Shown: piece by piece, positions 1 to 64,000 of the stretch | How the letters are laid out: each line of letters begins with the position of its first letter | Numbering within the stretch: position 1 is the stretch's first letter | Source: a virus | Strand: one strand, 5' to 3' | IMG/VR virus record: IMGVR_UViG_3300046507_000506 | Location: 1 to 64,000 of that record | Length of the DNA stretch: 64,000 bases | Made by a program: the position numbers and the translations under genes | Notes under the pieces: model-generated | Told to the model about the DNA's origin: nothing | Seen by the model: the letters and a program-made list of their open reading frames with translations, nothing else | Databases searched by the model: none

Positions 1-261
1 TTCATCACCGTCTGCACCCGACACGCCCACGATGTAGCCGTAATGGAACTTCATGAGGTTCGCGCCGCTCGTGCCGTCGGCGGCGCGCCACTCGCGCTGT
101 GAGCCTCGCGGGTTCTCGATCACCACAGGGATACCGGCCACGCTCTCGCGGCCTTTCTTGTAGTTACCGGCGTCCTGCTGCGCGACGCTAGGCGTCGGCC
201 GCAGGTTGTGACCGTATGCGCTCTCATGCGCGGCTTGTTCGATGTTGGTGTAGGCGTCCAT
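1..261 (-). CDS. 5' part of an InPase-domain (inorganic pyrophosphatase-like, polyvalent/DarA-associated) protein; truncated by window edge
   Basis: Manual translation MDAYTNIEQAAHESAYG...AQQDAGNYKKG...IENPRGSQR...HYGYIVGVSGADGDE matches the GNYKKG/IENPxGSxR/HYGY/GADGD signature. Confidence 0.7.
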   Translation of the reverse strand, partial: MDAYTNIEQAAHESAYGHNLRPTPSVAQQDAGNYKKGRESVAGIPVVIENPRGSQREWRAADGTSGANLMKFHYGYIVGVSGADGDE

Positions 262-267
262 TGAGCC

Positions 268-308
268 ATTGTCGGGTCGCGCGCGCGCGCGAGCCCGGCG
301 CGTTTTCC
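268..308 (-). promoter_or_regulatory. Late promoter motif GGAAAA-N29-GACAAT
   Basis: Member of the repeated fixed-spacing motif; ATG at 261 lies 7 nt downstream of the -10 box. Confidence 0.7.
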
Positions 309-320
309 TGCTCAAATCCG

Positions 321-349
321 TTGCACATTCAAACGTGACAACATACAAT
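321..349 (+). promoter_or_regulatory. Sigma70 promoter TTGCAC-17-TACAAT with GTGACAACATAC operator over the -10
   Basis: Near-consensus hexamers; 12-mer repeated at four promoters. Confidence 0.75.
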
Positions 350-377
350 TAAGACTCACTCACCAACGGGGGAACCC

Positions 378-707
378 ATGAAACTGAAACTCAGCAAGAA
401 AGTGCAATCGCTCATACTGCCGACGGAAGGCGGGGCGGCTGGTACGGCTCCGTTCGAGGGCGCGCAGTCAGTGCAGGCGATCATTCGCGCCCAGTGGGCG
501 GCGGGCGGCATCGCGAAAGACGGCTCGATCAGCGTTGAGGTGCCGGACCTTCAGGCGGAATTGTTACGCGGGCATGCAACGGCGCGCCTCGCTGCTCTTG
601 AGGTGTCGCTCGCGAACTGTGCGACGGACGAGGAGCGCAAGCCGTTTTTCGGGGAAAACAGCGCATGGCGCGCCCTCATGCGCCAGCTTGATCCAGTCGC
701 GGCGTAA
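378..707 (+). CDS. Hypothetical early protein
   Basis: GGGGGA RBS, directly after a promoter. Confidence 0.7.
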   Translation: MKLKLSKKVQSLILPTEGGAAGTAPFEGAQSVQAIIRAQWAAGGIAKDGSISVEVPDLQAELLRGHATARLAALEVSLANCATDEERKPFFGENSAWRALMRQLDPVAA

Positions 708-712
708 TTCGC

Positions 713-741
713 TTGCACCGGGTTTCGTGACAACATACAAT
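713..741 (+). promoter_or_regulatory. Sigma70 promoter TTGCAC-17-TACAAT with GTGACAACATAC operator
   Basis: Same architecture as 321-349. Confidence 0.75.
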
Positions 742-767
742 AGACCAACGCAAACGAGGAGCGCGCC

Positions 768-1322
768 ATGCAACTGAAGTCAAACGCACCGGAGGTCAAG
801 TGGATAATCCGCAATGCTGCGACGGATGACTTCGCGCGCTCACTCGACAAGCGCCTGCGCGAAACCGGCGACTTGACGGATAACATGATCGGCGCGGTCG
901 CACGCATCCTCGCGCGCAACGCTTCGGCCGTCGCCATCGACGCGGCCGGTGTTGAGCGTATCGTTACGTCGTTCACGAATGCGGCGGAAAGCGGCCTGAA
1001 GCGCCCGAAAATGTTTCTCGGCGACTTCACCTTTGCTCTTGCCATGAGCGGGCGCAACAAGGGTGCGATTTGGGTCACGGAAGGGTATGAGCGCGGCGGC
1101 AAGTATCTCGGCAAGGTCGCGGACGCCAAATTCACGGCAAGCGACGCCTGTACGGCTGAGCAACGCGCCGCTGTGCTCGACGCTTGTGCAGACCCGAAGA
1201 AAGCCGCCCAGGCGTTCGGGCAGGAAACCGGCCGCTGCTCGTGCTGCGGTCGCGAACTGACGGACCCGGAAAGCATTGCAAACAGCATCGGCCCGATCTG
1301 CGCCGGGCGCTACGGATTCTAA
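768..1322 (+). CDS. DUF6011-like zinc-binding protein
   Basis: C-terminal CSCCGRELTDPESIANSIGPIC motif; GAGGAG RBS. Confidence 0.75.
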   Translation: MQLKSNAPEVKWIIRNAATDDFARSLDKRLRETGDLTDNMIGAVARILARNASAVAIDAAGVERIVTSFTNAAESGLKRPKMFLGDFTFALAMSGRNKGAIWVTEGYERGGKYLGKVADAKFTASDACTAEQRAAVLDACADPKKAAQAFGQETGRCSCCGRELTDPESIANSIGPICAGRYGF

Positions 1323-1333
1323 GGAGAGGGCAC

Positions 1334-1609
1334 ATGCTGGAGCAGTTTGACGAATTCACGATTGAGGACAAGGGCGGCGACGTGATGCCGTTCGTTGTCT
1401 ATGGATGGGCGGACTACCCGCCGCATTCGGTGCTCGCAGGGCAGCGGCGCAAGTCGTTTCTTGAGGCGTTCGAGACTGAGGAATGCGCACGCGCGAAATT
1501 CCCGACGGCTCAGGAGGGAACGCGTTTCCGCAGCGCCAATAACTCGGTATCGCACCTGCCCGGCCCGGATGATCCGGTTGCGGGTGGAATGTACCCCGAC
1601 GACTATTAA
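1334..1609 (+). CDS. Hypothetical protein (start MLEQFDEF)
   Basis: AAGGAGAGG RBS before ATG 1334. Confidence 0.65.
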   Translation: MLEQFDEFTIEDKGGDVMPFVVYGWADYPPHSVLAGQRRKSFLEAFETEECARAKFPTAQEGTRFRSANNSVSHLPGPDDPVAGGMYPDDY

Positions 1610-1651
1610 CCTCGCCACGGCCCGCATATCGGGCCGTAGGCGTATCTGCGA

Positions 1652-1909
1652 GTGAGCAGCATGGCAAAGATGACAAAGGCGCAAATCGCCAACCGGCTCG
1701 AACAAATCGCGCTTATGGTCAACCGGCTTGACGCCGACCTGAAGGCGCAATATGGCGAGGAGGCCAACGTGTTTTTCGAGGCCGACGGCGGCATTCACGC
1801 GATGGACGGCGACGATACGGCGACAAATCGCACTAACGCTGGCACACGCCAGAAACACGTCATCGCATCGTGCACGACGTACAGCCGCCACGGCGTAGGA
1901 GCATGGTAA
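1652..1909 (+). CDS. Hypothetical protein
   Basis: ORF in operon, coupled to next gene. Confidence 0.6.
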   Translation: MSSMAKMTKAQIANRLEQIALMVNRLDADLKAQYGEEANVFFEADGGIHAMDGDDTATNRTNAGTRQKHVIASCTTYSRHGVGAW

Positions 1910-2277
1910 TGGACAAGCATTTTCAGACCATCGAGCGCGAGCTTAATGCCGCAATGGATGCCGTCGAAGCGGGCGAGGGTGATCGCGCTGTGCTGCTCGA
2001 ACGGCTCGAAAGCCTTTTGAACAACGTGCGCGGCAAGCGCTTCGCAACGGGTTTTTCCCTATTCGGAAAGACGTTCAAGCCGGGCGGCGAGGCCGCCGAG
2101 GAGATGGAGGGCGTCGAGCCGCCGCCGCGCGCATTTAACCGCGGTGACCTCGTGCGCACGAAAGACGGCTATCTGGCCTACGTCGGATTTTATGACCACC
2201 GGCAGCGCGTGGTCGCAAACGTCGTCTATCAGGCATGCGAGTTCAACGAGGGTGATCTGACGGCGGTGAAGGAATAA
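1909..2277 (+). CDS. Hypothetical protein (start MDKHFQ)
   Basis: AGGAG RBS, TAATG overlap. Confidence 0.6.
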   Translation: MDKHFQTIERELNAAMDAVEAGEGDRAVLLERLESLLNNVRGKRFATGFSLFGKTFKPGGEAAEEMEGVEPPPRAFNRGDLVRTKDGYLAYVGFYDHRQRVVANVVYQACEFNEGDLTAVKE

Positions 2278-2279
2278 CG

Positions 2280-2504
2280 ATGGTACGGAAACTGATTAAC
2301 GACAAGCCGATGACACCCGCCGAGCGGCGCAAGCGCTCCAATGCCGATAAGGTCGCGCGCGGAGAACGGCTGCTGCATACGTGGCTTGTTCCAGAGGCAG
2401 CGCAGGCGCTCGACTCAGTCACCGGGCCGGACGGCTCACGCGGCGCGATTGCGCAGGCCGTCAATGAAGCCCTGATTGCCTACGCGCGGCGAAAACGTGT
2501 CTGA
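2280..2504 (+). CDS. Small ribbon-helix-helix-like DNA-binding protein
   Basis: MTPAERRKR basic N-terminus, then LHTWL strand and AVNEALIAY helix. Confidence 0.55.
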   Translation: MVRKLINDKPMTPAERRKRSNADKVARGERLLHTWLVPEAAQALDSVTGPDGSRGAIAQAVNEALIAYARRKRV

Positions 2505-2512
2505 CAGAGCGC

Positions 2513-3013
2513 CTAGTCGCCCGTCCAGGGCGTAAGGTCGGACAGTTCATCGCGCGGCGCGAGAATCCATTTTTGCGCATACGGGTAGATGCCGACGGCA
2601 CTCGTCATGCCGACGACTTCATACCCGATCACCACACCGCCGCCTGGCATCATCGCAATCAGGTCGTACTTTTTGACGTGAAAGCCGGGCACATCAATCG
2701 GCTCCACCAACGCCTCAAGCAACTGCGTATCCGGCGCGAGCGCGTCGCGCCGGTCGGTGAGGTCAAGCGTTCCATCAAAGTGGCTTGTAATCAGCACCCG
2801 GCCCTCGCCAAGTGGCTGATAGTCGAATGACTCCTCATCCTCAGGCGTGAGCACGCCGAGCCCGCCCAAGGTCGGCAGGCCGCCCTCAGTCGAGCCGTCC
2901 GGCGCGGTACGGTTCAGCACCTTGCGATAGACGAGACAATCCTGCGCGTTCGGGTGCTTGAGCGTGACTGTGCGCGCTGCATTCTGGATAGCGACGGGGA
3001 CCGAGTTAATCAT
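2513..3013 (-). CDS. Virion morphogenesis protein (P1 gp7-like position)
   Basis: Last gene of tail operon; synteny with P1 26-25-7. Confidence 0.5.
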   Translation of the reverse strand: MINSVPVAIQNAARTVTLKHPNAQDCLVYRKVLNRTAPDGSTEGGLPTLGGLGVLTPEDEESFDYQPLGEGRVLITSHFDGTLDLTDRRDALAPDTQLLEALVEPIDVPGFHVKKYDLIAMMPGGGVVIGYEVVGMTSAVGIYPYAQKWILAPRDELSDLTPWTGD

Positions 3014-4047
3014 TTTGCGTTCTTCATGATTTCGTTGAACTGCTCCTGCGTGATCGCACCAAGCGAGAGCAGGGAGCGGGCATTGCGCTCGATCTTACGC
3101 GCATTGGCTGACGGCTTTTCGGCTTTCGCCTTGGCTACGGCCACTTCCTTTGCAGAGGCGCGCGCGCGGCGTTTGGCGGCCTCCTCAGCCTTTTGCGCCG
3201 ACGTCTTGAGGTTCGTGCTCGACCGGCGTTTGCTCTGCTGCTCGGCGGCGTGCTTGCGAATGTCAGCCGCCTTGGTGCGTTCGGCCTTCAGCGCCTTGTC
3301 TTCGAGCGTATCGCGTTTCTTGATGACCTGATCCGCGATTTTGGCCTGCACCTTGGCATCCTTCAGGATGACGTGCATCACGCGCAATACGTGCTTGCAG
3401 GCACAGCCAACGAGCTTCGGATTTCGGATTTTCGGGAAACCCGTTTCCGCGCGGCCATAGTTGTACTTACCGATGGTCGCGATGTAGCGATACCAAAAGG
3501 TGTGACGGCCGCAATCGCAATCGAATTTGAGCCGCCCCTTTGCCACGGCTTTGCCGATTTTCTTCAGGTCGTTAGGCGATGCGCCCACGGCCGCATCGAA
3601 GTCCATGAATTCGACGTGCACATGGTGCCGCGAAACGTCCGAGTCCGGCCCGGCGTTCGTGATGAAGTGAAAGAGCGGGCCGCGCACCGACACCGGCACG
3701 GCCATGCGGATTTCACTGTTTGCGCGCTTCGTGTCCGCGTCTAGCGCCAGGTCGATCACGCCTTGCGCGGTGATGCCGCCGACAAACTTTTTCTTCAGCC
3801 GGGAGACATTGGACTGAAACGCGCGCAGGTCGCTCAGCGTGATCGGCCTGAGTTCGCCGCGCAACGACGTTTGCAGCAGGCGGCCGCCGTCATACTCGCC
3901 CGATACCTCATTGGGGTTGAGGATGGTTGCGGCGGCCTTGCGGCGGTCAAGATCGGCCCTCGAGTTTTGTTCGGCTTCCTTGCGTGCGGACGGCAGGCGC
4001 GCCGTCGCTCGGTCAATCAAGTGCTGAATAAGCGGCTGCTTCGGCAT
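3010..4047 (-). CDS. P1 gp25-like tail protein with SWIM-type CxC...CKH motif
   Basis: FDCDCGRHTFWYRYIATIG...GCACKHVLR motif. Confidence 0.65.
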   Translation of the reverse strand: MPKQPLIQHLIDRATARLPSARKEAEQNSRADLDRRKAAATILNPNEVSGEYDGGRLLQTSLRGELRPITLSDLRAFQSNVSRLKKKFVGGITAQGVIDLALDADTKRANSEIRMAVPVSVRGPLFHFITNAGPDSDVSRHHVHVEFMDFDAAVGASPNDLKKIGKAVAKGRLKFDCDCGRHTFWYRYIATIGKYNYGRAETGFPKIRNPKLVGCACKHVLRVMHVILKDAKVQAKIADQVIKKRDTLEDKALKAERTKAADIRKHAAEQQSKRRSSTNLKTSAQKAEEAAKRRARASAKEVAVAKAKAEKPSANARKIERNARSLLSLGAITQEQFNEIMKNAK

Positions 4048-4333
4048 CGGTCAGATAGTTGGTTTGACGCTTGATTAGCTGCAACTGGGTGAAGTTGGGC
4101 AGCACGAGCACCTGCTCAGGCAATACCTGTTCGAGCGTATCGAGCCCGGCCGCCGCAAAGATCACCATGAACTGTGAGCGGTCGCCATATGCCCGGTACG
4201 CCGCCAGCGTCAGGTCGCCGCGCTCATCGGGCAGCGTCTGATAGCGGATCGCGCTCGCCCAGTCGGGCGTCTGCGTCGCAAAGCGGCGCACCGCCCGCAC
4301 AAAGGCGGCCGTAGTAACGGGCGTGATGGCCAT
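4013..4333 (-). CDS. P1 gp26-like small baseplate protein (LysM/tail-X-like)
   Basis: YQTLPDERGDLTLAAYRAYG...VIFAAAGL pattern; synteny. Confidence 0.6.
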   Translation of the reverse strand: MAITPVTTAAFVRAVRRFATQTPDWASAIRYQTLPDERGDLTLAAYRAYGDRSQFMVIFAAAGLDTLEQVLPEQVLVLPNFTQLQLIKRQTNYLTDAEAAAYSALD

Positions 4334-5025
4334 TACGAGGCGTCCGTCGTGCCGGTGCTTGCGGCGGCCTGTGCTGCTGCCGCCTGCTCGGCAGCGGCCT
4401 GAGCGGCGGCCTCAGCCTTGGCGGCCTCGTCGGCTTCCACCTGCGTAGTGATCGCAGCCTCGTCGGGCAGCGGCGGCCAGTCGGTCGTCGCCGGGAAGTC
4501 CGGCGCATTGACGACCTTCACGAGACTCCATTGATAGGCGGCCCATGCCTTGAAAATGCCTTCCTCGACCGGGCTCAGCAGGCCCGCTGCCTGCGCATCG
4601 GCCTTGCCGTAGTTCTTCTGGCGCGCAGCGGCCATCAGCGTGTCAAATTCCGCCATTGCGGCGGCGCGCACCTTCGCGATCACGACAGCCTCATCAATCA
4701 CCCACCCGGTGCCGTCCTGCCATTTGTATTCATCGGAGGGCGGTGCGGTTTCGGTGAGCCCGACGTCGTTAGGTGCGATGCCCACCACGGTGATTTCAGT
4801 CGGCGCGCCCGTCGTCTTGCTGTAGAGCGTGATTGCGCGATAGTCGGGCTTGAGAATCCATGCGCCATTCACGAAGAAAGGCCAGGTATTGCGCGGCCGG
4901 TCGGGCATGGGCACGTCGGTGCTGAATGCTGGAATGAGCCAGCCTTTCGGGTTGGACGGGTCCGGGTCGGCGAGACGGCTGGAAATGTACTGGCCGGTGA
5001 TCGAATCGTACTGGTTGACTAGCAT
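4333..5025 (-). CDS. Tail fibre assembly chaperone
   Basis: Follows fibre gene; WLIPA...PDYR...WAAY...DWPPLP Tfa-type motifs. Confidence 0.8.
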   Translation of the reverse strand: MLVNQYDSITGQYISSRLADPDPSNPKGWLIPAFSTDVPMPDRPRNTWPFFVNGAWILKPDYRAITLYSKTTGAPTEITVVGIAPNDVGLTETAPPSDEYKWQDGTGWVIDEAVVIAKVRAAAMAEFDTLMAAARQKNYGKADAQAAGLLSPVEEGIFKAWAAYQWSLVKVVNAPDFPATTDWPPLPDEAAITTQVEADEAAKAEAAAQAAAEQAAAAQAAASTGTTDAS

Positions 5026-5038
5026 GGGGAGCCTTGGG

Positions 5039-6514
5039 TTATTGATAGCGGATCATTGCGAGGAGGGCGACGTTACGGCCGCGCGCTTCGCCGCCGCCGT
5101 CGCCGTTGACGGTGATGCCGTGGGTATGACTGCCAGCGGCACCGATACCGACGTTATGGCCGTGCGTACCGTCGCCGAGAATGCCAATGCCGGTCGGGGC
5201 CGGGTTCGTGAATTGCGGGAATGAGTAACCCTGACCACCACCGCCGAGGCCGTTGCCGCCGCCGCCCGTTTGCACCGTGAAAATGCCGCCTGCTGCCGAG
5301 TGGGAGTGCTGAGGATCGCTCACGCCGTGGCCGTGCCAGCCCTGCGCGTCAGTCCATGCGCTATGGACGTGATCGCCGACTGCCGCAGCGCTCGCGCCGT
5401 GCGCGTGAAAAATGTTCTGCGATGCCTGATAGGTGCCGATACCCCGGCCTGAATCCGCGCCGCGTCCGTCATCCCACGAGCGAATGTGTTCGCCGCGCAC
5501 ATCGGGAATGCGAAAGGTCGTTGCGCCGTCGCCGGTCGAGAAGCACCCCCAACTGTTCGCGGCCCACTGAGCATCAGAGACGAGCGCGCCGCTCGCCTGC
5601 GCATACGCCCACAGGGCAGGGTAGGCCGCGCGACTGAGCACGGTGCCATTCATCTTCAGGTAGCCTGCGCGCGCGCTCGTGCGCGCCTCCCAAACCGTCG
5701 TGCCGACAAGCGCGGTCGAAATGGCGGAAGTCACGTATGCCGTGGTGGACAGGCGCGTGCTGTTGTCCGTTGCGGGCGGCGTGGGCGCTGTCGGTGTGTT
5801 GACGAATGCGGGGCTGTCGAGAAAGGCGAGCTTGCCCTTATCGACTGCGTCTACGGTCACCTTTACCGCGCCTGAGCCATCGCTCGCGAGGCCGAGATAG
5901 ACCTTGTTCGCGCCCTGGCCGATACCGCCGCCCTGCTGCACCGGCGTGAAGCCGATCAGCGGCTGTTTGGTGCTGACGACCTGAGTGAGCGCGGTAACGT
6001 CCGCATCGGTCGCATACTGCGGGTGCGGGTCGGCTTCGGCCTTGTGCTGAAGGATGAGTGCAGCCATGCCTGCCGGGTCCGTCGTGACCGTGACAGTGAC
6101 CGAATCGGACGGCAGCGTGGACACGTCGAGCGTGTACGCGAACGGCACGTCAATGCCCGCCGACTTGATGAACAGGGCAGAATCTGCGCGGCTCCACACG
6201 GCGAAAAGCGTGTTGCCGGAATAGAAGCCGATTTCGCCGATGTACTTGCCATTGGGCGAACGGCCGCCAATGTCAGTGTCGCCGATAGTCGCGCCAAGCT
6301 GGATAGCCGTCGCGCTGGTTTTCGAGCCGCTGGTGACCGCGTAGCGCGCCACTTCGCTTTTCAGCATCACGAAGTCACGCACCGACTCATCGAGCGCGTA
6401 CAGGGCCGTGCCTAGCGCGATGTGCGTGATCGCGACGGCAAAGCCGCTGCCGTTGTTTTGCGGAATGAGCGCAAGCCCGGCTTTCGTGATCTTGGGATTG
6501 AGTGAAAGCGTCAC
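5039..6514 (-). CDS. Tail fibre protein with collar domain
   Basis: ITKAG N-terminus, HKAEADPHPQY, GDGATTFRIPDVRGEHIRSWDDGRG collar, HxH tip repeats, EARGRNVA end. Confidence 0.9.
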   Translation of the reverse strand: MTLSLNPKITKAGLALIPQNNGSGFAVAITHIALGTALYALDESVRDFVMLKSEVARYAVTSGSKTSATAIQLGATIGDTDIGGRSPNGKYIGEIGFYSGNTLFAVWSRADSALFIKSAGIDVPFAYTLDVSTLPSDSVTVTVTTDPAGMAALILQHKAEADPHPQYATDADVTALTQVVSTKQPLIGFTPVQQGGGIGQGANKVYLGLASDGSGAVKVTVDAVDKGKLAFLDSPAFVNTPTAPTPPATDNSTRLSTTAYVTSAISTALVGTTVWEARTSARAGYLKMNGTVLSRAAYPALWAYAQASGALVSDAQWAANSWGCFSTGDGATTFRIPDVRGEHIRSWDDGRGADSGRGIGTYQASQNIFHAHGASAAAVGDHVHSAWTDAQGWHGHGVSDPQHSHSAAGGIFTVQTGGGGNGLGGGGQGYSFPQFTNPAPTGIGILGDGTHGHNVGIGAAGSHTHGITVNGDGGGEARGRNVALLAMIRYQ

Positions 6515-6539
6515 AATGACCTCAGAATGGTTCGCACCA

Positions 6540-6580
6540 ATTCTCAGGTCGTGTGACGCGCGCGGCGGCGCGCGTTTTCC
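6540..6580 (-). promoter_or_regulatory. Late promoter motif GGAAAA-N29-GAGAAT
   Basis: Fixed-spacing motif upstream of the tail fibre operon. Confidence 0.7.
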
Positions 6581-6584
6581 TACG

Positions 6585-7046
6585 TCAGATGGTCATGAAC
6601 ATGTCCGCCATATCCTGCGCGAACTCCGACGTGTCCTCAATACTCAGGGTGTTACCGGCCGCGTACATGATCGCGAGAATCGCAATCTGGCCGTTCGTGA
6701 TTTCGGGCGAAAGCTGGTATCGCGTGCCGCTCGCATCGACCCCGCCTACCTGAATGGCATTCGTCGGCTTATGCCGCTGCACGGACGCAAGCAGCTCAAC
6801 CATGCCCGTTGAGTCTGCCCGGAAATACCGGTCAATTGCGCCTGCGAGCTTGCCCTCATCGAACAGCATGTCACGCGAGGGCGCGCGCGGGTCGTTGCTC
6901 ACGATGAGCGCGCCCGGTGTGCGCTCGCCGAATGCGACTTCCTGCGAGACGATCACGAGGCCCGTTCCGCCATCGACGGCCGCCAGAATGTTGACGGCCT
7001 GCCCCTTGTAGCCGTTGATTTCGGCTTGCAGAGTGATGACGCTCAA
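6585..7046 (-). CDS. Hypothetical protein in morphogenesis operon
   Basis: ATGA overlap with upstream gene. Confidence 0.65.
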   Translation of the reverse strand: MSVITLQAEINGYKGQAVNILAAVDGGTGLVIVSQEVAFGERTPGALIVSNDPRAPSRDMLFDEGKLAGAIDRYFRADSTGMVELLASVQRHKPTNAIQVGGVDASGTRYQLSPEITNGQIAILAIMYAAGNTLSIEDTSEFAQDMADMFMTI

Positions 7047-7819
7047 TTTCGCACCTGTGTGATGTTGCCGTCGTTGTCCACGGTCGTCGTGCTGCCCGCG
7101 CCCGAATACGGGTTGCTCGTGGTGACTTCCGTCACAACCGGGTAGCCTGCCGGTGCGGCCTTGCCGTCGTTGGCCTCATTCGCACCCGGCGCCTGGAACA
7201 CCGGAACCGTTGCGCGAAGCACGATATCGGCGACGTTGATGCGCAGGTTCTTTTGCGACTCCTGTGCCATCGCGCCCACGTTGATATCTTCGAGAACGAC
7301 GGGAAATTCGACTGTCTGCCCGGCGAACTCAACCGGCTGCACGAAGCGCCGCCCATACGGGCCTTGCGTGAAAAGGTTGAACTGCATCGCAAGGCTGTGC
7401 GCCGTCGGCTTCTCAGGCGCGATAAACGCGACCTGCGTGCGGTAGTCATTGACGGATGCGCGCACCTTATAGGCGCGGTTCAGCGGATCGTCGGGAAGCA
7501 TGACGTCAACCGGCGTACCGATGGCCGCGCCAAAGTCCACGAGCGAGGGCGTAAAGTCATCGTCAATGCACACGATAATCACCGGCAGCATGGAGGAGAG
7601 GCCCGGCCCCGATACGTTCTCGTTCTTGCGCCACTCGTTCAGGTACTCATCGACCTTGTCGATCATGCGGCCGGGAGCCCATACGATGCTACTGGCGAGG
7701 CCGCGCCCGATGTATTCGGTCATGCGTGGCGTGTCCGCGACGAGGCCGCTATAGAAGCGGCCCATGTACGCGCCAAAGCCCAATTGCAGGGGTGTTAGCA
7801 GGCTCACGTCACACTCCAA
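7043..7819 (-). CDS. P1 gp24-like tail completion/stability protein (start uncertain)
   Basis: Size, beta-rich composition and context. Confidence 0.5.
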   Translation of the reverse strand: MECDVSLLTPLQLGFGAYMGRFYSGLVADTPRMTEYIGRGLASSIVWAPGRMIDKVDEYLNEWRKNENVSGPGLSSMLPVIIVCIDDDFTPSLVDFGAAIGTPVDVMLPDDPLNRAYKVRASVNDYRTQVAFIAPEKPTAHSLAMQFNLFTQGPYGRRFVQPVEFAGQTVEFPVVLEDINVGAMAQESQKNLRINVADIVLRATVPVFQAPGANEANDGKAAPAGYPVVTEVTTSNPYSGAGSTTTVDNDGNITQVRN

Positions 7820-8675
7820 GGCCGCGCTTCATTTGCGCAATTGCGGGATCGTCCGGCGTGTCCGGTTCCTCGTCGGGGAGCTTGCCGAACGGCACGAGCT
7901 TGCCGGTGCTGAATGACCGCGCGCGCTTCACGAAATCGTTTGTCGCGCGCGTGCCGACCACGAGCGGGGCAGTGTGTCCGCCTGTGCTGTCGAGCAGCAC
8001 GGTGCCCGCCTGAGCATCCTTCTGTGCCGCGAGTGAGAGCAGTTCGGCGTTCTCCTCGCTAAGCCGCGCGATGGTCTGCATTGCGAGCAGGTGATCTGCC
8101 TGCATCGAATCGAACAAGGTACGCATCATCGCATTGGACATTTGCCACTCGTGCGCGACGGCATCGAACAGCAACTGATCGGAGCCAAAGCCCGCGCTGT
8201 CGAACACGTACCCGCGATTGGTCGTGTAGTTCGGCTCGAACACGTAATCGAAGCCCGCAAAGACGGTCGGCATATGCTTGCCGAAACGGGGCTCGGCATG
8301 GATAGCCGACGAAAACCCACCCTGTTTGCTGCTGAAAAGCCGCTCGGCGATAGCGCCCGCGTCCGTATCGAGGAATTCCGCCTCGTGCGTGATGTTGCCC
8401 TCGCTGTCGGCGCTCAGATGCGTTGTCACGAACGCCGGTTCGATGTTGACCATGCGGCCGTCGAACACAATGGACTCAGGCGGCGTGAGCCCGAAACGGG
8501 CGCGAATCCAGTGCCCGTAAAAGCCGTTGAGGTCGCGGTTTTTGACCCGCTCCTGTACCTCGTTGCCATTCACGAGCGCGGAGAGCGCAGGCAGGTCGAA
8601 ATGCCGATCCTTGCCGACGAACTGGCGGCCACGGTCGTGCACGTTGTAGGTGATCTTGCCGGTTTTCTTTCCCAT
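7809..8675 (-). CDS. Prohead (head-processing) protease, P1 Pro-like
   Basis: GFYGH, ITHEAEFLDTDAG, GGFSSA, GFDYVFEPNY motifs. Confidence 0.75.
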   Translation of the reverse strand: MGKKTGKITYNVHDRGRQFVGKDRHFDLPALSALVNGNEVQERVKNRDLNGFYGHWIRARFGLTPPESIVFDGRMVNIEPAFVTTHLSADSEGNITHEAEFLDTDAGAIAERLFSSKQGGFSSAIHAEPRFGKHMPTVFAGFDYVFEPNYTTNRGYVFDSAGFGSDQLLFDAVAHEWQMSNAMMRTLFDSMQADHLLAMQTIARLSEENAELLSLAAQKDAQAGTVLLDSTGGHTAPLVVGTRATNDFVKRARSFSTGKLVPFGKLPDEEPDTPDDPAIAQMKRGLGV

Positions 8676-8686
8676 TTTTACCTCGC

Positions 8687-10015
8687 TTAACTCAATGTGC
8701 CGAAGGCGAGCACCGGCATGACGCCCATCGCGCCGTTTGCCAGAGCAAGGCCGCCGTCGGGGCCAATATCATCAAAAACCGTGGAGAGTTGCAGTTCGAG
8801 CATCAGGCGCGCGGCCAGCACCGAACGGAATGCCTTGCCGACTTCAGCGAGTCCGCGCCCGTTGTCCGAGGAGACGGGCAGCGTCACGCGAATGCGCGAA
8901 GTCCTGAAGTGCATGATCGGCGTGGGCGGAATCGAGCCGTCCGTGAACGTCGCCACGCCGTTTTCATCGACGGTGTAATCCGCATAGGTGACCGGGTTGT
9001 CGCCAGTTGCGAGAAAGCTGTTCGCGACGGTGCCCGGCTCGTCCTGCGCGTAGCACGCGTAGAAGAAAAAGCCCGGCAGCGGGTTCACGCCGTTCGGGTA
9101 GATGCTCAGTTCGAGATGCGTGCGTGGCGCGGCAAGGGTCGCGGTGCTCGACACGCGCACCCACTGATCGAAGGCCGTATACATGCCACTGCCGCCCGAC
9201 TCGATGCCGTCCCATGTCGCGCTGACGCCAAAACGGCCCACCGATTGCCCCGACGGAACCAACACCCATAGCGAGGCTGTACGAGCCCCCGCGACGGCGT
9301 TAATACCCGGCTGGATCGTGAACATGTAGTGCGGATAGCCGGTCGCGGTGAACTTCGTGACGTCGCCGGTGACGTTATCCGGGCCGACCGTAGCCGGGAC
9401 ATTCTGGCTTGTCCAGAAGCCGCCGAGATTTTGCAGCCAGGGAGCCGTGCTCAGATTGCGGCTATGGCGCAAAATGTTCATCGTCGGCGTGCCGTCAGAG
9501 CCCGACGTGAGGCGGGTCTGCCCTTGCCAGCTAGTCCGGTACAGCGTGGGCGCAGCCGTGCCGTCATACGGGTCGTAGACAGCCGTGATGCCGTTGCCGA
9601 GGTCTAAGGTGCCAAGCGGCGTGACGTGCTCAGGGTAGGCGTTAGACGTCGCAAGCGGGTGATACAGCGGCTCGACTTTCCAGACGTTAGGCCACGTCGC
9701 CTGTAAGTACTGGCGCAGAAAGATCATGCCGCGCCGCTTGTTGCGCGAGAACGCCGCTTTCATCAGAAAGGCCGTGCGGGTGTCGTCGCGCCGGATGAGC
9801 GGCAGGCCGTTTGCCTTGAGCACGCGCTCCATGAGGTCGCTGCTGCCGAGGTGCGGCATGCCGTACAGGTTCAACTGGCGTTCGTTCGGGCGTACATACC
9901 CCTCGAACACGGCCATGAAAATGGCCTTGAGCCCGCTTTCGAGTTCGTCATATTCCGCGCTGCCCTGAAGCGGTTGCAGCGCGGGAGTATCGACTGGAAT
10001 CAGAGCCGTCGTCAT
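8687..10015 (-). CDS. Baseplate wedge protein (P1 gp16-like) with inserted carbohydrate-binding-like domain
   Basis: YGMPHLGS...RRGMIFLRQYLQATW N-terminus and TSRIRV...RSVLAARL C-terminus flank a ~220-aa beta-rich insert. Confidence 0.6.
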   Translation of the reverse strand: MTTALIPVDTPALQPLQGSAEYDELESGLKAIFMAVFEGYVRPNERQLNLYGMPHLGSSDLMERVLKANGLPLIRRDDTRTAFLMKAAFSRNKRRGMIFLRQYLQATWPNVWKVEPLYHPLATSNAYPEHVTPLGTLDLGNGITAVYDPYDGTAAPTLYRTSWQGQTRLTSGSDGTPTMNILRHSRNLSTAPWLQNLGGFWTSQNVPATVGPDNVTGDVTKFTATGYPHYMFTIQPGINAVAGARTASLWVLVPSGQSVGRFGVSATWDGIESGGSGMYTAFDQWVRVSSTATLAAPRTHLELSIYPNGVNPLPGFFFYACYAQDEPGTVANSFLATGDNPVTYADYTVDENGVATFTDGSIPPTPIMHFRTSRIRVTLPVSSDNGRGLAEVGKAFRSVLAARLMLELQLSTVFDDIGPDGGLALANGAMGVMPVLAFGTLS

Positions 10016-10018
10016 CGC

Positions 10019-11452
10019 TCAGTGACTCCACAGGCCATCGTTGTACGTCGCCTGCGTCACGTTAATCGTGAGCGATGCGGCGGACACGTATCGGCACTGT
10101 TCGGGAAGCAGGGTTGCGGTCTGATCGGGTACGGTGATCTGGAAATCGCTGCCATCGTCTTGCAAGGCCGAAATGGTCTTGAGGGCGTCACTCACTTTCT
10201 TGCTGCTGAGCCTGAGCATGCCCTGCTTGGTCGCGGCGGTGCCCTGCCCGTAGAGGGCGAGCACGGCCGCCTGAATCTGCGCGGTGACGTCGGCGGGATC
10301 GTGCACGACGGACACCTGCGCAGCGACGCCGAGCGGAACCTCGACATTGACCACTGCGCGGAATGACACGATGTAGGAATCGTCGGCCGCCGACACAACG
10401 TTCCTGATCTGCTGTTGCGCCCAGGTCGTGTCGGTGCCGTCGGTGAACTCGAACGCCACGAACAGCTTGTTCACGTTCACGAGGCTCGCGCCGCGCACCG
10501 CCTCCTCGACTTCCTCATTCCAGACGGAGAGGAACGCGATATTGGGCAGGTTGCGACGGATGAGCGCGTCGAAGTTGCCGAGATAGACGGCATTCGCATC
10601 GTACTGCGGCGGCACACTCGCCCACTGGCGCAACGTGTCGATATCGACCGGGTCCGCGCCGGGCTCGGTCACCGACTGAAGCAAAAACGTCGCTTGCCGG
10701 TCGTTCGCATCGACGGTCGTTTCCAGTGTGAAGGGAGCATTGACGCCGACGGCGAGCGCGCCGTATGTCTCCTCAATCACAAAATCAATCTGAGTGCCGT
10801 TCGTGGGTTGGATGCCGAACGTGCTATCCCACCCGAAGCGCACCCAAAGCTGGCGCAATTCGTCCGTTTCGATCACGTAGCCAGGCTGACCGGCCGCGAG
10901 GTTGGCGAATTCCGGCGTGTACGGATAGAGCGTGCCTGCAATCGTCACATACAGGCCGCTAATGATCTGCTCGGCGTCATCGTTGGGCGGAATCTGTACG
11001 GAATAGAACGGCACCGACTGCGAGACGGTATTCGTCAGCGCTCGCGTGGTGACCTGCTTGACGCTCACCGTACCGGTGCCGCCCGGTGGAATGGTTGCCG
11101 CCGACTCGGCGACATAAACGCGGCCATACGAGTCGAGCAGGCGGCGGCCGACCACAATGGCAAGCGCCACGGCGGCCGGGTTGTTGACTGCGAGCACCAC
11201 GCGCGGCGGCCGGGCAAAGGGCAGGATGCCCTTCATCGCCGCGTCCGCGAGCACGGTCGTATCGCGCGTCTTGTTGAACGCCTCGACGCTTTCCACGTCG
11301 ATCTGTGCCGACACCATCGCGAGCATGGTCGCCATTGCGCCGAGCGACATGGTAATGCGCGGGTCACCGGCTTGCAGGTATGTCGCTACCGTCGGGTTGT
11401 TCTGCGCCTCAGCGGTGACGGCCGCAAAAAGGTCATCGCGGGTCAAAGCCAT
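10019..11452 (-). CDS. Baseplate J-like protein (P1 BplA-like)
   Basis: TVLADAAMKGILP, VRFG, GADPVDIDTLR, AVYLGNFD motifs; 477 aa. Confidence 0.75.
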   Translation of the reverse strand: MALTRDDLFAAVTAEAQNNPTVATYLQAGDPRITMSLGAMATMLAMVSAQIDVESVEAFNKTRDTTVLADAAMKGILPFARPPRVVLAVNNPAAVALAIVVGRRLLDSYGRVYVAESAATIPPGGTGTVSVKQVTTRALTNTVSQSVPFYSVQIPPNDDAEQIISGLYVTIAGTLYPYTPEFANLAAGQPGYVIETDELRQLWVRFGWDSTFGIQPTNGTQIDFVIEETYGALAVGVNAPFTLETTVDANDRQATFLLQSVTEPGADPVDIDTLRQWASVPPQYDANAVYLGNFDALIRRNLPNIAFLSVWNEEVEEAVRGASLVNVNKLFVAFEFTDGTDTTWAQQQIRNVVSAADDSYIVSFRAVVNVEVPLGVAAQVSVVHDPADVTAQIQAAVLALYGQGTAATKQGMLRLSSKKVSDALKTISALQDDGSDFQITVPDQTATLLPEQCRYVSAASLTINVTQATYNDGLWSH

Positions 11453-11745
11453 CAGTTATTGCCCCCTACCTGTACGAATTCACCCGCGACCTCGATGAAC
11501 AGGTTGCGCTTGTCCGGCCCGTCATCGACGGAATACAGGTTGACGCTCCCGGCAGGCAGCGCGCCGAGCAGCGGCACGTCGGCGCGCAGTTTCGCAATGG
11601 TTGCGTCAGCAAGGCCGGATGCCATCGGCTTTTGCAGCATGTCCGTGACGATCTGACCGTAACCGCTTCCGAGATACCCATTCAGGGGCGTCGAAAGCCA
11701 GTGCGTCGTCATGTCAACGAGGTCGGAGGTGGGGATTTTTGCCAT
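11452..11745 (-). CDS. Baseplate gpW/gp25-like protein (P1 PmgA-like)
   Basis: HWLSTPLNGYLGSGYG motif; precedes BplA-like gene. Confidence 0.65.
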   Translation of the reverse strand: MAKIPTSDLVDMTTHWLSTPLNGYLGSGYGQIVTDMLQKPMASGLADATIAKLRADVPLLGALPAGSVNLYSVDDGPDKRNLFIEVAGEFVQVGGNN

Positions 11746-11751
11746 GCACAG

Positions 11752-11792
11752 ATGCTACGGGCAGACCTCGAAATATAGACGCGTCGTTTTCC
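11752..11792 (-). promoter_or_regulatory. Late promoter motif GGAAAA-N29-TAGCAT
   Basis: Fixed spacing; ATG 11745 is 7 nt downstream of -10. Confidence 0.7.
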
Positions 11793-11846
11793 TACCGCAT
11801 AAATATAGACATACCTATTGCAGTAGTTGCGTTTGCTCATTAATAT
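11775..11846 (+). promoter_or_regulatory. Early promoter TTGCAG-17-TAATAT with two imperfect ATAGAC-N2-GTCTAT operators
   Basis: Sites at 11775-11788 and 11805-11818; hexamers at 11818 and 11841. Confidence 0.55.
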
Positions 11847-11874
11847 GTCGATATTCCGTGACGGGAGACGTGAG

Positions 11875-12072
11875 GTGAAGCCGCGATATCTGTGCACTGC
11901 CTGCGGGTCAACACATAGGCGGCCCAATCTAGCCGTCGAGTGCTGCTCGGCGGGTGACGTGCTGACCTCTGAGGAGCTTGAGGCGATAGGGCAGAAGCGG
12001 CTGTTTGACGACGGCCTGCCGCCTGCGCATCCCGTTGCGGTCGAACCGGACGGGCAGCAGCGCCTGTTCTGA
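11875..12072 (+). CDS. Small Zn-finger protein with two QxxLF motifs
   Basis: YLCTACGSTH...ECC; QKRLF and terminal QQRLF. Confidence 0.6.
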   Translation: MKPRYLCTACGSTHRRPNLAVECCSAGDVLTSEELEAIGQKRLFDDGLPPAHPVAVEPDGQQRLF

Positions 12073-12145
12073 GCGGAACAATAATTGACGGACGGCCCTC
12101 GCGCAGCACTGGTGAGGAGTACATATCAGCTAACGGGGTAACAAC

Positions 12146-12460
12146 ATGGCAATCAAGCATTCGCCGTTGCCTTGGTCCGATGCACCGGCCCTCTGTAACG
12201 GGCGCGGGGCGATTGTGGACTGCGACGGAATACAGGTGATGACAGCCGAGCAGGTGCGCCCACGACCGCGCGGCGTGGACATGTTGCGCGATGGCAATCG
12301 CAAGCTGGTCGTGATGGCGACGAATCACCATCACCGGCTGTCGTTTCTGTTGCAGCGCATTCTGGACTATCTGCCGCAAGACCACGCTAACTGGTTGCCA
12401 GCCGAGGTTTATGAGGCGGCGCAAACCGAAATGCAATCACTCAGGGAGGAGTCAAGGTAA
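12146..12460 (+). CDS. Hypothetical protein
   Basis: KHSPLPW phage-type N-terminus; RBS. Confidence 0.65.
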   Translation: MAIKHSPLPWSDAPALCNGRGAIVDCDGIQVMTAEQVRPRPRGVDMLRDGNRKLVVMATNHHHRLSFLLQRILDYLPQDHANWLPAEVYEAAQTEMQSLREESR

Positions 12461-12630
12461 TGGCGGCGCGCAAGACTGATGCGGTAAAGGTGGCCGTCGC
12501 GCTGGTCGTGAAGGGCAAATGCCCGACGGCCTACGCGGCGGCCAAACAGGCGGGTGTATCGGCCTCCTCGATTCACCGCGACCCGATCTACAAGGCATGG
12601 AAAGCAGGCAAGGGGCAAAGCAAGCAATGA
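12460..12630 (+). CDS. 56-aa HTH protein (not in ORF track)
   Basis: MAARKTDAVKVAVALVVKGKCPTAYAAAKQAGVSASSIHR...; GGAGGAG RBS; overlaps both neighbours. Confidence 0.65.
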   Translation: MAARKTDAVKVAVALVVKGKCPTAYAAAKQAGVSASSIHRDPIYKAWKAGKGQSKQ

Positions 12631-13196
12631 GCACGCAGATAACGCCGTATCAGGTCGAACTGTTGCAGCACACGTTAGGGCTTGCGGGAAAGACGCGCGG
12701 CAATCACGCGCCGTACCGCAATCACTTCGTGGCGGGCGACGGTCACCACGACATGAAACACCTCGAAGCGCTGGAAAGCATGGGCCTGATGGAACGCCGC
12801 CGCTCGCCGGGCTTTCTCGTGGACGGTGACATTGTGTTCGCCGCAACCGATACCGGCACGGCTGCTGCGCTCGCGGCGCTGCCGGAACCCAAGCCGCGCA
12901 CGCGATACGAGGATTATCTCCACGCCGACGGCTGCGCGGGCGATTCGTTCGGCGAGTTCCTTTGCGGCGGCCGTCTGCCCAAGTTCGAGGAACGTAGCTC
13001 GTATTTGGGTCGATATCGCGAGGTCGAATACCGCATGTTCCGCGTCATTCACGTCGATGCGTATGACCTCTACGGCTGGCGCGACGTCGAAGGCGAATGG
13101 TGCAAGACAAGGAAAGAGGCAAAGGCCAGCTACAAGGCCGCGCTCAAACGCCGTCAGGAGACATACCGCGCAGCACTGCGGAGGCCCGCGCAATGA
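12627..13196 (+). CDS. Hypothetical phage protein (start MSTQITP)
   Basis: LLQHTLG...YRNHFVA motif; ATGA coupling. Confidence 0.7.
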   Translation: MSTQITPYQVELLQHTLGLAGKTRGNHAPYRNHFVAGDGHHDMKHLEALESMGLMERRRSPGFLVDGDIVFAATDTGTAAALAALPEPKPRTRYEDYLHADGCAGDSFGEFLCGGRLPKFEERSSYLGRYREVEYRMFRVIHVDAYDLYGWRDVEGEWCKTRKEAKASYKAALKRRQETYRAALRRPAQ

Positions 13197-13831
13197 GCTT
13201 CTACGGGGTTCAATTCGGCGAGGAGCAGGCTGAACTGCTCGCGTTCTCCCATGAGCCTAACCGCACGCCACGCCCCGACGTTATCGGTGAGGTGGTTATG
13301 GCCGAAATGTGGCAGGCGCACATGCGCCGTGAGGCGAACGACCCGCAGGACGATTGCGATGAGTACGCATTCCGCGCATTGATGAACGCTTTCCCGTTTG
13401 CGCTCACGCAGCGTCATGCGACAGTCGCGGCCTCGTTCGTGAAATGGCTTGGCACGAACTGCGGGCGGTGCTTCCTGAGCACGGCGGCGCGCATCAGCGC
13501 AAAGCTGGACGGCGCGATGGACGCCTACGCTGCCGCGTGGGCGATGGAGAACACGCGGCATATCGGCATCAACGGCGGCTATCGAACAATCGAGGCAGTT
13601 CTCGCCACCGATGCGAACTACGAAAACGGCAGGCTGACACACATGCCGGACGTGAGCGCGCACGACTGCGAGGTGATTGACCACGTCGTTACATGGCTCG
13701 GCATGCGTGATGGGCAGGCGTTCGTCGCCGCCTGCGAAAAGGAAATCACGGCACGGCTCGACGCGCAGCGCGAGGAACGCATGCGCAAATTCTATGCGCC
13801 AAAGCCGAAAAACCGGGATTTATATCGATGA
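13193..13831 (+). CDS. Hypothetical phage protein (start MSFYG)
   Basis: ATVAASFVKWLGTNCG motif; ATGA coupling. Confidence 0.65.
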   Translation: MSFYGVQFGEEQAELLAFSHEPNRTPRPDVIGEVVMAEMWQAHMRREANDPQDDCDEYAFRALMNAFPFALTQRHATVAASFVKWLGTNCGRCFLSTAARISAKLDGAMDAYAAAWAMENTRHIGINGGYRTIEAVLATDANYENGRLTHMPDVSAHDCEVIDHVVTWLGMRDGQAFVAACEKEITARLDAQREERMRKFYAPKPKNRDLYR

Positions 13832-14184
13832 GATTCGACCTGAAAAAGCCGTGTCACAACTGCCCGTTTCGCACCGACGTGCCGCCCTTTCTGCATACGG
13901 CGCGCGTCGAGGAGTTGTGCGAGGCGATCATCACCAAGGACAAGACGTTTCAGTGCCACAAGACGATCACGCGCGACGACGAAGGCCGCGCGCGCTCGAC
14001 CGACAAGGATCAGCACTGCGCGGGCGCACTCATCATGCTCGAAAAGATGGACCGGCCGAATCAGATGATGCGCATTGCCTACCGGCTCGGCATTTACGAC
14101 AAACGCAAGCTGCACATGCGCGCGCCAGTGTACGACCAGGCGACAGACATGATCGAGCGGCATCGCGAACACAACGAGGATTGA
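13828..14184 (+). CDS. Cys-rich protein (DUF6283-like)
   Basis: PCHNCPFR...FQCHKT...CAGAL. Confidence 0.65.
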   Translation: MRFDLKKPCHNCPFRTDVPPFLHTARVEELCEAIITKDKTFQCHKTITRDDEGRARSTDKDQHCAGALIMLEKMDRPNQMMRIAYRLGIYDKRKLHMRAPVYDQATDMIERHREHNED

Positions 14185-14286
14185 CCCGAATGAAAAGCAG
14201 CATGTTCCGGCTTGCGCATGCAGCCGTACTCGCCATCGTCTTTATCACGCTGTACGCGACGGCCCGATAAGAATTCACCACACCAC

Positions 14287-15027
14287 ATGAGCACAACAAT
14301 GATCGACCTGAAAATCAAACGCCTGCACCCGGACGCCGTTATCCCCCAATACGCAACCGCTGGCGCGGCATGCTTCGACCTGTGCGCCGTCGAGCCCGGC
14401 GACGCCTTCAAGCCGCATCCAGTCGATCAGCACGCGGCCATTTTCCGCACTGGCCTCGCGTTTGAAGTGCCGCCCGGCTTCGCCCTGATGATCTACAGCC
14501 GCAGCGGCCACGGCTTCAAAGAAGCGATGCGCCTTTCTAACTGCGTGGGGGTGATCGACTCGGACTATCGCGGCGAAGTCATGGTTTCGCTTCGCGCCGA
14601 CGGCGAAAGCTGCGCGAAGGTCCGCACCGGCGACCGGATCGCGCAGGCCATGCTCACGCTTGTGCCAGTCGCGCAACTGATCGAGGTCAATGAACTCAGC
14701 GAGACGGCGCGCGGCGAGGGCGGTTTCGGCTCGACCGGCACCGGCGCAATTCCGGCGCAGACGGCCGTGCTCGATATGGTTCAGTACGAGCGCGACGACG
14801 AGAGCATTCAATGCGCGCTGCTGCTTGTCGGCGAGGTCAAGGAAGTTCCGCTCGACGTGATCGCAACGTGGACGCTCGAACAGTGCATTCAGGCGCACGA
14901 CTGGGCGCTTGCCGTGCACATGAAGGCATCGGATAACGATGATGTAGTGGTGCCGCCGCGCCCGGCGTTTCTCGACGCCTACGAAATGACCGCCGACGAG
15001 CGCTACAGCGGCTTTCGGATCGTCTGA
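14287..15027 (+). CDS. dut: Trimeric dUTPase with extra C-terminal domain
   Basis: All five motifs: ACFDL, SRSG, GVIDSDYRGE, GDRIAQ, RGEGGFGSTG. Confidence 0.93.
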   Translation: MSTTMIDLKIKRLHPDAVIPQYATAGAACFDLCAVEPGDAFKPHPVDQHAAIFRTGLAFEVPPGFALMIYSRSGHGFKEAMRLSNCVGVIDSDYRGEVMVSLRADGESCAKVRTGDRIAQAMLTLVPVAQLIEVNELSETARGEGGFGSTGTGAIPAQTAVLDMVQYERDDESIQCALLLVGEVKEVPLDVIATWTLEQCIQAHDWALAVHMKASDNDDVVVPPRPAFLDAYEMTADERYSGFRIV

Positions 15028-15028
15028 C

Positions 15029-15475
15029 ATGAGCACACTTGAACTGACTGGAATAAGTGCGGAATCGGACGGTCTGCCCTTGCAAATGACTATCACGTCC
15101 GACCGGCTCAAGCAGGCCAGAAACAAGCGCTACCTGCGCTATCTGTGCCCTAGCTGTGAGAAAACGCACGAGTCCGAATTCAGCGCGCAGGAATGCTGCC
15201 CGCCAGAAGTAGAGGAAGTCTACGTGTGCCCCGAGTGCGAGGAAACACACGGCACGGCCGATGATGCGGAGAAGTGCGAGGCAGGGCACGGCAATGAGTT
15301 CGTGTCCGATCCTTTGTCGCTGGCAAAGTGCCCGGTTTGCATGGGGCAGCAGGACGACATTGAAGACGCGGTAGAGCACTGCCTTTGGAAGCGCATGGGT
15401 TGGGCCGAACGCGATCAACTCATCCGTGACGTCCGCTTGGGCCGCCACCGGCCGGAAAGCTACAGGAGCCATTGA
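15029..15475 (+). CDS. Multi-Zn-finger protein
   Basis: Repeated YxCPxCxxxH...C units. Confidence 0.65.
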   Translation: MSTLELTGISAESDGLPLQMTITSDRLKQARNKRYLRYLCPSCEKTHESEFSAQECCPPEVEEVYVCPECEETHGTADDAEKCEAGHGNEFVSDPLSLAKCPVCMGQQDDIEDAVEHCLWKRMGWAERDQLIRDVRLGRHRPESYRSH

Positions 15476-16065
15476 TGCCGGACAAAAAGAAAGCTAAGGG
15501 CGACAAGCCCCTGCTCGCGTACACCGTTCACGACGGCGAGGAAGGCTATACGGTCGTTTTCGAACGCAGCAGCGCAGCAGCGCGCCGCGATGGCGCGAAC
15601 GAACTCAACTGCGGATTTGAGGACATCGCGTATTGCAGGCGCGCCCCTGAGTTCGATCAGTACGCGCCCGGCCCAGTGCCGCCGCAAGCGCAAATCGAGA
15701 ATGGCAACTGGTGGTACGAGTGCATGGAGTGCACCGAGTACGTCAGCGACGAGACGCCGGAACCGGCCTATCTCGGACAGTTCGTGTTCTGCTCGAAAAC
15801 GTGTTGCGCGCTGTTCGAGCGTGACCGGCGCGACGCGGTCGATTTCGAGGACATGGCCTGCGAGCTATTGGCAGCCTGCTATCCGGGCGCGCGGCTTGAA
15901 CACGTCGAGCGGGTAAAGCACGATAGCCGCGTACCACTAAAACTCATGTTCACTTTTCCGGGCAGCCAGTATTCAGTGACGTGGACAACCGGCGAATCGA
16001 CCGCGCTGGTTCATCCCGACGATGTAGACGCTTTTGTTTCCCTTTACCGTAAGAACCAACAATGA
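15475..16065 (+). CDS. Hypothetical phage protein with Cys motifs
   Basis: CRRAPEFDQYAPGPVP, WWYECMEC, FCSKTC. Confidence 0.7.
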   Translation: MPDKKKAKGDKPLLAYTVHDGEEGYTVVFERSSAAARRDGANELNCGFEDIAYCRRAPEFDQYAPGPVPPQAQIENGNWWYECMECTEYVSDETPEPAYLGQFVFCSKTCCALFERDRRDAVDFEDMACELLAACYPGARLEHVERVKHDSRVPLKLMFTFPGSQYSVTWTTGESTALVHPDDVDAFVSLYRKNQQ

Positions 16066-16604
16066 AAATCAAATTCTGCGACACAAACCCGGTTGTGGCG
16101 AACGCGCTGCATGTCGTTTTCGCCGATGTGGCGGACGTTACCGTAATGAACGGCAACATTCTGACGCTCACCGGCGACGCTGTCGTGAGCCCGGCCAACA
16201 GCTACGGCAGAATGGACGGCGGCATCGACGCGGCCTATGTGCGCCAGTTCGGCATCGAGATTCAGCGGCGCGTGCAGGCCGCTATCGGCGCGTACTTTGA
16301 GGACGGCATGCCAGTCGGTGAGGCAGTCACGGTCAAGACGGGACATGCCAAGGTGCCGCTTCTGATTTCCGCGCCTACCATGCGCGTGCCTGGAGTCGTC
16401 AGCGGCACGGAAAACGCCTATCTGGCGATGCGCGCAGCGCTGAAGCAGGCGCGACAACATCGCGTGGAGACGCTTCTATGTCCGGGCCTGTGCACGCTCA
16501 CTGGCCGCATGGACCCGATGGAAGCCGCGACGCAGATGCGCCGCGCATATGCCGAGTTCCATATCAAACCGGACGGCGCATTGCTCGAACCCGCCGCGCT
16601 TTAA
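16062..16604 (+). CDS. Macro-domain (ADP-ribose processing) protein
   Basis: DAVVSPANSYGRMDGGIDAA, APTMRVP, PGLCT. Confidence 0.88.
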   Translation: MKIKFCDTNPVVANALHVVFADVADVTVMNGNILTLTGDAVVSPANSYGRMDGGIDAAYVRQFGIEIQRRVQAAIGAYFEDGMPVGEAVTVKTGHAKVPLLISAPTMRVPGVVSGTENAYLAMRAALKQARQHRVETLLCPGLCTLTGRMDPMEAATQMRRAYAEFHIKPDGALLEPAAL

Positions 16605-16617
16605 TTCGCCCCTACTC

Positions 16618-16660
16618 ATAGACATATCTATTGACAACCTCAATTGTGACAACATACGAT
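16618..16660 (+). promoter_or_regulatory. Promoter TTGACA-18-TACGAT carrying both operator types
   Basis: ATAGACATATCTAT at 16618-16631 and GTGACAACATAC at 16646-16657. Confidence 0.75.
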
Positions 16661-16689
16661 TGAGGCTCACACACAACGGGGCAGCGGAC

Positions 16690-16899
16690 ATGTTCAGCGT
16701 CAAACTAAAAACCAAAATCAGCGCATGGCTCAAGCGACTCATCAACCGGGCACCGCTGCAAGTGCAGAAGCCCGCTGAAAAAGTAGCAGAGCGGCCCTTG
16801 CTGCATCTGGGCTTCCGCCCCTGCTCGTGCGGCGAAAATCTCAGCGAAGGATGGGTGTGCAAATGCAATTACCACCTCATCGCGGATCGCGACAAATGA
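16690..16899 (+). CDS. Hypothetical protein
   Basis: First ORF after promoter; CSC/CKC motifs. Confidence 0.5.
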   Translation: MFSVKLKTKISAWLKRLINRAPLQVQKPAEKVAERPLLHLGFRPCSCGENLSEGWVCKCNYHLIADRDK

Positions 16900-17008
16900 G
16901 CCCGCATGACGCTGACGACGTACGCATGCTGCTCGACGCGTTCAGCATCGTGACGGGCGGCGTCACGGCTCTGATGGTCGCGGCGGCGTACCTCTATCCG
17001 GTGCTGCA

Positions 17009-17218
17009 ATGACTGGTGAGAGCGTCAATCACGCGTACATGGCCCGCGTCTTTCTCGCGCAGGCGCGCGCAAAGCGTCATCTACCGGCAGCGCATGCGCT
17101 GCTGATGGGATGGGCCGCAAACCGGCGTTTGCGCCACGCTCAGGCAATGAAAGACGCGGCACAGGCCGCCATCAAACCCACGCCCGCACAGGGCGATTTA
17201 TTCGAAGGATTGTTCTGA
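17009..17218 (+). CDS. Hypothetical protein with QGDLF motif
   Basis: ARVFLAQAR...WAANRR; C-terminal QGDLF. Confidence 0.65.
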   Translation: MTGESVNHAYMARVFLAQARAKRHLPAAHALLMGWAANRRLRHAQAMKDAAQAAIKPTPAQGDLFEGLF

Positions 17219-17538
17219 TGAACGCCCCGACTGACGAAAACATTGCTGCTCGTGCCGTCGCGCTGCTGCGAGAGACTGGCCCGAAGCGCATCAAACCGAT
17301 GGTGGCCGCGCTCAATACCTCATACGGCCGACTGATCGTGATTCTCATGCGCCTCGTGAAGGAGGGCCGCCTTGTGCGCCTGCCCGATGGCACCCGCGAT
17401 AACAACACGGTCTACAAGTTCGCCGTGCCCGACGATGACGGCGCGAGCTATCCGGCACAGCGCTTCAATGCAGCGCAGACGCTTGCAGCTTTTCAGGATG
17501 CCGCTCGCCGCTTTGCAATGGGCGCATCGCCCACCTAA
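17218..17538 (+). CDS. Winged-helix-like protein
   Basis: LMRLVKEGRLVR helix/wing pattern. Confidence 0.5.
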   Translation: MNAPTDENIAARAVALLRETGPKRIKPMVAALNTSYGRLIVILMRLVKEGRLVRLPDGTRDNNTVYKFAVPDDDGASYPAQRFNAAQTLAAFQDAARRFAMGASPT

Positions 17539-17555
17539 ACACAAAGGAGATTCAA

Positions 17556-18095
17556 ATGGGCTGGAAGCTGTTGAAAGAGACGTTCGGGATCAAGCACCAT
17601 GTGCAGGTATCGAGCGAGGGTGTGCACATTGGTTCCGGGTATGTTTCCGACCTCGCGACCATCAACCCTAAAACTGGGGCGATTCGTGAGAATCAGACGT
17701 TCAGCCGCTTTCTGAGCGCGAACTATCCGGGCCTGCTCAACGCTAAGCCGGAAACACTCGTCAATATCCTCAACACGCCGGACACGTTTTTGCAATCGAT
17801 CACCGTCTACACCTATGACGGAGGCGAAATCATCGAGAAGCAATGTGAGACGCCTGAATGGCCGAACGTCACACATGACGGCTGCATGATGTACGAAAAC
17901 ACCTTCTCAACCGACAAGGCTGAAGTCGTCAAATGGGCGAAGCGCAATGCGTCTCTTGCCGTCCACTATACCGGTGAGAGTATCGAGCGGGCCGAAAGCG
18001 AGCTTGCTTCGCTTCGCACCCGCCTCGCGGGTTTCGAGGCGGAAAAAAGCAAGCTGGATACGGAATATCCGACCATCGTAGCCGATCAGGAATGA
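17556..18095 (+). CDS. Hypothetical phage protein
   Basis: AAGGAG RBS; GSGYV...WPNVTHDGCMMYENTF. Confidence 0.75.
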   Translation: MGWKLLKETFGIKHHVQVSSEGVHIGSGYVSDLATINPKTGAIRENQTFSRFLSANYPGLLNAKPETLVNILNTPDTFLQSITVYTYDGGEIIEKQCETPEWPNVTHDGCMMYENTFSTDKAEVVKWAKRNASLAVHYTGESIERAESELASLRTRLAGFEAEKSKLDTEYPTIVADQE

Positions 18096-18364
18096 ACATC
18101 ATCCACGAGCACGACACCGGCAAGGGATTCAAAATCCGGCGCGGCGGCGTATATCGCGGCAGCACCGGCGAGGATCGCCATGTTCACCTGATTCACAAGC
18201 CCGGCAGCGGCTACAGCGTGACGTGGGATAGCGTGCCGCTTGCTGAATACTATCGGCTCGGCGGCGCGCGCTACAGCGAGCGCGGTGACCGGCCACACGG
18301 CTATATGACGATGAAAGCGTTCAAGGATTGGGCAGTACGAGACGTATCGGAGGGCGTGAAGTGA
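18092..18364 (+). CDS. Hypothetical protein
   Basis: ATGA coupling. Confidence 0.6.
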   Translation: MNIIHEHDTGKGFKIRRGGVYRGSTGEDRHVHLIHKPGSGYSVTWDSVPLAEYYRLGGARYSERGDRPHGYMTMKAFKDWAVRDVSEGVK

Positions 18365-19107
18365 ACGACATACTTACGGCAGAAGGGCAGGCGTGGCTTG
18401 CTGCCGCAACCGAGGGCGGCAACGCGCCCGCCATCGAGCCGCCCGCACCGGACGGCGAGACACCCATATCCGACACGCCGCCGACCGTGCACCCGTCGCT
18501 CGATGCTGTTGGCCGCCTGACGCACGACAAGGCGGCTCGCATTGAGGAGCGGAACAATTACGAGGTCACCGGCTACGTGATGACGCACCGCGCGCTCGCG
18601 AAAAAGTGTGTGATCGACATGGCCGCCGTACGCTGGTTTCCGAACGTGCCGGAATTCATGCTGATAATGACCGGCCAGAAGGTCACGCCCGGCCCCGGTA
18701 CGCCGCCGCTTGGGTATGCCGATATCGCCGAGCTACCGACGCCGGTGGCCACGGCCGTGCCGATCATTGCGAGCGCACCCTCGCGCCCAATCCTGACCGC
18801 GCCACCATCGGCGCGCATGCTCGGATCGACCGAAGAAGCACTAGACGAACTCGCGCGCGATCTAGGCATCGTTCAGAACGAGTCTATCCCGCACAACGCG
18901 GGCTGGTTCGTACCGGGCAAGGCCAATGCCTACGCCAGTTCGTTCGATGCCATCAAGGCGCTTGCGTATCACCTGAAAAGCGGCGGCACCGTCTACTACC
19001 CGGCACCCGCCGCCGTCGCCACGGCCATCACGGAAACAGCGAAGGCCGCGCCGCCGAAGAAGGTCATGGAGCCCGCGCCGGATGCGCCGCAAGGCGCGCT
19101 GTTCTAG
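18361..19107 (+). CDS. Pro/Ala-rich hypothetical protein ending QGALF
   Basis: GTGA coupling, GGAGG RBS. Confidence 0.65.
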   Translation: MNDILTAEGQAWLAAATEGGNAPAIEPPAPDGETPISDTPPTVHPSLDAVGRLTHDKAARIEERNNYEVTGYVMTHRALAKKCVIDMAAVRWFPNVPEFMLIMTGQKVTPGPGTPPLGYADIAELPTPVATAVPIIASAPSRPILTAPPSARMLGSTEEALDELARDLGIVQNESIPHNAGWFVPGKANAYASSFDAIKALAYHLKSGGTVYYPAPAAVATAITETAKAAPPKKVMEPAPDAPQGALF

Positions 19108-19177
19108 TTGGAATGGGCGCGCACGAAACCGGGTAGGGGACTGCTATAACTTGGCTCCCATACCCGGAGAAAATGCA

Positions 19178-19426
19178 ATGTCCGACCTCACCACGCGGCG
19201 TCAACCGCAGCCCGTCTGCCCAACATGCGCCCACGTCATGACCTACGATGAACTGATCGCCGTATGTGCCGACGTGAACGCCGTGCCCGTCGATCTTACG
19301 CGGCTCGCACCCGATGAAGCGATGGCGCAAATCTATTGCGTGAACATCGAATGCGGCAAGCCGTTCTGGATCAATGGAGGCTTTGCCGCTTTCTACACTA
19401 CGGCCGTCGATCAGGACGACGTTTAA
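19178..19426 (+). CDS. Small Zn-ribbon protein
   Basis: CPTC...CVNIECGKPF; GGAG RBS. Confidence 0.6.
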   Translation: MSDLTTRRQPQPVCPTCAHVMTYDELIAVCADVNAVPVDLTRLAPDEAMAQIYCVNIECGKPFWINGGFAAFYTTAVDQDDV

Positions 19427-19438
19427 GCGTCCACCGAC

Positions 19439-20160
19439 TCAGGCTGCCGGATTGAGCGCGACCGATACCGCGCCGTACTGGTAGGACTTGCTCAACGTGC
19501 CCGACGTCGGCGTGTATGCCCCGGCCGCGATGCGCGCCTTGCTCAGTGCAGCGAACGTCACTTCCGCATCGTCGGTTACATAGCCATTCACCTGCGAGGT
19601 CGAGGACACTGCCAGCGTGTAATCCGCTGATGGCGTGTAGGAGGTGGATACCGCGTTCGTGAAGTTGCCGCCTTGCGCCACGACCTGCAAAACGTACATC
19701 GCCTTTGGCAAGGTGATCGCAGGAAAGACCGGCGTGACCGCTGCAACTGCCTTGCGCGCGGTCGCCGCGACACCGTTGAACGGGCTCGCGCTGTTGACGC
19801 CGGAAAGCTGGATGATGCCGATGTTCATCGCATAGCAGGCCGCACCATTGAAAGCGTACGAGGCGGGCTCTGAGGCGGTCGCGATCTTCCAGAACACGCC
19901 TATATTTCCGAAGTTGTTACGCGTCGAAAACTGGAATGTCACGAGCAGCGTCCATCCCGTTGACGTGATCGTCGTCGGTGCCGTGCTGTCATCGCACGAA
20001 AACACCGCGAGCAGCAGATTGCCCGCCACGATGCCCGACGGCGCGGGAATGGAAACCGCACCGACGAAAGAGGGCGGCGCGACCTCAGCACCGCCCTGCG
20101 ACGTCGAGACGACGGCAATGGGCGTCGAAGCCGACGCGCGGTAACGGCAAAGCGCGGGGA

Positions 20161-20164
<4 letters not shown>
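19439..20164 (-). CDS. Beta-rich fibre tip/receptor-binding-like protein
   Basis: PSGIVAGNLLLA...GWT...VFWKIATASEPASY motif typical of fibre-associated domains; GTGA-coupled to the collagen gene. Confidence 0.65.
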
Positions 20165-21803
<1,639 letters not shown>

Positions 21804-21807
<4 letters not shown>

Positions 21808-22217
21808 TGTGCAGCGACCTCGCGCATGAGGGCGGGCGTGATGTTGTATTCACCGCGCGCGAGCGCATAGGGCACGCTGTCCTGATTCCAGATGCGCCAC
21901 TCGAAAAAGCCCGCCTTGTATTTCTTCGCGCACTCGATGACAGGCGAAATGGGATATGCACCGGGCGCGGGCGTCATCGACTGGGTATGCGCGGCCGTGA
22001 AGTGCGCAATCAGTTGACCGTTATTGATTTCGATGCCGCTGTTTTCCGTCGTGAGGTCCACGAGCGGGGTCGTATCGGTGAGATTCGCGAACAGTTGCAG
22101 GCGCGATTTGCAGCCGCTAAGGTCGTACTGCTGGCCCTTGCTGTCGAGCCATTCGCTGATGACGACGTCGCGCGGGATGCCCTGCTCAAAGTCGATATTG
22201 AAGATTGCTGCTGGCAT
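21804..22217 (-). CDS. BppU-N-like fibre anchor protein (start MPAAIF)
   Basis: EQG...YDLSGCKSRLQL...LTTENSGI...HFTAAHT...GEYNITP Ig-like pattern. Confidence 0.6.
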
Positions 22218-22241
22218 GGTGTGCAAAGCCTTGGAAGGTGG

Positions 22242-22358
22242 GCGATGGCCTGCCTGTGCGCCTCTGCACGGTCGCCCTCGCATGAACCAGCTACGGAGCA
22301 TCGTTGCGAAATGCCGTAGCCGAGCCAGGTGCGTTAGCACAGGGAGACAGACCATCGC
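22242..22358 (-). ncRNA. Putative rod-like structured RNA in late leader
   Basis: GCGATGGTCTG/CAGGCCATCGC, CCTGTGC/GCACAGG, GCAC/GTGC and GGCTACGG/CCGTAGCT nested stems; G-U pairs only on - strand. Confidence 0.55.
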
Positions 22359-22558
22359 GTGAGCGCGCGACGAGGGCTGCGCGCTGGCGTGATAGACCGT
22401 CGGATATCGTTAGGATTCCTACTCGACTTTACATAATAAAAGTTATCACCGGCATCGCAAAACGCGGTGAGGGCGCGCGAATCCGGCTATCCACGCGGTG
22501 CAGCCTTGCTCTGTGGACTTCGCGCTGCGGTGTCATCGTCATCCCCAACTCACTTTCG

Positions 22559-22599
22559 ATTGTGCGGTCAGCCGCGCGCACGAGCGCCGTGCGTTTTCC
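22559..22599 (-). promoter_or_regulatory. Late promoter motif GGAAAA-N29-CACAAT
   Basis: Fixed spacing; upstream of collagen-fibre operon. Confidence 0.7.
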
Positions 22600-22617
22600 T
22601 GTGTCCTCAAAAAACGC

Positions 22618-22647
22618 TTGACACAATCAAACGTGACAACATACATT
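22618..22647 (+). promoter_or_regulatory. Promoter TTGACA-18-TACATT with GTGACAACATAC operator
   Basis: 12-mer at 22633-22644. Confidence 0.75.
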
Positions 22648-22698
22648 TGAGCCCTCAGCAGCAAGTGCTGAGTTTTTTAACCACGAGGAGTCATCGTC

Positions 22699-22854
22699 AT
22701 GTTTCGATCTTTCAATTTTCGCGACCACTTCATAATAATGACCGCGCTGCGTTCGAAGTTTGAGCGTAGCGCTTCCGCCGCGAGGTGCGCCGCACCCGCC
22801 GAGTTGTACCCTCTCTATGAGAGGCATCGCACGAGAAAATCACCTGAGATATAG
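22699..22854 (+). CDS. 51-aa hypothetical protein (not in ORF track)
   Basis: GAGGAG RBS right after promoter; MFRSFNFRDH... Confidence 0.45.
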   Translation: MFRSFNFRDHFIIMTALRSKFERSASAARCAAPAELYPLYERHRTRKSPEI

Positions 22855-22867
22855 GGGTGTGCGAAAA

Positions 22868-23083
22868 ATGAGGCCATCGGCCAGAGTAGTCACAGAGGCG
22901 GCCCGCGCTTATGCCGCCGCAGTAAAAGTCACCAATCCGCTGATTCACCGACTCGCCGACGCAGTAGCGCAGGACATGGCGAACGAAATGGGCGGCGCGG
23001 TGCGTATCATCCTGCCGGGCGGCGTCGTTATCGAACGCGCCCCGCAGGTAGTCCATCCAGTAACCCGCCTGATGCGGGCATGA
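22868..23083 (+). CDS. Hypothetical protein
   Basis: Operon position. Confidence 0.5.
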   Translation: MRPSARVVTEAARAYAAAVKVTNPLIHRLADAVAQDMANEMGGAVRIILPGGVVIERAPQVVHPVTRLMRA

Positions 23084-23202
23084 GGCTGACATGCTTTTAA
23101 TCATTGCATCGCACGCGGTTACTCTCATCATCGGCACGTCGTTCGGCTGCGTGATCGCGGCCTCACTGCGCGGATTTGCGCGAAACAACGAGGATGCAAG
23201 CA

Positions 23203-23853
23203 ATGACTAATGTGAACCCGCCGCTTGAAGCGAACGGCTCGATACCGGCCGCGTGTAGCTGCGCGACGTGCCGCCCTATGTCTATGACAGACATGCGTAT
23301 GATTCTGTGTGCACAGTGCGGGAACAAGCGCTGCCCGCACGCCGCCGATCATCGTCTCGCGTGCACGAACAGCAACGAGCCGGGACAGCCCGGCAGCAAC
23401 TACCCGCGCGTACCGGCCGCCGCCGACCTACCCCGCTTCCCTACAGTGCTGCGCAAAATGTGGAGCGGCGGCGAGGTTCAGGCGTGGCTCGATGAGCACG
23501 TCGCGCCGGTAGTCGGCGAAAACGCATACGTCGAAAAGCGATTGGCTGAAAGCCTCGCGGAGGTCTACGCCACGATCCTTGGTGATGATGCGCGGGATCA
23601 GGATGACAGTCTCAACGCTATCGAGCGCGTGAAGAAAGCCGCGCAGGTGCTGAGGCTTGAGGTCGATCTTTACCGGGAAAATGCTGATGCATCGGTGCAA
23701 TCAGTCAAGCCAGTGGCGGAAGTTCAAGGCTCTGATCTAGTTATCGGTCGAGAGTCGCGCGCCTTGCGCTGGTTGCCCGGTATTGACCCTTACGCGACGA
23801 AGCCCGGCACGAAGCTCTATACCGGACCTCAATCGACGCAGGAAAAGGATTGA
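23203..23853 (+). CDS. Mosaic hypothetical protein (Cys-rich N-terminus)
   Basis: MILCAQCGNKRCPHA and FPTVLRKMWSGGEVQAW modules. Confidence 0.7.
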   Translation: MTNVNPPLEANGSIPAACSCATCRPMSMTDMRMILCAQCGNKRCPHAADHRLACTNSNEPGQPGSNYPRVPAAADLPRFPTVLRKMWSGGEVQAWLDEHVAPVVGENAYVEKRLAESLAEVYATILGDDARDQDDSLNAIERVKKAAQVLRLEVDLYRENADASVQSVKPVAEVQGSDLVIGRESRALRWLPGIDPYATKPGTKLYTGPQSTQEKD

Positions 23854-24845
23854 CCATGACCGCAATAACAGACGAACAGATTGCTGCCTTCGAGGGGCTC
23901 GATGTTGTACAGGCGAAGTTCTACTTTGACCGCCGCAATGCCGATGGCCGCACACATCGCGAAATGGTCGAAGCTCTGCTATCTGCAAGTAAGCCTGCCG
24001 CGCCGATGGGGCAGATGCAGGCGGCGGAAATCATCAAGCAATGGATTCGCGACCACGAGTCTGAACTTAACTACACCGAATTCGCGCGTATCGACGCATC
24101 GCTCGAACGGCTGATGATGCACCTCGCGCTCGCCGCATCCCCTGCCGTGCCAGCGCAATCGCCCGCGCTTATCGGCTGGTGGGACTCTGCCGAGGCGTCC
24201 GGTTTCCGCTGGAAGGAAGGCATCGTGCGCGGCGACCTCAGTGACGGAACGCCGATCTATGCCAACTCTGCCGCACCAGCGCAATCGGGGGATCCGATCT
24301 ATCAGGTGCGCGTGCTTCGTTCGATGATGCGCCCTTGGATTGACACCGAAAAAGAGTTTGCGGAGAAGTTGGAAAAAGAGGGTCGCCACGAAATGCGCGT
24401 ACTCTACGCCGCCCCGCAACTAGCACAGACTGCGCCCACGAGAGAGCCACTTTCACCAGAAGCTCGCGCCTTCTATGCGAGACATGAGGCGCGTATGGGG
24501 CGTGTCGGACCAGCGCAACCAGTGGAGCAGACTGCCCGCACGTACACCACGAAAGCGGGGGAGGCCGTCGCGGGTATCGCGCTTCGCCAATGTGGCAATG
24601 AAGCCGATTGGCGGCATATCCTCGCGTGTAATCCGAAATTTGCAGACATGTTGCCGAGCGACTATTTTCCAGTTGGCACCGTCTTGACTTTGCCGCCCGC
24701 CCCGCAGCCCGCGAAACCTCTGACCCGTTGCGCGGCATCGCGCGATGGTGAGTGTGCTCATGCGCAGTGCCCGCAGCTTCGCGACGGCGAACCGGCCAAA
24801 ACTGGCCGCCACTGCCCTATTGATAACTGCGGAGAGGACGATTGA
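23850..24845 (+). CDS. Mosaic protein with LysM/tail-X-like and Cys-rich modules
   Basis: YTTKAGEAVAGIALRQCG...WRHILACNP...GTVLTLP; CAASRDGECAHAQCPQ. Confidence 0.65.
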   Translation: MTMTAITDEQIAAFEGLDVVQAKFYFDRRNADGRTHREMVEALLSASKPAAPMGQMQAAEIIKQWIRDHESELNYTEFARIDASLERLMMHLALAASPAVPAQSPALIGWWDSAEASGFRWKEGIVRGDLSDGTPIYANSAAPAQSGDPIYQVRVLRSMMRPWIDTEKEFAEKLEKEGRHEMRVLYAAPQLAQTAPTREPLSPEARAFYARHEARMGRVGPAQPVEQTARTYTTKAGEAVAGIALRQCGNEADWRHILACNPKFADMLPSDYFPVGTVLTLPPAPQPAKPLTRCAASRDGECAHAQCPQLRDGEPAKTGRHCPIDNCGEDD

Positions 24846-25078
24846 CTGACGCCGAAGAAGCACGCCTGGCTCAATTGGCTATCGACGCGATCACCAAAAA
24901 CGGCATCGCTACGATGACGCGCGAGCAGCGCACGGTATATCTCACGGCCTTGGGCCAAGCCGCGCACCAGTTGCTACGCTCCAACGAGGGCGATGGTTAC
25001 GTGCGCGGCTGGCTCGAAACCGCGCTTGATGACCTCACCCGCCCCGCCTTTCTGGCATTCAGGAAACTAGACGCATGA
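24842..25078 (+). CDS. Hypothetical protein
   Basis: Coupled ORF. Confidence 0.55.
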   Translation: MTDAEEARLAQLAIDAITKNGIATMTREQRTVYLTALGQAAHQLLRSNEGDGYVRGWLETALDDLTRPAFLAFRKLDA

Positions 25079-25428
25079 ACATCGCAAAGGCAATCAGGAG
25101 CCTGAGCGCGGCCTTGCTGCGCGACGGCCACCGCATGAAAACGAGCGTCGCGACGGACGACCTGCATCAACTGCTGACTGAGTTCGCCAGGACGGATCGG
25201 ATCGCGCGCGCCGCCGCAATGCACACCGCAGAGGGAATGCAGAGATACGCACTGCGCGACCGCTTTGAGGCGTTCTTTCGCTCCCACGAGAGCGCGGAAG
25301 GCATCGAGCCGGATTCCAGTGCGCACGCCATCGGCCCTGACGGCAAGTACGAGTGGCCGCATAAACAGGACATGTGGACGGCTTATCAGGCGGCCAGCAC
25401 GCCGGTTCCTGCGGAGGTAGTAGCGTGA
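25075..25428 (+). CDS. Hypothetical protein
   Basis: RDRFEAFF...MWTAYQAA phage module. Confidence 0.6.
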   Translation: MNIAKAIRSLSAALLRDGHRMKTSVATDDLHQLLTEFARTDRIARAAAMHTAEGMQRYALRDRFEAFFRSHESAEGIEPDSSAHAIGPDGKYEWPHKQDMWTAYQAASTPVPAEVVA

Positions 25429-25859
25429 GTGAGCAATTCAAGTTCGAGCGGTTCGACGTAGACGGAAGCGGGCATTGGGAGACGAGCGACGGCGACTGGA
25501 TTAGAGCGCAAGATGCGCTGGACCGGGAAGCCGTCTTGCTGGCGAAAATCAGCACTCTCGAAGCGCAGTGGAATGAGGCGGAAAAGCGTGCAAGGCTGAA
25601 TCATAAAAAGTGGGCCGCGCTCGACACTGATTCGATGAACGTCATCGCGCAGCTACGCAGGACGATTGCAAGCGGCGACGTTGAAATCATGAGGCTGCGC
25701 ACCCTTGTCGCCGAGACGCGCGATAACGCATTGGACGAAGCTGCAACGGTCGTCGCGCAGCACGACCGCGAGGGTCGCGGCTGGATTCCCGGCAGCTTGT
25801 GGGACACCCTTGCGAACGAAGCGGCGGCGCGCGTGCGCGCATTGAAACAAGGGAGCTAA
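25425..25859 (+). CDS. Coiled-coil hypothetical protein
   Basis: GGAGG RBS, GTGA coupling. Confidence 0.6.
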   Translation: MSEQFKFERFDVDGSGHWETSDGDWIRAQDALDREAVLLAKISTLEAQWNEAEKRARLNHKKWAALDTDSMNVIAQLRRTIASGDVEIMRLRTLVAETRDNALDEAATVVAQHDREGRGWIPGSLWDTLANEAAARVRALKQGS

Positions 25860-26021
25860 CCTGATGCCTGGCTATATCGCTGAATTCGGCGGCAAGTTCG
25901 TATGAGCCCGCAATCCGGTTCTTCGACGTAACCGGCTATGCCCCCTACTGCTGAGCCACACGCGGCGCGCTTCCTTACGCTGTATTACAATCCGTTTCTC
26001 AAAATTACAGAGACATTGCAA

Positions 26022-26243
26022 ATGTTGTTTTTTCGGGGAAAGAAGAAAACCGGCAATGCACCGGTAGTGACACAATTCGCACGGCATGGTAACGATACGC
26101 TCGTACGCTGCCCGACGTGCGCGGAGCCGATGGTGATTGAAGGCCCGGACAGGCGCGTTTTCGGCCGCAGCTTCGAGCATGCCCGCTGCGGCAAGTCGTT
26201 CGTGATCGCGCGCGACGCGCAATACGATCCGCAAATCGCCTGA
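26022..26243 (+). CDS. Small Zn-ribbon protein
   Basis: CPTC...HARCGKSF. Confidence 0.5.
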   Translation: MLFFRGKKKTGNAPVVTQFARHGNDTLVRCPTCAEPMVIEGPDRRVFGRSFEHARCGKSFVIARDAQYDPQIA

Positions 26244-26269
26244 CGCGCCGCTGCTGTACCGCTTCGTCC

Positions 26270-26320
26270 AAGCGCTCCCTCGCCATTCCACGGCGCGAAC
26301 AGAGGGAGCGCTTTCTTTTT
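26270..26320 (+). terminator. Intrinsic terminator between convergent operons
   Basis: AAGCGCTCCCTC/GAGGGAGCGCTT stem followed by T-run. Confidence 0.65.
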
Positions 26321-26322
26321 CC

Positions 26323-26553
26323 TTACGGCGACTCGACCGTGATGCCCTGCGCCGCAAACCATGCCACAGCGGGCTCAGGAAGGTCCGACAGATGCGACGT
26401 GACCTGCATCATGAATGCGCTCTCGAACTCGGCAGGCGGCGCGCAATCGCGCGCAAAGTTGTGCGACGCCTCCAGGAGACCGAACGCCTCGCTGTAGCCG
26501 TCCGAGTCCCTGAATTGCCCTATCGCCTGCAATAGATCGCTTGAAGTCGTCAT
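26323..26553 (-). CDS. Small protein downstream of the oxidoreductase
   Basis: GAGG RBS, 8 nt after upstream stop. Confidence 0.6.
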   Translation of the reverse strand: MTTSSDLLQAIGQFRDSDGYSEAFGLLEASHNFARDCAPPAEFESAFMMQVTSHLSDLPEPAVAWFAAQGITVESP

Positions 26554-26561
26554 TGCTCGCC

Positions 26562-28667
26562 TCAGTTGTAATAGAGCGGCACGAGCGCCATTGCATCGGC
26601 GACGACATAGCCAGTCGTGCCGGTGTTGCTCACCACCACCTTGTTATTCGCCTGGTCGCCTGCGGTGAATGAGTAGGTTCCAATGAGCTTCCACGCGCCG
26701 CTACTGTACTGGTTGATGTTGACTGCCGCCTGTGCCACGCCGCCAGCGGTCACCGTATGCGGCACGTTGCCCGCGCGCGTGGCCCCTTCTGGAAAGAACG
26801 CATAAACCGCGTAAGTGCCCGCTTTCGCCAGATTGAAACGGAACTCGACCGTGCCGGTCCCCTTGTTCACCGCGTTGTCAGTGATGTAGGTTGGCCCATA
26901 TGCAGAGGCTTCACTGAAGGTGGCGAAGGTCTGCGCTTCCTGCCACGTACCGGCGACGACCATCTGACCGTTCGGATCAGCATACGTGCCTGCCGCGCTC
27001 GCACCGGGCGGCAGGTCGAGCACGATTGCGCCGGGCGGGAAATAGCCCATCGCTTCCCTGATCTTGTACGGGTCAACCGCCTGCACAGTGGTTGCGAGGT
27101 CAATCGCACGCGCCGCCGCATAGCCCGCCGCCTCGCCCAGTTGCATCGCGATAGGCTCGACGCGGATAGACGCGAACGCAGCATGCGACGCCGACACGGC
27201 GAACGTAACGAGCAGGTTCGTGCACTCGGCGGCCTTCGGACACATGGCCTTGTAGCTGATCCAGTAGCGGCCATCCTGCCCGCCCGCCTGCGTTTTCTGG
27301 AAGAACCCGCCTTCGAGCGCGACGTACCCGTTATAGACGACCGTCTGACAGTGATGCGAGTCCATTGCATAGAAGCCGACGCAGATGCCGTCGGTCACCA
27401 GATCGATGCGCTGGCAATGCCGATCCGTCATGACGAAGTCGCCGACCATGCGGCGGCCCTCGCGCACGTACAACTGCTTCGGCATGCCGTGACGGGTAGG
27501 CATCTGCGAATACGGCGGCAGGCCGAATCCGGCGAGCGTCGTTTTGATGTTCGCAGGCACGCGCGCATCCTCGCGCAGGAACTTGAACAGCCCGAGCGTC
27601 CAATCGACATGCTGCTTATAGATGGCGGCGCGCTGCGCATACGTCGCCGTCGGCCACGCGTCCGCGCCGCCGATGAAATCAAGCTGTTGCAGGGCCGCGC
27701 CCGCATTGAGGTCGGTCACGCCATCTTTGCAAAGCCGGTCATTGAAAAGGCCGGGCGGGCTCGCGTTGTCGCTCCACGCCGTGATATGCCCGGCCGCGAA
27801 CTGACGCCCAAGAATCTCGTAATTGAGCGGGTTGTAGGTCGTCGGCTCAGGAAACCTGCGGTACGTTCCCGGCCCGCCACTGGTCGAAACGACGTTGACG
27901 CGGAACCCGTACGCCTGCACGCGGCTATCGCCCGATCCAACTGCGCCGACAGCAGCATTCACGCCCGGCAGCAAACCGGAAGCGGCAACACCGGCAGTCA
28001 CGTACGGATCGACCTGCCACGCGCCGCCCTTGTTGTAGGGCGCGACGACGCCGTTGTATGTCTCGTTGTACTGGCTGTTCGGCTCCCGCCCGACGGTGAA
28101 CGAGCACCCTGCCGCCGCCATAAGATCGCCTTCATAGGTCGCGTCGATATAGACCGACGCAGTCACCGAAAGCAGAGGAGCCGTGACCGGCGTAAGCGCA
28201 TCCTCAAACGTCACCGCCGTTATTTTCGTGCCGGTCTTTTTAACGCCAGTCGCAACCACGCGGTAGTTGTGCCGCACGACAATCCGACTCGCGGCAAGCA
28301 GCGCCGTCAGTTGCGTGGCCATCGTCTTTGGCGAGCCGTTGAGACTTTGCCCCCAAAAGGTCGGGTAGTCCGTCGCATTGGCAGTGTAGTTCGCGCTCCA
28401 TATGGCGCGATACAGCACGTTCGCCAGCCCCTTGAGCACGTTGCAATCGCCGCCCGCACGGTCGGTATAGCTCAGGCCGCCTTGCGTTGGCATACCCCCG
28501 AATATCGCATCCGGGTTGATGAGTTCAACGAGCATGCCGTTCTGAGCCGCAGACACGGCGGCCATGATGCCGCTTGCCGTTGCACCATATACGCAAACAT
28601 CAACGTTCCGTGTCGCGTACAGCGAATCAGCCTTTTTTCTGGAGATCGGCGGCGGTCCCATATCCAT
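26562..28667 (-). CDS. FAD-dependent oxidoreductase (PF12831-like) with C-terminal xanthan-lyase/golvesin-type CBD
   Basis: VCVYGATASGIMAAVSAA Rossmann motif, YIDATYEGDLMAAAG, LYVREGRRMVGDFV, SIRVEP; C-terminal GAWKLIGTYSF...GYVVADAM. Confidence 0.85.
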   Translation of the reverse strand: MDMGPPPISRKKADSLYATRNVDVCVYGATASGIMAAVSAAQNGMLVELINPDAIFGGMPTQGGLSYTDRAGGDCNVLKGLANVLYRAIWSANYTANATDYPTFWGQSLNGSPKTMATQLTALLAASRIVVRHNYRVVATGVKKTGTKITAVTFEDALTPVTAPLLSVTASVYIDATYEGDLMAAAGCSFTVGREPNSQYNETYNGVVAPYNKGGAWQVDPYVTAGVAASGLLPGVNAAVGAVGSGDSRVQAYGFRVNVVSTSGGPGTYRRFPEPTTYNPLNYEILGRQFAAGHITAWSDNASPPGLFNDRLCKDGVTDLNAGAALQQLDFIGGADAWPTATYAQRAAIYKQHVDWTLGLFKFLREDARVPANIKTTLAGFGLPPYSQMPTRHGMPKQLYVREGRRMVGDFVMTDRHCQRIDLVTDGICVGFYAMDSHHCQTVVYNGYVALEGGFFQKTQAGGQDGRYWISYKAMCPKAAECTNLLVTFAVSASHAAFASIRVEPIAMQLGEAAGYAAARAIDLATTVQAVDPYKIREAMGYFPPGAIVLDLPPGASAAGTYADPNGQMVVAGTWQEAQTFATFSEASAYGPTYITDNAVNKGTGTVEFRFNLAKAGTYAVYAFFPEGATRAGNVPHTVTAGGVAQAAVNINQYSSGAWKLIGTYSFTAGDQANNKVVVSNTGTTGYVVADAMALVPLYYN

Positions 28668-28677
28668 AACGACCTCC

Positions 28678-29100
28678 TTAGCTAATCGTAATTTCGGGTT
28701 GGTAGATCACAACGCCGTCAGCGTCGCGGGTGACGGCAGGCTGTGTGATCGTCTTACTGACGGTGCCATTGACGTACGTCGCATGCCATGCATTGATGGC
28801 CCCGTCATCAGTGGTCGCGTCAGTCACATAGACGCCAGTCGCGCCGTCCGGCCACACGATGTTTGCCGTTGTCACAACGCCATTGGCGTCAAGCGGAATA
28901 GGATTCGACGTTGGTCTGTACGCGCCTGAATATGCCCATTGCAGCAGGTTCTGCGGGAGCATCGCGGCCAATGCCGCACTGACTGTTTCGGCACTTTCCT
29001 CGGCGGCGGAAGCACTCGCCCTCGCCTGAGTGACGAGCGCCTTCATTGATTTCGCCACACCGGAAAGCTGGTAGTTGCGAGTCCAGTCGCCATAGCTCAT
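28678..29100 (-). CDS. Putative tailspike adaptor protein
   Basis: N-terminus paralogous to 32468-33079; WPDGATGVY...ITQPAVTRD domain seen in phage tail proteins. Confidence 0.65.
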   Translation of the reverse strand: MSYGDWTRNYQLSGVAKSMKALVTQARASASAAEESAETVSAALAAMLPQNLLQWAYSGAYRPTSNPIPLDANGVVTTANIVWPDGATGVYVTDATTDDGAINAWHATYVNGTVSKTITQPAVTRDADGVVIYQPEITIS

Positions 29101-29156
29101 GGCTTCACCAATACGCTTTCGCCGGACTGGGTTGGATGGTCAACGATGATCGTCAT
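29097..29156 (-). CDS. 19-aa micro-ORF, internally deleted paralogue of 33076-33270
   Basis: MTIIVDHPTQSGESVLVKP vs MAIIYD...TSESAWVKQ; GGAG RBS; ATGA overlap. Confidence 0.5.
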   Translation of the reverse strand: MTIIVDHPTQSGESVLVKP

Positions 29157-29179
29157 GAAGGCTCCATTAGTATGGCGAT

Positions 29180-29220
29180 ATGTTAGGAGCCTTCCGCAAA
29201 CGTTTAATTGGCCTTTTTCC
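29180..29220 (-). promoter_or_regulatory. Late promoter motif GGAAAA-N29-TAACAT
   Basis: Fixed spacing; upstream of second cassette. Confidence 0.65.
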
Positions 29221-29281
29221 TATATTGCGTGCCATATCCGAGCACTCGCCTACCTGTGGCTTATGCAGAAAAGGCGCTTTT

Positions 29282-29524
29282 TCAGAAGGTCGTTTTTCGG
29301 TTTCCCACCATGACATTGGGGAACTGCCGTGCGCCGTGCGGCGTCGCGAGCCGCTGCGGAAAGATACGCGGCTGCACGGCGCGCTGAAGGTGCCGCACCA
29401 ACTTTTGCGGGTCTTCCGCGACCGTCTCACCGCTGCCCGTCACGCGGACATGCCGCACCACCTGGACGACTGGCGGATTCGCCAGAAACTGGTTAGGTGC
29501 GGCCGGGTTGTTTTCCTGAGCCAT
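29282..29524 (-). CDS. Small protein downstream of the hydrolase
   Basis: GAGGAG RBS. Confidence 0.55.
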   Translation of the reverse strand: MAQENNPAAPNQFLANPPVVQVVRHVRVTGSGETVAEDPQKLVRHLQRAVQPRIFPQRLATPHGARQFPNVMVGNRKTTF

Positions 29525-29537
29525 CGGCTTACTCTCC

Positions 29538-32468
29538 TCAATAGCGCTTGATGCGGTAACGCTTGAACGCGTTGGTCGTGATTCGCTGAGACGGTGTTTC
29601 GACCACGATGTTGCTGGCCGGTACGTTCAGCGCAATCGTGGACGTCCAGCTTAGGAAGCCCTTTTTGCGATCCTCCGTCGCGCAGTAGTTTCGCAGCTCA
29701 TCGCCGCTCGCGTCCGCGTTGCAGTAGTTCAGGCTGTAGACGTCGAAAACGTGCTTCGCGCGCAGCGTCATCAGCTGCTCGTTGACCTCCTTGGAGAACG
29801 CAAGCGAGTCCGCGTCTGTGAGCTTGAAATAAGCCCCGGTGTTCTCATTCCATCCCGTCAGCCACGACTCGAACATCACGCCCGAACACGACTGGATATA
29901 GTTGTTCAGGTTCGAGAATCCCCGGTTTGAAATCAGCTTCGTGCCGGTTCGCGCCTTCAGGTTGTTCACGAGCGCAGCCATCGCGTCGCCCATCTGCGGA
30001 TACACGTCGGCATCGTCAGGCGTGTCCATGAAAATGCCGTTCATGCGGTGCCCCTTGCGGGTGTACGAAATCAGCAAGGTCTGATTCGCCGTCACCGCAG
30101 GCGTGATGCCCGCATTGAACACAAAGGCTCCCGTCTTCATGTCCATCGTGTAGTCCGCATTCTTGCGATAGATGCCCGTCACGCCATCGAGCGTGGTGAG
30201 GGTGATATCCGCGTCCGCATCAATCGGGAATTGCGCCGTATCGAACACGAGCACCGGACCTGATGAAATCGTGGCCGCCTTGACCGTGACCGCCTCGTTT
30301 GTCACGACGACCGGGCCTCCGAGCACGGTCGGCACGTAGTAGCTCATGATGCGATCCAGCCACGACGGCTTGCCCGCGTCCGCGTAGTACGCCGCCCACA
30401 CGCCATTCTGATCGGGCACGGTCGGATTGGCGATGCTGAAGTCCTGCATGTAGCCGCCATCGACCTGTTGATATTTCGGGCACTTGGTGCCCGTTTGCAG
30501 TTGGTGGATGGGCTTGTAGCTTGGGCAGGTTGCGTTCGTGCAGGCGGTGTTCGCATCCGGCCGCTGCCATTTGTTCGCCGACGTGAAGCCCGCACCGCAA
30601 GCGCCACCGGTTGAAAACGCCAGATACCCGTTCAGGCTGTCGAAGCTACAGGCCGCGCTGCAACGGCCGGTTCCCATGAAGTACATAGGTTGGGCCTGCG
30701 CACAGGTCTTGGTGCCCGCCACGGCCTGATTGTCGAATGTGCACTCGGTGCATTCGCGACCCTGATACCCGCCCTTCATGTAGTAGCTGGCATTGCCACC
30801 CGGCCCGCCACCATCGCCGACATAAGGCGCATTGGCCGAAAGGAAGTCGTACCGGTTCGAGTAGAAACCATCCTCCTCGCCTATCGAGATATAGCCGTAC
30901 ACCTCGATACCCATTGCCTGCCACGCCAGCACGTCGGCCGCGCGCGCCGCAAACGGATCGACAATCAGAATGTCGTACTGCGCGAGGGTATCGGCATAGC
31001 CCGGCTGGTAGCACACGGCATAGGTCGGAAAGCGCTCAAGCACCTCGGTGTATGCGATGTTGCTGTTCTGCCGCACGACCGCGCCGGACGAATCGAGCGC
31101 ACCCGCCACCGGCGCATCGTAGGAAAGCGAATAGCCATCGTCCGCCACATTGACCACCGGCAGCGCATACGGCTGCTGCGCATTGGCAACGATGTTCACC
31201 GTCTCGGTGATCTGCGAATAGAACGCGCTCGCGGTCCAGCTTGCCGAGACAAAAATCACGAACTTTTTGCTCGTCGTGCTCTGGCGTAACACGCAGGTAT
31301 TCGTGCCGGTCGCGGGCCATCCCGAAATCGTTGCGGTGAAAAGCTGATCCTGATTTGCATTACATGACACGGTCCCCATGAGGGTGCCGTTACCGTCATA
31401 GACGTTGAAAATCCCGTAGCCGAAATCCTGCTCGACCGTGATCGACAACGATGAACCGGTGAAGGTAAAGGAAAGCTGGTTCGACGCGCTCCCGGCTGCA
31501 TTGTTGTAGATACGCGTCACGCCGCCGGGCGCGGCCGTGTCCTTTGACCATGCACCCGTCGCGGTGATCGCGGAACTGTCCGCCGCCATTGTCACATTGA
31601 CGGCCTGGCTGATCGTTCCATTCGGGTCTTGATACAGCGCCGAGAGCGCGAGCGGAAACACCTTCTGCCCGCTGACTTCGTCGCCGGTGAAAGCGGGCAT
31701 GATGACCTGATGCACCGGCGCGCCGTCATTGAGCACGGCCGCGCTGGTTGGAGCGAGCGCAGCATTGTTCGCATCCACCACCGTGGCCGGATAGGTGAGC
31801 GAGACATTGGTAATCGCCTTGCCGCTGCGATTGACGAGGCTCAGCGTCTGCTGGTTCTGCACGAGCTTTTTGCTCGACGGCACAATCCAGACAGCGTCCT
31901 GCACGAGGTCACGGCTCTGGAAGCTGTACGTCTTGTAGCCTGCGAGCGCGAGATACGCCTCGCCGGTGCCGTTCGCATAGATCACGCAGGTATGCGGACC
32001 ATTGCTCAGGCCGTCGGCCACGAGCACATCAGCGTAGTCCGGCCCGTCTAGCTGGTAGGTTGCCGAGTCGCAGGAAACCGTGTTCGCGTAGCCAAGAATG
32101 CCGCTGATGGTCGAGGGCTGTACGCCGTCGATAAAGACCTTATGCGCGGTCCCCCATCCAAAGTCCGTATTCAGACGCAGCACGAGCGTTGTGCCGGTGA
32201 AATGGATTGTGACCGCACCCTTCAGACAGAAGGCGCGCTTTTCCTGCAACGTCGTCGGGATTGTGTTCGGGCCGCTGTCGCGCACCCAGTCGCTTGTCCC
32301 GACGTTCGTGCTCGGCGGAATGGTGAAATTGCCACTCGATAGCGAGACGCTGGCGTCATCAATGCTGGCCCACTGGGAGCGGTTATCACGGTAGTTCGTA
32401 CCAACGCCGTCCCACGTCTGACTGCTCTGGATCAACACCGCATCGGTGTATTTTACGAGCGCTGCCAT
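29538..32468 (-). CDS. Modular depolymerase: N-terminal CBM-like domains plus GH114/GH166 (PelA-like) barrel with two insertions
   Basis: YDILIVDP, YGYISIGE, GIFMDTPD, ISNRGF, GVMFES, VYSLNY motifs. Confidence 0.8.
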   Translation of the reverse strand: MAALVKYTDAVLIQSSQTWDGVGTNYRDNRSQWASIDDASVSLSSGNFTIPPSTNVGTSDWVRDSGPNTIPTTLQEKRAFCLKGAVTIHFTGTTLVLRLNTDFGWGTAHKVFIDGVQPSTISGILGYANTVSCDSATYQLDGPDYADVLVADGLSNGPHTCVIYANGTGEAYLALAGYKTYSFQSRDLVQDAVWIVPSSKKLVQNQQTLSLVNRSGKAITNVSLTYPATVVDANNAALAPTSAAVLNDGAPVHQVIMPAFTGDEVSGQKVFPLALSALYQDPNGTISQAVNVTMAADSSAITATGAWSKDTAAPGGVTRIYNNAAGSASNQLSFTFTGSSLSITVEQDFGYGIFNVYDGNGTLMGTVSCNANQDQLFTATISGWPATGTNTCVLRQSTTSKKFVIFVSASWTASAFYSQITETVNIVANAQQPYALPVVNVADDGYSLSYDAPVAGALDSSGAVVRQNSNIAYTEVLERFPTYAVCYQPGYADTLAQYDILIVDPFAARAADVLAWQAMGIEVYGYISIGEEDGFYSNRYDFLSANAPYVGDGGGPGGNASYYMKGGYQGRECTECTFDNQAVAGTKTCAQAQPMYFMGTGRCSAACSFDSLNGYLAFSTGGACGAGFTSANKWQRPDANTACTNATCPSYKPIHQLQTGTKCPKYQQVDGGYMQDFSIANPTVPDQNGVWAAYYADAGKPSWLDRIMSYYVPTVLGGPVVVTNEAVTVKAATISSGPVLVFDTAQFPIDADADITLTTLDGVTGIYRKNADYTMDMKTGAFVFNAGITPAVTANQTLLISYTRKGHRMNGIFMDTPDDADVYPQMGDAMAALVNNLKARTGTKLISNRGFSNLNNYIQSCSGVMFESWLTGWNENTGAYFKLTDADSLAFSKEVNEQLMTLRAKHVFDVYSLNYCNADASGDELRNYCATEDRKKGFLSWTSTIALNVPASNIVVETPSQRITTNAFKRYRIKRY

Positions 32469-33079
32469 TACTGAATCCCAAGGAGCTTGATTTCCACATC
32501 CAGCGTCATTGGGTTGGCATCAATGTTCGTGACGAGCACAAACAGATTGCCGGACGCAAGCGGCGGAATGAAAAAGGAGGCGTTGTCGATAAAGGCCGGA
32601 TCGGTGATCCCGCTCGACCGGTAGAGCAGCGCACCGGCCGCGCTGCCGTCATAAAACTCCAGTTCGTAGTTCTGGTTGCCGACGGTCTGATTGGTCGCCT
32701 TCACCTGCAACACGAACGAACCGAACGCCGTGCCCACGGCGAGCGTTGCATTGGCTGTTGCGCCAACGGCGGCAGCAACCGCGATAGACGGCGGCGCGAG
32801 CGTGCGCGATGCCACGCCCTCCGTTGCGGTCGAGGCCGCAAGTTGGGCGGCGGCGGCACTGTCAGAAGCCTGTTGCGCGCTTGTCGATGCGTGGCCCTCC
32901 GACGTGGATGCAGCTTGGGCGGCAGCTTCGGCGGCGGCAGCAGAGGCAGCGGCATCGCCGATCTGACCCAACGCCGTCGTCGCGGTCTGCGCAGCGTCCG
33001 TCGCCTGCGCGACAAGCGCTTTCATCGTCTTGGAAATGCCCGTAAGCTGCCAGAGCTTTATCCACTCGCCATAGTTCAT
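32468..33079 (-). CDS. Putative tailspike adaptor protein (Ala-rich coil plus beta domain)
   Basis: MNYGEWIKLWQLTGISKTMKALVAQA N-terminus shared with 28678-29100. Confidence 0.65.
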   Translation of the reverse strand: MNYGEWIKLWQLTGISKTMKALVAQATDAAQTATTALGQIGDAAASAAAAEAAAQAASTSEGHASTSAQQASDSAAAAQLAASTATEGVASRTLAPPSIAVAAAVGATANATLAVGTAFGSFVLQVKATNQTVGNQNYELEFYDGSAAGALLYRSSGITDPAFIDNASFFIPPLASGNLFVLVTNIDANPMTLDVEIKLLGIQ

Positions 33080-33270
33080 TGCTTCACCCAGGCGCTTTCG
33101 CTGGTCATGCCCATCGCGGTGAAGGTGTAGGTCTTCTTGAACTTCGTCACGCCGTCCGGTGCCGTGACGGTGTCGCTGTCCATCTGCCCGTCAGGACCGT
33201 TGTACGTGTAGTCGTGCTTGCACAGTTCCGTGTCGATAAACCCGGCTGTCGCGTCATAGATAATTGCCAC
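33076..33270 (-). CDS. Small virion-associated protein
   Basis: First gene after late promoter; ATGA overlap. Confidence 0.6.
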   Translation of the reverse strand: MAIIYDATAGFIDTELCKHDYTYNGPDGQMDSDTVTAPDGVTKFKKTYTFTAMGMTSESAWVKQ

Positions 33271-33298
33271 GGAATGCCCCTATAGATACCGTGCGTCG

Positions 33299-33339
33299 AT
33301 TATCAGAGGGCAAGGCGGCGCGGGCGGGCGTGCTTTTCC
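33299..33339 (-). promoter_or_regulatory. Late promoter motif GGAAAA-N29-GATAAT
   Basis: Fixed spacing. Confidence 0.7.
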
Positions 33340-33346
33340 GAGGAGC

Positions 33347-33532
33347 TTATTCGAGCGCGGTTTTCACGAGCACCGCGAGGCGTAGATACTCGCCTACCCA
33401 CTTCGGGAACCTCTGCGCGCCCATCCATCGCGAAACGGTCGTCGGATCGACGCCGAGGCGGCGCGCGAACTCTGCTTGCGTCCATCCAAGCGTGGCGAGA
33501 GAATGGGAAAAGTCGGCTGTTTTCATAGCCAT
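33347..33532 (-). CDS. Small XRE-family HTH protein
   Basis: LGWTQAEFARRLGVDPTTVSRW. Confidence 0.8.
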   Translation of the reverse strand: MAMKTADFSHSLATLGWTQAEFARRLGVDPTTVSRWMGAQRFPKWVGEYLRLAVLVKTALE

Positions 33533-33595
33533 GATCTTAGCAAAATGCAGAGCTTTGCGCGGGTCAGTATCTGCATTTTGCAGATTGGAGGGTTT

Positions 33596-33844
33596 ATGGA
33601 CTTACCGCAAGCTGATGGCGCTGACCCGGCCACCGTTTTCACGGCCGCACTTGCCGCCCTGTTCAGCACACACCCCGATCCTGCGGCCCTCCTGAAGGCT
33701 TGGGAGCCCGTCGCCACGTCCATCCCCCTGATGATGCTGAAGAACGGCGCTACGGACGTGCACGCGAATGCAAACGTGGTGATCGCGCAGGCACTGCTCC
33801 ATATCGCGCGAGTGAATGCAGGCGCGCCGCCACCTGTTGACTAG
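33596..33844 (+). CDS. Hypothetical protein (start MDLPQ)
   Basis: GGAGG RBS. Confidence 0.6.
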   Translation: MDLPQADGADPATVFTAALAALFSTHPDPAALLKAWEPVATSIPLMMLKNGATDVHANANVVIAQALLHIARVNAGAPPPVD

Positions 33845-33865
33845 GAAACCCGCGCTTCATACACT
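33837..33865 (+). promoter_or_regulatory. Sigma70 promoter TTGACT-17-TACACT driving the RNA array
   Basis: Predicted +1 (~33872) coincides with first base of first stem. Confidence 0.7.
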
Positions 33866-33871
33866 GGCGAC

Positions 33872-34648
33872 GCTTTCACACATGGCGGCTTGGTGCAGTA
33901 AGAGCCTGCCCCGCCAGTGCCAGCCGGTCGCGCGAGCGACGTATGCGGATAGCCGCCATTGTGAAAGCCGCTCCCATGCGGTCCAGTTAGCAAGTCGCCT
34001 TGTGCCGCTTGTCCGCATCGCTGCAATGGGAGCACCTTCAGCACGGCCGTAGCTCAGTTGGTAGAGCGCCCCTCGTATGGGGAGAGAAGTAGTCGCGAAA
34101 TGGCGGTAGCGCCCGCGCGACGATCTTCCGGTATCGGCCGGTACGCGCGCGGGTTCGAATCCCGTCGGCCGTGCTGAGGGTGAATGGTGGACGTGAAACT
34201 ATGTCCCTTACTTTGCATGCACTGACCTGCCTCTGACTGTACTGCGAATCAGACCGAGTCATCATTCACTCTCAACAGATGCGGAACCGTGGGCGGCGGT
34301 GAGTCAGTAGGGAAAGCGTCGATTGAACGATGTAGCGTTCGGCGCGGAGCCCGAAAGCAATAGACCGTGCGAGTGGTCGAGCATGCCGTTAAAGCGCAAG
34401 GTTCTGGCGCATGAGCAGGGGAAGGGCCTGCACTCTCACGCATGGCGATCGGTGGAGTACCGTTCAAGAAATCGTCAGTTCCGTGCGCTTGCGGAACCAG
34501 TCGCCATGACGTGAGAGTGATCGGATAGTGGAAAGCGCAGGCGTCACAGCCGTCTAGCAGGGTTCGATACCGTGCCCTTTCACTCTCAACGCGCGGCCTG
34601 TAAGGGTTGTACCGGCCAGCCAGTGACCCCTTAAAAGGTCCGCCGCGC
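33872..34648 (+). ncRNA. Polycistronic array of ~8 stem-closed structured RNAs
   Basis: Units 33872-33968, 33970-34033, 34035-34180, 34180-34269, 34279-34412, 34431-34519, 34512-34588, 34591-34648, each closed by ~9-18 bp stems; no credible ORF. Confidence 0.75.
34043..34173 (+). tRNA. Non-canonical tRNA-like element (Thr-CGT-like loop, 66-nt extra region, no encoded CCA)
   Basis: Acceptor ACGGCCG/CGGCCGT, D-arm GCTC-AGTTGGTA-GAGC, T-arm GCGGG-TTCGAAT-CCCGT. Confidence 0.7.
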
Positions 34649-34672
34649 ACCCTTCCCCCTCACACCACCACC

Positions 34673-35155
34673 ATGACATTTCCCTTCCGCGATACCGAAG
34701 CGGCGCTAATGGCCGCCGAAATTCGAGAGCAGATTTACGAGGATTTCCGTTCGGTTGTGGGCACGAATGAGCCCAAGCCTTATACACCGCCCGCGCCGAT
34801 GCCGACATACGAGGAAATGACCGAGCAGTTGCATCGCGCGGCGAATCCCACGCCTGCCGACGTGGCGGCGCGCATGCTCAACCAGCAAGCGCAATCCGGT
34901 GCACCGCCTTGGTCTTGGGAATGGGTGATGGGCGAACCGCTATGGCTCGAAATGCGCCGGGCAATGAAGCGCGTGAAGCGTGAAGCGCCCGCGTATGCGC
35001 CGCTGCCGGAAAGCGTCACCAAGCCGGAAGTGCTCGACCTGGTAGACCTGCGCGACGCTGGCTATGAGTTGTTGGACGTGACAGCCGACGGCGTTGTTAC
35101 GCTGCGCTCGCCCCATACCGTGCGAGCCGTCTACATGACTGCGACCATTCGCTAG
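34673..35155 (+). CDS. Hypothetical protein co-transcribed with the RNA array
   Basis: Only ORF between array and terminator; no clear SD. Confidence 0.55.
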   Translation: MTFPFRDTEAALMAAEIREQIYEDFRSVVGTNEPKPYTPPAPMPTYEEMTEQLHRAANPTPADVAARMLNQQAQSGAPPWSWEWVMGEPLWLEMRRAMKRVKREAPAYAPLPESVTKPEVLDLVDLRDAGYELLDVTADGVVTLRSPHTVRAVYMTATIR

Positions 35156-35174
35156 TGATCGCGCCAAGCCAACG

Positions 35175-35204
35175 AAAAGGCCCGGCATTGCGTCCGGGCC
35201 TTTT
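35175..35204. terminator. Bidirectional intrinsic terminator
   Basis: AAAAGGCCCGG...CCGGGCCTTTT between convergent genes. Confidence 0.85.
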
Positions 35205-35213
35205 CACATTCCG

Positions 35214-35612
35214 CTAGATCGGGTGATTCTTTACGAGGTATTCGCTCGCCTCGTCTACCGTATCAAACTCAGCGAGCACAACGTAATCCTCATCCGGGCG
35301 TTGCGGCATTCGCGCCAGCTTGACCTTGGGCACGTCCATGATGATGGTCGGACGCTGGCGACCGCGCAGATAGTCCGCCTGCAACGCCTCTGCCAGTATG
35401 CAAGCCTCATCATAGGTATCGACCATGCCGAGGTATGTGGGCCGGTCCCACGCGCCGCCGTTCAGGCATCGGACCTCGATCTTTCCATCGTCTCGCGTTA
35501 CGCCGTAAGGATGATCCCACCAGGCATCAAGCTCGGCTTTGCTGCGCTCCTCATTGGGCGTGGCGTCGAACATTTCCGGCAGGTCTGGATCAAGGGGAAT
35601 GCGGTTGGGCAT
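35214..35612 (-). CDS. Hypothetical protein
   Basis: AAGGAG RBS; VRCLNGGAWDRPT motif. Confidence 0.75.
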   Translation of the reverse strand: MPNRIPLDPDLPEMFDATPNEERSKAELDAWWDHPYGVTRDDGKIEVRCLNGGAWDRPTYLGMVDTYDEACILAEALQADYLRGRQRPTIIMDVPKVKLARMPQRPDEDYVVLAEFDTVDEASEYLVKNHPI

Positions 35613-35654
35613 GGCGGCTCCTTTTGTGGTGTCCCGCCATTGTGCCGCAACCGC

Positions 35655-36008
35655 TCACCTTCTACCTATACCGCGCATCTGCTTGCGCTTGCGACGGTCC
35701 TGATTCACGCGGGCATTGAACAGCGCCCGCGCCTGCTTTTCACGCCACACGTTCTCGCGTCGCAGCCGCGCCGTCTCGCGCCGGTAGCTGTCGTCATAGA
35801 CCGGCTCGCACTCCTGCTCGAATCGCGCCGGGTAGCGCGTGCGCACGAGGGCGTCGAGGTCAAGCGCGGGCGGCTCGTCTTTGGGCAGGAGCACGCGCGC
35901 GCCGCAATCCTGCACGATGACGTTCGCCACCTCATGCGCGAGCGCAAGGGCCAGCGCACGGCCAGCCGCGCCGCCCGTAAAGATGATGACGCCGCAGCCC
36001 CTGCTCAC
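35655..36008 (-). CDS. Hypothetical protein
   Basis: GTGA coupling. Confidence 0.55.
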   Translation of the reverse strand: MSRGCGVIIFTGGAAGRALALALAHEVANVIVQDCGARVLLPKDEPPALDLDALVRTRYPARFEQECEPVYDDSYRRETARLRRENVWREKQARALFNARVNQDRRKRKQMRGIGRR

Positions 36009-36310
36009 GCCCTGCCCTCGCGCCCCGCGCCGAACCCGATCAGCAGCAGGAACACCACGAGCGCGAGCACGCGCAATGCGCTATCGGCGGTGAAGGGTTG
36101 GCCGGGCTCGCCGATACCCTTGATCGCCGCGATGACGGCCAGAACGATGATGGCGATTGCGAGTGTGCGGCGGCCTGACCTGCACACGAAGCGGCCGACA
36201 ACGCACGCCGCCGCGAGCATCCATTCAGCCAGGACAATGAACGCCTTGCCGAGATAGGCACACATCACCCATACGACGTACCAAAATAACTCTTTGACCT
36301 GATCTTTCAT
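36005..36310 (-). CDS. Membrane protein
   Basis: Three hydrophobic segments; AAGGA RBS. Confidence 0.6.
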   Translation of the reverse strand: MKDQVKELFWYVVWVMCAYLGKAFIVLAEWMLAAACVVGRFVCRSGRRTLAIAIIVLAVIAAIKGIGEPGQPFTADSALRVLALVVFLLLIGFGAGREGRA

Positions 36311-36504
36311 TGCACTTCCTTCTGTAATGCCCGCAGGTGGGCGAGTTGATTCGACACGAGCGAGTGACGCGTTTCGAGCCAGTTGTTGTACTGCTCGATG
36401 CGGTTCGCCTTGCGCTTATGGCGCAGACAGTCAAATTCCGCCCACACCCATCCGGCGATAGCAAACGCGAGCATGACTGCGAGGGCGATACTCAGTGTCG
36501 TCAT
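36307..36504 (-). CDS. Small membrane-anchored protein
   Basis: N-terminal TM helix. Confidence 0.6.
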   Translation of the reverse strand: MTTLSIALAVMLAFAIAGWVWAEFDCLRHKRKANRIEQYNNWLETRHSLVSNQLAHLRALQKEVQ

Positions 36505-36598
36505 TCCTTATCTCCCTGTTTGCGCGGCTGTTGAGCGGCGAACGGATTGCAGGCATGCGCCATCACCTGCCAGAAAAGCACCCATGCGGTGTACGGAT

Positions 36599-36952
36599 TC
36601 AGGCCCATGCGCGCCACTCCATCACGGCCACAACCCAACACACCTTGCAAAACAGGTGGATGGCTTGGTCGGCATTCAGCGAAATGCGCTTCTGGCACTT
36701 CGCATGATCGACATAGGCATGAATCACCGCCTCCAACAGAGCGAGCGCAATCGAGCCAGTGAAAAGCGCGACGAATGCGGCATGAATGAACGCGTGCGCC
36801 GCCAGTGCGTGAGGCCAGAACAGCTTGCCGAGAGCGCTATTGCGGTCCTTTGCCGTCGCGAGGAAATCGCCTTGCAGCGGATAGTCGGCGAGGAAATGCC
36901 CCGCCACGAGCCAGAACAGCATGACGGCGGGCGTGAGGTGCAGGTCGATCAT
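36599..36952 (-). CDS. DUF3307 membrane protein
   Basis: GHFLADYPLQ, HAFIH, HAYVD, DQAIH. Confidence 0.85.
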   Translation of the reverse strand: MIDLHLTPAVMLFWLVAGHFLADYPLQGDFLATAKDRNSALGKLFWPHALAAHAFIHAAFVALFTGSIALALLEAVIHAYVDHAKCQKRISLNADQAIHLFCKVCWVVAVMEWRAWA

Positions 36953-37476
36953 TTCGCCTCCAGTTCGGCAACACGCGCGCGCAGGCGGGCAATCTCGGAA
37001 ACGCGGTCGCGCCAGCCGGGAATGAACTCATCCAGTTCGCTGGTTCCGAAGCCACCGCGACAGTTACGCCCGGCCAGGTCGATCAGGGCCGGTTGCGGGC
37101 TCCACCGTTTGCAATATGCGTCGTAGGCTTCAAGGTGGAGCGACCAAGGGATGCCCGGCGTATAGCCCTGTACCGGCGCGCGCTTTTCGGACACTGCCGC
37201 GCTCATCGCATCGCCGCGAGCCGCGCGGAAAGCCTCCTCACGAGCAAGGAAGGTGAAGTGCGGCCACGCCTTGCGGATCGCATCGGAGCGCGCCGCCGCG
37301 CGGCCCTTCTCCTCTACGAAGTCTTCCGGCAGGTTGCACGAAGCCTCGCCGCGCTCGGTCCAGCCGTTGTCAAACCTCAGTTCGCAAAGCGTGGTGCGGC
37401 CATCCGGGCGCGTTTCGTATGCGCTCGATACGATGCGCGCCTCGATCATGTGGAGTGTGATGCGTTGGATTTTCAT
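36949..37476 (-). CDS. Phage gp49/66-family (Acb4-like) domain fused to a second small domain
   Basis: TTLCELRFDNGWTERGEASC..PEDF..EKGR..A...A..KAW pattern; C-terminal IPW...RGGFG..EL. Confidence 0.6.
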   Translation of the reverse strand: MKIQRITLHMIEARIVSSAYETRPDGRTTLCELRFDNGWTERGEASCNLPEDFVEEKGRAAARSDAIRKAWPHFTFLAREEAFRAARGDAMSAAVSEKRAPVQGYTPGIPWSLHLEAYDAYCKRWSPQPALIDLAGRNCRGGFGTSELDEFIPGWRDRVSEIARLRARVAELEAK

Positions 37477-37478
37477 GA

Positions 37479-38255
37479 TTACGCGCCTCCCATGCGCAGC
37501 AGCGTCGCCTCAATCACGCGCCGCCCGAACGCTTCGAGAATCGCATCGCCGTGATCGCCCGGCTCGACGTTCGCCAGCACGTCCTCGCTCTTCATGGAGT
37601 TGTACAGCGCGAGCAATTCCGGGCCGCTGAACTTCGCCGAACGCTGGCGCGCCGCCGTTTCGAGCGCGTGAATGAGGAACAGTGCAATCGCGTCCGCGTC
37701 CGTAAAGCCTTCGGTCACGTCGAGCGAGACGTGTATCCCTTCTTCCACGCCTGCATCAATGCAGATACGCAGGGGAGTCCGGGTAACGTCGCCCATGCGC
37801 GAATTCAGCACGAAGCTCAGGTTCGGCAGGTCCACGCGCGAGACGTATTTCGCGAGGCTATCGGCCACCTGCCCGGCGATAGTCGGCGGCGCGGGTGCAG
37901 GCGGCTCGTCCGCTACCAGTTCCACGACCGTACCGGCAGGAGCCTGAACAGTCGCGGATACCGGCTCCATGGGGCACGGGCCACGGTCGCACGAGAGCTT
38001 TTCACCCGCCACGCAACGCGCACCGCACCGCTTGCAGGCGTAGGCCGCGACCGCTTCAGGCGCATCCGCATCCTGCTGGCCTTCAACGATGGGCAGGGTG
38101 CGCGTCAATGTGCCGTCAAGTCTCACCGGACCTAGAAAATACGCCTCGCGATCAAGGCTAACTACGCCATTGAGCACGATGTGCCCGCCCCTCACCGTGA
38201 TTTCGACCGGGCCAGTGCTGTCCGGGCAGACGCGAATATTCATTACGCCGCTCAT
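37479..38255 (-). CDS. Mosaic hypothetical protein (start MSGVMN)
   Basis: ATGA coupling. Confidence 0.6.
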   Translation of the reverse strand: MSGVMNIRVCPDSTGPVEITVRGGHIVLNGVVSLDREAYFLGPVRLDGTLTRTLPIVEGQQDADAPEAVAAYACKRCGARCVAGEKLSCDRGPCPMEPVSATVQAPAGTVVELVADEPPAPAPPTIAGQVADSLAKYVSRVDLPNLSFVLNSRMGDVTRTPLRICIDAGVEEGIHVSLDVTEGFTDADAIALFLIHALETAARQRSAKFSGPELLALYNSMKSEDVLANVEPGDHGDAILEAFGRRVIEATLLRMGGA

Positions 38256-38794
38256 TGCTGCACCTGCGTCGGTTGTTGCAGGGCAATGGTGCGCTCGCAC
38301 GCGGTGCGGATCGCTTCGAGCACGAGGCGGCGCTCAGGCGTCGTCTCGACACTCAGGCCATCGGCCGCAATCGCCTGAATGATGCTCAGGTGATCGTCGC
38401 TGTGACCGAGCACGATGGACGTTTCAATGCCGCGCACGAGCCCGGCTTTCTCCATCATCCGGCCAAGCGCACGTGTCGGCATCTTGCGTGCGATCTGTGC
38501 GGCCTGAACGACAGCAGCGGGCACGACTGGCGTTGCGGGCTGCTCGGCCTCGATCACTTCCATTTGGCCGTTCGCCCACGAGTCGTCCATATCGAGCGCG
38601 TCAGCCTCCTTGACCTTGACTGCCTGCGCCTTCACGTCGGACCAGTTCATGTTGTTTTTCGCCCAGTCCAGCAGGTCCGAATCGTGCCCCGGATCGTTCG
38701 GGTAGTTCGCCCTGATATCGGCGAGCACAATCGCTGCCGGAAGATGCCACTTGCTGCCGTCAAGCGCTGTCAGTACGAGAACCTTGTTTTTCAT
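38252..38794 (-). CDS. Hypothetical phage protein
   Basis: DWAKNNMNWSDV motif. Confidence 0.7.
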   Translation of the reverse strand: MKNKVLVLTALDGSKWHLPAAIVLADIRANYPNDPGHDSDLLDWAKNNMNWSDVKAQAVKVKEADALDMDDSWANGQMEVIEAEQPATPVVPAAVVQAAQIARKMPTRALGRMMEKAGLVRGIETSIVLGHSDDHLSIIQAIAADGLSVETTPERRLVLEAIRTACERTIALQQPTQVQQ

Positions 38795-38820
38795 AGCGGG
38801 TGAGTTGGTTGGTTATGGGT

Positions 38821-39141
38821 TTAAACGGCCGCCTGAGCGGCTTGCTGCTTCTCTTGCTTCAAACGGTCCCTGCGGGCTCGAACGCGGGTCTTGATGGCGT
38901 CCGAGTTCTTCACGTAGTACTCGCGCTTGGCGTCCAGAATCCGAGCCTTGTGGCGGCCGTAGTGCTCCTTCACCGTGCGCCGCGACCGCTCGCGATTGCA
39001 CTCGCAACAGATACCGCTTTTCACGTAGTGCTCTGTCTTGTGACCATCGCGACACACGCGGCCGTCATAGAACCGGACGAGTCCCGCAGTGCGCGCATCA
39101 GCACGACTGATTATCGGGAGGGTGTTTTCCTTACTGTCCAT
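38821..39141 (-). CDS. Zn-binding DNA-binding module of HNH-endonuclease type, no nuclease domain
   Basis: SRADARTAGLVRFYDGRVCRDGH...CCEC followed by basic helix. Confidence 0.6.
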   Translation of the reverse strand: MDSKENTLPIISRADARTAGLVRFYDGRVCRDGHKTEHYVKSGICCECNRERSRRTVKEHYGRHKARILDAKREYYVKNSDAIKTRVRARRDRLKQEKQQAAQAAV

Positions 39142-39154
39142 CGGTTTTCCTAAG

Positions 39155-40714
39155 TCAATGGTCTGCGTGTTGCGCGGCCTGCGCAGCCTGCTGATTGAGT
39201 GTTGCGAGAATCCGGGCGCGCGCATCCTCCTTCGCGCCGCCAGCGGCAGGCGAATCGAAGTCCTCAGCGAGCGAGTAGTGCGCGTCTTCGAGGAACACGA
39301 ACGAGCACGTATCCCAAATGTCCGGCGACGGGATGCCGTCGGTGCGCATGTCCTCTTTCTTTGCGATCACGCGTCGGGCCTTCTCGTCATAGTGGTAAGG
39401 GATGCGCGAGCCCTGCTCAACGAGCTTGTCAACGAACGAAGCGGGCACTTCCGGCGAGATACCAAAGCGGCCTTCCTGCACGGCCCGCGTGAGGCCGCAG
39501 ATAGCCTGCGCACGCTGGTTGAAATAGCGCTCCTTGTATTCCTTGGCGAAGTTCGGGTTACCCCAGTTCACCTTGCGGTAGTTCGCAAAGCCGTCGAGGT
39601 CGAGCTGCTTGCACACCACAAGGCCCATACCGCCCGCGTCGATGAGCGCACCGGCGTTGGCGCGTTCGCGCGATTCGGTGAGCACATGGCCGTGCAGTTC
39701 GGCCGGGTTGATACTGTTCGAGAACACCGGCACAGAGACAAGCTGCGCGCGGCGCGCGTCCGGCCCGTATTCGCCCAGGCCGTTGACCTTGAACGCAGGC
39801 ATAACCGACGCGTCGCGGTAGCCGCCGCCGCCCACGTCGAGCGGCAGAAGCCAGCCGTACTGATCGCCCGGCTTGATGACTTCGAGCCCCTTGCACGCCT
39901 CGATAGCCTTGCGGCCAAGCAGGAACTTGCTGCTGTTCTCAGGGAACTCGCCGCGCACCTTGATGGAGTACTCCTCCTCGGTGTACTGCTGTTTCTTTTC
40001 CGCGATGAACTCGGCGGACACAATCGGCGAATCCTCGCTGTTGAAAACGAGGTTGTTCCACCGGCCGCCCTTTCCGATAGAGAGCTTGTGGTGCGTGTCG
40101 TAGAAGAAACCGGACGGCCGCGTAGGCTGCGAGGCAATCGCCATGCGGTTGCGCTTGTCCGTCAGCGAGCCGGTGATGACGCCAAAGTTCTCATCCGTGA
40201 TACCGCTCGCCTCGTCGCCGAGCCAAAGCAACCAGTCGCGGTGAGCCCCCGCCAAATTTTCAGGGGAGCCGCGCGGGGCCGTCTTTGCGATGACAAACCA
40301 GTTCGCCTTGAAACCCTTCACAAAGACGCGCTCTGTCTCAATGGTGAAGTAGTCCCATATCCACGCCTGGCGGCCGTTCTGAATCTTTGCCGAGAGGTCG
40401 GCGAACTCCTTCCAGACGCCGTCCGACACGGTCGAGATTTTCGGCGCAGTGAGGATGGTGTTCGAGAGGAAGTAGCAGAGCAGGTGCCACAGGGCGATGA
40501 TGGCAAAGCCCGACGTCTTACCCGTACCGTGGCCGGACGATACCGACGTGCGCGAGCCCGGATCGCTGACGCTGTCAAACAGGTCGATCTGCTGCCACGT
40601 CGGCTTGAGCCCGCATACCTCAATGGCAAAGCGGGTGCAGTCGAACGCGTACCGCTGCACGAACTCCTTGTAGCGCGGGTCCGCAGGCAGAAAGATGCGT
40701 GCTTTTGTTGCCAC
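39155..40714 (-). CDS. pacB: Terminase large subunit, P1 PacB-like
   Basis: SVSSGHGTGKT Walker A, DEASG Walker B, DVGGG and SPDIWD nuclease motifs. Confidence 0.92.
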   Translation of the reverse strand: MATKARIFLPADPRYKEFVQRYAFDCTRFAIEVCGLKPTWQQIDLFDSVSDPGSRTSVSSGHGTGKTSGFAIIALWHLLCYFLSNTILTAPKISTVSDGVWKEFADLSAKIQNGRQAWIWDYFTIETERVFVKGFKANWFVIAKTAPRGSPENLAGAHRDWLLWLGDEASGITDENFGVITGSLTDKRNRMAIASQPTRPSGFFYDTHHKLSIGKGGRWNNLVFNSEDSPIVSAEFIAEKKQQYTEEEYSIKVRGEFPENSSKFLLGRKAIEACKGLEVIKPGDQYGWLLPLDVGGGGYRDASVMPAFKVNGLGEYGPDARRAQLVSVPVFSNSINPAELHGHVLTESRERANAGALIDAGGMGLVVCKQLDLDGFANYRKVNWGNPNFAKEYKERYFNQRAQAICGLTRAVQEGRFGISPEVPASFVDKLVEQGSRIPYHYDEKARRVIAKKEDMRTDGIPSPDIWDTCSFVFLEDAHYSLAEDFDSPAAGGAKEDARARILATLNQQAAQAAQHADH

Positions 40715-41635
40715 TTACTCGCCCTGCCCGGCCATCTGCGATTCAGCCTGAGCCTGACGGCGGCGCGCGGCCACTGAGTTCCGCCCGGCCTCAGCATTCG
40801 CGATTCCCTCCTGATAGACCTTGTCCAGTTCATCGGCGGTTGCCTGCGTCACAGTCGCCGTCACGGTCTGATCGATCTGATCGCGCCAGCCCGCAATATT
40901 CTTCAGCGCAAGGTTGGCAATCCGCGACTCATAGAGCCCGCCAAGTCCACCCTCAGTGAGCAATGCGGCTTGCAGGTCGCGCGCGCGCGCGTAGGTGTAA
41001 GAAAATTCCGGGTGCCTGAGTGTCACACCGTCCTCAGTCACGGACGTTGCCCAGTCATGCAGGGTCTGCCGGGTGACGTCGATTGAGTCGGCGAAGCGTT
41101 CGAGTGTCGGAAAGCGATTGACGACCGTTTCAGTCACGGTGACGGGCCTGCCGTCCTTATCCTGCTTGGTGACCTCTACCTGTTTCTCCAGGTCAATGCG
41201 AAAGTACGATAGCAGCATGTCGCAGAACTCGTCGCGGTAGACAGTCGGGCGCCCTACCCTGCGTTTCTCTACCGGTGCGGCAGTCGATGCAGGCTCTACA
41301 GGCGGTTTGCCTGCCTTGGGTGCGGCCTTACCCTTTGCGGGCGTCTTGGCGGCTGTCTTGCGCGCCGCCGTGCGCTTTTCCTTGCTATCCTGTGCGGCTG
41401 GCTTCTGTGCTGCCTTACGCGCGGGCCGCTTCTTTGCCTCGCCATCCGGCCAATCCGTCACCGTGTGCGTGGGCGGCACCTTGCGCGGCTTCTTTCCCGG
41501 CGCGTGCTCGATCACTCCATCGCGCGAATGAACCGCCACCGTCTCGCCCCTCGCGTTAGCCTGAGCAATTTCCTTCTTCAGCGCGGTCGTCTTGCCTGCG
41601 CGCCGCCCGCCCGTCGTGATTGTTTTCGTTGCCAT
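40715..41635 (-). CDS. pacA: Terminase small subunit (PacA position)
   Basis: GRPTVYRDEF, PTLERFA..IDVTRQTLHDW, HPEFS; directly upstream of TerL. Confidence 0.8.
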   Translation of the reverse strand: MATKTITTGGRRAGKTTALKKEIAQANARGETVAVHSRDGVIEHAPGKKPRKVPPTHTVTDWPDGEAKKRPARKAAQKPAAQDSKEKRTAARKTAAKTPAKGKAAPKAGKPPVEPASTAAPVEKRRVGRPTVYRDEFCDMLLSYFRIDLEKQVEVTKQDKDGRPVTVTETVVNRFPTLERFADSIDVTRQTLHDWATSVTEDGVTLRHPEFSYTYARARDLQAALLTEGGLGGLYESRIANLALKNIAGWRDQIDQTVTATVTQATADELDKVYQEGIANAEAGRNSVAARRRQAQAESQMAGQGE

Positions 41636-41650
41636 GCTGTGTGTGCGTGA

Positions 41651-42469
41651 TTAGTTTCTGAGATCAAGCGATATCTGTTGCAGCCGCTGTTTCTGCCTGC
41701 GACCTAGCCGCTTGCCGCTCGCCGCGCGAATCTCTAGCTCGGACGCGAACGGCACCGGGCATGCGCGGCCGGACTCGACGTCGTCGGTGTAGCGTTCAGT
41801 GAGGTAGGGAATTGCCGTCGAGCGACCGCTGCGCAGGTCATCGATATAGGTTTCGATGGAGCGGTAGTGACTGACCTTCTGGCGTAACGGTGCGACAGCG
41901 CGCGCGAGGTCCGTTGCGGCGGCAACAAGCGTCGCGCTCCCCTGCACGTCATCGAGCCCGAATCGCTTGCGCATGGTCGTGAGCGCGCGGTCGATACGCT
42001 CTGCCGCGTCCGTGACGCGCGTGAAATCGTCCTGGACGGGCTGCGTCTGGTTGGTGTACTGGATCATGGCCGTCGCGAACTGTGCGGCGACCTGCCCCAA
42101 TATCGACTCAGCCCCGCGCATGAGGGCGTGCTGATGAGCAACGCGCGAGTCAAACTCCGTGTGCGGTGAGAGTCCGAGCAGAAAGTCCGTCGAGACGGCA
42201 TAGACATGCGCGGCCTGCCGCAGGAACTGATGATCGCGCGGCGTGGGCCGCTCGCCGGACTCGATGAGGCTAATCTGCGTCGAGTTCTTGTAGCCAAAGT
42301 GCCCGGCCGCCTCGACGGCGGTCATACCCGACAGCACCCGCGCAACGATCAGGTTATAGCGCAGCGTTTCCAGTTCCTCAGGCTTGTTCTTGTTGCGCAC
42401 GAAGCGCCGCAGAGCCTGTTTCACCTGTGCATCACGTTGCGCGTCTGTGACGGCTGTTCTGTTTTTCAT
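41651..42469 (-). CDS. XRE-HTH regulator in the position of P1 lpa; candidate late activator
   Basis: ARVLSGMTAVEAAGHFGYKNSTQISLIESG...VSTDFLLGL. Confidence 0.7.
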   Translation of the reverse strand: MKNRTAVTDAQRDAQVKQALRRFVRNKNKPEELETLRYNLIVARVLSGMTAVEAAGHFGYKNSTQISLIESGERPTPRDHQFLRQAAHVYAVSTDFLLGLSPHTEFDSRVAHQHALMRGAESILGQVAAQFATAMIQYTNQTQPVQDDFTRVTDAAERIDRALTTMRKRFGLDDVQGSATLVAAATDLARAVAPLRQKVSHYRSIETYIDDLRSGRSTAIPYLTERYTDDVESGRACPVPFASELEIRAASGKRLGRRQKQRLQQISLDLRN

Positions 42470-42939
42470 CCAACGAACCCCAGTATGCGGTCTACCTTCT
42501 CATTGACTACCGCGTCCAGTTGGGCGCGGGTGTATCGACACAGCACTTTTTGCAGCAACACATTCGCCGCCGCGCTGTACAGCTTTTCGAAGTCTTCTTC
42601 TTCCATCGAGCCGAAACTGATGCTCTGCGGCGTCACGCGCACACGGCCGCTCAGGCTCGTGCTCACGTCGAAATAGCCCGCAGAGATGGTCACATTCGCG
42701 CGGAACTGTTTGAAATTGGTCTGTACCTCGAATCCCTTGTATTCCGTCATGGGCGGCTCCCACGACTCGAAACCGACCTGCAACAGGGCAAAGAACTTGC
42801 GCAGAAAGCGCGGATTGCGCACGCGCTTCATGTCGGCGCGGATCAGCTTGCCGACGGGCAGCTTGGCCGCGAGTTCGGCCTGTTCGGCGTCGGCGGGCAC
42901 GAACGAGCCGTCCGCGCGTTTGATAAGCAGCACTTCCAC
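42466..42939 (-). CDS. DUF1367 family protein
   Basis: RNPRFLRKFFALL, PQSISFGSMEEEDFEKLY. Confidence 0.85.
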   Translation of the reverse strand: MEVLLIKRADGSFVPADAEQAELAAKLPVGKLIRADMKRVRNPRFLRKFFALLQVGFESWEPPMTEYKGFEVQTNFKQFRANVTISAGYFDVSTSLSGRVRVTPQSISFGSMEEEDFEKLYSAAANVLLQKVLCRYTRAQLDAVVNEKVDRILGFVG

Positions 42940-42942
42940 GGC

Positions 42943-43434
42943 TCAGACCTCGCGCACGAGCAGGCTGTGCTCGCTCATCATCAAGTGCTTTTTGATGCGG
43001 TATTCAGGCGTGCTCATGCCCTTGGCGTCCTCTACGACCATTTCTCCCACCTCGCCGAGTTCGCACTCCTCGCGGACGATGTAGACGAAGTCAGCGTAGT
43101 AGCGCAGCGCGGGCTTCTTACGCTTGCCGCCGAGGTCCACCGCAGGCGCGAGAACAAAGCGCACCTGGCATTGCAGGTCGCTGATCGTCCCGGCGAGTTG
43201 CAGCAGCACCAGTTCGCTGTACCGGTTTGCTTCACGCATGCTGGCGAATACGCGCTCGCCGATGGCCACGCGCTTGTTGCCGTACTTGGGAGTTGACGCG
43301 GGCACAGCCCCATCGTCGCGACGCTCACGCGCCGCCGCGTTGCGCTGCATGGCAGCGAACTGCGCTTCTGTGAGGCGCTTGCGCGGGCGCTTGTCGCGGC
43401 TTTTGATCCGGCGCATCTGCGACTTATTCACCAC
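42943..43434 (-). CDS. DUF1064 PD-(D/E)XK nuclease
   Basis: KYGNKR, FASMREA, YYADFVY, VVEDAKG. Confidence 0.85.
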   Translation of the reverse strand: MVNKSQMRRIKSRDKRPRKRLTEAQFAAMQRNAAARERRDDGAVPASTPKYGNKRVAIGERVFASMREANRYSELVLLQLAGTISDLQCQVRFVLAPAVDLGGKRKKPALRYYADFVYIVREECELGEVGEMVVEDAKGMSTPEYRIKKHLMMSEHSLLVREV

Positions 43435-43660
43435 GCACGCCCCGCTTCAGCCAGTAGGTGCGCACGCCCATGAGCCATGCGCCCGTATAGAAAACGGACA
43501 GCAGGAACATGCCCCATTGCCCGGCGTTGCACGTTGCATAGAGCCAGAAAGGCTGACCGGCGAGCCCGATCAGGCAGGCGACGCGGCTCGCTTTCAGACT
43601 TCCCACTTGCGTGAGCCATATCGCGAGCGCGCCGGACAACAGAATCACCGCTTGAACCAT
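43424..43660 (-). CDS. Small PnuC-like membrane protein
   Basis: GLAGQPFW...QWGMF. Confidence 0.65.
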   Translation of the reverse strand: MVQAVILLSGALAIWLTQVGSLKASRVACLIGLAGQPFWLYATCNAGQWGMFLLSVFYTGAWLMGVRTYWLKRGVRGE

Positions 43661-43700
43661 GTATCACGCCCTATAAACGCTTCTATACGTGCGATACATT

Positions 43701-43718
43701 ATATAGACGCGTCTATAT
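43701..43718. promoter_or_regulatory. Perfect palindromic operator ATATAGACGCGTCTATAT
   Basis: ATAGAC-N2-GTCTAT family. Confidence 0.7.
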
Positions 43719-43724
43719 CAGCGG

Positions 43725-43952
43725 TTAAATTTTTTTGGCTAGGAGACTTTCGATAGCGGGCATCGTTTCCGGGTCGTTCTCCTCGATCATTGGGAGCAGG
43801 TCAATAAGCGCGCTCTCTAATGCCCGTATGCGTTTGCGGTCATCATCAACTGCGCGCGTGTTCAAGCGCCGGTCATAGCTGCGCAAGGTGTTTTCCAGCA
43901 TCGAAATGCGATTGCGCAGGATTGCCTCAACGCTCATTACATCAATAGACAT
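43725..43952 (-). CDS. Hypothetical protein; start codon inside an operator palindrome
   Basis: AGGAG RBS; AATAGACATGTCTATT at 43944-43959. Confidence 0.65.
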   Translation of the reverse strand: MSIDVMSVEAILRNRISMLENTLRSYDRRLNTRAVDDDRKRIRALESALIDLLPMIEENDPETMPAIESLLAKKI

Positions 43953-43954
43953 GT

Positions 43955-44200
43955 CTATTTTCTCCTTTCCGGCTGACCGGTTTTCGCCCGTTGCTCGACG
44001 CCGCGCTGATATTCCGCCTTCACGAGTTCGATCACGGCCGTGAGCGATTCCCGGCCGCCGCGCTCCTCAATGCGCGCGTATTCGCGCCGCCGCCGCTCCT
44101 TCGGCATGTTCGCGAGCAGCCTGATCTGACAGCACCGGCAGAAGTTGCTATAGAGCCCGGAAAACTTCTCATCGAGCGGGCAGCGTGTCAGTGCATCCAC
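43955..44200 (-). CDS. Cys-containing hypothetical protein
   Basis: CRCCQIRLLA. Confidence 0.55.
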   Translation of the reverse strand: MDALTRCPLDEKFSGLYSNFCRCCQIRLLANMPKERRRREYARIEERGGRESLTAVIELVKAEYQRGVEQRAKTGQPERRK

Positions 44201-44430
44201 CGCCGCTCTCCCGTTCGCGTGAGTTCGTGCTCGCTCGCACACAACACCTCACCCGTCTCCTCGAACTGCACGTCATACACGCCGCCGAACGTCTCCAGTG
44301 CGTCGCCATTGGCCAGATGCATGCCGAGGTATCGCATGCGCACCGTGCAGAGCTTGCCGACGAGGCGATGCAACGCGGTGCGGCGCGGCCGGTACACGAG
44401 CGTCTCCTCAACCTCATAGGCGAAGTGCAT
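44188..44430 (-). CDS. Hypothetical SH3-like protein (start MHFAYE)
   Basis: TGATG coupling, GAGGTG RBS. Confidence 0.55.
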   Translation of the reverse strand: MHFAYEVEETLVYRPRRTALHRLVGKLCTVRMRYLGMHLANGDALETFGGVYDVQFEETGEVLCASEHELTRTGERRWMH

Positions 44431-45554
44431 CACGCGCTCACCTCGTCGGGCGTGCACAGGTGCGCGCGACACGCGTTGCGATCCATGTAGTAAGGAAAAT
44501 GCGGATCGATGCGCACGGCGGGCGCGCTGCACTGCGCGCACGTCTCGATGTGCCTGTTCTGCATGCGGGCATCGGCAATCAGCATCGTCTCGCACGCGGA
44601 CCAATCCTTATCCGGCACATAGCACTCGTCTTCGCCCATTGCGCGGAAGCCCTGACCCACGCGCGGGGCGTCGTAGTACTCGCCTCGCGCGAGCCGGTTG
44701 ACGGCGTTCTGGAGCAGGCGCACGGCGGCGGCATCGCACGGCGCGACGTACGAGCCGATGAACGCACAGGCGCGCGGCTTCTCATCCTCAGTCCAGTGCG
44801 CCCGGTAATCGTCCAGGCGCACGACGGTGCCGACGGGCAGACGCTGGCACAACACGTCACCCTCTTTCGTTCGTACGTTCAGCGTGCTCATGCCGTCGGT
44901 GAGCGCCACGAGGTACACGTAGCCAGTCGCATCGACGTGCTCGCCGACGTGCCGCCCCCATCCGTACAGCTCGACCTTCTGCGTGTTGACCGTACCCACC
45001 ACAACATCGCCTTCAGGGCGGTCCTCTCTCGTGTCGAGCACGTACGCGGCGGCGAGCGCTTCGGTCACGAACCGGTGCGCGGCGACGGTGTCAGCGACCT
45101 CGATGCGGCCCACCACTTCCAATGGGCTCACGGCCGGAATGCGCACGCCAGCGCGCCGCACGTATTCGATGCAGTCGGCGCGCGTCATGCCGCGATCTGC
45201 GAGCACGGCATACACCGCAAAACCGTTGTACGCATTCATGTACGCGTCATAGCGGCCCTGCTCCTCAACGGGCACACCGATCACATGCGCATCAGTGTCG
45301 AGCCGGTAGAGGCCCGTCTGATCGACCACGGTAAGCGGCTCGGTGATCGCGGCGGCCGGGTCATTCAGCAGCACGACGGGCACACCAAGCCAGTCCATCG
45401 CGTCGATCAGGTAATGCGCGTCTATCTCGGCGCGCAGCGCGACGACTACGAGCGGCAGGGTCTGCGCGCTGTGCTCGTTCTCGCGTATCGCGAGCTTCGT
45501 CGCGGCGAGTGAGGCGGGGTCATTGGTGAGCCAGCAAACGATGCGACGGGTCAT
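44430..45554 (-). CDS. Degenerate PAPS-reductase/PP-loop-like domain fused to a putative 2OG-Fe(II) cupin and Zn ribbon
   Basis: RIVCWLTNDPASLAATKLAI; EHVD...AHW; CAQC...CRAH. Confidence 0.55.
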   Translation of the reverse strand: MTRRIVCWLTNDPASLAATKLAIRENEHSAQTLPLVVVALRAEIDAHYLIDAMDWLGVPVVLLNDPAAAITEPLTVVDQTGLYRLDTDAHVIGVPVEEQGRYDAYMNAYNGFAVYAVLADRGMTRADCIEYVRRAGVRIPAVSPLEVVGRIEVADTVAAHRFVTEALAAAYVLDTREDRPEGDVVVGTVNTQKVELYGWGRHVGEHVDATGYVYLVALTDGMSTLNVRTKEGDVLCQRLPVGTVVRLDDYRAHWTEDEKPRACAFIGSYVAPCDAAAVRLLQNAVNRLARGEYYDAPRVGQGFRAMGEDECYVPDKDWSACETMLIADARMQNRHIETCAQCSAPAVRIDPHFPYYMDRNACRAHLCTPDEVSA

Positions 45555-46477
45555 TACGCGGAGTCTCCGGTCAGGTGTTTGGGAACGCTGGTGCGCCGGG
45601 CGAGGTCGCGCAGAGCGGCGCGGGCTTCTTCCGGCATGGGTGCGCGGGCAGCAGCGTCCGGCACCGGATCAAGGGGAGTAACGGGTTGTGCGCGCGGCGT
45701 GGGCGGCTTGCCGCCGTTGTCGATAGCGGCGCGAATGCGCGCATGCCACGAATCATTCGACTCGCCGCTGTGCGCCGGGCCTACGCCCACCTCGATAGCT
45801 TTCGCGAGCGCAGTCTCTGGCGAACGGAACCAGCCAGCGTTTGCCTGACGCACTGCCTCTGGATTGCTCAACGGGTTGCGGCACCAGTTGCGCCACGTCG
45901 CGAACCAGTCTTTCATCGGCTTGCCGGTAGCGAGCCAGTGATCGTGAAAAATCTCGGCGGTCAGGCGGATATGGTCGGCATCCCACCCGCCGCGCTTTTG
46001 CAGACGTTCATCGGCGAGCGCCCATTCGCCCCATTTTTTCGGCAATTTCCAATCATCTGGAAGCGCCGCGCGCTTCTTACGGTTGGTTGATGATTGTTGG
46101 TGGTTATTTGCGGGTGCACCACTTGTTGCACCCTTTCTGCCGCCAACTGCACCCTTTTCGTCGTCGCTTGCACCGTTTTCGCGGGGTGCAATTTCTGCAC
46201 CCTTTAACCAGTCGGGGTTGATGACGTACTCATTCGACATGTTGCGACCGCCGTTACCGGCATTCACAAGAATGATGAAGCCATCGCCCTCCATCTTGCG
46301 AAGCTGGTATTGAACCGTACGCACCGACTGACGCGTCTTCTTTGCCAGTGTTGCGACTTTCGGCCAAATGTGCGTACCGTCGTCGTGTGCGTGATCGGCG
46401 AGCGCGAGCGCGAGCGTCAACTCGCCGCCGCCGTTTGGGTAGCGCTGCCACACCTGCGATGAAACAAAAACACTCAC
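45554..46477 (-). CDS. Lytic replication initiator (N-terminal wHTH, lambda O/RepL-analogous)
   Basis: LALADHAHDDG..IWPKVATLAKKTRQSVRTVQ; C-terminal FHDHW...DWFATWRNW. Confidence 0.8.
   Translation of the reverse strand: MSVFVSSQVWQRYPNGGGELTLALALADHAHDDGTHIWPKVATLAKKTRQSVRTVQYQLRKMEGDGFIILVNAGNGGRNMSNEYVINPDWLKGAEIAPRENGASDDEKGAVGGRKGATSGAPANNHQQSSTNRKKRAALPDDWKLPKKWGEWALADERLQKRGGWDADHIRLTAEIFHDHWLATGKPMKDWFATWRNWCRNPLSNPEAVRQANAGWFRSPETALAKAIEVGVGPAHSGESNDSWHARIRAAIDNGGKPPTPRAQPVTPLDPVPDAAARAPMPEEARAALRDLARRTSVPKHLTGDSA
46115..46201 (-). repeat. GGTGCA direct repeats inside initiator gene (putative lytic origin)
   Basis: TGCACC on + at 46115, 46127, 46148, 46169, 46196. Confidence 0.65.
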
Positions 46478-46923
46478 TGCTCTACCCCGCTACGTCTTGT
46501 CACTGTCACTTCAATTTGCGCACGCATGTCATAGCTCGCGATCTGCGCGCCGCGCATGCAATGCTCCTCCCACGCCGCCAGGTCGGCCGCACTCATCGCG
46601 CTCGTTCGGATGCGCTGCGATTCGGGCACGAATCCTCGCCGGGCTGACTGGTCAATGTTGAGGATCGGCTGTAGATCGGCAATCGCGTCCGCCTCTGCTT
46701 TCAGCGCTTCGCGCTTGCTTTTGAACGTGACGAACGTATAGCCCTCATAGTCCGCCCACGCGGCACGCGCGTGCTTCGCGATGCGCTGAGGCAAGTCCTT
46801 TGTGTATCCGACGTAGACGACTTTGCCAGCCGTCCACAAGGCATAAACGCAATATGTATCGCGATGCAGCGGGATGAGCGACGCATCGTTGAGCAGGCGA
46901 TCCCGAAAATCCTCACCTTTCAT
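46474..46923 (-). CDS. GIY-YIG nuclease
   Basis: CVYAL...VYVGYT...RIAKH...E...P.LN. Confidence 0.8.
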   Translation of the reverse strand: MKGEDFRDRLLNDASLIPLHRDTYCVYALWTAGKVVYVGYTKDLPQRIAKHARAAWADYEGYTFVTFKSKREALKAEADAIADLQPILNIDQSARRGFVPESQRIRTSAMSAADLAAWEEHCMRGAQIASYDMRAQIEVTVTRRSGVEQ

Positions 46924-47517
46924 TTAGCGGCTCCCGAATGGGCGGGATTGCAGGCGGTTCGCGGACATGAGCTTGCGTTTGGGCCAGCGGTTCGCACTCT
47001 TGATGGTCGGCTTTTCCTTAGTCGGGTTTGCCGATATAATTGCGGTTCTCACTGCATTTCCTTTCGAAAAGCCGCGACCTGCTCCAACAGGTTCGCGGCT
47101 TCGTCGTTCTACGGGCGTCACTTTCTTTTCGATGGTCCGCGCCGCCAGCGGCGTGACCTTCTTCGTGATCGGCTTGTGAGCCGTAACGGGTTTCGACGCC
47201 AGAAACTCGTCAGTCGGCCAGAGCCCCTTACGCTTTAACTTCTCCTCGCTCTCGCGCATCGCGGCGGCAAACCGCGTGAGCACGAATTCGCGCGTCATGC
47301 CGTCCGGGCGCTTTGCCTGCCCATCGAGCACCATGTGGCACGCGTAGCAGGCGTATGCGCCGATGTGATCGACGCGCGCGAGCTTCTTGCCTTTCGCCTT
47401 GCCGCCCTCGTGCGAGTTCGAGTGCGCCCAAACCGTTGTTTCCCAGTTCCCATTGCACACGCCGGGCAAACGCAAGGCGCACGTTTCCCCGCGTGCCGAT
47501 TCAGTGATTCGGCTCAC
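46924..47517 (-). CDS. DUF1364 (YbcO-like) nuclease-fold protein with basic tail
   Basis: SARGETCALRLPGVC..ETTVWAH...ACYACH. Confidence 0.85.
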   Translation of the reverse strand: MSRITESARGETCALRLPGVCNGNWETTVWAHSNSHEGGKAKGKKLARVDHIGAYACYACHMVLDGQAKRPDGMTREFVLTRFAAAMRESEEKLKRKGLWPTDEFLASKPVTAHKPITKKVTPLAARTIEKKVTPVERRSREPVGAGRGFSKGNAVRTAIISANPTKEKPTIKSANRWPKRKLMSANRLQSRPFGSR

Positions 47518-47725
47518 GTCGTATTCTCAGAAAATGGGGGTGTTACTGACTGGCGCGCTTCGCCTTGTAGCAGGTGGCGCACATACCGTAACGCTCAAGC
47601 TGGATCGAGGTGACTACCTTGTTACAGGCGCACCTCTTGCGAACATGCGACAACGGCAAAGCGCTTGCCGTTGTCGCGCGGAATTTCGCAATCGCATTAG
47701 GATCGGCGCGATGCATCTTGACGTC

Positions 47726-48121
47726 TTACTGGATTGCCTTGGCTGCCTGATGGGTGACACGCGCGGCGTCCGTCATGCCATAGCGGTTCAGCAGCCACGA
47801 CATACCCCACGGCGTGACCAGCACGTCCGGGCGGTTCGCATCGTCGCTCTCGACGGCGGCGAAATAGCCGGTATCGAGATAGTGCTGATACGGCAGTCCG
47901 TCCGCCTGGAGCAGGCCATCCGACACCATGCGCTCATGCAGGTCGGCATGGCCGAGGAATTGGGCGATGTAATCGATGGTGCAGCAGTTATCGACATTCG
48001 TGACGCGCTCGCGCACGGCCACGGCGCGAGTGCGCGGAATGCGCTGATACGAGCGCAGCGCAACCGCTGCGGTAATGGTGTTGTTACAGGAAACGGCTGA
48101 GTTTTTTATGTGTTCGTTCAC
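47726..48121 (-). CDS. Antirepressor KilA-C (ANT) domain protein
   Basis: LPYQHYLDTGYF...LVTPWGMSWL. Confidence 0.65.
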   Translation of the reverse strand: MNEHIKNSAVSCNNTITAAVALRSYQRIPRTRAVAVRERVTNVDNCCTIDYIAQFLGHADLHERMVSDGLLQADGLPYQHYLDTGYFAAVESDDANRPDVLVTPWGMSWLLNRYGMTDAARVTHQAAKAIQ

Positions 48122-48188
48122 GCGAAATCCCGGTCCAATGTTGCGGCCTTTCGGCCTGTCTTTTTGTGCTGCAACTATGCGAGTCGGC

Positions 48189-48695
48189 CTATGCCGCCTC
48201 GCGATAAAGATTCCCTTCCTTGACGCGTCGGCCTACCTCGACGCCAGCAGCAATCAATTCGCCCTGCCCGGCGACTTCGGCCTGCGCACAAACTACGTCG
48301 AATGCGCGTTGCAAGGCCGCTCGCCCTACTTCGTCAAATTGCCAGGTGCCTCGACGCTTGAAGCAGATGTTTGCGCGGAATACGGCATCGAGTGCGGCGA
48401 CAACGTCTTTCTCGTATTGCGGGCCGTGGCCCCGCGTGCAGAGCACCAATGCCAGATTGCACATTTCCGCCAAGATCCTGATGTGCTCGACGGTTCCCTT
48501 CCCGTTCACAATTGCATCGAGACTCGCGCCGAAGGCAATCGCCACGTCGCGCTGATCGTCTGCATTGAGCGGCTGATAGAACTCCGCATTCACTTCCCGC
48601 ATGACGTGCGAGTTGTTGAGCACACGCGCAAACGAGCCAATGCCGTCCAGACCTTTCGGCCGATACTTGCGGCGGGGTTTCTTCGTGCCAGCCAT
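48189..48695 (-). CDS. Hypothetical phage protein (start MAGTKKPRRKY)
   Basis: Common betaproteobacterial phage family pattern. Confidence 0.7.
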   Translation of the reverse strand: MAGTKKPRRKYRPKGLDGIGSFARVLNNSHVMREVNAEFYQPLNADDQRDVAIAFGASLDAIVNGKGTVEHIRILAEMCNLALVLCTRGHGPQYEKDVVAALDAVFRANICFKRRGTWQFDEVGRAALQRAFDVVCAQAEVAGQGELIAAGVEVGRRVKEGNLYREAA

Positions 48696-48699
48696 CGCT

Positions 48700-48918
48700 T
48701 TAAGAATCCATCCGCGTCGGGGCGGCCAGCCTGCGCGCGTAACGGCGCTTGAGCTTGGTGATGCCAGCAACAATGTCCGCGCTCGGACGCGGGTTGTTCG
48801 CCGGGTGATTCTCCAGGTGCGAGACATGCGCCTGCGACCGGTTGATTGCCGCCGCGATTTCCTTCTGAGTCAGGCCCGCTTTCTGGCGCAGGGCGCGGAT
48901 TTCTTCAGCTATCTGCAT
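48700..48918 (-). CDS. Cro-like repressor
   Basis: GLTQKEIAAAINRSQAHVSHLE; divergent from CI. Confidence 0.85.
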   Translation of the reverse strand: MQIAEEIRALRQKAGLTQKEIAAAINRSQAHVSHLENHPANNPRPSADIVAGITKLKRRYARRLAAPTRMDS

Positions 48919-48959
48919 TTTTTACCTGTCAGTTACGTTTTGTGACCATCCTTACAGCG

Positions 48960-49100
48960 AGGCAAAGTATAAGCATGTCTATGGTTTGTGGCAAGGCGCA
49001 CATAGATGCGTTTGTTTTCGGCAAGATAGATAAATAGATACCCTGATCGACGCGCAAAACTTCCATAGACACGCTATTCCGTGCTATAAGCTCGACAGGC
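48960..49100. promoter_or_regulatory. cro/cI control region with imperfect ATAGAC-N2-GTCTAT sites
   Basis: ATAAGCATGTCTAT 48969-48982, ATAGATGCGTTTGT 49002-49015, ATAGACACGCTAT 49065-49077. Confidence 0.6.
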
Positions 49101-49149
49101 AGAACATAAGTATTCTTATAAAAAGAAACGATTGGGAATCGCAAAATCA

Positions 49150-49875
49150 ATGACGGACAAACTGAACATGACAGCCGAGCCGCCCGAAACACTGGGGGAC
49201 CGCATTCGTGCGCGTCGAACTGAGTTAGGCATGTCTCAGGGGGCACTAGCCAGGCAGGTTGGACTGACTCAGCCAACGATCTCTAGCCTGGAAAGAAACG
49301 AGTCAATGCAGACAAGCAGTATTGGCTCAATTGCTCATGCCCTTCATGTCTCAGCGCTATGGCTAGAAACGGGACTGGGAGATAAGAAACTAACAAACCA
49401 GCCCAAGGGTTTCCGCCGCACATACAAGGGCGGCTCAGACATGGAGTTTGAGATTCAGTTGTTGCCGTCCAAGGGAAGCTGCGGGGGTAACACAGCAGGC
49501 AAGCCGGACGTCTCCGACATCCAGGCGGCCCTGCTCCCAATAATCAAAGATCAGGCTTTCTTTGACCGTTTTGAGGTCGAACCAGCGGACGTGATCGCTC
49601 TCATTGCTGACGGCGATAGTGGGGCAAATTTCATCGTGCATGGCGATACCGTTCTCTTTCGCACCTCTCAATGCGAACGCCTTGAAAGCGGACTGATTTA
49701 TGCCCTCGATACGCCGGATGGTCCGCGCATCAAAAGGGTTCATCGCCGCAGTGATGGTCACGTCATCCTGTCTTGCGACAATCCCGACAAAGTCCGCTAC
49801 CCCGACGAGGACTACACCGCCGAAGCTGCGGAAAATCTCAGACCTCTGGGACGCTATCTCTATCGGCAGGGGTGA
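49150..49875 (+). CDS. CI-like repressor (XRE HTH plus S24 peptidase)
   Basis: LGMSQGALARQVGLTQPTISSLE; GSCG cleavage site; GDS...IKR dyad. Confidence 0.9.
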   Translation: MTDKLNMTAEPPETLGDRIRARRTELGMSQGALARQVGLTQPTISSLERNESMQTSSIGSIAHALHVSALWLETGLGDKKLTNQPKGFRRTYKGGSDMEFEIQLLPSKGSCGGNTAGKPDVSDIQAALLPIIKDQAFFDRFEVEPADVIALIADGDSGANFIVHGDTVLFRTSQCERLESGLIYALDTPDGPRIKRVHRRSDGHVILSCDNPDKVRYPDEDYTAEAAENLRPLGRYLYRQG

Positions 49876-49931
49876 CATTTCAAATGTAACGTGACCTGTG
49901 TCAATTTGTTACGAACGTAAGTAAACCATAC

Positions 49932-49960
49932 AAAAGGCCCACGATTGTGGGCCTTTTTTT
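49932..49960 (+). terminator. Intrinsic terminator after cI
   Basis: AAAAGGCCCAC-GATT-GTGGGCCTTTTTTT. Confidence 0.85.
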
Positions 49961-50230
49961 ATCTTAAGTTTGCGTGCGCTGCAACATAATCGGCACAACT
50001 TACCGAATCTCACACGCGCTCGATCAATGGCAAACGCTTGCGCGCACCAATTATGCGCACCACATGCGTGTTTAACCGGCTATTAGGCTAGTTGCCGTTT
50101 CACTTTCATCACCGCTGCAATGATCTGTCGTCGGCTTGCAACACCGTAAATATTGTAACGGCGCAGGCATTGTCACTTCTATACAACACATAGACGCCGC
50201 TGCCGAAATACCCGGTTTTTCGTCAAAAAA

Positions 50231-50293
50231 ACAGGCGCATCTATTGACGTCTATATTTACGTACCTATAATCACGGACATAGACATGTCTATG
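50231..50293 (+). promoter_or_regulatory. Early promoter TTGACG-16-TATAAT with perfect operator CATAGACATGTCTATG over +1
   Basis: Hexamers 50244-50249 and 50266-50271; palindrome 50278-50293. Confidence 0.75.
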
Positions 50294-50331
50294 TCTATCA
50301 ACCGGCAGCACTTACCGATTAGGGGACGCAG

Positions 50332-50472
50332 ATGAAGACGTTCGCAGTGACGATAACGACGCAGGAAGGTGCGAAGCACCAGTACACCGCTATCAGTTCG
50401 CACAGTTTCGATGTGTGGGATGCAGCCATCACCACGTTTGGCCTGTGCAAGGTCAAGGTCACCCTTCAGTAA
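50332..50472 (+). CDS. 46-aa early protein (not in ORF track)
   Basis: AGGGGA RBS; MKTFAVTITTQEG...FGLCKVKVTLQ. Confidence 0.65.
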   Translation: MKTFAVTITTQEGAKHQYTAISSHSFDVWDAAITTFGLCKVKVTLQ

Positions 50473-50515
50473 GTACGCCTAACCCCTTCCACGCAACCAC
50501 CACGCGAGACACCAA

Positions 50516-51862
50516 ATGACGAACATGAGCGACGTTTCCGAAGTCATCGATACCGTTGAATCAGCGGAGGGTGCAAAAGACCTCGTATCGCGCACGCTGG
50601 CTCTTGTTGAGGCACCGGAACCCCTCAAAATCAAGCCGTTTCTCGACAAGCCGACGGTCACGAGTGATGGCGAAATCATCGCCAATATCAAGCCGATCCA
50701 GTACCCGGTGCGCGATCTGCACATTGCAGCGCTGCACCACTACCTCGACGGTGCACAGTTCGCCGTGACGACGGCCGAGGGCATGAGCGAGGCCAAGCAG
50801 GTTGCCGCGCGCCTTTCCAAGCTGAAAACAGCGATGAAGGATGCCTACACCACATGGAACGGCCCGATTCTCGAAATGACGGCGGACGCGCGCAGCAAGC
50901 GCGATCACATCATTGCCGAGGTCGATCTGATCCTCGCGCCGATCAAGGAACAGATCGACACGCAGGCGGCGATTGAGGCTGAAGTGCGTACCCGCAAGGC
51001 GCGTGAAGAAAGCGAGCGCGTAGCAGCGCACACGGCCGCCCTCAAGGTGCTTGAGGACATGCCGGGCAAGTATCTGTCGGAGCCGTCGGAAACCATTGCG
51101 AAAGTCGTCACGGAGATTTCCTCGTTTGACTACCTCTCGCGCCGTGACTGGCAGGAATACCTGCCCGCTGCAACGGACGCGATCCGCGCCGCTATCGCCA
51201 CGCTCGAACAGCACCTGACCAACGCCATGGCGCGCGAAGAACTGGCGCGCATTCAGGCCACGCAGGCCGCCGCCGATCAGGAGCGCCTTGAGCGCGAGCA
51301 GGCAGCAGAGCGCGAGCGTGAACGCATCGCCGGTCTGCGCGAGCGCATCCATAACATCGAGCTTGCGCCCACGACGGTTGTCGGTGCAACGAGCGAGGCC
51401 ATTCAGAAGAAGCTGGCGCGCCTCGAACAAACCGAGCCGTCCTCGTTTGAGGAAATGGCATCCGAAGCGACCGCCGCCATCGAGAACGTGCGCAACGTGC
51501 TGCAAACGATGCTCGACGGCGCGCTGAAGGCAGAGGCCGCACAACGGCAGGCCGACACTGATGCGGCCGAACTCGCGGCGTTCCGCGCCGCTGCCGCACG
51601 TCAGCAGCAGGAGCAGCAGGAAGCGGCCGACCGCGCCGCGAACGAGGCCCGGCAGGCGGCAGAAGCCGAGCAGCGCGAAAAGCAGGAACAGGCTGAGCGC
51701 GAGCAGCGTGAGAGAGACGAAGTCGCGCGCATCGCACGCGAACGCGCCCAAGCCGTTGCAGAAATCCTGCGCGACCTGCTCGTTGAAGCGCGCCCGCACG
51801 TTCCGGCCGGTGACCTCGCCGAGCGCATCGACGTCGCAATTGCAGCCGCCCAAGGGGAGTAA
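50516..51862 (+). CDS. Long coiled-coil protein of the recombination module
   Basis: E/A/R-rich heptads; upstream of ERF. Confidence 0.75.
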   Translation: MTNMSDVSEVIDTVESAEGAKDLVSRTLALVEAPEPLKIKPFLDKPTVTSDGEIIANIKPIQYPVRDLHIAALHHYLDGAQFAVTTAEGMSEAKQVAARLSKLKTAMKDAYTTWNGPILEMTADARSKRDHIIAEVDLILAPIKEQIDTQAAIEAEVRTRKAREESERVAAHTAALKVLEDMPGKYLSEPSETIAKVVTEISSFDYLSRRDWQEYLPAATDAIRAAIATLEQHLTNAMAREELARIQATQAAADQERLEREQAAERERERIAGLRERIHNIELAPTTVVGATSEAIQKKLARLEQTEPSSFEEMASEATAAIENVRNVLQTMLDGALKAEAAQRQADTDAAELAAFRAAAARQQQEQQEAADRAANEARQAAEAEQREKQEQAEREQRERDEVARIARERAQAVAEILRDLLVEARPHVPAGDLAERIDVAIAAAQGE

Positions 51863-51868
51863 GACGCC

Positions 51869-52630
51869 ATGAACGCACCACTTCAATTAACGCCTGAACA
51901 AGCTTTCCCGTCGCTCGAAGTGAACCTGATCCCGCTGCCGGACGGTCACATGGGCGAGTTCTTTGGTGCGCTCGCTGCCGCTCAGGGCGCATTCGATCAT
52001 ATCGAGAAAAGCAAGCATGTGATGATCCGCCCGCGTGACGCAAGCAAGGCCGCCTACTCATTCAAGTATGCGGACCTCGCTGAAATCCGCAGCAAGACTA
52101 CGCCCGCGCTGGCCGCCAATAAACTCGCGCTCACGCAACTCGTGACGAACAAGCCGCGCGAGGTCGGCGGCATCATGATCCGCACGATTCTCGGTCACGC
52201 AAGCGGCGCGCGCATGGAGGCCGTGCTTGACCTCCCCAAGACAAATGGCGACGTCAAGGATTTGGGCGCGTATATCACCTATCTGCGCCGTTATGTCGTT
52301 GGGCCGATGCTTGGCATCGCGGCCGATGATGACCTTGATGAGGATGGCGAGCCGCCTGCCGGTTCGTCACCAATGGGCTACTCGGCGGAACCGTCCACGC
52401 TGCGCAATCCGGCACCGTCGAACCCGGCTGAAACGCCCCTGCTGCGCGACGCGAAAAGCATCAAGGAACTGACGACGGCGTTCAACAAGTTTTCGCCGGA
52501 AAACAAAGACCGTTTCCGCGCGCAGTATGAACGCCTGCTCGAAGCGCTTGACGTCCCGCCCCCTACCGCTGCTGCCGCCAAGGGTGCGACACCGGCCGCC
52601 GCCGCTGCAAAGCCCAAGGATGACCTGTGA
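51869..52630 (+). CDS. erf: ERF-family single-strand annealing protein
   Basis: FKYADL, GHASG, GAYITYLRRY, GIAADDDLD. Confidence 0.88.
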   Translation: MNAPLQLTPEQAFPSLEVNLIPLPDGHMGEFFGALAAAQGAFDHIEKSKHVMIRPRDASKAAYSFKYADLAEIRSKTTPALAANKLALTQLVTNKPREVGGIMIRTILGHASGARMEAVLDLPKTNGDVKDLGAYITYLRRYVVGPMLGIAADDDLDEDGEPPAGSSPMGYSAEPSTLRNPAPSNPAETPLLRDAKSIKELTTAFNKFSPENKDRFRAQYERLLEALDVPPPTAAAAKGATPAAAAAKPKDDL

Positions 52631-53352
52631 TCGTCGTTGACTGCGATCAGGGCACGCCCGAATGGCACGCTGCGCGTGCTGGCGTCATCACCGCCAGCAT
52701 GTTCAGCACCGCCCGCAAGTACAAGGCGGGCGGCGAAATGTCGGAAACCGCCAAAAACTACGCGTTCAAGCTTGCCATCGAGCGGATCAGCGGCGTGCCG
52801 CTCGATGAGTGCCATCAAACGTGGCAGATGACGCGTGGCCAACGGCTCGAACCTGAAGCCCGCGATCACCACATGGCTGATATTGGCCGCCGCGTCAAAC
52901 AGGTCGGGCTCGTGCTCAGTGATGACCGGAAGTTCGGCGCGAGCGCGGACGGCGCGATTGACGGTGACCCGCAAGGGCCGGGCGGTGCCGAATACAAGTG
53001 TCTCGTGAGCCCGCTCGAACTGCGCAAGGTCTACACCGAGAACGACTACATGAAGTTCTACGATCAGGTGATGGGCGGCCTGTGGCTCACCGGCAAAAAC
53101 TGGTGGGACTTTTGTGTGTACTGCCCCGCCATGCGCAACGTGAACAAGCATTTCAGGCGCTGGCGCATCCGGCGCGATGACGACTATATCGACGCCATGT
53201 CGCTCGACCTCGTTGCATTCGACAACCTGGTCGAGAGCTACCGCGCCACGCTGATGATCGAAGCCGATCCGGCAGTAATGGAGGCCGCTGCTGCAACGCT
53301 CGACCCGCTTTCGCGCGCCCTTCTGATACCACCTGGTATCAGTGTTATGTGA
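52627..53352 (+). CDS. YqaJ/lambda-exonuclease family nuclease
   Basis: [32 protein letters not shown]. Confidence 0.9.
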
Positions 53353-53386
53353 CCTTGTAACACAACATAAAAACAGGATATTTCAC

Positions 53387-54508
53387 ATGTGGTTTCGTAA
53401 TCTCACCCTCTACTCGTTTGACAGCATCCCGACGCTGGAAAGCCTGAATGCCGCGCTCATGACGCGCCGCTATACGCCGTGCACGGACATAGAGCAGTCC
53501 TCAGCCGGGTTCGTGCCGCCGCGCGGCGACGATGCCCTGCTCGTGCTGCCGGTCGATACCCAGTGGCAGATTGCGCTGTGCATCGAGCAGAAGGTGCTGC
53601 CCGGCTCTGTCGTGCGCGACGAAACCGAACGGCGCGCGGCCGAAGTCGAGCGCTTGCAGGGTTTCAAGCCCGGCCGCAAGCAGCGCCGCGAAATCAAGGA
53701 TGAGGCAACCGACATGCTGCTCGCGCAGGCATTCAGCAGGCGCAAGACGGTGCGCGGCTGGATCGACACGCGCCGCGCGATTCTCGCCATCGATACCGCC
53801 TCGACCACGACCGCCGATCTGTTCGTGGCGAACCTGCTGCGCGCCATCGAGGCCAATATCGGCCTGCGCCCGCTCAAAACCGTGCTGAGTCCGGTTGACG
53901 TAATGACGGCATGGGTTGGCGAGAGCGACGCGCCTGACGGCTTCACGATTGACAGCGACGCGACGTTCTCAGGCTCCAATCGCGGCGTCGTGAAGTACTC
54001 GAACACCGCCCTTGAGGGTGCGGACGTGGCAAGCCAGATTGAAGCCGGAAAGCGCGTGACGCGCCTCGCAATGACTTGGGGTGACAAAGTCTCGTTCGTG
54101 TTTTCGTCTGACCTCGTGATCCGCCGCGTGAACCCGCTCGACGTGCTCAAGGAAAAGCCGGAAGACGGCAAGCTGTCGGCCGCTGCCGATTTCCTGCTGA
54201 TGGCCGAATGCCTCGCCGCGCTCGTGCAGGCGCTCGTTGCCTCGCTTGATGGCATCGCGCCGGTGTCCGACCTCGCCGACGAGGAGCCTGCCGCCCCTAC
54301 CCTGCCCGCCGACGGCGACGACCTGCTGCCGCAGGCCCGCGATATCGTCATCAAGAATGAGCGCGCGTCTATCTCGCTCGTGCAGCGGCACCTGCGCATT
54401 GGCTACAACCGCGCTGCCGCCCTGCTCGAAGCCCTGGAGGCCGCTGGCGTGGTAAGCGAAATGAAATCCAATGGCTCGCGTGACGTTCTCGCAGGAGCGC
54501 AAGCATGA
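53387..54508 (+). CDS. rdgC: RdgC fused to C-terminal FtsK gamma domain
   Basis: MWFRNLTLY...GFVPP...LLAQAF RdgC core; [18 protein letters not shown] gamma motif. Confidence 0.9.
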
Positions 54509-55404
54509 CGAACCTCGTGAGCCTGAAGAAGATCGCCGAGGACAAGACGCAGACGGCCATCGGCATCAAGAAAATGACCGATTACATGCTCGACCCCCGC
54601 GCGATCAGCATCAAGCCGAATTTCAACGCGCGCGACATGGTCAACATGAGCCGTCGCACGCGGGAGCACGTCGATAGCATCAAGGCGGCCGTTCGCGCCG
54701 GTGAGACAATGCCGCCGCTCGACGTGCGCATCGAGGGCGACAAGATCTACGTGGTGGAGGGTCACTGCCGCCTCGTCGCCTACCTCGAACTGATCGCCGA
54801 GGGCGTGGAAATCATGCTCGTGGCGGTGCGCCAGTTCAACGGCAACGATGAGGACGCGGATTTTCACGTGCTCAACAGCGCGAGCCAGTTGCACCTGACC
54901 CGGCTCGAACAGGGCCGCAAGTACAAGGGCCGCGTCAGCCTGGGATGGACGGTCGCACAGATTGCCGAGCGCGCGCGCAAGTCGCCGAGCTACGTCGAGC
55001 AAAACCTGATGCTAGCGAACGCGGATTCGGACGTTCAGCGCCTGCTCGAAGACGAGACGGTATCGGCGAAAGTCGCGCTTACCGCAATTCGCAAGCACGG
55101 CGCGAAGGCCGGTGCCTACCTGCAAAGCATTGTGGATGGCACTGACGGCAAGGTCACGCCGAGCAAGATCGGCCCTACCCTCTCGCCGAAACTCGCCGCG
55201 CGCGCGGCCGATTCGATGGCCGGTTTGTTCGGCAATTTTCAGCCTTCCCGCCTGGAGGCGATTCGCGTCGCGGAGCCGGACGAGGTCATTTCCCTGCGCG
55301 CCGCCGACCTGCAAGCGCTGCTCGCGGTGTACGACGCACACCTCGCGAAAGCCGCCCGCAAGGCCGGAAACAACGCCGTCGGGGCCGCCGCCGATGCCTC
55401 GTAA
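54505..55404 (+). CDS. ParB/Srx-like protein with HTH
   Basis: FNAR, VVEGHCR motif, [18 protein letters not shown]. Confidence 0.75.
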
Positions 55405-55633
55405 CGGATGCTTTGACCGCCCGCAAGGGCGGCCATCCTACTTCGCACAGGATGGCTATATCGAAGTTTCGCAGCCATTCGGACACGTCATCCGAACGCC
55501 GAAATGGGTTGTCGTGGAGGACACCGTCATGTCAAAAGACTGCCGCCACAGTGCCCTGAAAGTCGATCCGGCCTGCGAAGGCTGCAAGCACAATCAACGC
55601 GGCATGGCCGCTCCGACCGAGGAGACGCAATGA
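55394..55633 (+). CDS. Small Cys-containing protein
   Basis: GCFDR...MSKDCRH...CEGC. Confidence 0.6.
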   Translation: MPRNGCFDRPQGRPSYFAQDGYIEVSQPFGHVIRTPKWVVVEDTVMSKDCRHSALKVDPACEGCKHNQRGMAAPTEETQ

Positions 55634-55848
55634 AAAATCTGATTCGAGAGCTTCCCGTCACGATGCTCGCGTGCGCCGGTGCACTCGCCCTGCTTATGCT
55701 TCAGGCTACGCTCGACGCGCCGCGCAGCGCGCCGGAATGCCGCGCCAGCGGACCCGCCGACCCCGCCCGGACGGCCCTTTACAAGGCGTCGCACCGCCCT
55801 GAGTGTGACAGCGCCCGACCCCGCCTAACCGCGCAGCATCCCGTATAA
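55630..55848 (+). CDS. Small membrane-anchored protein
   Basis: GAGGAG RBS, TM helix. Confidence 0.55.
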   Translation: MKNLIRELPVTMLACAGALALLMLQATLDAPRSAPECRASGPADPARTALYKASHRPECDSARPRLTAQHPV

Positions 55849-55872
55849 GCTCACCCTGATTGACTTGGTTGC

Positions 55873-56325
55873 GTGTGACTGATACCAGTTGGTATCAGTC
55901 ACACCGCACAAAACCATTCCCCATCCTATCGCCCCACACTTCCCCGCGCACCGCGCGGCTAATACCAGTTGGTATTAGTCCCATAACGTATTTTCTGTTC
56001 TGTTTTTGTCTTTTCTGACTTGGCCTTGCCTGTTTTGGCCTGATCTTCCCACCTCAAGTCATGCAATTTCAAGTTTGAACACACAAAATAACGTATTTCC
56101 GCTTCACACCGTGTCTTTTCTAGTAAAACCGGTTCAAACATGGCATGTACACGTTAGCCAACACCCAAAATGAACGGAAAACAGTAAATCTGTTGCTTTT
56201 CGACTCAGTTTTATGGATTTACGTTTGGCTTCGTTGGCCCTAGACAGAGTTTTGAACGGAAAAGAACAGAGAACGTCCGAGAACCCTTGCGCGGCGGGAC
56301 TGGTATCAGTTGGTATCAATCACAC
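55873..56325. repeat. Putative centromere: three TGATACCA-GT-TGGTATCA-type palindromes around an AT-rich tract
   Basis: 55873-55904 (15-bp perfect arms), 55959-55978, 56298-56325; upstream of parA. Confidence 0.65.
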
Positions 56326-56451
56326 TAGGCCCAGTCTTACATGAGGTGTCCCGGTATGGCTCTGTGCCTTGTGGCCTGAGGTGTTCCGGCTTGTCCGAAT
56401 ATAAGGAAGTAAATACACTGCGCGACATACCAAACCAACAGAGGTCGCGTC

Positions 56452-57111
56452 ATGTCTATTACTGTCGTAGCTCACACGAAGGGAGGCGTGAGCAAAACAA
56501 CGACCGCCGTCAACCTCGCCGTCATGCTCATGTCGGCCGGGCGCGACGTTCTCCTCGTGGACAGCGACACCGGGCAATCAGCCCGACGCTTCGCCAGCAA
56601 GCGCGCGAAAGCGCCCGGCCTGCCGTTTGTCGAGTGCGTTGCGCTGTTCGATAACGAGGGTGACTATCACCGCCAACTCGCCGCGCTCGCCGCTCGCCAT
56701 GATGAGGTCATTGTGGACGTTGGCGGGGAAGGGCAGGGCGCGCGTGAAATCCGCCTTGCCCTCACCGTCGCCAATCGCGTCCTGACGCCGTGTCGCCCGT
56801 CGCCCGCTGACATTCAGCGACTGGACATGATGCACGGCATGATCGAACTGGCACGCGACCTGAATCCGGGCCTCGACGCAATGCTTTTCCCGGTTCAGGC
56901 GTCAACGAACGCCAAAGCCACGGACGTAGACGTTTTCTATGAGAAAGCCGTCGAATTTCCACAGTTTCGCCTGCTCGATGCCGTCGTGTGCATGCGCGAT
57001 GCCTACAAGCCGTGGGCTGACACCGGCGAGGCGGTTTTCGAGCAGGTCAAGCTGGATAAAAAGGCGATGGCCGAAATGACCAAACTCTACAAAGAGGTAT
57101 TCAATGGCTGA
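56452..57111 (+). CDS. parA: ParA Walker ATPase (short, type Ib)
   Basis: TKGGVSKTT, VDSD, VIVDVGG. Confidence 0.92.
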   Translation: MSITVVAHTKGGVSKTTTAVNLAVMLMSAGRDVLLVDSDTGQSARRFASKRAKAPGLPFVECVALFDNEGDYHRQLAALAARHDEVIVDVGGEGQGAREIRLALTVANRVLTPCRPSPADIQRLDMMHGMIELARDLNPGLDAMLFPVQASTNAKATDVDVFYEKAVEFPQFRLLDAVVCMRDAYKPWADTGEAVFEQVKLDKKAMAEMTKLYKEVFNG

Positions 57112-57646
57112 ACTCTCCGAGAAGGAACAGCGGCAGGCGGCAGCCCGCGAGGCCGCCCGCGAAAAGCGGATTCGTGAGTTTGCTGCCGGGGCTGATGCCC
57201 GCCCGGCATCGGCCGCGCCGGGTATCACGCCCGCACCGGCCGCCCCGCCCATTGCCGAGCCCACGACCCCGACTGACCTGCAAACGGCCGTTGAGAGCCC
57301 CGCAGAGGCCGCCGCCGCGCCCGATGAGGTGCAGACCGCCACCAATGCGCCGCAGGCGGCTGAGGAGGCCGCCAGCGAGCCCGTCGCGACCGCGACCGAT
57401 TCCGAGGCACCGGCCGCCGCAACGAAGCCCGCCAGCAAGGTTAGAAAGGGCAAGGACGCCGGATTGCCGTGGGAGCACGCCCACCCAAGGGTAGAGGTGA
57501 ACTTTTCGACCAAGCTCTCTGAAGAACAGCACATGAAGCTGACCTGGCTTGTCCAGAACATGACCGGCCGCCAGTCAATCCAGAAGCTCGTACACGAGGG
57601 CATCGACATGATGCTCGACAAGCGCATCAAGGAGGTTCTCAAATGA
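57104..57646 (+). CDS. Partition adaptor 1 (disordered N-terminus, RHH C-terminus)
   Basis: REFAAGA N-terminal motif; PWEHAHPRVEVNFSTKL...KLTWL...SIQKL. Confidence 0.7.
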   Translation: MAELSEKEQRQAAAREAAREKRIREFAAGADARPASAAPGITPAPAAPPIAEPTTPTDLQTAVESPAEAAAAPDEVQTATNAPQAAEEAASEPVATATDSEAPAAATKPASKVRKGKDAGLPWEHAHPRVEVNFSTKLSEEQHMKLTWLVQNMTGRQSIQKLVHEGIDMMLDKRIKEVLK

Positions 57647-57984
57647 AATACGCGCTCAAGCCCGGTTTCGCATTTCAGCCCGGTGACCTCGTGCCGGTGG
57701 AGGAGGGCACGGCGCGCCCGGCCGCGCTCACGATGGTTGCGCAGAAGGGCGAGCCTGAGCAGGGCAAGCTCGACCTGAAGGCCAAGCCGCGCAGGCCGTG
57801 GGAGGATGCTCACCCGAAAGTCACCGTGCCGTTTAATCTGCGGCCCAAGCAGGAGCTTCACGCCAAGCTCAAATGGCTCGCAGAACGGATGCCTGCCACG
57901 TCCATGCAGAAGATCGCCATGCAGGGCATCGAGGCCGAAGTAGACCGCCTGCTTAAAATCTACGACAAGCCCGACCGCGACTAA
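57643..57984 (+). CDS. Partition adaptor 2 (paralogous RHH)
   Basis: PWEDAHPKVTVPFNLRP...KLKWL...SMQKI. Confidence 0.7.
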   Translation: MKYALKPGFAFQPGDLVPVEEGTARPAALTMVAQKGEPEQGKLDLKAKPRRPWEDAHPKVTVPFNLRPKQELHAKLKWLAERMPATSMQKIAMQGIEAEVDRLLKIYDKPDRD

Positions 57985-58004
57985 GATAGATACGTCTATC
58001 GCCG

Positions 58005-58035
58005 AGCCCGACACTCGCAAGAGGTCGGGCTTTTT
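58005..58035 (+). terminator. Intrinsic terminator after par operon
   Basis: AGCCCGAC/GTCGGGCT plus T-run. Confidence 0.75.
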
Positions 58036-58157
58036 GCTTTTCAGGGTTGGAAATCTCTCAAAAAAACAACAAGGGGTTGTTGGTGTTTTTTAAAAGACAA
58101 CACCTTTAAAAACCTTTAGCCAGGCGAGAGCCTTATCTGGCTTGGCTTTGCCGGGAG

Positions 58158-58430
58158 ATAGGTAACCTTTCCGGGTTACTCAGGTAACCATTCCGGGTGA
58201 GGTTTTTGACGCTCAGGTAACCGTTTAGGGTTTGAAGTTACCGTATCGGGTAGACCCATCAAAACCCTCGAAAAACACGCCTAAGTAACTGATTTTAAAC
58301 GATATATATGCGTCTATATCCTCATTCAGGTAACTATATCGGGTTGCTCAGGTAACGAAATCGGGTTCCCGGCCTCGCGGACCTCGCTTGAGGTAACCAA
58401 ATCGGGTTTCAGGTAACCAAACCGGGTTTC
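58158..58430 (+). repeat. Plasmid origin iterons, consensus CAGGTAACC-N4-CGGGTT, ~8 copies in two clusters around an AT-rich spacer
   Basis: Copies near 58160, 58181, 58214, 58235, 58327, 58349, 58390, 58410. Confidence 0.85.
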
Positions 58431-58522
58431 CTTTGTGCGGCTCACCCTCTAAAGTAACCTTGCAAGTGTTGCGCATGGTTACTTTGCGGCGTACGATACC
58501 GCCGAATGAAGGAGGGCATCCA

Positions 58523-59755
58523 ATGCCGAGAGCAAAACCCAAGACACTGGAAGCGCCGCCGAGCATCGGCGGCCGTAGCGAAGTCAAGAAACACAATAAC
58601 GCAATTCACGTCAGCGGCGAGCTTTCGCTCGTTGGCCGCAAGCTCGTGAATGTGCTGCTGCTCAATGCATACGACAATCTCGCGCGGCAGCGCGATCACA
58701 CCATTCCGGTGCCGCTGCTGTGCGACCTGATCGGTTGGGAGAGTAGCGGCAACATCGACAGCCTCAAAGACGCGCTGCGTCAGTTGGCATCGACGCCAAT
58801 AGAGTTCGACCTGTTCAACCGCGACGGCAAGCCCACATGGGACGTTACCGCGATGGTTGCGCACGCACGCATTGAGGGCGGCGTGTGCCGGTACGAGTAC
58901 AGCAAATTCCTGTCTGAAAAACTCTCGGACCCGGAAATGTATTCGATCATCAATATCGGCGTGCAGCGCGAGTTCAAGGGCGCGTACTCCCTTACCCTAT
59001 ATGAGAACTGTCTGCGCTTTCGCGGCACAGAAAGCGGCTCGACGGGATGGTGGCCTATCGCGACGTGGCGCAAGGTGCTCGGCGCAAATGCCGCGCTATA
59101 CGACGAGTTCAAGTTCTTTTCGAGCAAGGTCATCAAGCCCGCCGTTGACGAAATCAACAAGGTTTCCGACCTGATCGTTGAGCCCGAATACCAGCGTAAG
59201 GGCCGCTTCGTCACAGATATCCGGTTTCTCGTGAAAGACAATCCGCAGCGTTCACTGCTCGACATGACGACAGACGCGAGCGGCGCAAAGGATTCGGACG
59301 CCTACAAACTGCTCGTTGAACTGGGCGTCGGCGCGACGCTCGCGCTCTCGATGGTGACGAAAGACGAGGCGCGCGCGGCTGAGATTGCCCGCTACACAAA
59401 GGAACGGCTCGATAGCGGTGAAATCACCGGCAGCGCGGGCGGCTATGCGCGCACGCTGTTCGAGACAAACGCGGTCGTGAAGAAACCGGCGAAACGAAAG
59501 GGTGCAGACAAGAAAGCCGATGGAGTGGGGGAGGGCGGGAGCGAGGCCGACGAGCAAGCCAGCAAGACGCGCGCGGCGGTTGCGGCGTTGACCGCAGAGG
59601 AGCGGGCCGCGCTCGCTGCCGAGTTCATCACGAACACCGGAACGAGCGCGACATATGATGCAGGCAAAGACAAGGTTGGCACCCTGGTGGAGACTCGCCA
59701 GTATCGCGACTTCACGCGGCAGCGGGCGGCCGACGTGATCGCCGCGCGCCGTTAG
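58523..59755 (+). CDS. repB: Rep3-family plasmid replication initiator (start MPRAKPK)
   Basis: KKHNNAI, YSLTLYE, FSSKVIKPAVDEIN, RKGRFVTDIRF; GAAGGAGG RBS. Confidence 0.9.
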   Translation: MPRAKPKTLEAPPSIGGRSEVKKHNNAIHVSGELSLVGRKLVNVLLLNAYDNLARQRDHTIPVPLLCDLIGWESSGNIDSLKDALRQLASTPIEFDLFNRDGKPTWDVTAMVAHARIEGGVCRYEYSKFLSEKLSDPEMYSIINIGVQREFKGAYSLTLYENCLRFRGTESGSTGWWPIATWRKVLGANAALYDEFKFFSSKVIKPAVDEINKVSDLIVEPEYQRKGRFVTDIRFLVKDNPQRSLLDMTTDASGAKDSDAYKLLVELGVGATLALSMVTKDEARAAEIARYTKERLDSGEITGSAGGYARTLFETNAVVKKPAKRKGADKKADGVGEGGSEADEQASKTRAAVAALTAEERAALAAEFITNTGTSATYDAGKDKVGTLVETRQYRDFTRQRAADVIAARR

Positions 59756-60231
59756 TGGTGCGCGTAGGTAATCGACGCCATCAACGCGGCGCATGCTGCG
59801 CTGCCGTCCGGCAGCGATACCGGCTGAGCGGCCGCCTTGTCGGCTGATGAACTTTCATCGGTTGCCGCCGTGCCCCAGTGCGACCATCCAAAGGCGCGCA
59901 CACCCGCCCACATGAGTTGACGTCTCCACCACGGCACCGCTGTAGCAGCCGATGCCTCGCGCAATACCGCGTCCGCGACGTCTCGCGTGACGATATGCGT
60001 TGAATAGAGGTAGTCATGCACCGTCGCCGCCGCGCTCGACGTGTCGCCTGCCAGTTCATAGATGACGGGCAGGCGCGGGACGCTCGCGAAATTGGTCACG
60101 AAGCCTTCAGGCACGGTGATCGTGAACCCGGCGACGTCGGACTGATAGACGAGGTCGGCGAGCAATAGCCAGTTACCGTCATCTTTATCCGTCGCAGGTT
60201 GTACCTTCAGAGCGGTTTTAAACTCGCTCAT
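59752..60231 (-). CDS. DUF1353 protein
   Basis: VPEGFVTNFASVPR, HDYLY, GVRAFG. Confidence 0.88.
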   Translation of the reverse strand: MSEFKTALKVQPATDKDDGNWLLLADLVYQSDVAGFTITVPEGFVTNFASVPRLPVIYELAGDTSSAAATVHDYLYSTHIVTRDVADAVLREASAATAVPWWRRQLMWAGVRAFGWSHWGTAATDESSSADKAAAQPVSLPDGSAACAALMASITYAHH

Positions 60232-60761
60232 TGCGTGTTCACTACCGCGAGCAGCAGCGCAGCCTGCATGCCGGTAATCGCGAGATTCGCAGCGGTCTTT
60301 TGAGGCTCAGTCAGGCTCGATGTTTTCACGAGCGTAAGCAGGCCCGGTAGCTGCGAATCGGCGAACGCTTTCACGGTTGCGAGGTCGAGTGTTGGCAAGG
60401 GCGCACCACTCACCGGGTGCGCAATCGCGGCGGCGACGGTGCAGACCTTACCCGCCCGGTCCTGCGCGTCTTTCAGGAACGCGATGGCGGCCGGGTCCGT
60501 CTCGATAACGATCATCGACGCGAGGAACGGCTGTCCGACAGTGCAGTTTTTATCGACCGTCACCGCGAGCGCCGCGAGCTTTTGCGCCGCTGCCTGAGCG
60601 GGCGTTTGCGTGCTGGCCGGTGCGGTGGCGGTTGCCTGCGCACCGCTGCCGGTTGCAATGGCCGTGGCAGGGCCGCTCGTGTTCACAGTGGCGCAACCTG
60701 CCATCATAGCCACGCCGACCAACGCGCCGGGCATCAAAATACGTCTGAACGATTTCTGCAT
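60228..60761 (-). CDS. Lysis-cassette lipoprotein, possible spanin
   Basis: Lipobox MAGC; hydrophobic C-terminus. Confidence 0.6.
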   Translation of the reverse strand: MQKSFRRILMPGALVGVAMMAGCATVNTSGPATAIATGSGAQATATAPASTQTPAQAAAQKLAALAVTVDKNCTVGQPFLASMIVIETDPAAIAFLKDAQDRAGKVCTVAAAIAHPVSGAPLPTLDLATVKAFADSQLPGLLTLVKTSSLTEPQKTAANLAITGMQAALLLAVVNTQ

Positions 60762-60804
60762 GTGTGTACCTGTAGAGGCAGTTAAAAAAGCGATCGCGCC
60801 GGGC

Positions 60805-61377
60805 TCAGTCGTGCCCGTCGCCTTCGAAGTGGTGAATGGTTGTCGTGCTCGAAAACACGTAACCCTCCAGGCCGTAGCGTTTCGCGACCCAGATAGGGAA
60901 GGGCGAATCGTGAATTCCGTCGTTCTTTCCGGTGTGGTGCTGCTTCGTGAGCAGCATGCCGTTGACCGTCATGTCATCCACGAACAGGTACGGATCGCGC
61001 GGCCTGACGATCTGCTTATCGTTTTCGAGCGGGTGCGCGGCCGGAATGACCGTCACAATCGGGTCTTTGAAAAATCCATCCCAATCGAATGCCTGCGCGT
61101 GCGGCCCCCACTGGCCTTTTTTGCAATCGGCTGCAAAACGATGCCAGTCGATCATGTTCGCCATCGATCTTTCGATGGGATAGTGATGGGCTTCCAGCGG
61201 ATGACCGCTTTCTTCGGCGGTTGCCCCCGAAATCCAGCAACGCCCACCCTCGCGCTCAATCAGTAGCTTTTTCGAGTGCGTGAAAAGCGCCGTCGTCGTT
61301 CGCGCCTCATGCCCCGGAATGTTGACTTCAACCGAGAGCGTTTCACGCTCGACGTGAACCTGTTCTACCGTGCTCAT
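60805..61377 (-). CDS. HNH-like protein in lysis cassette (start MSTVEQ)
   Basis: RCWISG...LEAHH...NGMLLTKQHH...GIH; ATGA overlap with endolysin. Confidence 0.65.
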   Translation of the reverse strand: MSTVEQVHVERETLSVEVNIPGHEARTTTALFTHSKKLLIEREGGRCWISGATAEESGHPLEAHHYPIERSMANMIDWHRFAADCKKGQWGPHAQAFDWDGFFKDPIVTVIPAAHPLENDKQIVRPRDPYLFVDDMTVNGMLLTKQHHTGKNDGIHDSPFPIWVAKRYGLEGYVFSSTTTIHHFEGDGHD

Positions 61378-62006
61378 GCAATCACTTCCTTCGTCAGTTG
61401 CCACAGGCCGATGCGCGCTGCACCGCCGATATCGCCGCCGTTGACGACGGCCGTCGTACCCTTGAAATTGCCGGTGTCGGCAATCTCGTTCAGGCCATGC
61501 GACTTCCAGAACCACGCACCGGCACGCGCTGCGTGCAGGGGCTGTTCGAGCAGTTCGGGATGCGCGATAACGTCGATCTTCAGGGCCGTTTTTGCGGCGA
61601 GGTAGTTCGCTTTTCCAGTCAGGTGCAACAGGCACCGGCCGCGATACGCAAAGCCGTCGCCGCTCGCCTCGTCGCCGTTGCCTAGCCGGTTTGCGTAGAC
61701 GTTGTTCCCGATGGCCTGCGGATTGCGTGCGAGGCGCAGCGCGAGCGCATTGGGCGGGCCGCCCCGTTTTCCGCTCGCGCTGTAGCGGTCCCATGTGTTC
61801 GCCAGCCCTTGCGCGGAGTAATTCAGGTTTTCCGACAGCCGCGACAGGCTTGCCGTCTCGTGCAGGCTTTGTGCGAGGAACATTTCAATGCGCTGTTCCG
61901 TCGTGATGCCAAACTCCAGCATCGCGGCATTGATCGCATCGACCCATACGGGGCTTGCGGCCGGACCCGGCGCAAGCCGCTGCAATTGCGCAAGCGTGAT
62001 CTGCAT
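61374..62006 (-). CDS. GH19 chitinase-like endolysin
   Basis: FLAQSLHET, ENLNYS, YRGRCLLHLTGKANY, WFW, VNGG. Confidence 0.92.
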   Translation of the reverse strand: MQITLAQLQRLAPGPAASPVWVDAINAAMLEFGITTEQRIEMFLAQSLHETASLSRLSENLNYSAQGLANTWDRYSASGKRGGPPNALALRLARNPQAIGNNVYANRLGNGDEASGDGFAYRGRCLLHLTGKANYLAAKTALKIDVIAHPELLEQPLHAARAGAWFWKSHGLNEIADTGNFKGTTAVVNGGDIGGAARIGLWQLTKEVIA

Positions 62007-62431
62007 TACGCGCCCTCGCCCGGCGTAGTGCCGCTCATACGGCTCACCCATGCCACGAAGCCGCTGACGGCCGGTTCAAGGATTCGCGAGCCGCTATAGC
62101 CGCCAAGCGTGATGAGCCCGGCCTGCACGACGGATTGCCAGTTGAAATACGAGCCGAGAAAGAAAATGCAGAGCCCCACCACAATCGAGGTCAACAGGTC
62201 TTTCACGATTTCGAGCGCCACGCTTCTGACGACAGTTGCCGGGTCCGCGATCTTTTGCGCCGTGTACGCCGAGCCGCCGATGATCGCGAGCAGCACTGAG
62301 ATGCCGATTGCAGCGGGCGGAATGTCGCGCAGGTCATGCGCGAACGTCACCTGAGCGGCGAGGGCAGCGGCCGACCAAAAGAGCAGCAGGAGCGCGTAAA
62401 AGAGTTGTTTCAGTTGCAGGCTTTGAAGCAT
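62006..62431 (-). CDS. Holin-like membrane protein
   Basis: Multiple TM helices directly upstream of endolysin. Confidence 0.7.
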   Translation of the reverse strand: MLQSLQLKQLFYALLLLFWSAAALAAQVTFAHDLRDIPPAAIGISVLLAIIGGSAYTAQKIADPATVVRSVALEIVKDLLTSIVVGLCIFFLGSYFNWQSVVQAGLITLGGYSGSRILEPAVSGFVAWVSRMSGTTPGEGA

Positions 62432-62841
62432 GTCGCGTCCTTGGAGCGTTGGTGTGCGTCAATCAGAGAAAAGGTCACGACGAGCAGCGCATGCCAAAGA
62501 CACGCTATCGCGAGGCCCAACGATGCGAGCTTGAGCACTGCGATAAACAACACGGCGACGTAACAGAAGGCGAGGAAGGCAAAGCCGAAGTGCCGGTGCG
62601 CTCGAACCCACGCGAATTGCACCGGCACGAGAGGTGTATCGTTGATGAGGACATCGAGCGCGCCCGCGATGCCACAGATGAGCATGAGCCAGAGCAGGGT
62701 GTAGCCCTCATCGCTAATGGCGATTTGGGCGTACAGGGATCGCGGCTCATTCATGCCGATGTACCACGTCAGAATGGCGACTCCACAGACGTACAGCCGG
62801 AACAGGGCACTTGCTACACACACTTGCGGGCGCGATTTCAT
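62410..62841 (-). CDS. Membrane protein (holin/antiholin candidate)
   Basis: Four hydrophobic segments. Confidence 0.65.
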   Translation of the reverse strand: MKSRPQVCVASALFRLYVCGVAILTWYIGMNEPRSLYAQIAISDEGYTLLWLMLICGIAGALDVLINDTPLVPVQFAWVRAHRHFGFAFLAFCYVAVLFIAVLKLASLGLAIACLWHALLVVTFSLIDAHQRSKDATCFKACN

Positions 62842-62871
62842 CGTGCGTCGCCTTAATCTAGGGTCACGGGT

Positions 62872-63123
62872 TCAGCGCATACGTCTCGCTGCCATCACCT
62901 TGCCAAGGCCGCCGATAGCGCGAACGATGTTATCGAGCCGTTCGCATATCGCCAGGAACCGGGAGCCTTGCGCCTCACGCGCCTTCTTCCAGTCCTCAAA
63001 CGCTTTGCTCTCAAACAGCGCCTTGCAGTCCGAGCGTTGCATGGCCATTGCCTTGTCCAAGGGTTGATCGAAGTTTAAGAACAGTGAGGCGACCTGCTCA
63101 TTCAGATTTTCCAGTGACGCCAA
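62872..63123 (-). CDS. Small protein; start uncertain (TTG 63123 or ATG 63048)
   Basis: LFESKAFEDWKKAREAQ...ICERLDNI reads as a real protein. Confidence 0.55.
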   Translation of the reverse strand: MASLENLNEQVASLFLNFDQPLDKAMAMQRSDCKALFESKAFEDWKKAREAQGSRFLAICERLDNIVRAIGGLGKVMAARRMR

Positions 63124-63877
63124 GCGCAAGCTCACCGACGACGGAACGCACGAGAAATCGCGCCGCAGGCGTGACCGCCTGCGCTCCGTGCGGTAGCAGT
63201 TTAGGCAGCACAATGACGCCCTCGCGGTCGAACCAGATTCTGAAAAACTGCGTGTCGCGGTCGAGCGCAATGCGATACTGCGCATACATGCGGTCGAACG
63301 TGGACGCAGGCAGGCCCGCCATCACGGCGATGCGCTTCGCCAGCCATTTCACATAGCCGGTTGCGTCCACGACGGCATCAGGCACGCCCTGCTCGTGATC
63401 GGATGCGCGCAGCAGTTGGGCGGCCATTGCAGCCGTCATCCAGTGCGCGACGCCTGTGAGTGTTGTCGAGCCTTGCAGCGATTCAATCGCTTCGGCCATT
63501 GCGCCGGTGAGCGGGTGAAGCGTCCAAGTATCGCCTGCCTCCTCGAACGTAGAGGGCTCAGGCAGGTCGCGCGCAACGTCCAGATAGTCTGACAGCGTGG
63601 ACGTGTCGGTGACCGCGTAGTCCGGCCGATCCTCGCGCGTATGCACGCAATAGTGCGCGAGGGCAAAGAGGCGTTCGCCGACGGTCCACGCGCGCGTATC
63701 GGACACATGGCGCGGCGAAGGCACGCCCGCGTATTCGACGGCGCGGCGCAAAAACTCGCTCATCGTCGCCTCGTGCGCGGTTTCATGCGTCTGACAGAGC
63801 GCGATTTCGTCGCCAAACGAGAGTTCGCGAAGGCGTACATCAAGGCGCGCGGTGCGCAGGGGTTCGAATCGGATCAT
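63098..63877 (-). CDS. P1-like morphogenesis protein (tail assembly/hub associated)
   Basis: LRTARLDVRLRELSFGD...WTVGER...HY pattern; context. Confidence 0.55.
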   Translation of the reverse strand: MIRFEPLRTARLDVRLRELSFGDEIALCQTHETAHEATMSEFLRRAVEYAGVPSPRHVSDTRAWTVGERLFALAHYCVHTREDRPDYAVTDTSTLSDYLDVARDLPEPSTFEEAGDTWTLHPLTGAMAEAIESLQGSTTLTGVAHWMTAAMAAQLLRASDHEQGVPDAVVDATGYVKWLAKRIAVMAGLPASTFDRMYAQYRIALDRDTQFFRIWFDREGVIVLPKLLPHGAQAVTPAARFLVRSVVGELALGVTGKSE

Positions 63878-64000
63878 TTGATGTTGAAATAGCCCGCAAC
63901 GTCTCGGCGGTCGATTGCCGTGAGCGTCGCAACGGTGAGTTGAACGGCCACATTGAGCACTTCACCCTGGCTTGTGCGCGGCACGGTGAAGGGCTTCGAA
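63874..64000 (-). CDS. 3' end of tail/baseplate protein; truncated by window edge
   Basis: SKPFTVPRTSQGEVLNVAVQLTVATLTAIDRRDVAGYFNIK*; ATGA overlap. Confidence 0.55.
   Translation of the reverse strand, partial: SKPFTVPRTSQGEVLNVAVQLTVATLTAIDRRDVAGYFNIK

Follow-up and report, generated by a model that had tools for sequence, protein, structure and literature searches.

The closest known counterparts of the locus described here lie in enterobacterial phages. In phage P1, according to the annotation of NC_005856, the C1-controlled promoter Pban is followed by a dicF-like region, tRNA-Asn, tRNA-Thr, tciABC, tRNA-Ile and ban. In lambdoid prophages, the leaders of the early-left (PL) operons, among them the dicBF operon of Qin, with its DicF RNA, and the leader of an mEp460-type prophage, with sRNA-17, are non-coding and modular, lying directly after a Cro/CI-type repressor pair and before the early genes. 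RNase III and RNase E free DicF from the dicBF transcript, and among the RNAs of the lambdoid leaders DicF is the only one with known processing enzymes. Long gene-free blocks of structured RNA stand behind early promoters in temperate phages of very different hosts, and few functions are known for them beyond those of DicF and one E. coli sRNA.

The window considered here is a 64-kb stretch of a virus record, and the locus it contains belongs with the early-operon RNA leaders of P1 and the lambdoid prophages. The original prediction had looked for comparators elsewhere, in the c4/CI antisense RNAs and in GOLLD and ROOL, which share with the locus that they are phage-encoded, structured, and either processed or associated with tRNAs. 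They are not the nearest; Pban of P1 and the early-left leaders are closer. The ban operon resembles the array in that a single early promoter drives a long run of small RNAs and tRNAs before any protein is encoded, in a phage genome some 94 kb long. It differs in that its tRNAs are canonical and decoding, and P1 itself lacks the tRNA-derived module called M3 below (best score, 16 bits). A P1-like plasmid of E. coli CH468 and Cronobacter phage JK004 do have a true M3 homologue, within RNA-rich gaps. Enterobacterial early-left leaders hold M3 homologues as well (52-74 bits), together with stem-closed modules built on three-way junctions, and the similarity in sequence between lambdoid leaders and the window is confined to M3. 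One of the loci compared (L005, 8334-8479) shares 81% identity with the mEp460 leader, and a stable sRNA of 193 nt, sRNA-17, has been verified by Northern blot and RACE in an mEp460-type prophage (PMC7719688).

Promoter, modules and strand

The array lies behind a sigma-70-type promoter on the + strand (33837-33865), consisting of TTGACT, a 17-nt spacer, and TACACT, from which transcription would start at about 33871-33872. This site, already named in the original prediction, is the only sigma-70-like one that a promoter scan finds in 33000-36000. The preceding ORF (33476-33844) ends in a stop codon that overlaps the -35 element. A -10 element of the form TAnACT, five bases, and then the same beginning of the first helix are found also at three homologous arrays (L009, L001, and L007). 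From the predicted start, eight stem-closed modules on the + strand (M1 to M8) cover 33872-34648, as had been claimed, followed by an ORF of 160 codons and a terminator-like hairpin, so that the layout is promoter, several non-coding RNA units, and first protein gene. The hairpin, read from the sequence at 35174-35207, is a 7-bp GC hairpin with an A run and a U run at its flanks, appropriate to termination in both directions. The claim of a bidirectional terminator survives in part: the hairpin is there (35179-35200), with tails of four U in either direction, and these fall under the five-U threshold of the scan. Within the window's array the terminator scan finds no U-tailed terminator.

Whereas a repressor gene adjoins the promoter at L001, at L007, and at the enterobacterial loci, the window's promoter has no such neighbor; at L001 and L007 there is a small divergent HTH gene. 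No repressor operator was identified near the window's promoter. The genes upstream of the locus are tail-fibre-like and those downstream encode proteins without an assigned function, so the neighborhood offers no functional context.

It had been predicted that the array would fold better than shuffled controls and that the + strand would be favored, and both are so. The 789 nt of 33872-34660 fold on the + strand with an energy of -349 kcal/mol (z -5.68), equaled by none of 20 shuffles, while the - strand of the same stretch gives a z-score of -3.35. A covariance model of M3 (R1) gives 147 bits on the + strand versus 26 on the - strand. Judged by z-score, six of the eight modules are clearly beyond their shuffles. 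The predicted list of modules stands to that extent and needs correction in one place, where the claimed closing stem of a unit at 34279-34412 is not clearly beyond its shuffles (z -0.27); the region corresponds to a conserved RNA, M5, whose borders are slightly different. These results support a non-coding array of independently folding RNA modules on the + strand, predicted to be driven by the promoter.

The array is real, and it includes RNA families absent from Rfam. An Rfam scan of the window, run both at gathering thresholds and with E up to 10, has tRNA as the only family that passes, which bears out the prediction that nothing catalogued would match, tRNA excepted; the related loci give the same result. 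Neither c4 nor any other known sRNA family turns up in the Rfam scan of the window. DicF (RF00039) has no match there at E up to 10; in the enterobacterial relatives there are DicF-like matches of 16.6-33 bits, below the gathering score of 48, downstream of the M3 relatives. The antisense role suggested earlier finds no backing within the phage genome: the best match in its 93.6 kb scores 29.5 bits, and controls score 27.6-35.3. The c4 or P4 CI antisense type was accordingly rejected, having neither an Rfam match nor an above-chance target in the phage genome. The idea of an RNase P RNA, prompted by a short motif in M1, was also set aside. The RF00010 model does not match the virus record at E up to 10 (a host-type genome gives 280 bits), and the local match of M1 to a host rnpB, 13 of 14 positions, is at the level of control pieces.

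M3 and the other modules

M3 (34034-34182, + strand; z -4.68) is a tRNA-derived scaffold that keeps the stack of acceptor stem and T arm and the elbow between D-loop and T-loop, with no usable anticodon arm. Its tRNA-like core (34043-34173) has a 7-bp acceptor stem and intact D and T arms and passes the Rfam threshold for tRNA (RF00005; 43.7 bits, gathering score 29), its homologues scoring 39.9-43.9 bits. GG is present in the D-loop and a UUCRANY-type sequence in the T-loop (motif at 34152-34162), and both arms are invariant or covarying over 14 sequences. The anticodon arm has been replaced by three hairpins: H1, which is short, H2, which is long, and H3, which resembles a variable arm. Instead of the 5-bp stem and U33-bearing 7-nt loop that decoding calls for, there is a 4-bp hairpin with a 6-nt loop and then an insertion of 60 nt, forming two further helices. 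The homologues carry different short hairpins at this position, from one to three of them. The ends also differ from those of an ordinary tRNA. There is no encoded CCA, and the flanks, instead of being single-stranded, form a 9-bp leader-trailer helix that lengthens the acceptor stem and closes the module. ARAGORN rejects M3, finding neither tRNA nor tmRNA in the window.

In the family of 14 sequences, 92.8% of the cells are paired, and compensatory changes occur in 32 of the 43 pairs, a result reached in none of 500 shuffles; the leader-trailer helix covaries in 14 of its 16 pairs. M3 has relatives in plasmid pBVIE05, among Burkholderiaceae genomes, and in phages of enterobacteria, which makes the scaffold common to phages of beta- and gammaproteobacteria. 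One of them is annotated (PGAP, NCBI) as a 129-nt "tRNA-Met", an instance of how genome pipelines either overlook this type of RNA or mislabel it as an oversized tRNA. A pattern search of contigs returned no match to an exact 24-mer and, with a looser pattern, two true homologues among chance matches. Literature searches on tRNA-like RNA in phage-plasmids, on DicF with tRNA-like RNA, and on pBVIE05 turned up nothing specific.

Non-decoding RNAs in the shape of tRNA that lie within longer transcripts have been described elsewhere, as mascRNA at the 3' end of MALAT1 and as YrlA. In MALAT1, the interaction of leader and trailer reportedly matters in processing. The similarity has limits: mascRNA belongs to another kingdom, and its model (RF01684) makes only a partial match in the window (19.9 bits, threshold 42.5). 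In YrlA the two ends pair into a Ro-binding stem, and nothing of the sort is seen in M3. The YrlA model (RF02553), which matched the P1 tRNAs weakly, does not match the window at E up to 10.

Of the remaining modules, two are conserved in the same sense as M3. M1 (33872-33968, + strand; z -3.58) is closed by an 18-bp stem and contains two hairpins, one with a 7-nt loop and one capped by a GNRA loop within a helix of 4-5 bp. The GNRA-capped hairpin had been predicted, and GNRA loops are kept in the homologues, which come from phage Mana and three Burkholderiaceae genomes. Their alignment has 91% of cells paired, with compensatory changes in 9 of 31 pairs, against 33-45% in slid controls. M5 (about 34262-34432, + strand) is a multi-helix RNA with long invariant single-stranded blocks, recognized by its homologues in L009, L021, and L028 and by covariation: 95% of cells paired and compensatory changes in 10 of 36 pairs, with slid controls at 27-44%. 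Both were found only in Burkholderia-type sequences and have no features of tRNA. The check for covariation among homologues thus came out positive in three modules, and M1, M3, and M5 are conserved RNA families with compensatory changes, none of them in Rfam. They can now enter annotation libraries.

The other five are known from fewer copies or from the window itself. M6 (34431-34519, + strand; z -5.82) is a three-way junction with two hairpins, closed by a 22-bp stem with one bulge, and L029 has a copy 81% identical to it. M7 (34508-34590, + strand; z -3.23) contains a T-arm-like hairpin, with its T-loop motif at 34561-34571, behind a closing stem of 8-9 bp that reuses the 3' strand of M6. 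A copy 97.6% identical is present in L007 and only there, and neither Rfam tRNA nor model R1 matches M7. No homologue was found of M2, a stem-closed hairpin of 64 nt (33970-34033, + strand; z -3.55), of the interior of M4, which may be a linker (34175-34274, + strand; z -2.94), or of M8, the last hairpin before the ORF (34591-34648, + strand; z -1.83, which is weak), so the case for these three is one of folding energy.

A helix of 16-22 bp closes each module, most often through a pair of sequences of ACUCUCA type and UGAGRGU type. The shared closing motif that had been noticed is well beyond chance: UGAGRGUGAW (TGAGRGTGAW in the DNA), the motif of the 3' side, occurs five times in the 64-kb window, where 0.27 occurrences are expected, and four of the five are in the array. 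The stem sequence conserved in M6 encloses other interiors in L001, L009, L021, and L031. M1 stands apart from the window's other modules both in phage Mana and close to a chromosomal tRNA, while M3 and M5 occur together in L009, L021, and L028. The modules behave, then, as interchangeable cassettes that share a closing stem, and they have recombined between phages.

Possible roles of the array

I propose, with moderate confidence, that a temperate Burkholderia-type phage has here a stand-alone operon of non-coding RNA, whose chain of modules is cut by the host into small RNAs that act in trans. Transcription, cleavage, and action in trans I infer as follows. One sigma-70 promoter would give rise to a transcript of about 1.3 kb, the first 0.8 kb of which would be the chain of folding modules. 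Host enzymes would then break the chain up into individual stable small RNAs, with RNase III cleaving inside the long closing helices and RNase P and a 3' tRNA-processing nuclease at M3. (The tRNAs of phage T4 that lack CCA require host RNase BN.) The released RNAs might act on the host, by analogy to DicF and sRNA-17 in enterobacterial prophages. A base-paired leader and trailer make an atypical substrate for RNase P, which counts against this processing scheme. Since the leader-trailer helix covaries, however, the mature M3 RNA may keep it.

An alternative view is that the array acts in cis, as a leader or switch whose mutually exclusive helices would regulate either read-through into the downstream sequence or its translation. 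Such helices can certainly be drawn. The 3' strand of M3's closing stem makes 10 contiguous pairs with its upstream partner and, alternatively, 10 with a downstream CACUCUCAAC-type element in M4, and over six loci all 11 of the canonical UGAGRGU-type 3' strands can pair either way, through 8-12 contiguous pairs with a partner upstream and 7-10 with one downstream. The alternatives arise automatically, however, because neighboring modules share one closing-stem sequence. The ORF at 34673-35155 (+ strand) would suit a switch in that it follows directly on the last hairpin with no Shine-Dalgarno-like sequence upstream, and at L007 a terminator-like hairpin stands between the array and a homologue of the ORF. 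The ORF is real, as had been supposed, and this homologue, 125 aa long and 43% identical, is its only relative. It is otherwise an orphan: it belongs to no Pfam, PHROG, or PADLOC family, has no relative but itself among 5.8 billion proteins, and its Atlas model is of low confidence and lacks a usable neighbor. The suggestion that the protein is the RNAs' partner is not supported, in that only one related array is followed by the ORF. The gene downstream varies between arrays or is absent, as in L021, whose array runs into an intrinsic terminator that no ORF follows, and the window's own array has no internal U-tailed terminator. I consider control in cis unlikely.

Slightly less likely in my estimation is that the RNAs serve in counter-defense, M3 and the T-loop modules being decoys or sponges for host factors that recognize the tRNA elbow and acceptor stem, for example defense toxins that cleave or modify tRNA. 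It is true that evolution has conserved the elbow and acceptor of M3 while freely swapping the anticodon region, that T-arm-like hairpins recur in other modules, and that the M3 homologue in CH468 lies about 0.8 kb from a Thoeris anti-defense gene. Against this, the locus has no link to a defense system or a toxin, M1 and M5 do not look like tRNA, and the evidence is purely contextual, the sole anti-defense neighbor being in one distant relative. The idea can be taken further. Perhaps the array is a toolkit of tRNA-elbow mimics and companion RNAs, whose repeated A-B-A' helices are switches triggered by processing. If so, then host machinery that recognizes tRNA (defense nucleases, RNase P, tRNA-modifying enzymes) would be titrated or misdirected, and the active forms of the RNAs would be released after infection or induction. 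I offer this as a speculation, a little more improbable than the decoys themselves.

It is too much to expect that the modules are domains of one folded particle, a single large ornate RNA of the GOLLD/ROOL type, as the original prediction allowed. The array has much of the look of one: some 780 nt in a phage, beside a tRNA-like sequence, densely folded, and with some long-range pairings in its minimum-free-energy fold. But GOLLD and ROOL have no match in the window even at E 10, and all helices supported by covariation are local to their own modules. Above all, the modules are not inherited together, occurring singly and in other combinations and orders in related loci. Their free recombination, together with the lack of conservation in the downstream gene, argues against both the ornate RNA and the protein partner, and I regard the former as very improbable. 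The same low standing belongs to the notion that the locus is functionless debris, a decaying cluster of tRNA genes or the remains of an integration site. M3 does score as a tRNA, M7 has merely a T-arm-like piece, and tRNA genes and att sequences derived from tRNA are common in phages, but compensatory changes keep helices foreign to tRNA (H1-H3 and the leader-trailer stem) in phages of beta- and gammaproteobacteria, and M1 and M5, which are not tRNA-like, covary as well. Finally, a type III toxin-antitoxin system, with an RNA antitoxin array and a small toxin, is hardly credible: promoter, structured RNA, and 160-aa ORF come in the right order, and L007 has its terminator-like hairpin before the ORF homologue, but 33700-34672 contains no tandem repeat, and the ORF has no ToxN-like, PADLOC, or Pfam match and is missing from most related arrays.

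If the processed RNAs I favor are regulators directed at the host, or if they are decoys, they would represent a widespread and unexplored layer of the interaction between phage and host. The locus itself adds three covariation-supported families missing from Rfam. The genome that carries it is that of a Burkholderia-type phage. A megablast of 24 kb against phages gave no match. Of the sequencing runs listed for the sequence, a rhizosphere metagenome, perhaps its source, is the only one to contain it in full, and none is an RNA run. Its description as a phage-plasmid is plausible and no stronger than that: the 93.6-kb record encodes a ParA-like ATPase and has some similarity to plasmid pBVIE05, but has no match to the ParB_N domain. 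The plasmid brings the families within reach of experiment, since pBVIE05, with its own relative of M3, is carried by a strain that can be cultivated, B. vietnamiensis G4.

The plus-strand island and its promoter

The window covers the first 64 kb of a virus record totalling 93.6 kb, probably a rhizosphere-metagenome assembly, and within the window a plus-strand island is flanked by a minus-strand block of tail-fibre-like genes and by further minus-strand genes. The island begins with an ORF of unknown function (33476-33844), followed by a sigma-70-like promoter (33837-33865) that is the sole site in a promoter scan of 33000-36000, then by an RNA region of about 800 nt that shows no credible coding capacity, a 160-aa ORF (34673-35155), and, 3' of that ORF, a GC hairpin followed on either strand by a short U tail. 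Three homologous arrays share the TAnACT -10, a 5-nt spacer, and an identical start of the first helix, which supports a start near 33871-33872 and bears out the original prediction of a promoter at 33837 with +1 at about 33872. No regulator gene adjoins the array promoter in the window; in two related loci, L001 and the viral contig L007, the array promoter and a small HTH gene point away from each other. Elsewhere in the window, a 232-aa frame contains a match to a ParA-like ATPase (AAA_31, 42 bits; 56455-56577). ParB_N was not found in the virus record, and the match is consistent with plasmid-type maintenance but no proof of it.

The RNA region is best read as one polycistronic operon whose structured RNAs are independent of one another and exchangeable as cassettes, one of them being a tRNA mimic. 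What the analysis shows is the RNA architecture, its conservation, and its promoter. Over 789 nt, the plus strand folds better than shuffled controls, as had been anticipated (z -5.68, versus a weaker excess of -3.35 on the minus strand). Eight stem-closed modules had been drawn. Six are significantly stable when folded singly (z -2.9 to -5.8), but the stem placed at 34279-34412 lacks such stability (z -0.27) and M8, the final hairpin (34591-34648), is weak (z -1.8). The closing motif said to be shared by module ends occurs five times against 0.27 expected, four times within the array.

The covariation looked for among homologues is present, from small numbers of sequences, in three modules. 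In M1 (33872-33968; five sequences), 91% of cells are paired, with compensatory changes in 9 of 31 pairs and slid controls at 33-45%; the GNRA loops of its inner hairpin, part of the original prediction, are kept among homologues. In M5 (about 34262-34432; four sequences), the figures are 95%, 10 of 36, and 27-44%. For M3 (34034-34182), fourteen sequences aligned, and so fitted, to its covariance model R1 give 92.8% of cells paired and compensatory changes in 32 of 43 pairs, reached by no shuffle. Taken apart, the Burkholderia-type (n=5) and enterobacterial (n=6) groups have one architecture, with 9 and 8 compensatory pairs. R1 was built from Burkholderia sequences alone, and it picks up the enterobacterial copies at 52-74 bits. 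On the window it scores 147 bits on the plus strand versus 26 on the minus strand.

A module built on tRNA

M3 lies above the Rfam tRNA threshold because its 7-bp acceptor stem, D arm, and T arm are standard. The anticodon arm is replaced by three helices. The first is a short hairpin, a 14-nt element identical in nine copies and exchanged in others for different short hairpins with pairing kept. The second is a long bulged hairpin, tipped by a variable tetraloop in Burkholderia-type copies and by a 7-nt anticodon-like loop in enterobacterial ones (CAU-centred, hence Met-like, in 4/6). The third is a 5-bp hairpin resembling a variable arm. In Burkholderia-type copies a 9-bp leader-trailer helix, itself covarying, extends the acceptor stem. 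No CCA is encoded, and ARAGORN does not accept M3 as a tRNA. This anatomy argues that M3 is tRNA-derived, retaining the parts read by RNase P and other elbow-binding factors; judged by its sequence, it cannot be an ordinary decoding tRNA.

One member of the family is a 129-nt 'tRNA-Met' in the PGAP annotation of the P1-like plasmid unnamed5 of E. coli CH468 (L023, 3503-3631; 52.5 bits with R1), most likely an annotation artefact rather than a decoding tRNA. The P1-like Cronobacter phage JK004 has a copy too, which carries no annotation. In that phage a loxP-like inverted repeat (L024, about 3174-3207) separates a Cre-sized minus-strand gene from the array's promoter, so the array begins right beside a recombination site.

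Mosaic arrays and prophage leaders

No deposited phage or plasmid holds a close relative of the whole region, but such relatives exist for pieces of it. With a pattern taken from the tRNA-like unit, DNA searches, and a covariance model, related arrays turn up in plasmid pBVIE05 of B. vietnamiensis G4 (also entered in IMG/VR as a virus), Paraburkholderia sp. C35, several other Burkholderiaceae genomes, metagenome contigs, and L007. Compared all against all, they are mosaics. In phage Mana and in three Burkholderiaceae genomes M1 is found unaccompanied by the window's other modules; two of the genomic copies (L030, L032) are close to a chromosomal tRNA gene and the third (L031) is part of another RNA array. 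M3 and M5 occur together in three loci, M6 (34431-34519) recurs in two, M7 (34508-34590) in L007 only, and M2, M4, and M8 nowhere in that comparison. The L031 array (minus strand, about 1230-1680) is made up of a cassette bearing two T-arm-like hairpins, an M1 homologue interrupted by 25 extra nucleotides, and one more T-arm-like element. Since a terminase-small-subunit-like gene lies a short way downstream, arrays are not confined to immunity regions.

One closing stem, a conserved sequence of about 18 nt with its complement, encloses unrelated interiors in M1, M6, and units of L001, L007, L009, L021, L029, and L031. Strands of the UGAGRGU type have a second partner downstream, of the CACUCUCAAC type, and both partners are present in 11/11 canonical cases from six loci. 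The dual pairing could be a functional switch, or it could be a by-product of neighbouring cassettes having one stem sequence in common.

The enterobacterial M3 homologue lies in a non-coding leader that directly follows a Cro / CI-type repressor pair and precedes the early-left genes (DUF2303, RdgC), with sub-threshold DicF-like matches downstream. Of 5426 complete E. coli genomes, 2816, about half, carry a leader segment adjoining it (L005, 8321-8495); the M3 homologue beside the segment is in only one. By this distribution, the prophage leader is very common and M3 an insert that it may or may not carry. L005 8334-8479 and the corresponding gap in phage mEp460 are 81% identical. A prophage of that type encodes sRNA-17, 193 nt long and verified via Northern blot and RACE (PMC7719688). 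Phage P1, according to its GenBank record, follows the same principle: behind the C1-controlled Pban come a dicF-like region, a pair of tRNAs, small genes, one more tRNA, and finally ban. In the RNA block of CH468, a 72-nt module (L023, 3278-3349) is 85% identical to P1 (NC_005856, 3001-3072), where it falls inside the annotated minus-strand plp gene, and it occurs also in P7, D6, SJ46, RCS47, and Sasha-like phages. The Pban leader may include a structured plus-strand RNA at the place of the plp/upl ORFs.

Proposed processing and rejected identities

I propose, by analogy with dicBF, DicF, and sRNA-17 (on which expression, cleavage, and function all lean), that host RNase III would cut at the long closing stems, separating the RNAs, that tRNA-processing enzymes would cut at M3, and that the released RNAs would act in trans. 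The rival readings are a cis-acting switch, anti-defence decoys, one ornate RNA, and decaying tRNAs. RNA leaders of phage early operons that combine tRNA and sRNA units are a known kind of element; the M1, M3, and M5 families and the cassette organisation are uncatalogued.

It had also been suggested that the downstream protein might be a partner of the RNAs. That idea is not supported: the 160-aa ORF is an orphan, not kept with related arrays. A C-rich stretch precedes its start (34650-34675) and that of its only homologue (L007, 2920-2949), with no Shine-Dalgarno-like sequence ahead of either. Rejected as well were a type III toxin-antitoxin pair of array and ORF, an antisense regulator of the phage's own genes, and, for the array, the identities GOLLD, ROOL, c4, YrlA, DicF, and RNase P RNA. 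A conserved hairpin of M1 (33892-33905) agrees at 13 of 14 bases with a segment of host-type RNase P RNA (L034, rnpB 176-189) in the tRNA-elbow-docking part of the specificity domain. BLAST controls put this match at chance level; next to a tRNA mimic it is intriguing all the same.

Absent from the window is a small hairpin with an invariant GGCUGA hexaloop and compensatory stem changes, which follows a GUGAAU junction in several arrays (L001, about 4150-4175 and 4395-4420; L021, about 820-845; L037, about 1610-1630; L031). It may be another conserved mini-module.

Follow-up and report, generated by a model that had tools for sequence, protein, structure and literature searches.

We describe a row of stem-closed RNA units lying behind a single promoter in a virus element related to a Burkholderia plasmid. 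We lean towards reading its plus-strand transcript, which spans 33872-34672 of the 64-kb window analysed here, as the predicted precursor of about seven separately folded small RNAs, with a recurrent closing stem (hereafter the wrapper) acting as an array adaptor. Unannotated structured-RNA arrays of this kind, placed at the head of phage and plasmid operons, escape both gene callers and Rfam. The RNAs enclosed by the wrapper also exist elsewhere, one of them on its own in P2-like prophages and another in chromosomes of the Burkholderia cepacia group. What a preliminary description of this DNA had taken for variable cargo becomes a set of distinct conserved RNAs, each open to study in its own right.

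An unannotated array on a phage-plasmid-type element

The IMG/VR virus record to which the window belongs is 93.6 kb long and shares synteny, at about 70% identity across 43 kb, with pBVIE05, an 88-kb plasmid of Burkholderia vietnamiensis G4. The record also has tail-fibre-like genes and, on the strength of these genes and the synteny with pBVIE05, we regard the element as phage-plasmid-type. A gene-free stretch at 33845-34672 is flanked on one side by an HTH regulator and an 82-aa ORF and on the other by a 160-aa ORF; the corresponding 854-bp gap of pBVIE05 carries no annotation. Three orthologous arrays were found, in the window element, in pBVIE05 and in the IMG/VR contig L002, each with the order HTH regulator, promoter, array.

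The regulator (33347..33532, minus strand) is a small Xre-type protein with matches to Pfam HTH_31/HTH_3 and to a PHROG transcriptional regulator. It is divergent from the array side, and is 85% identical to the regulator by the L002 array and 83% identical to the one on pBVIE05. A repeat search returned a perfect 12-bp inverted repeat with an 18-nt spacer (33540..33581, no strand assigned) that probably serves the regulator's promoter as an operator. Between the regulator and the array promoter, the ORF list holds an 82-aa ORF (33596..33844, plus strand) that is peculiar to this element: it matched no family, had no relatives in viral contigs and is absent from L002 and pBVIE05, where the distance from regulator to array promoter is about 90 nt.

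The sole promoter-like site in 33300-35300 is a sigma-70-like promoter (TTGACT, 17 nt, TACACT; 33837..33865, plus strand) that stops 6 nt upstream of unit 1. L002 and pBVIE05 likewise have one promoter-like site each, and across all three arrays the site ends 6-8 nt before the first unit. At the other end, a C-rich 3' untranslated tail (34589..34672, plus strand), read from the sequence, leads up to the 160-aa ORF (34673..35155, plus strand), which is the only downstream gene ahead of a convergent gene and whose start is not preceded by a Shine-Dalgarno sequence. This ORF has a 43% identical homologue downstream of the L002 array; a search of 5.8 billion protein clusters gave no other relative, and it matched no family. 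On pBVIE05 an unrelated ORF occupies the downstream position, and the ORFs that follow the arrays thus differ from one another. An intrinsic terminator separates array and ORF in L002; none is present at that position in the window or in pBVIE05. Among the gene families beside the arrays, the HTH regulator alone is conserved, and no candidate effector gene is.

The succession of promoter, RNA units, terminator (in L002) and a small ORF of 125-160 aa is the order expected of a type III toxin-antitoxin-like system, in which the array, as antitoxin, would be cut by the protein from the downstream ORF and would inhibit it in turn. We consider this extremely unlikely, given that the units are not near-identical short tandem repeats, that no ToxN/AbiQ-like or other family was matched by the downstream ORF, whose place is taken by an unrelated ORF on pBVIE05, and that the body of unit 1 occurs solo in another phage, Mana (see below).

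Units 1 and 6 share a closing stem around unrelated interiors

Unit 1 (33872..33968, plus strand), which is always first in the array and starts at the predicted 5' end of the transcript, is closed by a type A wrapper in which two 9-bp helices are separated by a C bulging from the 5' strand; the stem encloses 60 nt. Unit 6 (34431..34519, plus strand) is closed by a type B wrapper of 10 bp, a bulged A on the 3' strand and 9 bp, which encloses a 50-nt body made of two small hairpins. Compared with shuffled sequences, the folds of units 1 and 6 gave z-scores of -2.95 and -4.10, respectively.

The preliminary description had proposed that these two units are paralogous scaffolds with alignable ends, compensatory changes in the stem and unrelated interiors. 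In the 5' arms, 22 of 28 positions do match when a single gap is allowed (local score 24 versus a shuffled mean of 9.5; 1 of 2000 shuffles reached it, p ~0.0005). The similarity of the 3' arms taken by themselves is only marginal (p 0.05). Both of the proposed covariations were recovered: position 3 of the base helix changes from T-A to C-G, and position 8 from A-T to G-C. Alignment of the interiors against shuffles gave p 0.55, as expected of unrelated sequences. Each stem does keep a single bulged base, but its identity and strand differ: in unit 1 a C bulges from the 5' strand, in unit 6 an A from the 3' strand. When the whole 93.6-kb genome was scanned with a hairpin descriptor, units 1 and 6 alone appeared at such strength, and the remaining matches were at the level of shuffled genomes, which give 0-4. 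An Rfam search of the two units (111-nt query) produced no match even at E up to 10.

Nine units in five elements carry the wrapper

A search for additional members brought the total to nine wrapper units in five elements: the window, L002, pBVIE05, one further contig (L009) and Burkholderia phage Mana. Type A (GCTTTCA... paired with ...TGAAAGC) closes the first unit in all three orthologous arrays. Type B (CTCACGC... paired with ...CGTGAG) closes unit 6 of the window, two units of L002 and one of pBVIE05, with similar wrappers in L009 and Mana. The layout is common to these units: a terminal helix of 8-10 bp, a small irregularity, and an upper helix of 4-15 bp of free sequence.

The terminal helix has a conserved sequence, YYTCAC.. 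paired with ..GTGARR. Across the nine units, 96.3% of the cells in the 9-bp base helix are paired and six of its nine pairs are changed on both sides; its covariation is 0.66 versus 0.35 for shuffled alignments (reached by 0 of 500), and slid controls pair at 32-58%, with all of these counts drawn from few and partly related sequences in five elements. Each unit has one irregularity, located 8-10 bp above the base except in L009, where it follows after 5 bp. It takes the form of a 5' bulge (type A of the window and pBVIE05), a 3-nt 5' bulge (L002 uA), a 3' bulge (type B of the window and L002, and Mana) or a 1x1 mismatch (pBVIE05 uB and L009). Above it, pairing is kept while the sequence is almost wholly different between units. 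A comparison by eye of L002 uB and uC over 24 bp counted three compensatory, four wobble-compatible and no disruptive changes. Most stems measure 16-27 bp including the irregularity, those of L009 and L002 uA being 14 bp long. The interiors, in turn, are mutually unrelated in all pairs, even between nominally 'orthologous' units, with the L002 paralogues uB and uC as the sole exception.

Together, these results uphold two central points of the preliminary description: the recurrence of the wrapper with compensatory changes indicates selection on structure at the RNA level, and its presence around unrelated interiors identifies it as a constant closing scaffold for differing bodies. The conserved base-helix sequence, along with a GGCG core in the upper helix, suggests from sequence that some partner may recognise the wrapper in a sequence-specific manner.

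A model of the wrapper (R1) scored unit 1 at 74 bits and unit 6 at 56 bits, both of them rows of its own training set, and found no extra wrapper units in the element's own genome, pBVIE05, Mana and two further contigs. Its best extra match, at 47284-47419 of the window, was unstructured and was taken as a false positive. In Burkholderia genomes R1 matched the body of L002 uB/uC, not the wrapper. A pattern combining promoter and unit start returned 120 metagenome and three extra viral matches, all of which were attributable to chance and lacked a closing stem. Distant relatives of the HTH regulator (52-55% identity) have no adjoining array, apart from a possible unit at a distance of 1.1 kb in L009. 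Which way this unit points is uncertain (39 versus 31 bits), and a plus-strand terminator is close by.

A plus-strand transcript of abutting structured units

The evidence points to an RNA on the plus strand. In 12 of 14 units this strand gives the more stable fold (sums of -724.5 versus -634.1 kcal/mol), its folds contain 52 G-U pairs versus 26 on the minus strand, and R1 scores are far higher in this direction (for example, 74 versus 31 bits and 56 versus 33 bits). The Rfam tRNA model matches the array on the plus strand only, and the promoter stands at the foot of unit 1.

Unit 2 (33970..34033, plus strand) is a 64-nt stem-closed hairpin (fold z -2.5) for which the plus strand is favoured. 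Unit 3 (34033..34182, plus strand) is a tRNA-like RNA that scores 43.7 bits with the Rfam tRNA model, the only match when Rfam was searched with the array. Its D and T arms are normal, its acceptor stem is extended to 17 bp, a 4-bp/6-nt stump replaces the anticodon arm and two extra hairpins are present; ARAGORN called no tRNA for it. RNAs of the unit 3 type form a family of five members with 16 covarying pairs, and the enterobacterial contigs that contain the same tRNA-like unit also hold stem-closed RNAs in an mEp460-type early leader. A blast search of the array against 400 Burkholderiales genomes returned ordinary tRNA D-arm matches only, and nothing specific was found in the published literature on pBVIE05 and tRNA-like phage decoys.

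Unit 4 (34175..34275, plus strand) has a 16-bp closing stem that reuses the last 8 nt (TGAGGGTG) of the unit 3 stem, and is followed by unit 5 (34276..34430, plus strand), a weakly structured stretch with a fold z of -0.3. Unit 7 (34512..34588, plus strand) folds into a T-loop-containing RNA closed by GAGAGTGA/TCACTCTC and reuses 8 nt from the 3' arm of unit 6; it had no blast relatives in the phage collection.

Neighbouring units abut or overlap by 0-8 nt, and alternating CACTCTCA/TGAGRGTG elements permit alternative pairings between units 3 and 4 and between units 6 and 7. Simple excision of each unit leaves these overlapping pairings unaccounted for, and they keep alive a cis-regulatory reading in which helices of the alternating elements would exclude one another and so govern, by attenuation or antitermination, whether the downstream ORF is read through or translated, and the units would not be stand-alone RNAs. 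The ability of the 3' arms of units 3 and 6 to pair either backward or forward, the terminator ahead of the ORF in L002 and the missing Shine-Dalgarno sequence of the ORF in the window all fit such a leader, and the array lies where lambdoid phages have early-leader elements. We nevertheless judge a cis-acting leader unlikely. The ORF that it would regulate is not conserved among arrays, and the terminator has no counterpart in the window or pBVIE05. The solo copy of the unit 1 body in Mana has a convergent gene downstream and hence nothing to regulate, and a leader of 0.8 kb with seven independent domains would go far beyond known attenuators.

Enclosed bodies are independent RNA modules

The body of unit 1 (33891..33950, plus strand) is a three-helix RNA module with a conserved unpaired segment, AGUGCCAGCCGG, a UAAGAGC loop and a GCGA tetraloop. 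It is 87% identical over 60 nt (E 6e-12) to a segment of Mana, a P2-like Burkholderia phage, that adjoins the cos site and is followed by the convergent gene. The copy in Mana is a complete stem-closed unit in the same sense with its own promoter-like site (TTGGCT, 18 nt, CATAAT), and for these reasons we interpret it as a homologue and not as a target. In its stem the base helix is type-B-like and the upper helix differs entirely from that of unit 1. Six of the nine differences between the two bodies make up three compensatory pairs. A pattern search of 95 Burkholderia genomes identified more prophage copies of this body, yet with other stems. The resulting family contains four distinct members with three internal helices, in which 11 of 27 pairs are compensatory while the 12-nt unpaired segment and the UAAGAGC loop are conserved.

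A second body has relatives outside phages. L002 uB and uC share the wrapper of unit 6 and enclose a body with a chromosomal homologue, an RNA about 115 nt long that is present in 8 of the 95 Burkholderia genomes with a different outer stem. At one of these chromosomal loci the flanking ORFs are Bc2L-type lectins. Neither the Mana unit nor the chromosomal relatives matched Rfam. A model of the uB/uC body (R2), built without units 1 and 6, found no match in the window at E up to 10, and unit 6 is linked to L002 uB and uC by its wrapper alone; no homologue of the unit 6 body was detected by blastn of the phage collection or by R2.

Because unrelated bodies are found in the same wrapper, and the same bodies are found elsewhere in other stems, wrapper and body assort independently. 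We read the bodies as independent structured RNA modules, with protein-binding or regulatory roles the probable ones, and not as guides.

No support for a guide role of the interiors

The preliminary description had gone on to propose a family of guide or antisense RNAs with hypervariable cargo, in which the constant stem serves as a protein-binding site and the variable interior pairs with nucleic acid of the phage, its host or a rival element. A constant wrapper around unrelated interiors is compatible with such a family, and the conserved unpaired 12-nt segment of the unit 1 body is a potential seed. The longest complementarity between the array and its own genome, pBVIE05 or Mana, the three sequences covered by this screen, is 14-15 nt, the same as in shuffled sequences (12-17 nt). 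No target is common to both phage genomes that bear the unit 1 body, and duplex energies with the start region of the downstream ORF were not better than those of shuffles in any of the three arrays. Searching 50,697 phage records by blastn with both interiors gave no target-like match, and the plasmid collection, queried with the whole of unit 1 only, gave chance-level matches.

Two further candidates were rejected. A 15-nt match between the tRNA-like unit and the element's own genome at 23405-23419 falls within the shuffle range and is absent from pBVIE05. A role as a CsrA/RsmA sponge was dropped after GGA motifs proved to be neither enriched nor strand-biased.

The cargo claim is thus not supported: no interior is complementary above background in the sequences searched, and the interiors, exemplified by the unit 1 body that is conserved elsewhere, are conserved folded RNAs with compensatory changes, unlike spacers. 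No effector gene is conserved beside the arrays either, and we regard a guide or antisense function as distinctly unlikely.

Exchange of units and a proposed role for the wrapper

Unit order differs between arrays, and a block covering the unit 7 region (34508-34590) is 97.6% identical to L002 within diverged flanks; together, these two features argue for cassette-like exchange. Exchange of this kind is also what would be enabled by a DNA-level element, in which the inverted repeats are recombination or protein-binding sites, for example folded single strands resembling attC. The architecture of the wrapper, with its conserved base helix, extrahelical base and variable top, is attC-like, the units have been shuffled between arrays that are otherwise diverged, and a serine recombinase gene lies near the pBVIE05 array. 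Set against this are the asymmetries in G-U content and folding energy, which favour a plus-strand transcript, the promoter at the base of unit 1 in every array and the tRNA-like unit within the same series. Integron attC sites, moreover, serve a tyrosine integrase and gene cassettes and have the R box GTTRRRY, whereas here no ORFs lie between units and the conserved cores are TCAC/GTGA; a screen of the genes flanking the array in the window, where the ORFs matched no family, revealed no recombinase. A purely DNA-level function is in our view very unlikely.

The precursor that we favour would be organised as follows. Pairing of the 5' and 3' ends of each unit by the wrapper would give every RNA double-stranded ends, which may confer stability, and would mark cut sites between packed units for a host double-strand-specific nuclease of the RNase III type or for another end-processing enzyme. 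The enzymes would have to come from the host, since the element encodes no Ro60 (TROVE), RNase III or reverse transcriptase gene. A mark for excision is the most likely role of the wrapper by analogy with the leader-trailer helices of rRNA, and we read it as an array adaptor because it is not tied to the body that it encloses. In the wrapper, as in RNase III stalks, sequences on either side of a structured RNA pair into a helix of about two turns. Its bulged stems are compatible with RNase III, not specific for it, and a bulge could equally protect from this enzyme.

A more far-reaching and doubtful proposal is that the wrapper is the handle of a dedicated exchange of RNA genes. Burkholderia phages would capture small RNA modules, copies of host chromosomal RNAs and of RNAs from other phages among them, dress these in one shared, sequence-conserved stem and pass them as cassettes from array to array, with some factor recognising the base helix and bulge for excision, loading or recombination. 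Because pBVIE05 resides in a cultured strain, B. vietnamiensis G4, the predictions made here are directly testable.

Comparison with known systems

The leader-trailer helices around 16S and 23S rRNA and the R sites of phage T7 early RNA are RNase III processing stalks. As in the array, the flanks of a structured RNA pair over about 17-25 bp with a small irregularity, units abut within a polycistronic transcript, and pairing is kept while the helix sequence is largely free. The array departs from these stalks in the sequence conservation of its base helix, in the small size of the enclosed modules (50-90 nt) and in the 8-nt overlap of some stems, and cleavage is here a prediction only.

Bacterial Y RNAs (YrlA, RF02553; bound to Rsr/Ro60) are also stem-closed, in some cases tRNA-shaped and often arrayed in phages. 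The array has no Rfam YrlA match and no Ro60 (TROVE) partner gene, and its tRNA-like unit is not circularly permuted. It is likewise set apart from retrons by the absence of a reverse transcriptase gene from the element. E. coli K1 RS218 expresses sRNA-17, a small RNA of 193 nt whose locus is intergenic within an mEp460-type prophage (Song et al. 2020, PMC7719688). It has no sequence link to units 1 or 6, and what it shares with the contigs that contain the tRNA-like unit is the mEp460-type context.

Among phage-plasmids and satellites, the array resembles c4, CA and CI in that promoter-proximal structured RNAs are cut, in our case by prediction, from an operon leader beside a repressor gene. 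The c4 RNA of P1/P7, the CA RNA of N15 and the CI RNA of P4 are processed immunity RNAs that pair with sites in the same transcript. The array, in contrast, shows no such complementarity above shuffles to its own genome or to the start region of the downstream ORF, and consists of seven units with differing bodies.

The T4 species 1 and 2 RNAs are small stable RNAs co-transcribed with tRNAs, and the TMER units of murine gammaherpesvirus 68 each consist of a tRNA plus hairpins. These systems and the array have in common a viral row of tRNA-shaped and hairpin RNAs on one transcript, released by host tRNA- or RNA-processing enzymes (a release that for the array is predicted); the array differs in having no true tRNA gene and in its Burkholderia host. 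We know of no common wrapper for the T4 species 1 and 2 RNAs or the TMERs. A processed array of stable phage RNAs is thus of a known kind, and the shared, exchangeable wrapper is its new aspect, and it suggests that small RNAs are gathered and given a new package by phages, perhaps with imitations of host RNAs among them.

Possible single-unit exchange, and mosaicism

We compared unit 7, an RNA with a T-loop, between the window (34508-34590) and the orthologous array of the IMG/VR contig L002 (3476-3558), and found 97.6% identity, amid remaining units and flanks that are 65-80% identical or unalignable. This pattern reflects either recent exchange of a single cassette or very strong constraint. 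Unit 7 is absent from pBVIE05, the B. vietnamiensis G4 plasmid.

A Mana-like prophage copy (L208, 1431-1555) retains the wrapper of the small RNA of phage Mana and the 3' half of its body, with unrelated sequence in place of the body's 5' half, a case of mosaicism within a single unit. At the phage Mana locus itself (L181), CPT_Mana_057 (2079-2480), annotated as 'putative membrane protein', crosses the predicted cos site and extends into the small-RNA gene; it looks doubtful as a genuine ORF.

Downstream end of the array operon

The window and L002 arrays are followed by homologous ORFs (regions around their starts: window 34640-34690; L002 3895-3950), both of which lack a Shine-Dalgarno sequence and start within ...CCACCAUGAC. 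An intrinsic terminator lies directly 5' of this ORF in L002, and none was found before it in the window. Further downstream in the window, a strong hairpin flanked on each side by runs of U and A (35171-35301) lies between this ORF, of 160 aa, and a convergent DNA-binding-protein gene (35214-35612, minus strand). This hairpin is probably a two-way terminator, which would give the array operon a single ORF.

Elsewhere in the window, a 701-aa protein encoded among tail-fibre-like genes (26562-28667, minus strand) combines an FAD-dependent oxidoreductase domain with a Golvesin C-terminal domain, an unusual find in a phage structural region.

A chromosomal Burkholderia RNA

The chromosomal homolog of the L002 uB/uC body is an unannotated RNA of ~115 nt with a long closing stem, present in 8 of 95 Burkholderia genomes (loci L196-L202 and L204, in each case from position 1501 to around 1616) and matching no Rfam family. 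ACGCUGCCAUAUGCGA is invariant in this RNA, and a conserved sequence of about 150 nt lies upstream of it. The ORFs on either side in L198 are Bc2L-type lectins. In L200, a SymR-like antitoxin RNA match (2340-2414; 50.8 bits, cut-off 61) lies about 0.7 kb away from this RNA.

A tRNA-shaped family in Burkholderia and enterobacterial-type elements

Unit 3 belongs to a tRNA-shaped RNA family that three enterobacterial-type viral contigs share with Burkholderia phage-plasmids, with five loci (window 34033-34182; L024 4365-4509; L025 1070-1210, minus strand; L026 8166-8306; L027 12408-12548) and 16 covarying pairs. Its D arm is invariant, a CCCCUCGUAUGGGG stump replaces the anticodon arm, and two additional hairpins lie 5' of the T arm. 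ARAGORN, run on the window, called no tRNA at this unit.

A DicF-like small RNA (33 bits, under the cut-off) comes after the tRNA-like unit in the enterobacterial-type contigs, and L027 also carries an STnc100 match (79 bits); the stretches concerned are L027 12934-12982 and 3906-4094 and L026 8320-8500. The DicF-like part also occurs in the SfV, SfII, mEp460 and Stx2c phages, where 'hypothetical protein' calls often overlie it.

Follow-up and report, generated by a model that had tools for sequence, protein, structure and literature searches.

The DNA analysed here, referred to as the window, is the 64-kb start of a virus record of 93.6 kb, which has a G+C content of about 61%. When the record was compared with phage P1 by tblastn, a PacB-like terminase (35% identity) and a homologue of Lxr (61%) were found, and no match was obtained in the record for P1 C1, Coi, Cre, Lpa or PacA. 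The record is at most a distant relative of P1, and 'P1-like' would be a loose label for it. Its sole tRNA-like sequence is an element of 131 nt at positions 34043-34173 on the plus strand, in which acceptor stem, D arm and T arm are complete. A related copy, 81.5% identical to that of the window, is present in a second virus record of 88 kb (G001), in which the surrounding DNA could not be aligned to the window.

Upstream of the element, a sigma-70-like promoter (TTGACT-17-TACACT) lies at 33837-33865 on the plus strand, with a predicted transcription start near 33872. The function of this promoter is inferred from sequence alone. The -10 box together with the following 13 nt (ACTGGCGACGCTTTCA) is identical in G001, in flanks that otherwise cannot be aligned; the distance from promoter to element is about 170 nt in the window and about 110 nt in G001. 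Divergent from this promoter, a small gene at 33347-33532 on the minus strand encodes a helix-turn-helix (HTH) regulator of 61 aa (Pfam HTH_31 and HTH_3; PHROG category transcriptional regulator), which is the only protein neighbour shared with G001 (83% amino-acid identity).

From 33872 to 34650 on the plus strand follows an ORF-poor run of stem-closed RNA modules, of which the tRNA-like element is one unit. No credible ORFs were found in this stretch of about 780 nt, and blocks of 14-16 nt are common to the array of the window and to G001. In a sensitive cmscan search (E<=10) of positions 33800-34750, only the tRNA model and a sub-threshold mascRNA match of 19.9 bits were returned, the latter covering just the T arm and acceptor. 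A conserved protein partner downstream of the element was not found in the window and G001, where only an unrelated resolvase and a Phage_gp49_66 protein could be assigned. In two chromosomal copies from Burkholderiaceae the upstream DNA is different; thus, the early-promoter context is not universal.

In 5' to 3' direction the element consists of the acceptor strand, U8 and A9, the D arm, G26, a hairpin H1, the linker AG, two further hairpins H2 and H3, the sequence GCGC, the T arm, the acceptor 3' strand and a discriminator G. The 5' strand of the acceptor stem (ACGGCCG, 34043-34049) pairs with 34166-34172, the discriminator G is at 34173, and the T arm GCGGG-UUCGAAU-CCCGU occupies 34149-34165. 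The D arm (GCUC-AGUUGGUA-GAGC, 34052-34067), in which G15 at 34057 partners C48 at 34148, is identical to the D arm of many bacterial tRNAs, and the body as a whole resembles an ordinary bacterial tRNA. The gap between D and T arms measures 81 nt (34068-34148) compared with about 22 nt in an ordinary tRNA, and it is filled by the three hairpins. H1 (CCCC-UCGUAU-GGGG, 34069-34082) is a vestigial hairpin in the position of the anticodon arm, predicted by RNAfold and with a stem that covaries. H2 (34086-34128), supported by RNAfold and covariation, is a long arm with a GAAG/CUUC base, a GUCGCG/CGCGAC middle helix and the tip GGCG-GUAG-CGCC. H3 (GUAUC-GGCC-GGUAC, 34131-34144), supported by covariation, has a self-complementary loop and is followed by the variable-loop remnant GCGC (34145-34148), the last base of which is C48. 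H2 and H3 are placed between H1 and this remnant, roughly at the site of the long arm in class II tRNAs. The acceptor stem is extended by 10 bp between 34033-34042 and 34173-34182. A CCA is absent from the encoded 3' end, where the flank reads G-CUG, and a weak terminator-like hairpin directly 3' of the element (34189-34206, plus strand) was recognised by consensus match only.

An earlier, sequence-only reading of this locus had described a canonical acceptor stem, D arm and T arm, about 80 nt between the D and T arms, a small CCC-CTCGTAT-GGG hairpin, a long arm capped by GGCG-GTAG-CGCC and the lack of an encoded CCA. All of these held, the tRNA arms by sequence, Rfam and RNAfold; the small hairpin is drawn here as H1 with 4 bp and the 6-nt loop UCGUAU. 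Two details were revised. The acceptor stem, given as 15 bp, spans 17 bp (34033-34049 with 34166-34182, including one G-U), and the third hairpin, given as CCGG/CCGG, is better described as GUAUC-GGCC-GGUAC. Both registers (CCGG/CCGG and GUAUC/GGUAC) are able to form in the window, and it is the latter that covaries in relatives.

The Rfam tRNA model (RF00005) matched the element in cmscan with 43.7 bits (gathering score 29), covering model positions 1-71; in the alignment the anticodon stem is deleted and a long insertion is added. ARAGORN, a check that the sequence-only reading had named, found no tRNA with default settings: 0 genes, whether tRNA or tmRNA, were reported in the window or in the whole 93.6-kb record. 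The minimum free energy of 34030-34186 in RNAfold was -84.3 kcal/mol, and the full proposed structure was recovered. Compared with 200 shuffled sequences this corresponds to z = -5.7, with none of the 200 as good, and the opposite strand folded more weakly (-74.0 kcal/mol). A second copy of the insert was not found elsewhere in the record.

About 38 distinct relatives were collected by pattern scans, starting with H1 and continuing with junction motifs, and by BLAST, and the architecture is common to all of them. The search patterns required AGAGCGCC, GGAG, AUCUY and the T loop, and part of the sequence invariance is therefore imposed by the search; the covarying pairs were not constrained by the patterns. 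Members that were found only by BLAST (those of Cronobacter phage JK004, the E. coli CH468 plasmid and the Burkholderiaceae genome G389) also fit the structural model. Four members are of the Burkholderia type, namely those of the window record, G001, Paraburkholderia dipogonis and G389, and the element was present in 2 of 401 Burkholderiaceae species genomes searched. The enteric-type members reside in many lambdoid prophages, for example of Raoultella ornithinolytica, and in P1-like phage-plasmids, including JK004 and an 89-kb E. coli plasmid. Rfam tRNA scores of the members ranged from about 28 to 44 bits, with the JK004 and E. coli plasmid copies slightly under the cut-off of 29. The island-type conservation seen between the window and G001 is repeated among the lambdoid loci, where the element is kept and the flanks do not align. 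We define the family by the tRNA body, G26, H1, the AG linker, H2 with a (G/A)AG...AUCUY base, H3 with its self-complementary loop (GGCC or AGCU), a variable remnant of 4-5 nt and the T arm; the element at 34043-34173 shows each of these, as do all 33 members of the alignment. Rfam contains no family describing the element besides the tRNA model, and no description of the element family was found in the full-text literature searched; a preprint on the Pas sRNA mentions tRNA matches solely as integration sites. The family, which occurs in temperate phages, thus appears to be undescribed; non-decoding tRNA-like RNAs of phages are already known as a class.

Selection on the structure was studied in an alignment of 33 distinct sequences (30 enteric-type and 3 Burkholderia-type rows), for which the structure was specified by us and in which the rows are related to one another. 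Across the 33 rows standard pairs made up 97.1% of the pair cells, compared with 86.2% in shuffled alignments and 41-54% in slid-partner controls, and in 21 of 37 pairs both partners had changed. None of the five measures used was reached in any of 500 shuffles. Because of these covariation counts, the structure is supported far beyond chance. In the family as a whole, both partners have changed in 6 of the 7 acceptor pairs and in 3 of the 5 pairs of the T arm. Double changes occur in two pairs of H1 (for example C-G in 19 rows and U-A in 12), the stem of which reads CCUCC/GGAGG or CCCUC/GAGGG in some relatives. H2 changes on both sides in 8 of 11 pairs, to which the base contributes 2 (of 4), the middle helix 4 (of 5; for example C-G in 16 rows and A-U in 14) and the tip both of its pairs. 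In H3 there is one double-changed pair, the innermost, with C-G in 18 rows and U-A in 14. The tertiary 15:48 (Levitt) pair covaries without exceptions, being A:U in 30 of 30 enteric rows and G:C in 3 of 3 Burkholderia-type rows, which speaks for genuine formation of the L-shaped core of a tRNA.

Outside the helices, C74 is kept in 33 of 33 aligned members and the elbow in all members. Two closely related members have AGCU as their H3 loop, and all others have GGCC; in the AGCU form both outer bases have changed together, and the loop is self-complementary in every member. This self-complementarity could possibly reflect dimerisation or a palindrome at the DNA level, which it fits as well as it fits a hairpin. 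The helix between leader and trailer is also formed in G001, P. dipogonis and G389, and within the Burkholderia group the -1:73 pair switches from C:G to A:U. As a family feature this helix was rejected: only 6 of 34 members had z below -2. All four Burkholderia-type members and some enteric subgroups show it clearly, and other subgroups lack it. The sequence-only reading had stated that random decay of the insert in homologues, as expected of a pseudogene, would refute it. Such decay was not seen; all three inserted hairpins keep their pairing by compensatory change. The element is a member of a conserved phage RNA family and not a pseudogene.

We then considered whether the element could decode. 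A tRNA of about 73-93 nt is expected to carry, after position 26, an anticodon stem of 5 bp whose 7-nt loop contains U33, the anticodon and a purine at 37, and neither this arm nor this length is found in the 131-nt element. The H1 stem has 4-5 bp and the loop 4-6 nt across the relatives, with no conserved loop sequence (UCGUAU, UUAUGU, UUGUGU, UUUUAU, UGAA, UGGA, AGAU and AUUGA). With default settings ARAGORN reported 0 genes in the 33 members. In intron mode (-i) it called Arg-CCG in the window, Asp and Ile in the two other Burkholderia-type members tested, Glu-CUC in most enteric members and Val in one, and made no call in 11 of 33 members. An intron-containing tRNA was rejected on these models, as they hold 2-3 mismatches per 5-bp stem, propose five isotypes and let the proposed intron cut the covarying H1 helix. 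No single contiguous deletion was found that restores a cloverleaf with a consistent anticodon. This confirms, by the intron mode of ARAGORN, the earlier claim that removal of the insert fails to restore an anticodon stem; the accompanying argument that a group I intron would need more than the 66 nt of the insert was accepted and is used below against a spliced tRNA. Since the H1 loop is variable in length and sequence and no single deletion restores a cloverleaf, the element is very probably unable to read codons, an inference made from sequence alone, without data on charging or use by the ribosome. A tmRNA was not supported either, as neither the tmRNA mode of ARAGORN nor Rfam showed a match.

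The E. coli plasmid copy is labelled in RefSeq by PGAP as a 129-nt 'tRNA-Met'. In most enteric members the tip of H2 reads GG-NUCAUAA-CC, a G-C closed 7-nt loop with U33 and CAU, and it is this loop from which the label probably stems. The CAU loop caps an arm of about 11 bp that is interrupted by two internal loops, far beyond a 5-bp anticodon stem. One enteric subgroup has the tip UUCGCAA, and the four Burkholderia-type members carry the tetraloops GUAG, AGCA, GAAG and UUGC and no CAU loop. Descent from a tRNA-Thr such as P1 trnT, to which the 'Thr-CGU-like loop' of the earlier reading pointed, was not demonstrable: without the insert the body gave 51-52 identities with P1 trnT versus 52-54 with unrelated host tRNA-Gly and tRNA-Trp.

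In JK004 the element lies between loxP, with a promoter-operator of the P1coi/Oc1d type (TTGACAATTGCTCTAATAAA, as in P1), and genes of the size of coi and c1, and hence takes the place held in P1 by imcA/imcB in the coi-c1 leader. At 24 of 40 lambdoid loci the element is preceded on its own strand by a gene for a CI-type repressor (HTH plus S24 peptidase), and the early-left genes PHROG 204, DUF2303/YfdQ and RdgC are found downstream of the element. Altogether, where a promoter is readable the element is placed behind a repressor-linked early promoter, which is shown for part of the family. The enteric arrays further contain DicF-like hairpins of 33-34 bits, below the gathering score of 48, and those of the P1-like enteric plasmids contain RprA-like modules of 57-63 bits, below the threshold of 70. 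At several lambdoid loci a DicF-like RNA lies 3' of the element; where it was located by cmscan, the distance is about 270-390 nt. In an Stx2a phage this same array lacks the tRNA-like unit; thus, the unit is optional. In the E. coli P1-like plasmid the element adjoins a tRNA-Ile gene and is located 0.8 kb from a gene for the Thoeris anti-defence protein Tad2.

The central inference of the sequence-only reading, a tRNA-scaffolded RNA rather than a decoding tRNA, is supported by these results; among the roles it had listed (RNase P punctuation signal, decoy, carrier) the evidence, which includes no expression or processing data, singles out none. With moderate confidence we favour a non-decoding small RNA that is excised by the enzymes of tRNA maturation and uses the tRNA body as a handle for stability and processing, a proposal made without expression or end-mapping data. 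Early transcription, from a promoter that adjoins the phage repressor or is controlled by it, would yield a longer non-coding leader with the RNA as one of its modules. The 5' end would be made by RNase P at 34042/34043 and the 3' end by trimming, possibly with RNase III cutting the 17-bp extended helix. The tRNA body would then serve as the processing and stability handle of a stable RNA of about 130 nt displaying H1-H3, and it would also set the ends of the neighbouring small RNAs. RNase P is known to recognise the tRNA elbow and the 3' RCC motif, and the conserved elbow and C74 are hints of processing of the tRNA type.

Several points speak against this proposal. Pairing between leader and trailer beyond the acceptor stem is known to hinder RNase P. 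In the window such pairing is complete over 10 bp, so that RNase P would be hindered unless RNase III or unwinding acts before it. A handle alone leaves the conservation of H1, H2 and H3 unexplained, and the early promoter is documented for only part of the family.

Other explanations have to be weighed against a processed small RNA. One that remains possible, without any binding data, is a decoy in anti-defence or host takeover, in which the early RNA would soak up a factor that recognises the shape of tRNA (an immune nuclease, an end-modifying toxin or an initiation factor), with the body as bait and H2 and H3 providing specificity. The early, repressor-controlled position, the Tad2 gene at 0.8 kb in the E. 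coli P1-like plasmid and the enteric H2 tip with its U33 and CAU in a 7-nt loop, which appears to resemble the anticodon arm of the E. coli initiator tRNA, are in favour of a decoy. However, the H2 tip varies across the family, as seen in the Burkholderia-type tetraloops and the UUCGCAA subgroup, and no defence system is consistently nearby. Less convincing, and in our view unlikely, is an element that acts in cis within the leader, by terminator read-through, protection from Rho or RNases, or control of the downstream early genes, without release of an RNA that acts in trans. The lambdoid position, an untranslated region whose counterpart in lambda holds nutL and N, with the repressor gene on one side and the first early-left genes on the other, would suit such a role, as would the replacement of the imcA/imcB part of the coi-c1 leader in JK004 and the terminator-like hairpins downstream of the element. 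Yet the module is optional, as the Stx2a phage without it demonstrates, its position differs between phages, and there would be no obvious use for a complete tRNA elbow whose tertiary pair covaries. An antiterminator of the HK022 put type was rejected: put RNAs, which bind RNA polymerase, are described as two hairpins of about 70 nt, and the paper gives no tRNA-like features (PMC9378689).

That the element is a true decoding tRNA, spliced or tolerant of the insert, as implied by the RefSeq 'tRNA-Met', is very unlikely. Such a tRNA would account for the Rfam score above threshold, the 129-nt call by PGAP and the enteric CAU loop, but ARAGORN in default mode detected it in 0 of 33 members, the intron models break H1 and disagree on the isotype, the CAU loop sits on an overlong arm and is absent from the Burkholderia-type members including the window, and the insert, at 66 nt, falls short of the size of a group I intron. 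A dead tRNA gene split by a small insertion, be it a pseudogene or a miniature mobile element, can be all but excluded. The likeness of the body to ordinary bacterial tRNAs and the lack of an encoded CCA would agree with it; against it stand the compensatory changes in every helix, the inserted ones included, the conservation of the island across phages of Beta- and Gammaproteobacteria, and the absence of a second insert copy from the record.

A bolder reading is conceivable, in which the element is a natural 'tRNA scaffold' by which temperate phages would produce, stabilise and display a small structured RNA domain in the first minutes after infection or induction, and this domain would affect the host in trans. 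It might then serve as a decoy for immune nucleases or toxins directed at tRNA, or interfere with translation initiation as a mimic via the enteric CAU loop, and it might dimerise via H3; each of these remains no more than a possibility. If a displayed decoy or regulator proved to be true, phages would be exploiting the tRNA processing of the host in a new way, and engineered tRNA scaffolds would have a counterpart in nature. The position directly behind a repressor-controlled early promoter is a strategic one in a temperate phage. Non-decoding tRNA look-alikes of phages have been known since the stable RNAs of T4 and are still unexplained, and the present family is suited to their study by its defined architecture, strong covariation and culturable carriers (JK004, enteric lambdoid prophages and P1-like plasmids). 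Annotation pipelines can mislabel such elements as tRNA genes, which would distort counts of phage tRNAs and arguments on codon usage.

Several known systems share single traits with the element. The stable RNAs C and D of T4 (species 1 and 2), of 120-140 nt, are transcribed together with tRNAs and processed along with them; they take no part in decoding, and no function is known for them. They differ from the element in belonging to a virulent phage, in their location within a tRNA cluster and in lacking a repressor-controlled promoter. C4 RNA of P1 and P7 and CI RNA of the satellite P4 are immunity RNAs that are cut from a leader by RNase P via tRNA-like features. Like these, the element may be excised from a leader by RNase P, as inferred from the tRNA body and the conserved C74. 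No match to C4 (RF01695), c4-a1b1 (RF03163) or isrK (RF01394) was obtained at E<=10 in 33800-34750, whereas the same models scored 83.6, 25.6 and 67 bits, respectively, at a control locus (L154). When H2 tips were searched against the same loci as the element for an antisense target, no consistent complementarity of >=8 nt was found.

YrlA Y RNAs, which also occur in some phages, combine a tRNA mimic with a Ro-binding stem; they end at the equivalent of the anticodon stem and have a loop-capped acceptor-like stem. In contrast, the topology of the element is that of a normal tRNA, and no Y-RNA family was matched. In engineered tRNA scaffolds a tRNA body carries a foreign structured insert for processing and stability, and the insert replaces the anticodon stem-loop. 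The element differs in that it keeps a vestigial anticodon hairpin and has its insert placed after H1.

The ban leader of P1 offers a further likeness and a documented precedent for such a layout, as the C1-controlled Pban/Op72 drives a 'dicF-like region', trnA, trnT, tciABC and trnI, so that a DicF-like RNA is strung together with tRNA-shaped units. However, the units of P1 are ordinary decoding tRNAs of 76 nt (Asn, Thr and Met/Ile2 according to ARAGORN), whereas the element is non-decoding and bears a 66-nt insert, and the window record shares with P1 only the PacB and Lxr homologues, without a detectable C1 or Coi. The likeness extends to P1 trnI in the enteric P1-like relatives, which hold the tRNA-like element next to a tRNA-Ile of the trnI type.

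The RNA locus of the window borders a late structural operon, since two genes on the minus strand lie just upstream of it, one for a protein of 976 aa whose function is unknown (PHROG 37372; 29538-32468) and one for a 203-aa tail-fibre-like protein (32468-33079). On the 3' side of the promoter, the region 33872-34650 is poor in ORFs and holds several units whose closing stems resemble one another (CACUCUCA...UGAGAGUG). A T-arm-like hairpin near 34555-34575 is among these units. Blocks of 14-16 nt within this region were also present in the related 88-kb virus record G001, and Rfam searches of 33872-34650 gave no family match except for the tRNA-like unit.

A 24-nt block, GGTGAATGCGCAGGCTGATGCGCG, was identical in G001 (L106:5749-5772) and in the Stx2a phage WGPS2 (L154:2629-2652). 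It forms a hairpin with the loop GGCUGA and is located just 3' of a module-closing stem in both. The two carriers are a Burkholderia-type virus record on the one hand and the leader of an E. coli Stx2a phage on the other. At L154:37-238, on the other side of the immunity region of WGPS2, matches to C4 antisense RNA, isrK and c4-a1b1 were detected; this is RNA immunity of the P1 type, carried by a phage other than P1.

Small-RNA modules were seen in the enteric leaders. Downstream of the tRNA-like element, the early-left leaders of lambdoid prophages carry DicF-like terminator hairpins (L110:6261-6309 and L098:12934-12982), which match the model over its full length with 33-34 bits, below the Rfam cut-off of 48 bits. 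RprA-like matches (L130:2597-2699, 63 bits; L150:5844-5976, 57 bits; cut-off 70) sit in enteric P1-like phage-plasmids, in the same leaders as the tRNA-like element. In one of these, E. coli CH468 plasmid unnamed5, the family member (L130:3003-3131) is labelled in RefSeq as a 129-nt 'tRNA-Met', and a true tRNA-Ile and a gene for the Thoeris anti-defence protein Tad2 follow within 1 kb. In Cronobacter phage JK004 (L131:2660-2860), loxP and a promoter that contains a P1 C1-operator sequence are followed by an untranslated leader of about 560 nt, which replaces the imcA and imcB ORFs of P1 and precedes coi- and c1-sized genes.

In dozens of phage tRNA genes from IMG/VR loci (L003-L092), the D arm and the T loop are standard but lie 60-90 nt apart. 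A hairpin with ACAGCAA after it is common to many of these genes, and some of them end in CCA. These insert-bearing tRNAs form a larger class, separate from the tRNA-like element family. At L005:8305-8430, a 5' tRNA fragment directly precedes a complete second tRNA-like gene, and might be the remnant of an integration site. The fragment comprises the acceptor, the D arm and the first part of an anticodon arm, which is Thr-like.
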